64,000 nt of DNA, taken from contig CAWGYH010000009.1 of the NCBI GenBank assembly GCA_963826935.1, positions 3,854-67,853 on the forward strand, written 5' to 3'. Shown here piece by piece: positions 1 to 64,000 of the stretch. Both the position numbers and the translations under genes were made by a program. Position 1 is the stretch's first letter, and every line of letters begins with the position of its first letter. Below the pieces are notes generated by a model. It searched no databases and was not told where the DNA came from. It saw only the letters and a program-made list of their open reading frames with translations. Source of the stretch: an uncultured Chlamydiales bacterium. GTDB taxonomy: Bacteria; Chlamydiota; Chlamydiia; Chlamydiales; FEN-1388.

Positions 1-635
1 TTACATTTCTTGAGGGGGTGTTGACCGAGGTGATGGAGCTTTTTCCGGGTGAGTATATTCACATTGGAGGCGACGAAGCACCAAAGAAGCGCTGGGCGGG
101 CTGTTTGAAATGTCAAAAGCGCATAAAACAGGAGGGGCTGAAAGATGAAGAGACCCTGCAAAGCTACTTTATTTATCGCATAGAAAAGTTTTTAAATTCG
201 CATGGCCGTACAATTATCGGCTGGGACGAAATTTTGGAAGGCGGCCTTGCGCCAAATGCTACAGTCATGTCCTGGCGCGGCACAAAAGGGGGAATAAGGG
301 CAGCAGAACTTGGGCACAACGTCATTATGACGCCTGACACCCACCTCTATTTTGACCACTACCAGCTGCTCGATCCTGACGGGCCCCTTGCCATAGGCGG
401 CTACACCCCGCTTGAAAAGGTGTATGAGTTTAATCCGGTGCCAAAGGGCATAGACAAAAAGTACATTTTAGGCGCCCAGGCAAACGTCTGGACAGAATAT
501 ATGCCCACCCAGGCAGATGTGCTGCGCATGGCTTTTCCTCGCGGGCTTGCCCTTGCTGAATGCCTCTGGACCCCAAAAAACAGTAAAAACTTCTACGATT
601 TTCGGGTAAGACTCGATCGACATCGTAAACCTTAA
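1..635 (+). CDS. Beta-N-acetylhexosaminidase, GH20 family (5'-truncated by the window edge)
   Basis: GH20 catalytic motif HIGGDE, plus IIGWDEIL, VMSWRG, LYFDHYQ and ILGAQANVWTEY. Only the C-terminal part of the domain is present. Confidence 0.9.
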   Translation, partial: TFLEGVLTEVMELFPGEYIHIGGDEAPKKRWAGCLKCQKRIKQEGLKDEETLQSYFIYRIEKFLNSHGRTIIGWDEILEGGLAPNATVMSWRGTKGGIRAAELGHNVIMTPDTHLYFDHYQLLDPDGPLAIGGYTPLEKVYEFNPVPKGIDKKYILGAQANVWTEYMPTQADVLRMAFPRGLALAECLWTPKNSKNFYDFRVRLDRHRKP

Positions 636-641
636 AAGGTA

Positions 642-2159
642 GTGATGAGTATTGCCCTAGTAAACTGCACCTGTATTACCATGGACCCTGATCAGCCGGC
701 AGCTTCTGCTGTTGCGATAGAGGGAGAACGGATCTCTTTTGTTGGTGAAAAACTTCCCATAGGTACGTATGAGCAGGTAATTGATCTTAAAGGAGCCTAT
801 CTCTACCCCGGCTTTATTGACACGCATGCCCACATCTTCTACACAGGCTATATGCAGGCAAAAGAGCTCCGTCTTTCTCGTACGGCGTCAAAGGATGAGG
901 TATTAGAGACTGTTGCTGCAAAGATAAAAACAGCCTTGCCGGGAGTTTGGATTGTCGGCTCAGGCTGGGATGAGCACAGCTGGGTGAAAAATCAACTCCC
1001 CGTTAAAGAGGAACTTGATGAGGTAAGTCCCAATAACCCTGTTTTTTTACGGCGCGCTGATAGCCACGCTGCATGGGTCAATAGCCTGGCACTTTCCCTT
1101 GCCGGAATTGATAGGGAGACTTTTGAGCCGCAAGGCGGCAAGATCCATCGCGATCCGCATGGATATCCTACAGGTATGCTTGTAGACGCCGGCATGAAGC
1201 TTGTCTATCCCCTTTTGCCCCGCCATGATGAGGATGACATTGGCCATTTTATTGTAGAAACTCTGCAGGAGGCTCTCTCTCTTGGCATTACCACCATTCA
1301 CGATGCGGCGCTCTCGCCGGATCAGATAGCAGCGTGCATAGAGCTTGCCAAGGAGAAAAAGCTTCCCCTTCGCATCTATGGCATGGTGTATGGATCAGTT
1401 GCATTCGAACCAAAAGAATACAGCCCTTTTTTTGAGCTGCGTTGCCTAAAGCTATTTATGGATGGCACTATGGGCTCTCGAGGTGCTGCCCTATTTGAGC
1501 CCTACGAAGATGCCCCTTCAGAACAGGGCTTTTTGCGTTTAAAAGATGATGAGCTGTTAGAGATGCTGCAAAAGGCAAAAGCTTCGGGCTTTCAAGTAGC
1601 CTGCCACGCTATTGGCGACAGGGCGACTCACGAGGTGCTAAATGCCTATGAAAAGGTTGGCGTTAAAGGTTGTCGCTGGCGAATTGAACATGCCCAGCAG
1701 CTTATTCGGGCAGATATTAATCGCTTTAGCGAACTTGGGGTAATTGCCGCCATGCAGCCGCTCCATATGCCTGTAGATATGCCATGGCTTACAGCTCGCC
1801 TTGGAGAAAAGCGCGTAAGAGAGGGGGCCTTTGTTTGGCGCTCCCTGCTTGATGCCGGAGCGATAGTTTGCGGAGGATCCGATGCTCCGGTTGTGGACCT
1901 TAATCCCCTCCTTGGCATCCATGCAGCCATTACGCATGGTGTTGAGTCAGTAACTGCCTATGAAGCTGTCCGCATGTATACTGTAGATGCTGCATATTCC
2001 TGTTTTAAGGAAAAAGAGGTCGGCGCTATAAAGCAAGGGATGCTGGCAGATCTTGTGGTGCTGCCTGAAAATATCCTTACCTGCAATCCAAACGCATTAC
2101 TTGACATGCAAGTGCTCTACACTTTAGTAAACGGAAAGGTGTGCTATGAAAAACCGTGA
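642..2159 (+). CDS. Amidohydrolase_3 family (YtcJ-like) metal-dependent hydrolase
   Basis: PGFIDTHAH, LKLFMDGTMGSRGA, HAIGD, RIEHAQ, GSDAPV, and the C-terminal GxIxxGxLADLVVL. Confidence 0.9.
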   Translation: MMSIALVNCTCITMDPDQPAASAVAIEGERISFVGEKLPIGTYEQVIDLKGAYLYPGFIDTHAHIFYTGYMQAKELRLSRTASKDEVLETVAAKIKTALPGVWIVGSGWDEHSWVKNQLPVKEELDEVSPNNPVFLRRADSHAAWVNSLALSLAGIDRETFEPQGGKIHRDPHGYPTGMLVDAGMKLVYPLLPRHDEDDIGHFIVETLQEALSLGITTIHDAALSPDQIAACIELAKEKKLPLRIYGMVYGSVAFEPKEYSPFFELRCLKLFMDGTMGSRGAALFEPYEDAPSEQGFLRLKDDELLEMLQKAKASGFQVACHAIGDRATHEVLNAYEKVGVKGCRWRIEHAQQLIRADINRFSELGVIAAMQPLHMPVDMPWLTARLGEKRVREGAFVWRSLLDAGAIVCGGSDAPVVDLNPLLGIHAAITHGVESVTAYEAVRMYTVDAAYSCFKEKEVGAIKQGMLADLVVLPENILTCNPNALLDMQVLYTLVNGKVCYEKP

Positions 2160-3099
2160 TACAATCACCTTTGGCCTGTGCGGCGATGTGATGATTGGCA
2201 GGCTTGTGGATGAGTCAGGCGCTGCTATTTGGGGCGACCTGCTGCCGCTTTTGCATAGCACTGACTTTACCCTTGCAAACCTTGAGGCGGCCCTTACCCA
2301 TTCAAAAAAAATTGTCCCAAAGGTGTTTAACTTCAAGTCCGACCCAAAGCATGTTGCCTGGCTTAAGGAGGCAAAGTTTGACATCGTAAACCTTGCCAAC
2401 AACCATGTGCTCGATTATGACGTTGAGGGCCTTTTAGAAACCCTTAAGACTTTGGATAGGGCAAATATTTTGCACGTCGGCGCCGGCATTGACAGTGCAG
2501 GCGCAAAAAAAGCAGTTATCGTTGCAAAGCATGGCATAAAAGTTGGTGTGATAGGCTTTAGCGACAATGAACCTGGCTGGAAAGCTCTTCAAAACCGTCC
2601 CGGCATACACTACGTGGATATAGACGACTATGATGAGGTTGTGGACCAAGTAATTGAGCTTAAGAAAAAAGCAGACATTGTGATTGTATCGCAGCATATA
2701 GGCCCAAATATGGTCGCAAGGCCGGACAGGCAAAAGCGCAAGCTCTGCCGCGCCCTTATAGATGCCGGTGCTGACATTGTCCACAGCCACTCTGCCCACA
2801 TATTTCAAGGAGTCGAGAGGTACAAAAAAGGGGTCATTTTGTATGACGCAGGCGACTTTGTGGATGACTACTATGTCGATCCGGGGCTTAGAAACGACCG
2901 CTCTTTTTTCTTTATGGTAGAGTTGACCAAAGTTGGCCCCATAAAGCTGACCTTAGTGCCAACGCTTATTTCAAACCTGCAGGTAAATCTTGCCCCTCTC
3001 GATGAGGCCGAAGCTGCCATGGATCGCATGGAGCTTCTTTCAAAGGAGTTTGACACACACTTTACGCGCACCTCGCAGGGTCTGGTGGCTATTTTTTAG
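2146..3099 (+). CDS. CapA (PGA_cap) family metallophosphatase-fold protein
   Basis: GDVMIGR, NLE, LANNHxxDY, and the HSAH / YDAGDF motifs. Overlaps the upstream gene, consistent with an operon. Confidence 0.88.
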   Translation: MKNRDTITFGLCGDVMIGRLVDESGAAIWGDLLPLLHSTDFTLANLEAALTHSKKIVPKVFNFKSDPKHVAWLKEAKFDIVNLANNHVLDYDVEGLLETLKTLDRANILHVGAGIDSAGAKKAVIVAKHGIKVGVIGFSDNEPGWKALQNRPGIHYVDIDDYDEVVDQVIELKKKADIVIVSQHIGPNMVARPDRQKRKLCRALIDAGADIVHSHSAHIFQGVERYKKGVILYDAGDFVDDYYVDPGLRNDRSFFFMVELTKVGPIKLTLVPTLISNLQVNLAPLDEAEAAMDRMELLSKEFDTHFTRTSQGLVAIF

Positions 3100-3391
3100 A
3101 GACATGTTGACAATCTAAATTTAAATTAGAAAACCACTTTTTATGGTCTTCTAGGCTGGTTTTTAGCTCCTCTTTTTCTCCCTCTTTTGCTGTTTTGAGT
3201 TTTTGCACTATCTCCATAGCACTACTGAGGCGCTGTCTGGCCGTCTCCCTCGTCTTTAGGGGCAGTCTATCAAACTCCTCTTGTGAAATATCTTCCACCC
3301 GGCGTATTTCCGCCGGAATCGGCTCAGTTGTAAATGTTCGATATGCGTTGAACTCGCCTTTAAAGGGAGATGTTCTCAATCCATAAACCAT
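3089..3391 (-). CDS. Hypothetical protein, 100 aa
   Basis: ATG start with AGGA upstream and a charged helical composition. No recognisable motif. Confidence 0.55.
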   Translation of the reverse strand: MVYGLRTSPFKGEFNAYRTFTTEPIPAEIRRVEDISQEEFDRLPLKTRETARQRLSSAMEIVQKLKTAKEGEKEELKTSLEDHKKWFSNLNLDCQHVSKK

Positions 3392-3482
3392 AAATCAATC
3401 CTAAAATTGGCGCGGGGATTATAGACTCCAAGCTCTCGTAAACTCAAGAGGTTTCATCCACAATTTGGTGGCACCCCTCCGG

Positions 3483-3910
3483 GGCTGTGAAAAATGCGCG
3501 CGCCCGAAGGGTGTGGTGGCGATTAGACCAGATCACCGACCTTGAGGGAGGTGCTCTGGGCCATCATACCATTAAAAAACGCACCCCCGAAGCGGCATAG
3601 TGTTGTACATAATTATTTCTTGATAGACTTTGTGGCAATTTCAGTTCCGGAGGAACGTCTTAATAATAGCCCATGGTGTAGCCCCAAAGGGGCAAACCGT
3701 GGGTATGGCACAAAAAAACCATCAAGTCGCGTGAGCGACGACTTAATCCGTCGCTCACGCGACTCCAGGTTATTTTTTTACCAAATACCCACGGTTTGCC
3801 CCTTTGGGGCTACACCATGGGCTATTATTAAAGCGTTCCTCCGGAACTTGAGTGACAAGAAATAATTGTGTGCAACACTATGCCTTTCGGGAGTGCATTT
3901 TTTCACAGCC
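3483..3910. repeat. Large nested palindromic intergenic element (MITE/REP-like)
   Basis: Ends are GGCTGTGAAAAATGC and GCATTTTTTCACAGCC. Inner arms 3643-3706 and 3785-3848 are near-perfect reverse complements, 3594-3622 pairs with 3856-3884, and there is a central hairpin at 3726-3763. Confidence 0.9.
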
Positions 3911-4006
3911 TCATAGCGTAACAAGGCAAGAAATTTCATAAGAGCACTTGCGTTTTTTATGGGCCGTTAGCTATTTAGAGTGATTAGTGTAAAGAAAGGA
4001 CTTACA

Positions 4007-4651
4007 ATGCCCGAACAGACTGTCATTATTCTTCTTGGACCGCCAGGTGCGGGTAAAGGAACCCTTGCAGAGAAAATTTCAAAAGAAAAAGCGATTCCTC
4101 ATATATCTACGGGGGATATTTTTTATGAACAGCTCCGCAACGGCACAGAACATGGCCTGCATGCTCGGCACTATCTTGATAAAGGCCACCTTGTGCCTGA
4201 CGATCTTGTTCTAGACATAATCTACGACCGCGTACTGATGCCGGACTGCTCGAAAGGCTATATTTTAGATGGCATACCCAAAAACATCGCCCAGGTACAT
4301 GAAATCGAAGACCACCTTCGCGGCAAGGCTAATGTCAAGGTGATTAAACTTGATGTCAACGATGCTACTGCCACAAAACGGCTTGCGGGACGGCTTGTTT
4401 GCGAAAAGTGCGGCCACGTTTGGCATAAAGAGACCCACAATATTGCCAAGGAGGGCGTTTGCGACATTTGCGGCGGAAAAGTAGTCCAACGAAGCGACGA
4501 CACTCCGGAAGCGATAAAAGAGCGTCTTAAAGTATACCATGAGCAGACCGAGCCCATAGAAAACTACTATAAAGGTGTCGGTTTGCTGCAGGTTATCGAC
4601 GCTTCAAAATCACCGGAAGATGTGTTAGCAGATATTTTGCATGTACTCTAA
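4007..4651 (+). CDS. adk: Adenylate kinase family protein with Zn-binding LID (divergent NMP-binding residues)
   Basis: P-loop GPPGAGKGT, HISTGD, LVPDD, LID CEKC...CDIC and QRSDD. ATG at 4007 has an AAGGA Shine-Dalgarno. Confidence 0.85.
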   Translation: MPEQTVIILLGPPGAGKGTLAEKISKEKAIPHISTGDIFYEQLRNGTEHGLHARHYLDKGHLVPDDLVLDIIYDRVLMPDCSKGYILDGIPKNIAQVHEIEDHLRGKANVKVIKLDVNDATATKRLAGRLVCEKCGHVWHKETHNIAKEGVCDICGGKVVQRSDDTPEAIKERLKVYHEQTEPIENYYKGVGLLQVIDASKSPEDVLADILHVL

Positions 4652-4699
4652 AGAAGCGATTGGCTATAGTTTGGCGCCAATTTGCTGTTTTATGAGAAA

Positions 4700-6148
4700 A
4701 TGTCAGTACAACCTACATCCCTTTCTGCAACTACGACTCTTTTAGAAAATCTCGCAATAAGCGATGCATCGCTCTATCAGGGCTCTCTACGAGAAGTTCA
4801 GGCTAAAACCTTATATCATCTTCGTCAAGAACTACTCAAAAAGCGATCGCAAATTGAAGCAATTAATTTTACCCGTTTTGTCCACTCACTTCTTGCCTAT
4901 AGCCTGGTTTTACGAAAGGCGCCTCAGCAGACTATGGCCGTTTTTGGCGCTGCCTTTGTCTCTATAATCTGCAGCCCTATAGTACAGCTTGACCTTGCTT
5001 TACAGACGAAGACAACGAACTTTGTTAATTTGTACTCCGAACAGTCTCACGATAAGTGGAATGAGTGGAAAAATCTCTTAGAGATTGTCACCCACTTTCG
5101 CGAAAAACTGATCCTTGAGCCCCTTGTAGCACAGCTAGCTCTTGTGCTTCGCACCTATTATCAAGATGAAAACCCAACCTGTGATGATTTTGCCTTTGCA
5201 TTGGTGCGTCTTACAGAGCTTCGTTGGGCATTAGAGGGAAAGCAAAAAGAGCTGCTTAAACGAGCCGTCTTACTTAAAGAGTGGCATGCAATCGCACCTC
5301 CCGATGCGTACGAATATTCGCACCTTATGCATATGTTACAGGGGTTTTCGTGGCTTATCTCTGCCTCGGATGGGCCGGCAGCAAAAAATCGGTTGCCACC
5401 TTGGAGTGATGCGCGAAAGTTACCCCCGAACGTGCTTGGACAATTAATTCAGAAGATAAGTGAAGAGGACGGCAGCACAAAATTGGCACTATTGGAAAAG
5501 CTATTGCACGATCAAGAAGAGCGATATTTCTATGATATTTTGGAAAATGACCCCAAATTTATGCTAAGAGTGCTTCATTTTCTCGAAACCCCTAACCTTG
5601 CCTTTGATGACGCGGCATGGATTGATGCTCTTCACGAGGATGCCTGTTCCCTTTTTGTACGCATTGCTGCGGGTCACCCGGCAAAAGGATTTTTGCCGGA
5701 AATTCTTCTCCTTTTGCTCTCTTCTGAAATCACAGAAAAAAGACTCACCCTGCTCGTAAAGATTTGCCTGTTGCTTGATACCTTCTTTCTCACTGAAGAG
5801 TTTAAAAATAAGCTTTTTATGCAGCTTTGCAGCGCAAAATCTATTCAAGGCCTGCAAGCAGCTCTTCGCATCAGTCGATCGATCAACTGCTCGCAGCTCA
5901 GGCACGCCCTGGAACAACTTGAGGCATGCATCCCTGCAGGCGAAGATACGGCAAAAGAAGAGCTTAAGGCTATATTACAAGGGCTGCTCACAGCCTCTTG
6001 GTCTACAGCCGATATAGATAGCGAAAGCAGCGAAGAGCTGTCACACTCACTTAGACGGGTTGCAAGCATGCTTAGATGCCCAGAGATTACCCAAGAGCTT
6101 CTCCGCAGGAAGCTCTCAGGCTCTCATGATCTGACCAATTTTAAGTAG
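4700..6148 (+). CDS. Hypothetical all-helical, Leu-rich protein
   Basis: ORF of about 480 aa with a Ser/Thr-rich N-terminus. No motif recognised. Confidence 0.7.
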   Translation: MSVQPTSLSATTTLLENLAISDASLYQGSLREVQAKTLYHLRQELLKKRSQIEAINFTRFVHSLLAYSLVLRKAPQQTMAVFGAAFVSIICSPIVQLDLALQTKTTNFVNLYSEQSHDKWNEWKNLLEIVTHFREKLILEPLVAQLALVLRTYYQDENPTCDDFAFALVRLTELRWALEGKQKELLKRAVLLKEWHAIAPPDAYEYSHLMHMLQGFSWLISASDGPAAKNRLPPWSDARKLPPNVLGQLIQKISEEDGSTKLALLEKLLHDQEERYFYDILENDPKFMLRVLHFLETPNLAFDDAAWIDALHEDACSLFVRIAAGHPAKGFLPEILLLLLSSEITEKRLTLLVKICLLLDTFFLTEEFKNKLFMQLCSAKSIQGLQAALRISRSINCSQLRHALEQLEACIPAGEDTAKEELKAILQGLLTASWSTADIDSESSEELSHSLRRVASMLRCPEITQELLRRKLSGSHDLTNFK

Positions 6149-8486
6149 CTTTACGTCTTGGAGCTACAGTATCAGCAAGGCCTAAAAGGGCATCTGTGAT
6201 CTGTCCAGGTGGCCCGTCCAGAATTTCTGCTAACATGGATCTATCATGAAAGAGACCGCCTTGTTTTGAAAGGAGGCTGTCAGTCTTGCTTTGGGTGGCC
6301 CTGCTAGCAGCTTTCCATAACAGAATGGCTTCATTTGCGTCCTTGATGGCATTATCTGAGGCTTTCCACGCATTTTTCATTTCGTTCGGCGTACTATCAT
6401 ATGCATTTTTGGACATATCTAATGTTTTTTTAATGCCGAGTGTGTGCGGTATCAAATGCGTGAACAGAAAACGAGAATTGTGTTTGCGGATCGCTTTATC
6501 AGTTTCCATGCCAATAAATAAGCTTGCAAGTTCACCAAGATTTTCGTGATAGCTGTCGCTGAGGGATTCATAGCCTCTATCTTCCGGCCGCATCACTGCA
6601 GTTGAACCCAAGGCAAAATAGAGAGCGCTTGTTGCGAGGTAGTTTCCGGAGCGCGCAAGATTGATAGCGCTTTGGCAAAGGCTTTCCTTCATTTTGGCTC
6701 TTCTTTCGTGATCGGGTTCTCTAAGAAGCATGGCAGCTATGTCAAACCCGATATAGTTAATGCGTCGATCTAGTGGTATAAGACTTTGGTCAAGTCTCTT
6801 AAGAACTTCCCGTGCTTCGCCTCCCGTCTTGATTAAGTCGCCTTCACTATACTGCAATGCATCCATTTCTTTTTTTAGTTCGTAAGAGACAGCCTTTGTA
6901 AGCTCTTCTTCAAAGCGTTTGCTTGGCTTTCCGCGAGAGAGCCGATCGAGTATTTCTGTCCGGAGAATGGCGGTAGCAAGAGGATTTGCTCCCTCTATGA
7001 ATGGTTGTAAATCTACTCCGAAATTTTCCTGCAATAGCTCTACCCTGTGGTTCTGTAACAACTCTTGCAGTTTTGCAATATTGTCATCGTTTCTTTTTTT
7101 GATAGAGTTTAATGCTTTACTTGTTCTGATTTTAAATTGGCAGTAGAATTCTTTTATTTCCTCAGCAACTGCGTATTTAAGTTCATTGAATTTTTGTTCA
7201 ATTCGGTCTCTTTTCGCCTCTACATAAGCGAAATATTCCTTTTCGTCCTTTTGGATGCTGTCCAAGAGCTCTTTTGTTTGCTTATATAAGACTACATTAT
7301 TCACAAATCGGGGAGCTTCTCCTTCAGTGATTTCAATCCCCCCTAATTCAGGTAGAAGCAACCCCTCATCATCATCATCTTCAAAATCGATTCCTTGCTG
7401 TTTAAACTCTACAACTTCAAGATCTTCTGAATACTTCTGTGGTTTGGCTTCAGATTTTTTTAGTGGCGGAGCATCTTCGAGTTGCATTTTTTTAAGATCC
7501 AGTGCAGCTTGAATTTTTTTAAAAGTTTGGTTTGATGCTATAATCTCCTCTAGACTTGGGTCATTCGCAAGTTTTTTGCTTGCCACAGCAATTTCTTTGG
7601 TCCAACTTGTTAAGGCCTCTTCAAGGCCTAGTAATTTTTTTTGCCTATCTGTTAGCTCTTCTGTCCACCCCCCCCATTCATCACTACCAGCTAAGGTCTT
7701 TGCTCTGCTAACTTCGAGAGACAATGCCTGTATTTCTATCTTTAATTTTTCATCAGGCCGCAGCGGAACAGGAATCTTAGGAGGTGGTGGTCGAGTCGGC
7801 GTAGTTTGATCAGAAACTTCAGACATCGACTTTCGCCTATCCGAAACGTCTGGCGTGGGCTCTTTATTGCTTATCCAATCCGTGAACTTTTTCCATGCCA
7901 CGAGCAGTGTTTGAGCTACTGCTGTTGTGGGAATAGATGGTGGAGCTGGACGCCCGTTTTTTGGAGTAAGAAGATTTTTACCAATTTGTGCTGTCTCAGA
8001 AGTGGGTTTATTTTCCTCTTTTTTTATGATCTTGTATCCTTTGATTTGCGCATCTAGTTTTTCCATTTCCTTTAGATAAATATTATTTTCATCATGAGGA
8101 TCTAACATTCCTGATATGCTTTCGTTAAGATGGGCAAATTTAAAGTTTGGATCTTTTTGGAGGGCGATTATTCTCCTTTGGATAACACTAATAGCATCAT
8201 CAGGTGTAGAGATCACTACATCAGCTTTTTGTGGAGAGTCTTCAAGAGGTTCAATTTTTTTAATTAATTCGTCAATTTCTTTATGCTTACTTTCGAGTAT
8301 CAATTTGGGAAAAAAGTTGAATATTTTAGTAATTGGATTTGCTTTTCCAGCATCTTCTAGAGCGCTGATTTTAGTTGTAATTTCATCATTCAACTCTGTA
8401 AGTCTATCCTTCAATTTTTCTTGATGTTCCTTAGGTAATGGAGGAGGTAAATCAGCCGGCAATTGTTGATGTGACTCGACGTTCAT
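6141..8486 (-). CDS. Effector-like protein: Pro-rich, coiled coils, C-terminal RasGEF (CDC25)-like domain
   Basis: 781-aa ORF. The segment INYIGFDIAAMLLREPDHERRAK...ARSGNYLATSALYFALGSTAVMR...LGELASLF...IPHTLG follows the CDC25 pattern. The domain call is by eye. Confidence 0.65.
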   Translation of the reverse strand: MNVESHQQLPADLPPPLPKEHQEKLKDRLTELNDEITTKISALEDAGKANPITKIFNFFPKLILESKHKEIDELIKKIEPLEDSPQKADVVISTPDDAISVIQRRIIALQKDPNFKFAHLNESISGMLDPHDENNIYLKEMEKLDAQIKGYKIIKKEENKPTSETAQIGKNLLTPKNGRPAPPSIPTTAVAQTLLVAWKKFTDWISNKEPTPDVSDRRKSMSEVSDQTTPTRPPPPKIPVPLRPDEKLKIEIQALSLEVSRAKTLAGSDEWGGWTEELTDRQKKLLGLEEALTSWTKEIAVASKKLANDPSLEEIIASNQTFKKIQAALDLKKMQLEDAPPLKKSEAKPQKYSEDLEVVEFKQQGIDFEDDDDEGLLLPELGGIEITEGEAPRFVNNVVLYKQTKELLDSIQKDEKEYFAYVEAKRDRIEQKFNELKYAVAEEIKEFYCQFKIRTSKALNSIKKRNDDNIAKLQELLQNHRVELLQENFGVDLQPFIEGANPLATAILRTEILDRLSRGKPSKRFEEELTKAVSYELKKEMDALQYSEGDLIKTGGEAREVLKRLDQSLIPLDRRINYIGFDIAAMLLREPDHERRAKMKESLCQSAINLARSGNYLATSALYFALGSTAVMRPEDRGYESLSDSYHENLGELASLFIGMETDKAIRKHNSRFLFTHLIPHTLGIKKTLDMSKNAYDSTPNEMKNAWKASDNAIKDANEAILLWKAASRATQSKTDSLLSKQGGLFHDRSMLAEILDGPPGQITDALLGLADTVAPRRKAT

Positions 8487-8640
8487 AGGGACCTCAAATA
8501 AAAAGGTTTATATCTTTATTGTACCTATAACAAATATTTAATATAAAGAAAATAGTTTATTTTTCCAGGACGAAACAGAGAAGGGCCTCTCTTATGGGGC
8601 CAGCTATGATAATGATGCCATAGAGACAAACAGGCAGAAG

Positions 8641-9009
8641 CTACCCAATAATTAAGTTGACAGCAAACGAGGCGACAACGAGAGCGGCTGTAACTACTTT
8701 TGCCGCCATGGTTGGATCCCCTACCAGTAAAGAGATTGCAGGATAAAGGGCTAAAGCTACCACTACGTGAGAAAGTAAAAGTCTTCCTGTAGCCTCGCCT
8801 GTCCAGCCCAATGCCTTAAATAGCTCGTCTACAGCCTTTGCAACGAGAGCAGTAGCTGCGACTGCCATTCCGGTATGGCCAAAATAGCTATAGGCCCTGC
8901 CGGCTTGGTCCTTGGCAAAATTTTTAAATAAGGCATAGCCGCCGATTATCCCAACGGTATATCCGCCGGCTGCTGCATAGGTGATATGTTTTATTGCTGA
9001 AAATGTCAT
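8641..9009 (-). CDS. Small hydrophobic membrane protein
   Basis: 122 aa with 3-4 Ala/Gly/Val-rich hydrophobic segments and an AGGA Shine-Dalgarno. Confidence 0.7.
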   Translation of the reverse strand: MTFSAIKHITYAAAGGYTVGIIGGYALFKNFAKDQAGRAYSYFGHTGMAVAATALVAKAVDELFKALGWTGEATGRLLLSHVVVALALYPAISLLVGDPTMAAKVVTAALVVASFAVNLIIG

Positions 9010-9020
9010 AAAATTAATCC

Positions 9021-9407
9021 TTAAGTTTGCGCATAAACGGCATAAAAACAGAGCAGGAGGCCGATAATGATAGGCAATATAGAAAGCTTTCTATCAAACG
9101 CTATAAGCCTTTCTGTAGCGGCAATAGTTTTTTCCTGAACAAAAAGGGTCAAAACGCCCTTTAGCACCTGCAGATAGCCAATGATCGTTAAAAGGATAGG
9201 GATTTCAAAAGACCAGCTTCTATAGGTGCTTAGAATGGTAAAGCCAATAAGAAGATTGAATGCCCCGCCAAATACCATCAACGGCGGCGTATTTTTTACC
9301 GCATTCCAAAAGCGATGCGCCTCATCATTTCGAAAAAGCACCCAAAGTCCCATAACAAAAAAATAGGGCCCAAAAATACGTGAAAGCCACAGTTCAGGTG
9401 CGTCCAT
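9021..9407 (-). CDS. Four-TM membrane protein of unknown function
   Basis: 128 aa with four hydrophobic helices and a GAGGA Shine-Dalgarno. Confidence 0.75.
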   Translation of the reverse strand: MDAPELWLSRIFGPYFFVMGLWVLFRNDEAHRFWNAVKNTPPLMVFGGAFNLLIGFTILSTYRSWSFEIPILLTIIGYLQVLKGVLTLFVQEKTIAATERLIAFDRKLSILPIIIGLLLCFYAVYAQT

Positions 9408-9472
9408 AATTTCCTCCTATAGATGAACATTTTTTTCACCATAGGAGGAGTAGGGGGAATTTGTCAATTGCT

Positions 9473-18600: not shown

Positions 18601-18854
18601 GAGTCTGTGAAAAAATACTTTTTTTTCGACCGCAGGTCTTTGGAGTGCTGCGATTTTTCGCAGCTTTAGATCCGACCACACACCTTTACTTCATTACCGC
18701 CCAAGCTTACAAAACACATCTACATCAATCGGTAGACGTGCTTTGTGAGCTTGAGTGATCTTGAGATTAAGGTGTGTGGTCGGAGCTAAAGCTGCGAAAA
18801 ATCGCAGCACTCCAAAGACCTGCGGTCGAAGAAAACGTATTTTTTCACAGCCTC
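18601..18854. repeat. Palindromic element, family A copy 1 (about 254 bp, about 87-bp terminal inverted repeats)
   Basis: GAGTCTGTGAAAAAATAC...CGACCACACACCTT pairs with AAGGTGTGTGGTCG...GTATTTTTTCACAGCCTC. Homologous to the copies at 44554 and 62748, in the opposite orientation. Confidence 0.92.
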
Positions 18855-18991
18855 GAAGAACTGAAATAGTCATAAAGGCGATCATGCAACGCTATGCTGC
18901 TTTGGGCTTTTCTCTCATTATTTCGGGAAATGCATTTTGAAATTGGGGTCGAAATAGGACTGCATATATAATAGATAGGCATTGTATCTCT

Positions 18992-19288
18992 ATGATAAAG
19001 GTTTTTAAGATGCCATTTACAATTGACGGACAGTGGGTGCCTAGCAAAACGACTTCAAAAGCGCCTCAAAAACCTGTTAAGGTTCGTTTAGTTAAACGTG
19101 GAAAGAGCGTTCTTACGGTTATTTTGAATTTAAACATGTCTAGCGGTGAGCTCGCAAGCATTGCTTCAAACTTAAAGAAGAAATTGGGCTGCGGCGGCGC
19201 TGTCAAAGAAGAGAACATTGAGATCCAAGGAGACAAGGTTTCGCTTGTGATACAACACCTTGCTGAAGCAGGAATTAAATCTTCATAA
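18992..19288 (+). CDS. yciH: Translation initiation factor SUI1/YciH family protein
   Basis: KRGKSVLTVI, LKKKLGCGGAVK and IEIQGD. The true start may be ATG 19010. Confidence 0.85.
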   Translation: MIKVFKMPFTIDGQWVPSKTTSKAPQKPVKVRLVKRGKSVLTVILNLNMSSGELASIASNLKKKLGCGGAVKEENIEIQGDKVSLVIQHLAEAGIKSS

Positions 19289-19336
19289 GAGAAAAAGTTG
19301 GACTGTGATGTGAGAACGCTTACAGTGAATATTTTT

Positions 19337-19750
19337 TTATGAAAATCTTTTCTTTAAATCTTCTAAGAGAGCTGCCTTTGCATCGGGAGGATATGGTGTA
19401 CGAGTAGGATGGTCCCATGCGGTTTTAGGCCAGGCAGGGTCCGTTTCGAAGCGGGCGATGACGTGGATATGAAGCTGCGCTATTTTGTTGCCGATTGCAG
19501 CCACGTTGATGTGAGTTGGGTTAAAATGTTCCTGAAGTACCCTTTGAGCCAAGTCTAGCTCGCGCATCAACTGCTGTTGATCAGCCGAAGAAAGATCCAT
19601 CAGCTTTGTAGCTTGCGCGCGCTGAGGGACTAAGATAAGCCAGGGAAAATGCATCTCATCTTGAAGCAGCACAAGCGATAGAGGCAGTGCACATACTTGT
19701 GTCTTATTTGTAAGCTTTTCATGTAGCTGAAATTCCATGCCAAATAGCAT
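19337..19750 (-). CDS. HIT family protein
   Basis: FPWLILVP and INVAAIGNKIAQLHIHVIARFETDPAWP. The true start may be 19738. Confidence 0.88.
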   Translation of the reverse strand: MLFGMEFQLHEKLTNKTQVCALPLSLVLLQDEMHFPWLILVPQRAQATKLMDLSSADQQQLMRELDLAQRVLQEHFNPTHINVAAIGNKIAQLHIHVIARFETDPAWPKTAWDHPTRTPYPPDAKAALLEDLKKRFS

Positions 19751-19812
19751 ACAAATAGGCTATAAATATCTGCAAGAGATACATGGGAAAGCCTTACGCC
19801 TCAAGAGCAAGT
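19751..19812 (+). repeat. 62-bp deletion remnant of the dctP-like locus
   Basis: 19751-19780 is identical to 23143-23172, and 19782-19812 is identical to 23900-23930. Confidence 0.9.
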
Positions 19813-19853
19813 TCAAGACGCGCTGTTTTAAAGAGGGAGGGTGAAAACATGAT

Positions 19854-20468
19854 CTATAAAGCTTTTGCATTTTGGGTTGCAGAAGCTGCAATCCAAGCTT
19901 TATCATGGCGTGTTTCCCAGAGATTGCGAGCTACTAAACCTACAAGTTCTCGCAGTAAAGGAGATAGTGCGCTTTCGCGAAAACGTCTAATTCCAAGTAA
20001 ACCGCGACATGCGGCACGGGCTCCTTCTACAGAGTAATACTCTCCAATTTCTTTTAGTAAGAGTTGTGTTTTACTTTTATCCTCAGCATTAATGGCAAAT
20101 TGACTGGGGAGTGGTTTTGGGTTCCACGATAAGCAAAGGAGCACTAGCTCTTTTAATTTCGTTAAGGTTGGAGGTAAAGATTTTAGCTTATTTCTCCACA
20201 GTGACAAGTGTTGAAGTTTTTGAAGATTGCCGATTTGTGGTGGAATACAAGTGAGCTGATTACAACATATATCAAGAACTCTTAAGTTGCCAAGTTCCAG
20301 TATTTGATTTGGTATTCTATCCATATTATTATCGGGGATAGCAAGATGCTCAATCATATCGCGTTCTTGTGTCGTCATAGCTCCTAAACGGGCTGCGACA
20401 TCATCTGTAGTTAGTCCCTCACCGGCCCAAATCACAACGAATGGATTATTATTTCTTAGTGGATCCAT
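19854..20468 (-). CDS. Leucine-rich repeat protein with a C-terminal F-box-like motif
   Basis: Typical LRRs LRVLDICCNQLTCIPPQIGNL and LQHLSLWRNKLKSLPPTL. C-terminus LSPLLRELVGLVARNLW. Confidence 0.85.
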   Translation of the reverse strand: MDPLRNNNPFVVIWAGEGLTTDDVAARLGAMTTQERDMIEHLAIPDNNMDRIPNQILELGNLRVLDICCNQLTCIPPQIGNLQKLQHLSLWRNKLKSLPPTLTKLKELVLLCLSWNPKPLPSQFAINAEDKSKTQLLLKEIGEYYSVEGARAACRGLLGIRRFRESALSPLLRELVGLVARNLWETRHDKAWIAASATQNAKAL

Positions 20469-20718
20469 TACATAACTCCGTATGCTTTATTAAACAAAAA
20501 CTTTATCAGAGTGTGATTTTTTTCGCAAGGTTATTTAACATTATGCTTTAACTTGTAAACTCAAAGGGCTTGTAATTTTTCGGCGGCGCCCTCTTCAGAG
20601 AGCTAATTCTTGCTCTCTTATTCGTTTTAATAAAAAGCAGCAAGAAAAATCTCCTAGCTAAAAAGTTGTAAAGTCGAGATAATCACTTGAAAAATCTATC
20701 TGTGGACTTTACAACTCT

Positions 20719-22731
20719 ATGAATTCATTAGCCCCATTAGCCTCACCAGATTTTGCAAAAGATCGCGTTGCACAACGTAATGCATTTCAACAACTTTGCA
20801 CTCACAACAGCGAAGAACGAACAAAAGTAATCGCTTTCTTTACTGAGGTTTTCACTCAGCTAATGCATCAAAAAGAACCAGACCCTAAGCACTGGCAAAC
20901 AGTTAAAAATACAATATCTCTTTTTGAGGCAAAAACTCCTTCTGAGGGGCGTAATGAAAAATGGTCCGACCTTTCTTACAATAGTAAAGGATGGCTTTTC
21001 ACATGCTTTATTCCTGCGCTTGTCATGGCTGCTGGAATTGCACACGTTAACCCAACAGATACCCTTTATGCTCGCTACTATTATGGCGTAGATAATTTGC
21101 AACCACACCCACTCTGGGGTCCAAGGAAGATTGCTCCCAGATTGTTAGAGGCCCTTAGTACACCTCAAGCTATGAAACATGAACTTCACGAGATCTTCTA
21201 TGATGCCCTTAGCGACGACTTAGTCCAACAAGGCCCCATCATAGAAATTGATGGAGCCGTGCCACTTAACCGCGATCAGCTATTCTATGTAACTAATACA
21301 ACAAGCTCAAGACCACCTCTTGATACGCTTACAAAAACTATCACAATCGACGGCATAACATATCCCCTTGCATGCCTTTTGGGAAGATCAAGCCGGGCTC
21401 AAGGTACGTATGCATGCAATAGATCTATTGAAAGCGTTGCCACATTGTTTCAAAAGCTACTCCCGGATGTAGTGCTAAGGACTATCGTTCTCAACTACTC
21501 TGCCCTTTCCTACGTCGACTTTAACGCCTACATGCAAACGCAAGTGCCAGTAGGCGCCCTTAATGCACTACGCCCTCTTTGCGTCAAGCTATCAAAAGCA
21601 ATCTCCACAATCGGCGGGGCCGAAGTAGCAAGAGATGATCTTATGGCCCGATTCCTCAGGCACTGGCTCAAAAGCGACCCTACATACTGGAATGTAACAG
21701 TGAATGACACTCTCATCACTCTTTCCTGCACAGACGCAGAAAAAGCAACGGATACGTTTATTCAGATTATGAAGCAGGCACCAAACTTTACATTTGAACT
21801 CCAAATAGACCTTCCAAAACTGCCCGAAGCAGTTCGTGCTCAAGTTACAAGTGATCTGCCAATTACACGCCTCTATTTAAGAAAAAAAGACAACAGCTGC
21901 CGAATTGATGAAGAAGTAGATCCTCTTGTAGCGCTACTTCCTCGCTTAAAACAAGTCCACGTAGGTAGCGTTGTAAGAGGACTAGAGTCGTTGCAAGAGG
22001 CGCCACGGCTAAAAAGCCTAAAAATTTCCTGGCTTGGTGCAGCAAAAAGCAGAACACATAGGCTACCCCCAGTACTTGAAACATTTGATGTTTACCTTAG
22101 CGGTAACGGTACTACTGAGGCGAAGCAAACCTTTAAATTTCCGCCTACATTAAAAACACTTACACTCTCGACCCTTGACCCTATTAAATTTGACCTGTCT
22201 TCTCTGCCGGTAGGTATTAAAGAGGTGGATATTCATTGCCCCTCAGTCTCGGTGGCAACCCTTGTTCCAAGGCTGTCAGCACTTTGCAACCTCACAAAAC
22301 TAACAGTAATTCTTAATCCCTGCACCGCTCATCGCCCCTTAACGCTTGAACAATGCGACCAGCATGAGCCATTGCGCATTCTAGAAAAGACGCCCCTGCT
22401 CGAAGAGCTCTGGCTTAAAGGAGTAGTAACTCTTGATGATCTTGGAGCCTCTCGTCATAACCATGTTCGCAAAATCACCTTCTTGCCCTATCCTACAGAA
22501 GCCTACCCCGCTGTAGGCTGGCTACCTGCGCTACAAAAAATCGGCTCACTTAACGAGTTTTGCACGATAGGCCCCTATGGCCCGGATTACGGCATGCAAG
22601 GAAATATGGCAAAAAAAGAGCTTTTTGCACTGGCCCAAGCTGCCCTATCGCAAAAAGTCCCCTTCACAATCAACTCCAAAAAACCAGAATTCTTAGTAAC
22701 CGACCTAAAAACTACAATGTATTGGTACTAA
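20719..22731 (+). CDS. Hypothetical 670-aa protein with C-terminal LRR/FNIP-like repeats
   Basis: LPRLKQVHV, APRLKSLKI, LPPVLETFDV, FPPTLKTLTL, LPVGIKEVDI and LCNLTKLTV. Confidence 0.75.
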   Translation: MNSLAPLASPDFAKDRVAQRNAFQQLCTHNSEERTKVIAFFTEVFTQLMHQKEPDPKHWQTVKNTISLFEAKTPSEGRNEKWSDLSYNSKGWLFTCFIPALVMAAGIAHVNPTDTLYARYYYGVDNLQPHPLWGPRKIAPRLLEALSTPQAMKHELHEIFYDALSDDLVQQGPIIEIDGAVPLNRDQLFYVTNTTSSRPPLDTLTKTITIDGITYPLACLLGRSSRAQGTYACNRSIESVATLFQKLLPDVVLRTIVLNYSALSYVDFNAYMQTQVPVGALNALRPLCVKLSKAISTIGGAEVARDDLMARFLRHWLKSDPTYWNVTVNDTLITLSCTDAEKATDTFIQIMKQAPNFTFELQIDLPKLPEAVRAQVTSDLPITRLYLRKKDNSCRIDEEVDPLVALLPRLKQVHVGSVVRGLESLQEAPRLKSLKISWLGAAKSRTHRLPPVLETFDVYLSGNGTTEAKQTFKFPPTLKTLTLSTLDPIKFDLSSLPVGIKEVDIHCPSVSVATLVPRLSALCNLTKLTVILNPCTAHRPLTLEQCDQHEPLRILEKTPLLEELWLKGVVTLDDLGASRHNHVRKITFLPYPTEAYPAVGWLPALQKIGSLNEFCTIGPYGPDYGMQGNMAKKELFALAQAALSQKVPFTINSKKPEFLVTDLKTTMYWY

Positions 22732-22777
22732 AGTTAGGGATATTGTAGCCCGCAGCGTCCGCAAATCGCACATCGCA

Positions 22778-23137
22778 GGGCCGGCCCCAATGGTGTCAAC
22801 TTAAGAAAATTTATATTAGTTCTGGAGAGGTTGTGAAATGCAGATTCTCTCCCGAAGGGAGAGATGGCGATTAGCCCAGATCACCGACTGGAAGGAGGTG
22901 CTCTGGGAAAAATGGCATAATAAAATATTGCACCCCCGAAGCGGGGTGCTGGATCATATTGTTTGGATAATATCCAGCACCCCGTTTCGGGGGTGCATAT
23001 TTGATCCACACGGGTTCCCAGAACACCTCCCTCTGGTCGGTGGTCTGGGCTAAATGCCATCTCTCCCTTCGGGAGAGAAAAAACAGCGGCCAGAGCTGCT
23101 ATAAATTTCCTTAAGTTGACACCATTGGGGCCGGCCC
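22778..23137. repeat. Nested palindromic intergenic element (about 360 bp)
   Basis: Outer 38-bp inverted repeat GGGCCGGCCCCAATGGTGTCAACTTAAG(A/G)AAATTTATA with one mismatch. Middle arms start TTCTCTCCCGAAGGGAGAG, inner arms start GCACCCCCGAAGCGGGGTGCTGGAT. Shares modules with 3483-3910. Confidence 0.92.
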
Positions 23138-23232
23138 CTTTCACAAATAGGCTATAAATATCTGCAAGAGATGCTTTGCCATTTATATTCTTTTGTCATA
23201 CACTCTTTCGTTTTAATTTATGGAGATTATGT

Positions 23233-24063
23233 ATGCAGCCAGTTAGAGAAAAAATATTTCTTGCCTCAAATCCCTCAAACCCCGATAGCCCTACCTATAA
23301 AACTTTTGAGTTTTTCAATGAAAAACTTGCCAAAATTGCCAGGGTCGATTTTGGCAATAAGTATAAGCAAGGTGAAGAAATCGGACGTCTTCGCGATGGA
23401 TCTCTAGCTCTTGCGACTATCTCTATGGCAGATATCTGTAATTTGATTGATGACCCAATCTGCAAATCACTTATAACACCTTTCACGATTTCAAGTTATC
23501 AAGACCTTACGGCGGCGTATGATGGCCCCGTTGGCGCGTATATCTTCAATATCGTTAGAGAAAAGCTTGGAATTGAGATTTTGGCACCTTTGTATATTGG
23601 AACGAGATGCATTACCCTAAAAGATCCCGATCTTATTGTAACGAGACCTCAAGATTTAGCTCATGTACGCCTACGCGTACCGGCAGGCAAGAGTTGGAAT
23701 GAAGTTGCAAAGAGCCTCGGAGCTCAACCTGTGCCGGTAGGCATCAGTGGTATTGCCGCTGCATACGAAAAGGGTGAGATCGACGGACATGAAAATCCCC
23801 CAAGTGCAACCGTTGCCTATAAGCTTGTGGATTATGTTGGCCAGATGGTGCTTACGAATCACCTTGTTGACTCTGTCTTACTCAGTATGTCAAGAGACGC
23901 ATGGGAAAGCCTTACGCCTCAAGAGCAAGTCGAGGTGCGAGCTTTTGCTGCCGAGACCCGAACATTTAATGATGCAATGCGTCAGGAGGAAGAGACAGCA
24001 ACCCTAAATAGCCTTGCCGATAGGGTAAAGCATATCGACTTAGATCCATTTAAGGCTTTATGA
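23233..24063 (+). CDS. dctP: TRAP transporter substrate-binding protein (DctP family), orphan, no signal peptide
   Basis: GTRCIT, PQDLAHVRLRVP, LGAQPVP, GEIDGHENP and LTNH. ATG at 23233 has GGAG upstream. Confidence 0.8.
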   Translation: MQPVREKIFLASNPSNPDSPTYKTFEFFNEKLAKIARVDFGNKYKQGEEIGRLRDGSLALATISMADICNLIDDPICKSLITPFTISSYQDLTAAYDGPVGAYIFNIVREKLGIEILAPLYIGTRCITLKDPDLIVTRPQDLAHVRLRVPAGKSWNEVAKSLGAQPVPVGISGIAAAYEKGEIDGHENPPSATVAYKLVDYVGQMVLTNHLVDSVLLSMSRDAWESLTPQEQVEVRAFAAETRTFNDAMRQEEETATLNSLADRVKHIDLDPFKAL

Positions 24064-24102
24064 TATGTCATTAGCAATATGCGGGGACCAGACTTGACGA
24101 TA

Positions 24103-24130
24103 TCAATCCTAATCTCGATCTTGATCTCGA
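24103..24130. repeat. Degenerate hexamer array (CTCGAT-like)
   Basis: TCAATCCTAATCTCGATCTTGATCTCGA. The same motif occurs at 44505-44550. Confidence 0.55.
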
Positions 24131-24158
24131 ACGGATAAAAGCTGGGCTGCATGAGGAG

Positions 24159-25292
24159 TCAAGCAGCTTTCCAGTGGCTTGGTTTTAGTAAGGCGTGGAG
24201 CTGATCAAGCGGCATAGAGGCTAATTCTTCCAAGGTAAAAAGCTTATCTTTTAATGCTTGCAGGCCGTTTTTCTCGAGTAGCGCTTTGAGGTGGGTCAAG
24301 GGGATTTTTTCGGCTTCCTGGCGCGTCATGAGCTGCTCGCGGTCTACGAGGATATGGCAAAACACTGCGAGGTGAAGCCGATCGCGCACGCGAGGGGGCA
24401 TGCGGTCGAAATGGTTAAATTCAAACCTTGTGAGAGGAAACTTTTCTAATAACGGAATATCTTCATAGGTAAAGCCGGGACAGAAGGCGATGTTTAGTTC
24501 TGTAAGAGGTTTGCCATCATAGCACTCAAGTGCATCTATAACATATGGAGCGGGCACCCATGTCAGAGAAAGATGGGTGATATTGGGACAGAGCTTGAAT
24601 AGTTCTTTTGTATCTGAATCGTAGGGATCAGGCCATACAAAGCCGGTTGCTCTATGGGCAGATGACCCGAACATTGATCTTCCCCTCAGATTGAGGCATG
24701 ATAAGGCATCCCCGTTTTTGCGTGCAAAATCTACTACTTGTTCAAGAGTTCGAAATCCCTGCTGATCAAGCGCTTTTTCGGGCTGGGCGTTAATTCTTCG
24801 TACCTGCTCAACTCGTGCAAGGGCACCTGCCTTCCTTGAGGTTTGGGCAAAGCGACCTAAGGCCTCTTGTGACAGGCGCTGTATGATTTTTTTAATGAGA
24901 GGGCTGTTGGAGCCTGCTCTATCTAGCTTGGCTAAACTATAATCTGGACGATAATGCTCTACAACTGCCCTTACCTGTTCGAGAGGCATCTCATCTTTTA
25001 TAGGGTGTGTAAAGCAGCGAGAGAGCAAGTTTAAAACGCGCTGTTTTAAAGAAAGAGGGGTCTCTTTAAAATCTAAGAGCTGCCTCAATTGCGTTATTTG
25101 CTTGTAGTCAAATTGATTGGAACTGGTTAAATACCTGCTATTTGTTCGAAGAAAACGCCCCAGGGCGACAAAATCTATTTTTGCATCTGCAGCTGACTTG
25201 CTGTCGTTCGGAAAAAAGCTATCTAACCCCTCACGAAAGGCCTGAAACGAATCGGCCTTCCCATCAGGAGGCATCCCCAAGTTCATAGACAT
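24159..25292 (-). CDS. F-box-like/LRR effector-like protein
   Basis: LIKKIIQRLSQEALGRFAQTSRK is F-box-like. LCPNITHLSL and LTELNIAFC are LRR-like. The C-terminal motif is duplicated (LMTRQEAEKIPLTHLKALL / LFTLEELASMPLDQLHALL). Confidence 0.65.
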   Translation of the reverse strand: MSMNLGMPPDGKADSFQAFREGLDSFFPNDSKSAADAKIDFVALGRFLRTNSRYLTSSNQFDYKQITQLRQLLDFKETPLSLKQRVLNLLSRCFTHPIKDEMPLEQVRAVVEHYRPDYSLAKLDRAGSNSPLIKKIIQRLSQEALGRFAQTSRKAGALARVEQVRRINAQPEKALDQQGFRTLEQVVDFARKNGDALSCLNLRGRSMFGSSAHRATGFVWPDPYDSDTKELFKLCPNITHLSLTWVPAPYVIDALECYDGKPLTELNIAFCPGFTYEDIPLLEKFPLTRFEFNHFDRMPPRVRDRLHLAVFCHILVDREQLMTRQEAEKIPLTHLKALLEKNGLQALKDKLFTLEELASMPLDQLHALLKPSHWKAA

Positions 25293-25501
25293 AGAAGCCC
25301 TCCCATTTCCTCCATTATATACAATAAAATATATAATAACAAGACAGAGCCTGAGGCACTTGACTGTAAAATGAGTTATGTATTACAGTGATAATACAAT
25401 GCGGAGACATTCTCTCTACAATTGTCGAGACTTCAAAATGTATCGCTGGAAGAATCATCACCCATTTTACAACTTATTTGCTTAAAACCAGAGGCGCTCG
25501 C

Positions 25502-26251
25502 ATGCAGATTACATCCTTCAAAACACACGCTATTACACCAAACGACTCATTATTGGACATTATCGATGCCTATGTTCCGACGCTTAAAGAAAAGTCTATA
25601 CTTGTTGTTACATCAAAGATTGTAAGCCTCTCAGAAGGCTGTGTGGTGGCAAAAAACGAAGGAATTTCTAAACAAGAGCTCATTCAAAGATCGGCAGATG
25701 CCTATCTCGATCCGGTAGAGGCGCCCTCCCCCTATGGCATTCAGCTCACAATAAAAAATAATATCCTTATCCCTTCTGCAGGAATCGATGAATCAAATGG
25801 AAATGGCCTCTACATCCTCTACCCAAAAGATATACAAGAATCTGCAACAAAAATTTGGAACCACATTCGAAGTCGCGATAACCTAACAGAATGCGGCGTC
25901 TTAATCACAGACAGCCACACAGCACCCATGCGCCGCGGCCTGATTGGCATAGGCATAGGCTGGTGCGGCTTTAACGCCCTCTACAGCTATATCGGAAAGC
26001 CCGACTGCTTTGATGTCCCCTTGCGCGTTTCTGTAGTAAATATTTTGGATGGACTGGCAGTGCCTGCCGTATTTTATATGGGTGAAGGCAACGAACAGAC
26101 TCCATTTGCCCTCATCACAGGCGCGCCTAAAATTACATTTCAAGACCGCCCGCCTACTCGCGAAGAGGTAGATGAGCTCTGCATCCCTATGGATGAGGAT
26201 CTCTATGCTCCCCTCTTAAAAAGCGGCCCATGGCGGCAAGCTAAAGGCTGA
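25502..26251 (+). CDS. CofE-like gamma-glutamyl ligase (chlamydial CT611-type, folate polyglutamylation)
   Basis: VVTSKIVSLSEG, PSAGIDESN, ITDSHTAPMRRG, YIGKPDCF and MGEGNEQTP. Confidence 0.85.
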   Translation: MQITSFKTHAITPNDSLLDIIDAYVPTLKEKSILVVTSKIVSLSEGCVVAKNEGISKQELIQRSADAYLDPVEAPSPYGIQLTIKNNILIPSAGIDESNGNGLYILYPKDIQESATKIWNHIRSRDNLTECGVLITDSHTAPMRRGLIGIGIGWCGFNALYSYIGKPDCFDVPLRVSVVNILDGLAVPAVFYMGEGNEQTPFALITGAPKITFQDRPPTREEVDELCIPMDEDLYAPLLKSGPWRQAKG

Positions 26252-27437
26252 AATCTTCATGAGCCGCTGTCGGCCTCAGAGAAAACAGAACCGCGGTTAA
26301 GGATGCTAGCAGCACAATGCATATTCCATAGGGTACCGTGGAGCTGGTTGGAAAAAGCATCAGGAGGGATCCTACAATGGAGGATACGCTGAATTGAAGC
26401 GCGCCGAAGGCAGCTGATGCCGTTCCGGCACAAGCTTCAAAAGGCTCTAAGGCGGCAGATGTTGCCCCGCCGACTAGAAACATGGCTCCCGTACAGGAGA
26501 TGACCATAGGAAGTAAAAAGCCTGTCAGGCTTGCTGCAGCCATCATGTGCCAGGCAAGCATGCTGGCTCCGCCAATAAACATCAGACAAATTCCTGTTTT
26601 TAACGTAGCTAAAACGCCTATCTTTTCAATCAGCTTGCCGCTAGCTATTCCTCCAAGCGCTATAACGCATCCAAATAGGGCAAAATAGTAGCCAAATTGA
26701 TGGGGAAGGACGCCGTGAAGGTCAATAATGATAAAGGGCGAGATGGAGAAAAAACAGAAAAAGACCGCCTCAGAAAGTGCCCCAAGGCAGCCATAGACCC
26801 GGAATTGAGGGTGACAGATAACCTCTACATAGCGCTTAAACAGTGACGCGTCAAGTGTAATCCGATTTTGAACGGGCAGCGTTTCGTGTATGAATCGGTT
26901 CGACACAAAAAACGCCACTATACCAATGCAAGTTAAAAAGAAAAAGACGCTCGTCCAGCCGAAGTAGAGGTAGAGATACCCCCCTAAAATAGGGGCAAAG
27001 GTAGGAGATATGCCAATAGCGCCATTGAGCAAGCTGTACATCTTTGCGCTCTCTTCATTTGAGTAGAGATCTCGTACCAAAGCAAACGCCGTCACAAGCA
27101 TGCCGCAAGCACCTATAGAGGTGACTATCCGTGAGATAATAAGCGCCGTGATGCCATCTGACAGGGCAGAGCCAAGAGAGCCTATGCTAAAGCATACCGA
27201 AGAGAGGTAGAACATGGGTTTACGCCCAAAACGGTCAGCTAATGGGCCTATAAGGAGCTGGCCTACCCCGGTAAAGAATAAAAACAGGCTAAGCGTTAAT
27301 TGAATCAGCGCAGGGGTAGTATTAAATATGTGAGTCATCTGCGGAATAATCGGGATATAGATATCCAGGCCAAAGGCAAAGCTGAATACAAAGGGGGTCA
27401 GGATGAACACTATTTGAAGCTGAGAGTACTTTTTCAT
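26241..27437 (-). CDS. Bcr/CflA-family MFS efflux transporter
   Basis: DIYIP, IQLTLS, GQLLIGPLADRFGRKP, ALVRDLY, APILGG and AGTASA, with 12 TM segments. Confidence 0.92.
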   Translation of the reverse strand: MKKYSQLQIVFILTPFVFSFAFGLDIYIPIIPQMTHIFNTTPALIQLTLSLFLFFTGVGQLLIGPLADRFGRKPMFYLSSVCFSIGSLGSALSDGITALIISRIVTSIGACGMLVTAFALVRDLYSNEESAKMYSLLNGAIGISPTFAPILGGYLYLYFGWTSVFFFLTCIGIVAFFVSNRFIHETLPVQNRITLDASLFKRYVEVICHPQFRVYGCLGALSEAVFFCFFSISPFIIIDLHGVLPHQFGYYFALFGCVIALGGIASGKLIEKIGVLATLKTGICLMFIGGASMLAWHMMAAASLTGFLLPMVISCTGAMFLVGGATSAALEPFEACAGTASAAFGALQFSVSSIVGSLLMLFPTSSTVPYGICIVLLASLTAVLFSLRPTAAHEDFSL

Positions 27438-27545
27438 GAGTACATGATAGCAGTAAGGCCTAAGAAAGGCAAACTATTAAAATATTAATTGACTAATAAG
27501 CCCAATATAGTATATAATTAGTGCTTTACATAAAGGAGAATTATT

Positions 27546-28211
27546 ATGCAACCACTCGGTACTTTTTACCAAATCTTGAATAACTATCAAGATAGTCATA
27601 TACGTACTACCAAGGAACAAATAGTTCAGCATGTGTTGAACCAGGGTAATGTACAAATTCCTAGCCAACTGCGTTCAGGAGCAATAACCACACTTCCAAA
27701 GCAAATAAAAGAGGAACAGGCAACTATTTCTGCCCGTACGAGAAATATTGAAGTATTAACTGAAAATATTAGACAAGAAGCATCCGCTCCAACGGGAGTA
27801 CGTGCGCTTAAGACTGCGCTGCGCGTTGCAGCAACAGCTCTACTCGTACTTAGCTATGCCCTGCTTGCTGCAACATTAGTTGGAGTGGGGGTTATTGCAG
27901 GATTTGAATGTAATAATACTTTTGAGAAAGTCTGTCATGGTCGAGATCAGGTTCAATTAAACGATGAACAAAAAAAGCTCTTGACAGCTAAAACCAATGA
28001 AGCCGCATTGATGGAATTTAAAAATTCACTTCCAAAAGCTATTCAAAAATCAGAAGCTGATATAGCTGCGTGCGATGCTGAGAACAAAAAAATTATTGCT
28101 ACCTTTGATGTTAGCATACCTAAATGGCTAGACGCGATCAGAATGAACTCAATTGGAATTCGTGAAAACCAGATAGCGCTGGAGCTTATGAAACTAGCTG
28201 TCGCGGAATAA
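27546..28211 (+). CDS. Hypothetical Inc-like protein (long hydrophobic stretch flanked by coiled coils)
   Basis: AAGGAG Shine-Dalgarno and the segment VAATALLVLSYALLAATLVGVGVIAGF. Confidence 0.7.
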   Translation: MQPLGTFYQILNNYQDSHIRTTKEQIVQHVLNQGNVQIPSQLRSGAITTLPKQIKEEQATISARTRNIEVLTENIRQEASAPTGVRALKTALRVAATALLVLSYALLAATLVGVGVIAGFECNNTFEKVCHGRDQVQLNDEQKKLLTAKTNEAALMEFKNSLPKAIQKSEADIAACDAENKKIIATFDVSIPKWLDAIRMNSIGIRENQIALELMKLAVAE

Positions 28212-28231
28212 ATAATAATTTAAACACAAGT

Positions 28232-37258: not shown

Positions 37259-40200
37259 ATCTTCGCTCTTTTTAGAGACGCTCTTTCCGGCCCTTAGCAA
37301 CAGGCTCATGAAGACGGAACTTCCCGAAGGAAAATATTCTGAAATTGTTGGCGTGGAACATATTGACAAGGTGATTGAAATAGATCAGTCCCCAATAGGC
37401 CGCACTCCCCGCTCAAATCCTGCTACCTATGTAAAGCTCTTTGATGACATCCGCGCGCTTTATGCAAAGCTTCCTCAAAGTAAAGCTAAGGGCTACACTG
37501 CCGGCCGCTTTAGCTTTAACGTAAAGGAGGGCTCCTGCACCGAATGCCACGGCATGGGACAGATTAAGCTTGATATGGACTTTTTAGAGGACTCTTGGGT
37601 CGACTGCCCTGTCTGCCAAGGCAAGCGCTTTGATGCCGAAACGCTTGAAGTGCGCTATAAAGAAAAAAACATACAAGATGTGCTTGAAATGGATGTAAAA
37701 GAGGCAAAAGAGCTCTTTGCCAATATCCCCCACATCCAGACAAAGCTTGACATGCTCGAGCGCGTCGGCCTTGACTATCTAAAGATTGGCCAGGCCTCAA
37801 CGACGCTTTCCGGCGGCGAAGCGCAGCGCATAAAACTTGTAAGAGAGCTTGCGCGTCCCGACACAGGAAAAACGCTCTACATCTTCGATGAGCCAACAAC
37901 AGGCCTTCATTTTCACGATATGAGCCACCTTATTGAGGTGCTTCAGGCGCTTGTTTCAAAAGGAAATACGGTCGTTGTGATCGAACACAATATCGACCTG
38001 ATTAAAACGTGCGACTGGATTATTGAAATGGGCCCCGAAAGCGGCGATTTGGGCGGTAAAATTATTGCTACAGGCACGCCTGAAGCCATTTCAGAGATGG
38101 AGTGCGCGACTGGTGAAATTTTAAAGAAGCCTATCACAAAATCCAGAAAGGTGCCAAAAACGCTTGAAGAGAGCAGTGCCATCACAGTGTATGGCGCCTG
38201 CCAAAACACCTTAAAAAATGTCGATGCCATCATACCGCGCGGCAAGATGACATGCGTTACAGGCCCCTCCGGCAGCGGCAAGAGCTCTTTTGCCTTTGAA
38301 ACAGTCTTTGCAGAGGGCTCTCGGCGCTATGTAGAGTCTTTATCTCCCTACATCCGCCAGTTTGTCAGGCAGATGCCAAAGCCAAAGGTGGATAGAATCG
38401 ATGGCCTTTCACCCTCTGTTGCGATCGAACAGCGCCTGCATGCTGCAAACCCGCGCTCTACTGTCGGCACAATGACAGAAGTGTATGACTACCTTCGCAT
38501 ACTCTATGCGCGTGTAGGTATTCCTCACGATCCAAAGACAGGCGCCCGCATTCAGGCAATAAGCAAGGAGCATGTTGTCGATAGGATTTTACACTATCCC
38601 GAAGGCGAAAAGCTCCATATTATGGCTCCCATTGAGCTAAGGCGTACAGAAAACTTTACAGACCTTGCAGAACGGCTGCAAAAGCAGGGCTTTTTACGCA
38701 TCCGCCTGAATGGCACCTTCTATGAGCTTGGTCAAGAGACCATTGCCTACGATCCAAAACGCAAAAACGAACTTTTTTTAGTTGTCGACCGACTGGTTGT
38801 TGACCCATCTATGAAGCATCGCCTCTTTGAAGCGGTCTCTACAGCATCCGTCATAGGCAAGCAGAAGGTATGGGTAATGCGCGAGAAAAAGGATGTCTTC
38901 TTTAACCTTGCCTTTGCCGTTGAAGAGACGGGAGAATCCTACCCCGAAATCACCCCTCAAACCTTTGCGTTTAACACCCAATATGGCATGTGCCCTGACT
39001 GCCAGGGTCTTGGCTTTGTATGGGGCGTGGACTTTAGCTCGCTAAAAGCTGTGGCAAAGATGACGCCGCTTGAGCTTGTACGGCTTTTGTGGGGAGAGTG
39101 GCCAAGCACGTTTTCCCGCCAAGTACTCGCATCACTTTTTAAAGTGCTTGAGATAAGCCCAAAAGAATCCATATCAGATCTTGCTCCCGATAAGCTGCAG
39201 CTCTTTATGAACGGTTCAAAAACTGCTGTGGAAGTATTAGTTGATGATGTTCCCGTAAAGTTTCGCTGGCGAGGGGTAAATAATGCTCTTGCTACCCTTT
39301 TACAGCTAAGACACGACAGCTTTAGCGATGAGATGCCCCTGCCTGAAGAGTGGGAGGCTGCCCTTCGTGAAAATGAGTGTGCAAGCTGTTCAGGAACACG
39401 CCTTAACGCCCTTGCGCGCCATGTGACTATCGACAAGGTCTCTATTGCGGATCTTGCCAGCATGTCGATTAAAGAGGCATCCGGGTTTGTAAAGAAAATT
39501 AAGATTATAGATAAAAAAGACCTTACGCTGATGCAGGTGTATGATGAAATTGTACAGCGATTGCACTTTTTAGATTCTATCGGGCTTTCATACCTTCAGC
39601 TTTCGCGCATGGCCTCTACTCTTAGCGGCGGCGAGGCAGAGCGCGTACGCCTTGCTCGGCAAATTGGCTCCGGTCTTACAGGACTGCTCTATGTGCTCGA
39701 TGAGCCAAGCATAGGGCTACACCCGCAGGACTCAAAACGGCTGGTATCGGCACTTCACACGTTAAAAGAGCTTGGCAACACCCTCTTAATCGTAGAACAT
39801 GACCCGCAGATTATCCAAGAGGCAGATCATATCATCGAATTTGGTCCGGGATCGGGCGTAAAAGGGGGCGAGATTGTTGCTCAAGGATCGCTTGCAGAAA
39901 TCAGCAGCAATCCAGCTTCTCTTACTGCGAAATATCTGAAGGAGCAGGCATCTGTCTCTTCGGGTAGCAAGATAAAAGATCAGGGCAGTATCATTATAAA
40001 GGATGCTACGCTGCACAACCTCCAAAAGGTTACCGTTGAGCTTCCCAAGGGTGCCTTTACCTGCTTAACAGGCGTCTCGGGATCCGGTAAATCGTCGATA
40101 CTTGAGGGCATTCTTTTAGATGGGATAAAGCAGGCGATAAATGGCCGAAAAAGCGAAGTTGTGGCTAAAAACTATGAACTTCGCGGCATCGAAGATATTA

Positions 40201-40973
40201 AACAGGTGGTCTGGATGGACCAGCGTCCAATCGGACACACTACTCGAAGCGATGTTGCAACCTTTACCGACGTTTTAACGCCCATCCGCCACTTCTTTGC
40301 CCAGCTTCCCGAGGCAAAGATAAAAGGCATGCAGCCCAAAAATTTTAGCGCCTACCACCGCAAGGGCGCCTGCAGCCACTGCTGGGGCTTTGGGTATAAA
40401 AAGGTTGAGATGTCCTTCTTGCCATCGGTAAAGGTGCCCTGCCCGCAGTGCAAGGGCATGCGACTAAATCCCCTTTCCCTTTCAATTACCTATCAGGGCA
40501 AAAATATAGGCCAGATTCTTCAGATGAATGTAGATGAGCTGAGGATTCTCTTTGCAAACCACCCTAAAATCATACGCATGCTTGATGTATGCGCAGAAGT
40601 TGGCCTTGGCTATCTAAATCTTGGGCAGGAGATGCAGACACTCTCCGGCGGTGAAATCCAGCGCATGAAACTTACGCGCGAGCTTGTAAAGCAGCCTCGC
40701 GGCAAGTGCCTCTACCTCTTCGACGAGCCTACGACTGGGCTGCATCCGCAGGAGATCAAGCTGTTATTAGAAATTATTAGAAAACTTATAGCTAAAGGCC
40801 ATACTGTCATTTCTATTGAACACAATCTGGACTTCATTTCGGCTGCCGATCATATTGTAGATTTAGGACCGGGAGCAGGAGATGAGGGCGGCCGGGTGAT
40901 TGCCGCAGGAACGCCTACCGAAATTATGAAAAGTAAAGCTTCCGTTACAGGCAAATATTTACATAAACGATGA
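37086..40973 (+). CDS. uvrA: Excinuclease ABC subunit A, remainder of the chlamydial double-length UvrA
   Basis: The +1 frame continues TGAYLSGRKKI...HNNLKNVDV and contains three more Walker A / LSGGE sets. The joined product is about 1885 aa. Confidence 0.9.
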   Translation, partial: TGAYLSGRKKIQVPKTPRKGSGKEIILKKASHNNLKNVDVTLPLGCFIAITGVSGSGKSSLFLETLFPALSNRLMKTELPEGKYSEIVGVEHIDKVIEIDQSPIGRTPRSNPATYVKLFDDIRALYAKLPQSKAKGYTAGRFSFNVKEGSCTECHGMGQIKLDMDFLEDSWVDCPVCQGKRFDAETLEVRYKEKNIQDVLEMDVKEAKELFANIPHIQTKLDMLERVGLDYLKIGQASTTLSGGEAQRIKLVRELARPDTGKTLYIFDEPTTGLHFHDMSHLIEVLQALVSKGNTVVVIEHNIDLIKTCDWIIEMGPESGDLGGKIIATGTPEAISEMECATGEILKKPITKSRKVPKTLEESSAITVYGACQNTLKNVDAIIPRGKMTCVTGPSGSGKSSFAFETVFAEGSRRYVESLSPYIRQFVRQMPKPKVDRIDGLSPSVAIEQRLHAANPRSTVGTMTEVYDYLRILYARVGIPHDPKTGARIQAISKEHVVDRILHYPEGEKLHIMAPIELRRTENFTDLAERLQKQGFLRIRLNGTFYELGQETIAYDPKRKNELFLVVDRLVVDPSMKHRLFEAVSTASVIGKQKVWVMREKKDVFFNLAFAVEETGESYPEITPQTFAFNTQYGMCPDCQGLGFVWGVDFSSLKAVAKMTPLELVRLLWGEWPSTFSRQVLASLFKVLEISPKESISDLAPDKLQLFMNGSKTAVEVLVDDVPVKFRWRGVNNALATLLQLRHDSFSDEMPLPEEWEAALRENECASCSGTRLNALARHVTIDKVSIADLASMSIKEASGFVKKIKIIDKKDLTLMQVYDEIVQRLHFLDSIGLSYLQLSRMASTLSGGEAERVRLARQIGSGLTGLLYVLDEPSIGLHPQDSKRLVSALHTLKELGNTLLIVEHDPQIIQEADHIIEFGPGSGVKGGEIVAQGSLAEISSNPASLTAKYLKEQASVSSGSKIKDQGSIIIKDATLHNLQKVTVELPKGAFTCLTGVSGSGKSSILEGILLDGIKQAINGRKSEVVAKNYELRGIEDIKQVVWMDQRPIGHTTRSDVATFTDVLTPIRHFFAQLPEAKIKGMQPKNFSAYHRKGACSHCWGFGYKKVEMSFLPSVKVPCPQCKGMRLNPLSLSITYQGKNIGQILQMNVDELRILFANHPKIIRMLDVCAEVGLGYLNLGQEMQTLSGGEIQRMKLTRELVKQPRGKCLYLFDEPTTGLHPQEIKLLLEIIRKLIAKGHTVISIEHNLDFISAADHIVDLGPGAGDEGGRVIAAGTPTEIMKSKASVTGKYLHKR

Positions 40974-43900
40974 CAGACGAATTAGTTATACACTGCCCCT
41001 TTTGCAACTCAAACTTCAAGCGCTCGAAAGAGCGGCAGCTGGAGAGGCCGCTCGTTTTTTGCGCTTACTGCGGCAATCGCTTTCTTTCGGAGGTAAAGCC
41101 TGAAACTCCCCTCTTTTTAAACATTGTCGACGCCCCAAAGCCGCAAGATGTGCTGGAGACAATAGGCCAGTACCAGATTGTCAAAAGCATTGGCAAGGGC
41201 GGCATGGGCGAGGTGTTTTTAGCCTACGATACTGTCTGCGGCAGGATGATCGCCTTAAAGCGCATACGGGCAGAGCTTGCGGAATATCCCCTGCTGAAAA
41301 TGCGCTTTTTAAGAGAAGCGCGCGTAAGTGCGCAGCTTACCCACCCTGCAATCATTCCCATCTACTCTATAGGATCGCTAGAAAATCTTATCTACTACAG
41401 CATGCCCTATGTTGAGGGCGAGACGCTAAAGATGATTCTGCGGCGTGCAAAAGAGAAGGAAAAGTGCCTGCCCAAAAACCAGGACCCCCACGCCTCAATC
41501 CCCTACCTTGTTCGCCAGTTTCTGCAGGTGTGCCAGGCAGTAGCCTATGCCCACTCTAAAGGTGTGCTGCATCGCGACCTTAAGCCTGAAAATATTATTA
41601 TAGGTAAGTATGGCCAGGTGCTTATCCTCGACTGGGGCCTTGCTAAAATGTTAGGCGACGAAGAGGATATCCCGCATGATGAAGATGATGAAGACTCTAG
41701 AAGCAGCCTTACGCGCATTGGAAAGGTTGTCGGCACAGTTTCATTTATGGCCCCTGAGCGTGCCCAAGGAGAGCCTGCATCGGTAAGATCCGACATCTAC
41801 TCACTTGGCGTAATATTATACCAGCTGCTTACCTTAAGCCTGCCCTTTAGAAGAAAAAGCCTTCGCGCCTTTAAGAAAAATTCTAAAAAAGAGCAGCTTA
41901 TCTCCCCGGAAGTTGTGGCGCCCTATCGCGACGTGCCTGAGGTGCTCTCTGAAACGGTAAAGCGCTGCCTTGCGATGGATGAAAACGAGCGCTATAACTC
42001 TGTTGACGAGCTGATTGCAAGCCTTGAAAACTACCTTGAGGGCAAGTCGGAATGGGTTGAAATTCGCGAGCTGGATGTTGCCAACAAAGAGGACTGGCAG
42101 TTCCAGGAAAATGTGCTTTTAACAGAACACCTTGCCCTTACTCGCGGCGCTGAAAGTTCTGAGTGGGTAAGCTTGATGGTTTCTAAAGATGGCTCCACAG
42201 GCAATATGAAGATCGAAGCTGACATCTGCCTCGGGGCAAAAAGCAAGGGAATAGGCCTGCTCTTTTCACTGCCTGAAAGCATGGACATGCGCCATCTTAC
42301 AGAGGGCTATTGCCTATGGCTTGCATCGGAGCTTGAGGCTGTAAATACGACAAAACTGCTCCTCTCGTCAGTATCTGTCTACGAAGCACCGCAGGTAGTC
42401 TTAAAAAATAACGAGTGGCACAAAGTGCGCTTGGAACGTGTTGACGACCAGGTATTCTTTTATTTAGATGATATTTTGCGCTTTTCTTATGTAAGCCACA
42501 TCCCTGTTATTGGAAGCCACATAGGGCTGTTATCCCGCGATGCTGACTATACTATGCAGGGCCTTTCGGTCTCTGTTGGCAGCCAAAATATTAATGTAAA
42601 CTGCCTGGCAGTCCCCGATGCCTTTTTAGCCTCAAAAATGTATGAAAAGGCGCTATATGAGTATCGGCGCATAGGCGCCTCCTATATTGGCCGCCAGGAG
42701 GGGCGAGAGGCGCTTTTTAGAGCTGGCATGACGCTGCTTGAGCAGGCAAAAGATCTACGCTTTCAAGGCCAAAGAAATGAGCTGTTAAACCGAGCACTCG
42801 ATGAATTTGGCCACCTTAGAAATACTCCTGGAGCCCCCTTAGAGTATCTTGGAAAGTCCTTTGTCTACAATGAACTGGCTGAATATGAAGAGGAGGCTAA
42901 ATGTTTTGAGCTGGCTCTGCGCCGCTATTCACACCACCCCTTAGTGCCTATCTTGGAAGAGCAGATTATCTTCCGCATGCATGAAAGCTCTCATCAAAAC
43001 AGGGTGGCCGCCTACTACTTTATAAGCCTTGCAACGCACTTTTTAAAGAGCTGGAGCGAGGGAGCTGTACCCCATAAGCTCTTTTCCAGCCTTGAAAATA
43101 ACTGGGAAGTGCCCTTCTTTATTCAACATCGTGCACCCGGAAGCGATGCAGAACTTCGCAGGTTTTCTATCAACCTCGGCGTAAACTTCTGGCTTTCGAA
43201 AGCCTATATGGTAAATGAGCTTTTGGATGACATCCTGCAGCGACCTGTTGTTGCTATGCCCTATATTGCCGATGCACTCTTTGTCCTTGTGCTGCTTGGA
43301 GCCGATAGCTTGGCTAAGGAAAAGATGGCCCGCATTCGGCAGGTATTGAGTGTCGGCGAGCAGGAGCGCTATCACCAGTCGCTAGAGTCAATTCAGAGGC
43401 TTATTTCTACCCATAACGACCTAAAAGCGGGAGCTGCCTTTGTTCAAAGCCTTATGGCCCAGACGGTATCTTTAGAGGATGAGCGCCACATTTGGCTGCT
43501 TTTGAGACGAGCTCTTGATACAGGCGATGAAGAGGCATCCGAACGGATTTGCCAAAGAATATTAAAAATGGACTTTCGCTTTACCAACCAGGAGGTAATG
43601 GATGCTCTTGTTATTGAAAAGCTTATCTACTCGCGCGATGTTCATCGCATAGAGCAGATTCTTCAAAAATACCCCCCTGCACGGCTTGCCAATGAGTCCT
43701 CCCCCCTCTACTTCGTTCATGGCTGCTATGTAGCTATGCAGGAGGGCCCTCAGGCGGCAACCGGCCAATTTTGCAAGCTGTTAGACATCGCCTTTCCTCG
43801 CTCATGGGTGCTTGGGGCCCACTTTTTGGCAGGCAAAATCCACATGACCCCTGCCGGCTGGTTTATGCGCTCGTTTGCCTGGGAAAGAAGATCGCTCTAC

Positions 43901-43984
43901 CAGCAGCTTCGCCTCTTCTGGCATGCAGCAAGCGATGTTGAGAAAACAGGCTACTGGAACGCTCTTCTTCAGGAGGAGGGCTAA
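40970..43984 (+). CDS. pknD: Ser/Thr protein kinase PknD-like (N-terminal Zn ribbon, kinase domain, TPR-like C-terminus)
   Basis: CPFC...CAYC, GKGGMGEV, ALK, HRDLKPEN, DWGLAK and GTVSFMAPE. Adjacent to uvrA, as in Chlamydia pneumoniae. Confidence 0.85.
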   Translation: MTDELVIHCPFCNSNFKRSKERQLERPLVFCAYCGNRFLSEVKPETPLFLNIVDAPKPQDVLETIGQYQIVKSIGKGGMGEVFLAYDTVCGRMIALKRIRAELAEYPLLKMRFLREARVSAQLTHPAIIPIYSIGSLENLIYYSMPYVEGETLKMILRRAKEKEKCLPKNQDPHASIPYLVRQFLQVCQAVAYAHSKGVLHRDLKPENIIIGKYGQVLILDWGLAKMLGDEEDIPHDEDDEDSRSSLTRIGKVVGTVSFMAPERAQGEPASVRSDIYSLGVILYQLLTLSLPFRRKSLRAFKKNSKKEQLISPEVVAPYRDVPEVLSETVKRCLAMDENERYNSVDELIASLENYLEGKSEWVEIRELDVANKEDWQFQENVLLTEHLALTRGAESSEWVSLMVSKDGSTGNMKIEADICLGAKSKGIGLLFSLPESMDMRHLTEGYCLWLASELEAVNTTKLLLSSVSVYEAPQVVLKNNEWHKVRLERVDDQVFFYLDDILRFSYVSHIPVIGSHIGLLSRDADYTMQGLSVSVGSQNINVNCLAVPDAFLASKMYEKALYEYRRIGASYIGRQEGREALFRAGMTLLEQAKDLRFQGQRNELLNRALDEFGHLRNTPGAPLEYLGKSFVYNELAEYEEEAKCFELALRRYSHHPLVPILEEQIIFRMHESSHQNRVAAYYFISLATHFLKSWSEGAVPHKLFSSLENNWEVPFFIQHRAPGSDAELRRFSINLGVNFWLSKAYMVNELLDDILQRPVVAMPYIADALFVLVLLGADSLAKEKMARIRQVLSVGEQERYHQSLESIQRLISTHNDLKAGAAFVQSLMAQTVSLEDERHIWLLLRRALDTGDEEASERICQRILKMDFRFTNQEVMDALVIEKLIYSRDVHRIEQILQKYPPARLANESSPLYFVHGCYVAMQEGPQAATGQFCKLLDIAFPRSWVLGAHFLAGKIHMTPAGWFMRSFAWERRSLYQQLRLFWHAASDVEKTGYWNALLQEEG

Positions 43985-44517
43985 TGAATATTCCAAAGAT
44001 AGTTCAGAGTCAGTCTCTCCTTGAAGGGGTAATCAATATTCGAAAGGACCGCCTCCTCTACCCAAACCAGCATGATTATGACTATTTTGTAGTCTCCTCT
44101 GCCAAAGAATCGGTCTCAATCCTGGCAATAAGTCCTGAAGGCCACATTCTTGTCACCCGCGAATACCGCCACGCCACCCAAAAGGTGATAACAGGCTTGC
44201 CCGGCGGCTGTCTGCACGACGGCGAATCCCCAATCGATGCCGCCCAGCGCGAACTCCTCGAGGAAACAGGCTGCACAGCAGAAAGTTTTGAAGTTTTGGG
44301 CTCATGCTATCCTCTCCCGGCCATCTTCACCCAAAAAATGACCATAGTCCTGGCAAAAGGCACCAAAAAAACCCACGACCCAAGCCCCGACCTTACCGAA
44401 TCGATCCAAGCCTCTTTCATAGCCCAAGATGCAATCCTCTCCCTCCCCGACCTAGACGGCACAATGTGCTCCTCCCTCTATTTTCTGAAACACTCTAACC
44501 TAAGCTCGATTTCCTGA
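43984..44517 (+). CDS. NUDIX hydrolase (ADP-ribose pyrophosphatase-like)
   Basis: Nudix box GGCLHDGESPIDAAQRELLEETG and the EYRH motif. Confidence 0.9.
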   Translation: MNIPKIVQSQSLLEGVINIRKDRLLYPNQHDYDYFVVSSAKESVSILAISPEGHILVTREYRHATQKVITGLPGGCLHDGESPIDAAQRELLEETGCTAESFEVLGSCYPLPAIFTQKMTIVLAKGTKKTHDPSPDLTESIQASFIAQDAILSLPDLDGTMCSSLYFLKHSNLSSIS

Positions 44518-44550
44518 TCTTAATCTCGATCTCGATCTTGATCGTGATCT
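44505..44550. repeat. Degenerate hexamer array (CTCGAT)n abutting a palindromic element
   Basis: CTCGATTTCCTGATCTTAATCTCGATCTCGATCTTGATCGTGATCT. Confidence 0.65.
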
Positions 44551-44553
44551 TTA

Positions 44554-44801
44554 GAGGCTGTGAAAAAATACGTTTTCTTCGACCGCAGGTCTTTGGAGTG
44601 CTGCGATTTTTCTCGAGCTTTTAATTTTGCACACACCTTAATCGCAAGATCGCTTAAGGCTCACAAAGCACCTCTACCGATTCATGTAGATGTGTTTTGT
44701 AAGCTTGGGCGGTATGAAAGTAAAGGTGTGTGGTCGGAGTAAAAGCTCGAGAAAAATCGCAGCACTCCAAAGACCTGCGGTCGAAGAAAACGTATTTTTT
44801 C
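44554..44801. repeat. Palindromic element, family A copy 2
   Basis: GAGGCTGTGAAAAAATACGTTTTCTTCGACCGCAGG at the left and CCTGCGGTCGAAGAAAACGTATTTTTTC at the right (tip eroded). The core is homologous to the 18601 and 62748 copies. Confidence 0.92.
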
Positions 44802-44811
44802 GCCTGATAGG

Positions 44812-45174
44812 TTATAGGTGAATTTTTATTCTTGGCTTGCTACTGAGCTGATCTGCCGCAAGTGATAACAAAAAATCGGATGTTCGTACTGGATTCAGCT
44901 TAGCATCCAGTTGAAGAAAAGCCAGGCCAACACTTAGTCCTATTCTATCAGTCAGTTCTGATAAAGTCGTTGGTTCTTCACGCAGCTGATGAATCGCAAG
45001 AGCTTGTATTACTTCAGATGCTTGCGCAGGATTTGCCCTAACGGACACCGCAAGAGCGCAAAGGGACACCGCTTTGCCAAACCCTAACAGCTCCTCATAT
45101 TTCGATAAGTTACCAGACTTTTGCATATCATAATAACGAGCTGGACTCATTATACTCATATTCATATCACTCAT
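44812..45174 (-). CDS. Hypothetical protein, 120 aa
   Basis: GAGGA upstream of the ATG. No motif recognised. Confidence 0.6.
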   Translation of the reverse strand: MSDMNMSIMSPARYYDMQKSGNLSKYEELLGFGKAVSLCALAVSVRANPAQASEVIQALAIHQLREEPTTLSELTDRIGLSVGLAFLQLDAKLNPVRTSDFLLSLAADQLSSKPRIKIHL

Positions 45175-45419
45175 AACATTTCCTCACTTTATTTATTGTG
45201 CCAAAATATAAATATTAGAGTCATTTTTGTCAATTTTAGGCGGCCCTTTTCTGGGTAATTAGGGTCAGACTAATTGGGGTCAGATTTACGCACCATGGGC
45301 AGGATCGTTATCTACAAGTAGAGTTATTTTTTTATGCCATACGAACATTTTGTATCACTTGACATAATTCGCTATATCATACTATAATCAATTCCAGATC
45401 GAACTAAATATGGATTGAA

Positions 45420-46403
45420 ATGAAAATACTTTCTTTGCGGAACTTTTTTCTTTGGATATTTGCCATTATGGGCTTGATTGCTGCTATATTAGTTTGTATG
45501 CTAGCGATGCCTCTCAATGAACCTAAGATGTTAGAAACTGTCTGTAAAGGGGCACTGTCCATCAATCAAGAAGAAAAGCCGCAACTTACCCATTTCCAGG
45601 CTCGCGATGGAACATGGCTTGCCTACCGTCTATATCCTGCTTCGAATAATAAAACCGAACAATTAGCAATTCTTGCGCATGGCTCCTCCGGATCATCAAG
45701 TGAAATGAATATGATCGGTAAAGCTCTTGCTGATAGCGGCATCACAAGCGTTGCTATTGATATACGAGGTCATGGAGCGTCAGGTGCGCGCGCAGATATT
45801 AGCTATCTAGGTCAACTTGAAGATGACCTTTCAGATTTATTAGAAGAATTACATACAATCCACCGAGCGGCAAAAGTAATGCTCATTGGTCATTCATCAG
45901 GCGGCGGTTTTGCTTTAAGAATCGCCGGAAGCTCTCTTGCGACAAAGTTTGATCGCTTCTTGCTGCTTGCACCCTATCTTGGATATTCTGCACCAACAAA
46001 CCGCACCGATGAGAGCGCGAGCACTTGGGTTGAGGTTGACCTTCCTCGAATGATTGCAATCAACTTACTTTCGCAAATCGGTATCGACTGGCTCCAAGGC
46101 ATGCCAACAATCGCCTTCGCCAGCGCCCCTAACAGCAAAAAACAGGTCACTTCTTGCTATAGCTACCGTTTAATGATCAACTATGGCCCGCCGGAGGATT
46201 GGAAAGAGGCATTTCTAAAATCAGCTAGCCGTATAGAAGTTATCGCAGGAAAAAACGATGAGCTCATGAATAGCCCTGCGTTTCTGGCAGCTCTTGAGCC
46301 GCTCGGAGTTAAAGTAGAGTTGCTTGATGATGTTGACCATATGGGCGTAGTCTACACTCAATCTTCACTTGAAGCCATCCGAAAAGCAGCATATATTCCT
46401 TAA
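45420..46403 (+). CDS. Alpha/beta hydrolase with an N-terminal membrane anchor
   Basis: HGSSG, DIRGHGAS, nucleophile elbow GHSSGG, and a C-terminal Asp/His pair (NDE, DHMG). Confidence 0.88.
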   Translation: MKILSLRNFFLWIFAIMGLIAAILVCMLAMPLNEPKMLETVCKGALSINQEEKPQLTHFQARDGTWLAYRLYPASNNKTEQLAILAHGSSGSSSEMNMIGKALADSGITSVAIDIRGHGASGARADISYLGQLEDDLSDLLEELHTIHRAAKVMLIGHSSGGGFALRIAGSSLATKFDRFLLLAPYLGYSAPTNRTDESASTWVEVDLPRMIAINLLSQIGIDWLQGMPTIAFASAPNSKKQVTSCYSYRLMINYGPPEDWKEAFLKSASRIEVIAGKNDELMNSPAFLAALEPLGVKVELLDDVDHMGVVYTQSSLEAIRKAAYIP

Positions 46404-46645
46404 CCGAATGCCCTTGCCCTTTCACCCTGTCAGCATTGGATGTTCATCGAAATAATCCTTGAAACGGCAGAAGATATAACGCCTTGAGCAATATTTATCA
46501 AGCTTGCTCGGGTGGAAAAATGAAAAGCAAGCGTGCATGACAAGAGGCAAAGAGAAAGAGAATAAAAAGAACTTGTAAATATTTTCTAATTATACTATAC
46601 TTGTTTTTTTATGATATAGTGTTAACTAACAAAAAATAAATCAAA

Positions 46646-47410
46646 ATGAATGGATTAGGATTAGATACAGAATACAAGCGCCCGCGAACTCCCGACTATC
46701 AGGATGACTCTTTTGAAGCTCGTAAGCGCGCAGCTCCTGCTGACGATCGCATAGAAACTATCTTTAATGCAGAACTGCTGCATGTACCCTCAGCGCAATC
46801 AGTTTCGATCTCTGATTGGGAATTTGTTCATCGTGCTGCATACCACCCACTTTGCAAAACATTTATATTCTCCGAAGGAAAAAATATTACAGACGAGGGA
46901 TTTATCAGATTCCTTAACGGCCGCTCGCTCCTGGAAACTATTGTAATTGAACACTGCCCAATGATTACCAATAACGTTCTCTGGGCCATCCGTACCAATT
47001 GCCCAAACCTTCGCAAACTTTCTATAATAAATTGCCCCCGCATTACTGATGAAGGCGTAGAGGTACTTACTAAAAAATGCAGGAATCTCGAAGTGCTGGA
47101 ATTAGATTTCTGTACAAAGCTTACAGATGAATCACTTTTTGCCATAGCAAGGACATGCCATAAGCTGTGCGCATTTTCAATGTGTGTCTGTAAAAAGGTT
47201 ACTTTGGATGGATTTATCCCTCTACTTAAGAACTGTCGAAATCTACAAAAAATCGACCTCTGGGGCTGTACGCAGGTTACGGACGACTGGGTTCGGGCCA
47301 TAATTACCCATAGACAGAATGGTTTAAAAGTCGATCTAGATAATTGTCCCAATGTATCAGTTTCTGCTCGCAAAGAAATGAAACGTCTCGGAAGTCTCTG
47401 TTCCGCATAG
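46646..47410 (+). CDS. Cysteine-containing LRR protein (FBXL/AMN1-like, eukaryote type)
   Basis: 26-aa repeats CPNLRKLSIINCPRITDEGV, CRNLEVLELDFCTKLTDESL and CRNLQKIDLWGCTQVTDDWV. Confidence 0.88.
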   Translation: MNGLGLDTEYKRPRTPDYQDDSFEARKRAAPADDRIETIFNAELLHVPSAQSVSISDWEFVHRAAYHPLCKTFIFSEGKNITDEGFIRFLNGRSLLETIVIEHCPMITNNVLWAIRTNCPNLRKLSIINCPRITDEGVEVLTKKCRNLEVLELDFCTKLTDESLFAIARTCHKLCAFSMCVCKKVTLDGFIPLLKNCRNLQKIDLWGCTQVTDDWVRAIITHRQNGLKVDLDNCPNVSVSARKEMKRLGSLCSA

Positions 47411-47507
47411 CTGCACCCTCTATTTTTTAAAAAGTACAATTAAATATTGAAATTAAGTTTGAAATGATATATGATTTGTTCTTCAATATTAAAAATGGGG
47501 AATAATA

Positions 47508-64000: not shown

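Follow-up and report, generated by a model that had tools for sequence, protein, structure and literature searches.

The two palindromic elements at 3483-3910 and 22778-23137 of the window, the 64,000-nucleotide stretch of DNA from an uncultured Chlamydiales bacterium analysed here, are in our judgement (probability roughly 0.78) nests of independent mobile palindromic elements and not palindromes that grow by the addition of modules. What an earlier note on this DNA regarded as interchangeable modules are separate mobile families, each having distinctive ends, a target-site duplication (TSD) particular to it and tens of copies. Short repeats of these kinds make up ∼6% of the genome (G000; 3.7 Mb in a 14-contig draft assembly, 91.6% complete). 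We propose that IS1182-family MITEs with ends termed TIR_A would enter the loops of short hairpins with a 3-bp TSD, that the T1 shell MITE would enter GC-rich near-palindromic sites with a 10-bp TSD, and that the C element would enter CACCCC-loop-GGGTG hairpins with a 7-8-bp TSD. Each element carries several stem-loops, and structures of that kind, or short palindromes, are the preferred targets of these systems. The elements would therefore land inside one another, mostly near the apex, which would keep the composite symmetric; the composite could then move as one unit by means of its outermost ends.

Layers of the two composite elements

Folded as single-stranded DNA, 3483-3910 forms a long hairpin of -166.7 kcal/mol (z -27.5) and 22778-23137 reaches -148.8 kcal/mol (z -22.8), with 0/100 shuffles as good in either case. 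The first carries GGCTGTGAAAAA at both ends, identical to the family A copies of the window, and encloses three nested inverted repeats (3594-3622/3856-3884, 3643-3718/3773-3848 and 3706-3740/3749-3783), in agreement with the claim of family A termini around a different interior. The module said to be common to ∼3503-3592 and 22850-22945 was also recovered: BLAST aligned 3503-3595 with 22851-22944 at 81% over 96 columns (E 2.8e-15; a module of ∼95 bp), and 3503-3540 matches 22851-22888 (89%) and 3571-3595 matches 22920-22944 (84%). The second element has both module arms (22845-22909 pairs with 23015-23079, 65 nt, 89%), and the 38-bp inverted repeat described as wrapping them lies within 48-nt arms (22778-22825 and 23090-23137, 92%) composed of a 10-bp palindromic target duplication plus that repeat. 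In the first element, again as described, only the left module arm is present and the other stems are nested inside. The features are as follows, in window positions and with no strand assigned.

3483..3497, left TIR_A (GGCTGTGAAAAATGC), outer element; end sequence matched in family A MITEs and in the 1624-bp IS1182-family insertion sequence
3498..3516, small terminal hairpin of the CGCCC-GAAG-GGTG type before the B core (C9:7370); like those at B-core ends elsewhere
3517..3594, left arm of the B core; module shared with 22865-22944 by sequence match
3595..3883, C element, 289 bp, with D inside and ends GCATAGTG...CACTATGC; from paired C ends
3643..3848, 206-bp D palindrome, of which a 3-kb element is the long form; inverted repeat, with 62 D arms genome-wide
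3726..3763, central hairpin of D; an insertion target elsewhere in the genome
3884..3910, right-end remnant of the outer element (3' half of the terminal hairpin plus right TIR_A); by comparison with intact C5:56400-57010 and C2:162840-165320
14993..15269, G MITE (15012-15250) directly behind the mutS stop codon; a whole 19-bp stem-loop is repeated in direct orientation on either side
18603..18852, family A MITE, 250 bp, TIR_A ends, 3-bp TSD GAA in GTTCC-GAA-GAAC (C9:22456); inverted repeat and TSD survey
22778..22787, left 10-bp TSD GGGCCGGCCC of the T1 shell; copy on both sides
22788..22825, left arm of the T1 MITE shell, starting CAATGGTGTCAACTTAAG, the 38-bp repeat of the earlier note; inverted repeat
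22826..22864, diverged TIR_A-like end (GGTTGTGAAATGC) plus hairpin TCTCTCCC-GAAG-GGAGAGA; comparison with other shells
22865..23059, complete B core, both arms, with central sub-hairpins 22929-22959 and 22967-22997; inverted repeats and BLAST
23060..23089, right hairpin (loop inverted to TTCG) plus diverged right TIR_A-like end; shell comparison
23090..23127, right arm of the T1 shell; inverted repeat
23128..23137, right 10-bp TSD GGGCCGGCCC; T1 TSD survey

Judged from its sequence, the element at 3483-3910 is most probably a nest of D within C within B that has lost the B right arm, the loss being secondary and not a stage of growth. A TIR_A-bounded B element would have been struck by C[D] in a central sub-hairpin, and the B apex and right arm would have been lost after, or during, that insertion; we infer both this order of events and the way in which the right arm vanished. 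The B left arm stops within the sub-hairpin GCACCCC-CGAAGC, which is the site of the C element, and the remainder of the right arm is absent. Intact B elements with C[D] occur at C5:56400-57010 (in sub-hairpin 2, 8-bp TSD CACTTCGG) and at C2:162840-165320 (in sub-hairpin 1, 8-bp TSD CCGAAGCG, where D holds a group II intron), and the 286-bp C[D] part has six more copies at 92-93.5% identity. The window copy of C has no TSD; its left flank CCGAAGCG and right flank CTTTCGGG are reverse complements, not direct repeats. The ends of the 428-bp element as a whole show no clean 3-bp TSD either, which places it in the "neither" class of TIR_A elements described below.

The element at 22778-23137 reads as a T1 shell around a B-type element that has been copied whole to at least three sites. 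We found two further full copies, at C5:129490-129848 (96%, TSD GGGCCGGGGC) and C2:82732-83076 (97%, TSD GCCCCAGGCC), as well as one partial copy. This shell is also found without a core (142 bp, C5:89534-89675) and around a G core that has a perfect 20-bp TSD on its flanks, and between shells with different contents the break always falls at one hairpin. A shell found empty, with B and with G would need core exchange at shared hairpins or core loss, and to this small extent the idea of exchange may survive. No clean 3-bp TSD marks the B element within the T1 shell. Given this, and the lack of a clean TSD at the window copy of C and at the 428-bp ends, only the T1 insertion is TSD-marked among the two loci themselves.

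Misassembly had been named as a concern, and in a 14-contig draft with so many short repeats the two elements could in principle be collapsed or chimerically joined. We checked this with 151-nt unitigs from two metagenome runs, possibly of the source sample. Three of them match with 0 mismatches, at 3450-3600 (spanning flank/TIR_A/B/C) and at 3529-3679 and 3579-3729 (spanning B/C/D), which supports the assembly at the left B/C and C/D junctions of 3483-3910, the part covered. Both elements also lie inside one 212-kb contig with unique genes on either side, and equivalent architectures exist at other loci, so that an artefact is highly improbable.

Mobile families and the resident insertion sequence

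The resident insertion sequence (IS) is 1624 bp long, has GGCTGTGAAAAATG at either end and is present as five intact copies that are identical. Its 448-aa product, 100% identical in 5/5 copies, matches the NCBIfam IS1182 model NF033551 at 300.3 bits (cut-off 270) and contains the Pfam domains DUF772 and DDE_Tnp_1_6; with a best identity of 38% among 40 relatives, it is distant from everything searched. All five copies occupy the same GTGA/TCAC site in the central hairpin of D, with flanks that differ between loci. The GGCTGTGAAAAATG ends are also found on 60 bounded short elements, so the transposase that the earlier note proposed to look for is present as a DDE (IS1182-family) IS with the exact family A termini. 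TIR_A has 273 end matches genome-wide, and its elements are short and non-coding, with size classes at 247-252 bp. A direct 3-bp TSD flanks 31 of the 60 (∼1 expected by chance), 11/60 have inverted 3-nt flanks and 18/60 have neither; five of these last are IS copies, which carry a 4-bp repeat, and 13 are non-IS. Among 29 distinct reconstructed empty sites, 13 have a stem of at least 5 bp around the TSD, compared with 4.6% of 20,000 random sites, and six have one of at least 7 bp, compared with 0.4%. These observations indicate that the TIR_A elements are in all probability MITEs of the resident IS that insert in hairpin loops with a 3-bp TSD. Stem-loop replacement of the IS1272 type was rejected as their usual mode because most scorable insertions have a 3-bp TSD, although the 11 elements with inverted flanks and the window copy of C would fit it.

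The other families have TSDs of their own. For T1, the CAATGGTGTCAACTTAAG core was recognised at 95 ends (up to 3 mismatches allowed), and 22/28 pairs have a direct TSD of 9-10 bp at GC-rich near-palindromic sites. The K family has a 9-bp TSD in 11/13, and the C family, whose targets are CACCCC-loop-GGGTG hairpins, one of 7-8 bp in 5/8 paired elements. In the G family 17/32 members lie between direct repeats of 17-28 bp, each an entire stem-loop, while the longest repeat in 300 random controls was 10 bp; in the window, G has the entire 19-bp stem-loop duplicated at 14993-15011 and 15251-15269. A MITE family that duplicates an entire stem-loop is unusual. No autonomous partner for T1, K, C or G was found in the 14-contig assembly, the sole long T1-bounded unit being a nest around the IS1182-family IS. 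The ends and TSDs of these four families suggest mobility of the DDE type, and we infer the enzymes that would move T1 and C, as well as B and D. The direct TSDs at nesting junctions (8 bp for C in B, 3 bp for TIR_A, 9-10 bp for T1) are what transposition predicts.

A role for the host could also account for structured repeats, if these were selected, for example, for terminating transcription in both directions, stabilising mRNA or binding proteins, and shared sequence reflected shared function. The elements are intergenic with very stable folds, T1 targets resemble GC-rich terminator stems followed by T runs, and one G copy lies right after the mutS stop. However, no Rfam family was found in the window at gathering score, and mobility is indicated by the TSDs, by transposases that match and by the fact that orthologous spacers differ in occupancy among congeners: the mutS-downstream spacer has no element in congeners G002, G007 and G008, and in G001, G002, G003 and G008 the spacer upstream of adk is short and holds no element. 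Since the anchor genes of these congeners are only 66-77% identical to those of G000, their empty spacers are uninformative on pre-insertion hairpins. We regard host selection as very unlikely to be the explanation; it is compatible with nested mobile elements, and any function would be secondary.

Palindromes beside Y1/HUH genes

As the earlier note anticipated, modules recur in other combinations across the genome. Of the 86 B-core ends counted, 36 have TIR_A on their outer side, seven the T1 shell, five G ends, two A ends and 36 other sequence. A small hairpin stands at 76 of these ends, and the hairpins are inverted, with 70/76 loops reading the same way towards the core. Flanks of the B core read by eye showed no TSD, which together with the inverted hairpins makes mobility of B by a DDE route unlikely.

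Single-copy Y1/HUH genes, the other kind of transposase that the earlier note proposed to look for, adjoin the B, D and F palindromes. The genome has 13 Y1_Tnp matches, and 7/7 Y1 genes have a directly adjacent repeat of 3-60 copies. All three of the ∼150-aa and tandem Y1 genes scanned passed the IS200/IS605 transposase model (68-101 bits, cut-off 55) and fell short of the REP-associated model NF047646 (cut-off 80), two at 29.3 and 55.1 bits and the third with no match at E ≤ 0.001; the ∼320-aa Y1 proteins came nearest to that cut-off, at 72.8 bits. The 3-kb form of D (C3:286753-289784) consists of a left arm, a two-domain Y1 gene (C3:286887-287801), a group II intron and a right arm, and around the gene at C5:926792-927307 eight F units lie on one side and two, inverted, on the other. 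The central hairpin of D has been struck elsewhere by the 1624-bp IS (5), the group II intron (4) and a G MITE (1). Each of the palindromes B and D appears linked to a single-copy Y1/HUH gene of its own, of the IS200/IS605 type, by adjacency in the case of B. D, whose long form has the Y1 gene between the same arms, is probably an IS200/IS605-type element with short derivatives.

The earlier note had proposed that palindromes grow by symmetric addition or exchange of modules. Parts that recur in other combinations are indeed present, but the units are fixed and copied, with TSDs at their junctions. Growth or exchange of parts by template switching, fold-back copying or recombination at small shared hairpins would account for the single T1 shell found empty, with B and with G and always broken at one hairpin, and for a 47-bp element at C5:730970 that is TIR_A, hairpin and TIR_A with nothing else. 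It would likewise suit the B cores flanked by inverted hairpins with stems matching the host shell, and the hairpin copies of the arms, also being near-direct repeats, may allow easy deletion or exchange. The reverse-complement flanks of 11/60 TIR_A elements and of the window copy of C would follow from symmetrisation of a palindrome, but they are also expected from stem-loop-replacing insertion as set out in the available text on IS1272 and TnSha1. Against such growth, family-specific direct TSDs mark most scorable junctions (31/60, 22/28, 11/13, 5/8 and 17/32), entire composites have been copied to other sites where they carry TSDs of their own, a perfect direct TSD flanks the G core in the shell, and a matching intact IS and adjacent HUH genes are present. 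We consider it unlikely that the palindromes arose without transposition, and favour nested insertion.

Known systems and stem-loops as targets

IS1272 and TnSha1 of the IS1182 family target stem-loops (in the available portions of PMC5678879 and PMC4923244), and the model in the former, as far as that portion goes, allows for three possible outcomes: stem-loop replacement, whole stem-loop duplication and loop-only duplication. The resident IS belongs to the same family by HMM and, like its MITEs, sits in stem-loops of differing sequence. It differs from the accounts in those portions in that a 3-bp loop TSD is usual here instead of stem-loop deletion and in that most of the hairpins targeted belong to other mobile elements; moreover, the entire-stem-loop TSD belongs to the separate G family and not to the resident IS. 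The REP/REPIN-RAYT systems, as presented in parts of PMC3116915, PMC3333891 and PMC1525189, similarly have single-copy Y1/HUH genes each beside its own high-copy palindromic family, and REPs, like the palindromic repeats here, which receive IS and a group II intron, serve as landing sites. The repeats here are 180-260 bp with several sub-hairpins as opposed to the 20-40-bp REPs of those parts. The small Y1 proteins pass the IS200/IS605 model rather than the REP-associated one, and the 3-kb form of D, with a gene between its arms, brings that family closer to an IS that has short derivatives.

Nested MITEs occur in plants, and small dispersed repeats and MITEs in cyanobacteria; there too short non-coding TIR elements have inserted within each other, leaving TSDs, and a composite is mobilised as one unit. 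Here the layers number up to four or five in 430-2000 bp (e.g. T1[C[D[IS]]] at C5:131895-133886) and the systems to which they belong differ in mechanism (DDE, HUH-linked and group II intron). Our literature search found no bacterial paper on nested MITEs. IS4-family elements of the IS231A/MIC231 type prefer GGG(N)5CCC targets with 10-12-bp TSDs, a general description that the 10-bp TSDs of T1 shells in GGNCCGGNCC-like sites resemble; the sole DDE_Tnp_1 (PF01609) matches in this assembly, however, are the four copies of a second IS1182-like element. The earlier note's undescribed modular repeat system is known as a kind of process, hairpin targeting by IS1182 relatives having already been published; what holds is the unusually dense, many-layered nesting.

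More tentatively, stem-loops may be a common integration currency to which at least four unrelated systems home (IS1182-type DDE, the G enzyme, Y1/HUH-linked palindromes and the group II intron). The predicted G enzyme would cut at the two feet of a stem-loop, so that the entire stem-loop is duplicated, an outcome of which our literature search found no published record. As each insertion would bring or duplicate stem-loops, the repeats would seed their own growth into self-similar palindromes and tandem arrays. The TSD of G, variable at 17-28 bp, is as long as each entire target palindrome, which would provide in vivo evidence for a transposase that recognises not a sequence but an extruded hairpin or cruciform.

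Composition of the two palindromes

Alignment and inverted-repeat analysis recovered the two loci as the earlier note had described them, with a shared module, nesting and common termini. Positions 3503-3540 match 22851-22888 at 89% and 3571-3595 match 22920-22944 at 84%, and BLAST joined both stretches as a single alignment of 96 columns (81% identity, E 2.8e-15). In 22778-23137 both arms of the shared module are present (65-nt arms, 89%) and are enclosed by 48-nt arms (92%), while 3483-3910 has the left arm of the module only, with three more inverted repeats nested within. Single-strand folding gave near-continuous hairpins for 3483-3910 (-166.7 kcal/mol, z-score -27.5) and 22778-23137 (-148.8 kcal/mol, z-score -22.8), and the composite-palindrome feature is real. 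An Rfam scan of the window at the gathering threshold returned no matches. The four metagenome sequencing runs contained no more than 0.24 of the words sampled; no contig ran across the entire 3483 element and 3914-4200 was without cover, and for parts without cover the reads are evidence neither way. The repeat families that make up the two loci, and related copies, are as follows.

Repeat families in the window and genome
3483-3910 and 22778-23137: composite palindromes with GGCTGTGAAAAA-type termini
18603-18852, 44562-44801 and 62747-63002: the window's other family A copies, with the same type of termini
Within both composites: B, the shared module; 86 core ends genome-wide
3595-3883: C, 289 bp, with ends GCATAGTG...CACTATGC
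3643-3848: D, a 206-bp palindrome; 62 arms genome-wide
22778-23137, outer 38-bp repeat: T1, beginning CAATGGTGTCAACTTAAG
15012-15250: G, a 239-bp MITE directly 3' of the mutS stop; with its flanks 14993-15011 and 15251-15269 it spans 14993-15269
Genome: K, 291 bp; 11 of its 13 pairs show a 9-bp duplication

The bacterial genome (3.71 Mb in 14 contigs, estimated 91.6% complete) holds 1480 repeat islands, defined by 13-nt words with at least 6 occurrences, which together cover 221,741 bp or ∼6% of its length. The 3483 element gave 147 BLAST alignments to the genome and the 22778 element 232. Alignment depth moves stepwise, with breaks at about 3483, 3595, 3643, 3848 and 3884 in the former and about 22778, 22826, 22846, 23078 and 23137 in the latter, and the composites were therefore assembled from units that differ in copy number. 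Because automatic segmentation was too fragmented (3264 segments in 1083 clusters), the module catalogue was built from hand-picked markers.

Other repeats were seen in the window. Arrays of a 9-nt unit (AAAGGACMW) at 51104-51188 and 53960-54103 meet their own reverse complement to form palindromes, and segments like these make up one of the genome's largest repeat clusters (157 segments). A 123-bp unit is repeated three times in tandem at 11703-12071 (94-99% identity), within a minus-strand ORF (11641-12294). Diverged direct repeats with ABC-ATPase-like motifs (35602-35683/38447-38528 and 36847-40744) suggest two neighbouring UvrA-like paralogues. The minus strand at 19854-20468 encodes a 204-aa leucine-rich-repeat protein with weak matches to type III effector LRR regions, all far below cut-offs.

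Insertion into hairpins by IS1182-family and MITE elements

The 12-mer at the family A terminus (TIR_A) has 273 matches genome-wide with at most one mismatch. Five TIR_A pairs lie exactly 1624 bp apart, each around an open frame. All five copies encode the same 448-aa protein, which passes the NCBIfam IS1182 model (300.3 bits, cut-off 270). The family A termini thus belong, as inverted repeats, to a resident IS1182-family insertion sequence, which looks recently active. A scan of the genome contigs found no relatives of its transposase, and among 40 related genomes it was weakly matched in only 4, at 26-42% identity. Of other insertion sequences, an IS481-like element with a 414-aa frame lies within family A MITEs at C4:105165-107026, C5:743210-745073, C9:92154-94128 and C12:29555-31414 (C numbers with coordinates are contigs of this assembly), and the genome also holds IS605-type TnpB (4 copies) and IS91-type elements (5 copies).

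Among 60 elements bounded by TIR_A ends, short or long, 31 are flanked by a direct 3-bp duplication, 11 by reverse-complement 3-nt flanks and 18 by neither; five of these 18 are copies of the insertion sequence, with a 4-bp repeat. We reconstructed 36 empty sites (29 distinct), in which the duplicated triplet lies within or beside a hairpin loop. A stem of at least 5 bp was found at 13 of the 29 distinct sites, compared with 4.6% of 20,000 random sites, and one of at least 7 bp at 6 of 29, compared with 0.4%; this measure counts perfect stems only and undercounts the B sub-hairpins, which have one mismatch each. By eye the target sites read YC-NNN-GR, a pattern that does not separate a short symmetric sequence preference from true structure recognition.

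The other MITE families also duplicate their targets. T1 ends number 95 genome-wide with at most 3 mismatches, and in 22 of 28 T1 pairs a GC-rich site is directly duplicated over 9-10 bp. The outer T1 element, or shell, of 22778-23137 carries its own 10-bp duplication, with GGGCCGGCCC on either side, and hence its inverted repeat was measured as 48 nt and not 38. Five of 8 C pairs have a 7-8-bp duplication within CACCCC-loop-GGGTG hairpins. The window G copy has a whole 19-bp stem-loop directly repeated on both flanks, and 17 of the 32 G elements have direct-repeat flanks of 17-28 bp, which in the cases read by eye correspond to the entire target stem-loop; the longest repeat in random controls was at most 10 bp. 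Insertion of G regenerates the target on both sides, and an array at C2:80054-80821, in which three tandem G elements are separated by one 22-bp hairpin (G-hairpin-G-hairpin-G), fits with this. At C9:169636-170815 G and B elements alternate in an array with a 20-bp hairpin between them.

Autonomous partners were also sought. No G pairs more than 485 bp apart occur in the genome, and a PF01609 search of the genome matched only a second IS1182-like element, which we rejected as the G partner as its ends are unlike those of G. The sole long T1-bounded unit proved to be a nest of elements and was likewise rejected as an autonomous T1 element. At a strict threshold (E ≤ 1e-20), full G copies were absent from the 25 relatives searched, many of whose genomes are fragmented.

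Some of this behaviour has precedents. In PMC4923244 and PMC5678879, IS1272 and TnSha1 of the IS1182 family enter hairpins of unrelated sequence and partly delete them, without duplication, and a review that both cite is quoted for the targeting of palindromes by some IS1182 members. The possible outcomes in the PMC5678879 model include duplication of the loop only and of the whole stem-loop; set against it, the TIR_A elements here correspond to the former and G to the latter.

Nesting and the origin of the composites

The earlier note had proposed that palindromes grow by symmetric addition or exchange of modules, in what may be an undescribed modular repeat system. Its description of them as nested and modular is right, as modules do recur in other combinations: outside the 86 B core ends we found TIR_A at 36, the T1 shell at 7, G ends at 5, A ends at 2 and other sequence at 36. 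The proposed mechanism is largely wrong; instead, mobile elements of known kinds have inserted into one another and been copied as fixed units.

In 22778-23137 the T1 shell contains an element of B type, whose TIR_A-like ends have diverged. The entire 340-bp unit occurs again at C5:129490-129848 and C2:82732-83076 (96-97% identity), with one more partial copy. The duplications flanking the two full copies differ (GGGCCGGGGC and GCCCCAGGCC), and therefore the composite was copied as a fixed unit. A DNA search of 8 congeners found no orthologue of the gene upstream of this locus, which leaves the locus without an orthologous empty site. An empty form of the T1 shell (142 bp, one central hairpin) lies at C5:89534-89675, and shells with a G core (e.g. 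C5:405778-406166) show a perfect 20-bp duplication of the shell's central hairpin.

A B core behaving as a DDE MITE with a long, G-like target-site duplication was rejected, since the hairpins on its two flanks are inverted copies and not direct ones (70 of 76 loops have the same orientation towards the core), and inverted hairpins are not the product of DDE duplication. In the T1 shell the stems of the B flanking hairpins are the stems of the shell's own hairpin. We infer either that the empty shell derives from a B element whose core was lost between its two hairpins, or that B enters hairpins by another route. The order of events would be shell, B, core loss and, last, G.

The 3483-3910 element has an intact relative at C5:56400-57010, a complete B with C[D] (D nested inside C) in its second central sub-hairpin and the duplication CACTTCGG. 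In a second intact relative, at C2:162840-165320, C[D] occupies the first B sub-hairpin, with the duplication CCGAAGCG and a group II intron in D, and the left junction of 3483-3910 is the same as here. On its right side C adjoins the 3' half of the B terminal hairpin and the right TIR_A, and therefore the B apex and right arm have been lost. The C copy is without duplication. The cause of the loss was either a later deletion or recombination between hairpin copies, or an IS1272-type insertion that replaces the stem-loop.

The nests are symmetric because insertions hit hairpins, and these are apical, or nearly so, in the host palindrome. The central hairpin of D has been entered by three different elements, the IS1182-family insertion sequence (five times), the group II intron (four times) and G (once), and all four genome copies of the intron lie in its apical loop. 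A nest at C5:131895-133886 has four layers, T1[C[D[IS]]].

HUH genes, congeners and significance

A look for linked HUH or DDE transposases, as the earlier note had suggested, was productive, giving the DDE insertion sequence with family A ends and Y1 genes that adjoin B, D and F. The Y1 transposase family has 13 matches in the genome. Seven are single-copy genes (six of ∼150 aa and one tandem two-domain form), and a repeat of 3 to 60 copies immediately adjoins every one of them. All three scanned passed the IS200/IS605 transposase model and fell below the cut-off of the REP-associated model. The gene at C5:926792-927307 lies between eight tandem F units and, on its other side, two inverted ones, that at C5:245617-246078 is adjoined by two B halves, and D arms surround the tandem two-domain gene (C3:286887-287801), within a 3-kb long form of D (C3:286753-289784) consisting of left arm, Y1 gene, group II intron and right arm. 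Judged by this adjacency, B, D and F appear to be short derivatives of HUH enzymes or their clients, much as in REPIN-RAYT or IS200-type systems. The F unit is 66 bp with two hairpins, and its array region (C5:926230-927460) has a RAYT-like layout. Four proteins of ∼320 aa (C4:73556, C4:78934, C5:841431 and C5:845814) have an N-terminus like REP-associated transposases; one that was scanned scored 72.8 bits (cut-off 80), and its C-terminus weakly resembles the DNA-binding domain of DnaA.

The congeners are 66-77% identical to this genome in anchor genes. The spacer upstream of adk is short and empty in four of them (G001, G002, G003 and G008), and that downstream of mutS is empty in G002, G007 and G008 and holds a D-like palindrome in G003 (locus L058) and an F-like one in G001 (L061). 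The presence of the D and F families in the genus is therefore old, and they use sites of the same kind. T1 ends and B core, as pieces of the 22778 element, were found in 7 of 8 congeners and, within the family, in 2 more genera, with one additional weak match within the order.

Nested MITEs occur in plants and cyanobacteria, and our literature search found no paper on nested MITEs in bacteria. REPs as targets of insertion sequences and REPIN-RAYT systems are already published (PMC1525189, PMC3116915 and PMC3333891). Of interest here are how densely and deeply the elements nest, that several systems converge on hairpins, and the candidate whole-stem-loop duplication of G.

What appeared to be a new modular repeat system becomes a readable case of mobile elements landing in each other's hairpins, in a small genome where HUH-linked palindromes, DDE MITEs and a group II intron converge on the same ones. 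For annotation, the result cautions that a long perfect palindrome in a genome of this kind consists of several stacked elements, which need to be separated prior to classification. Hairpin targeting by an IS1182-family transposase has so far been reported mainly from staphylococci, and the tens of insertions with reconstructable empty sites provide a natural data set for structure-dependent targeting. G is a candidate for whole-stem-loop target duplication; if confirmed, this would mean that a transposase is able to gauge its staggered cut from the structure of the DNA.
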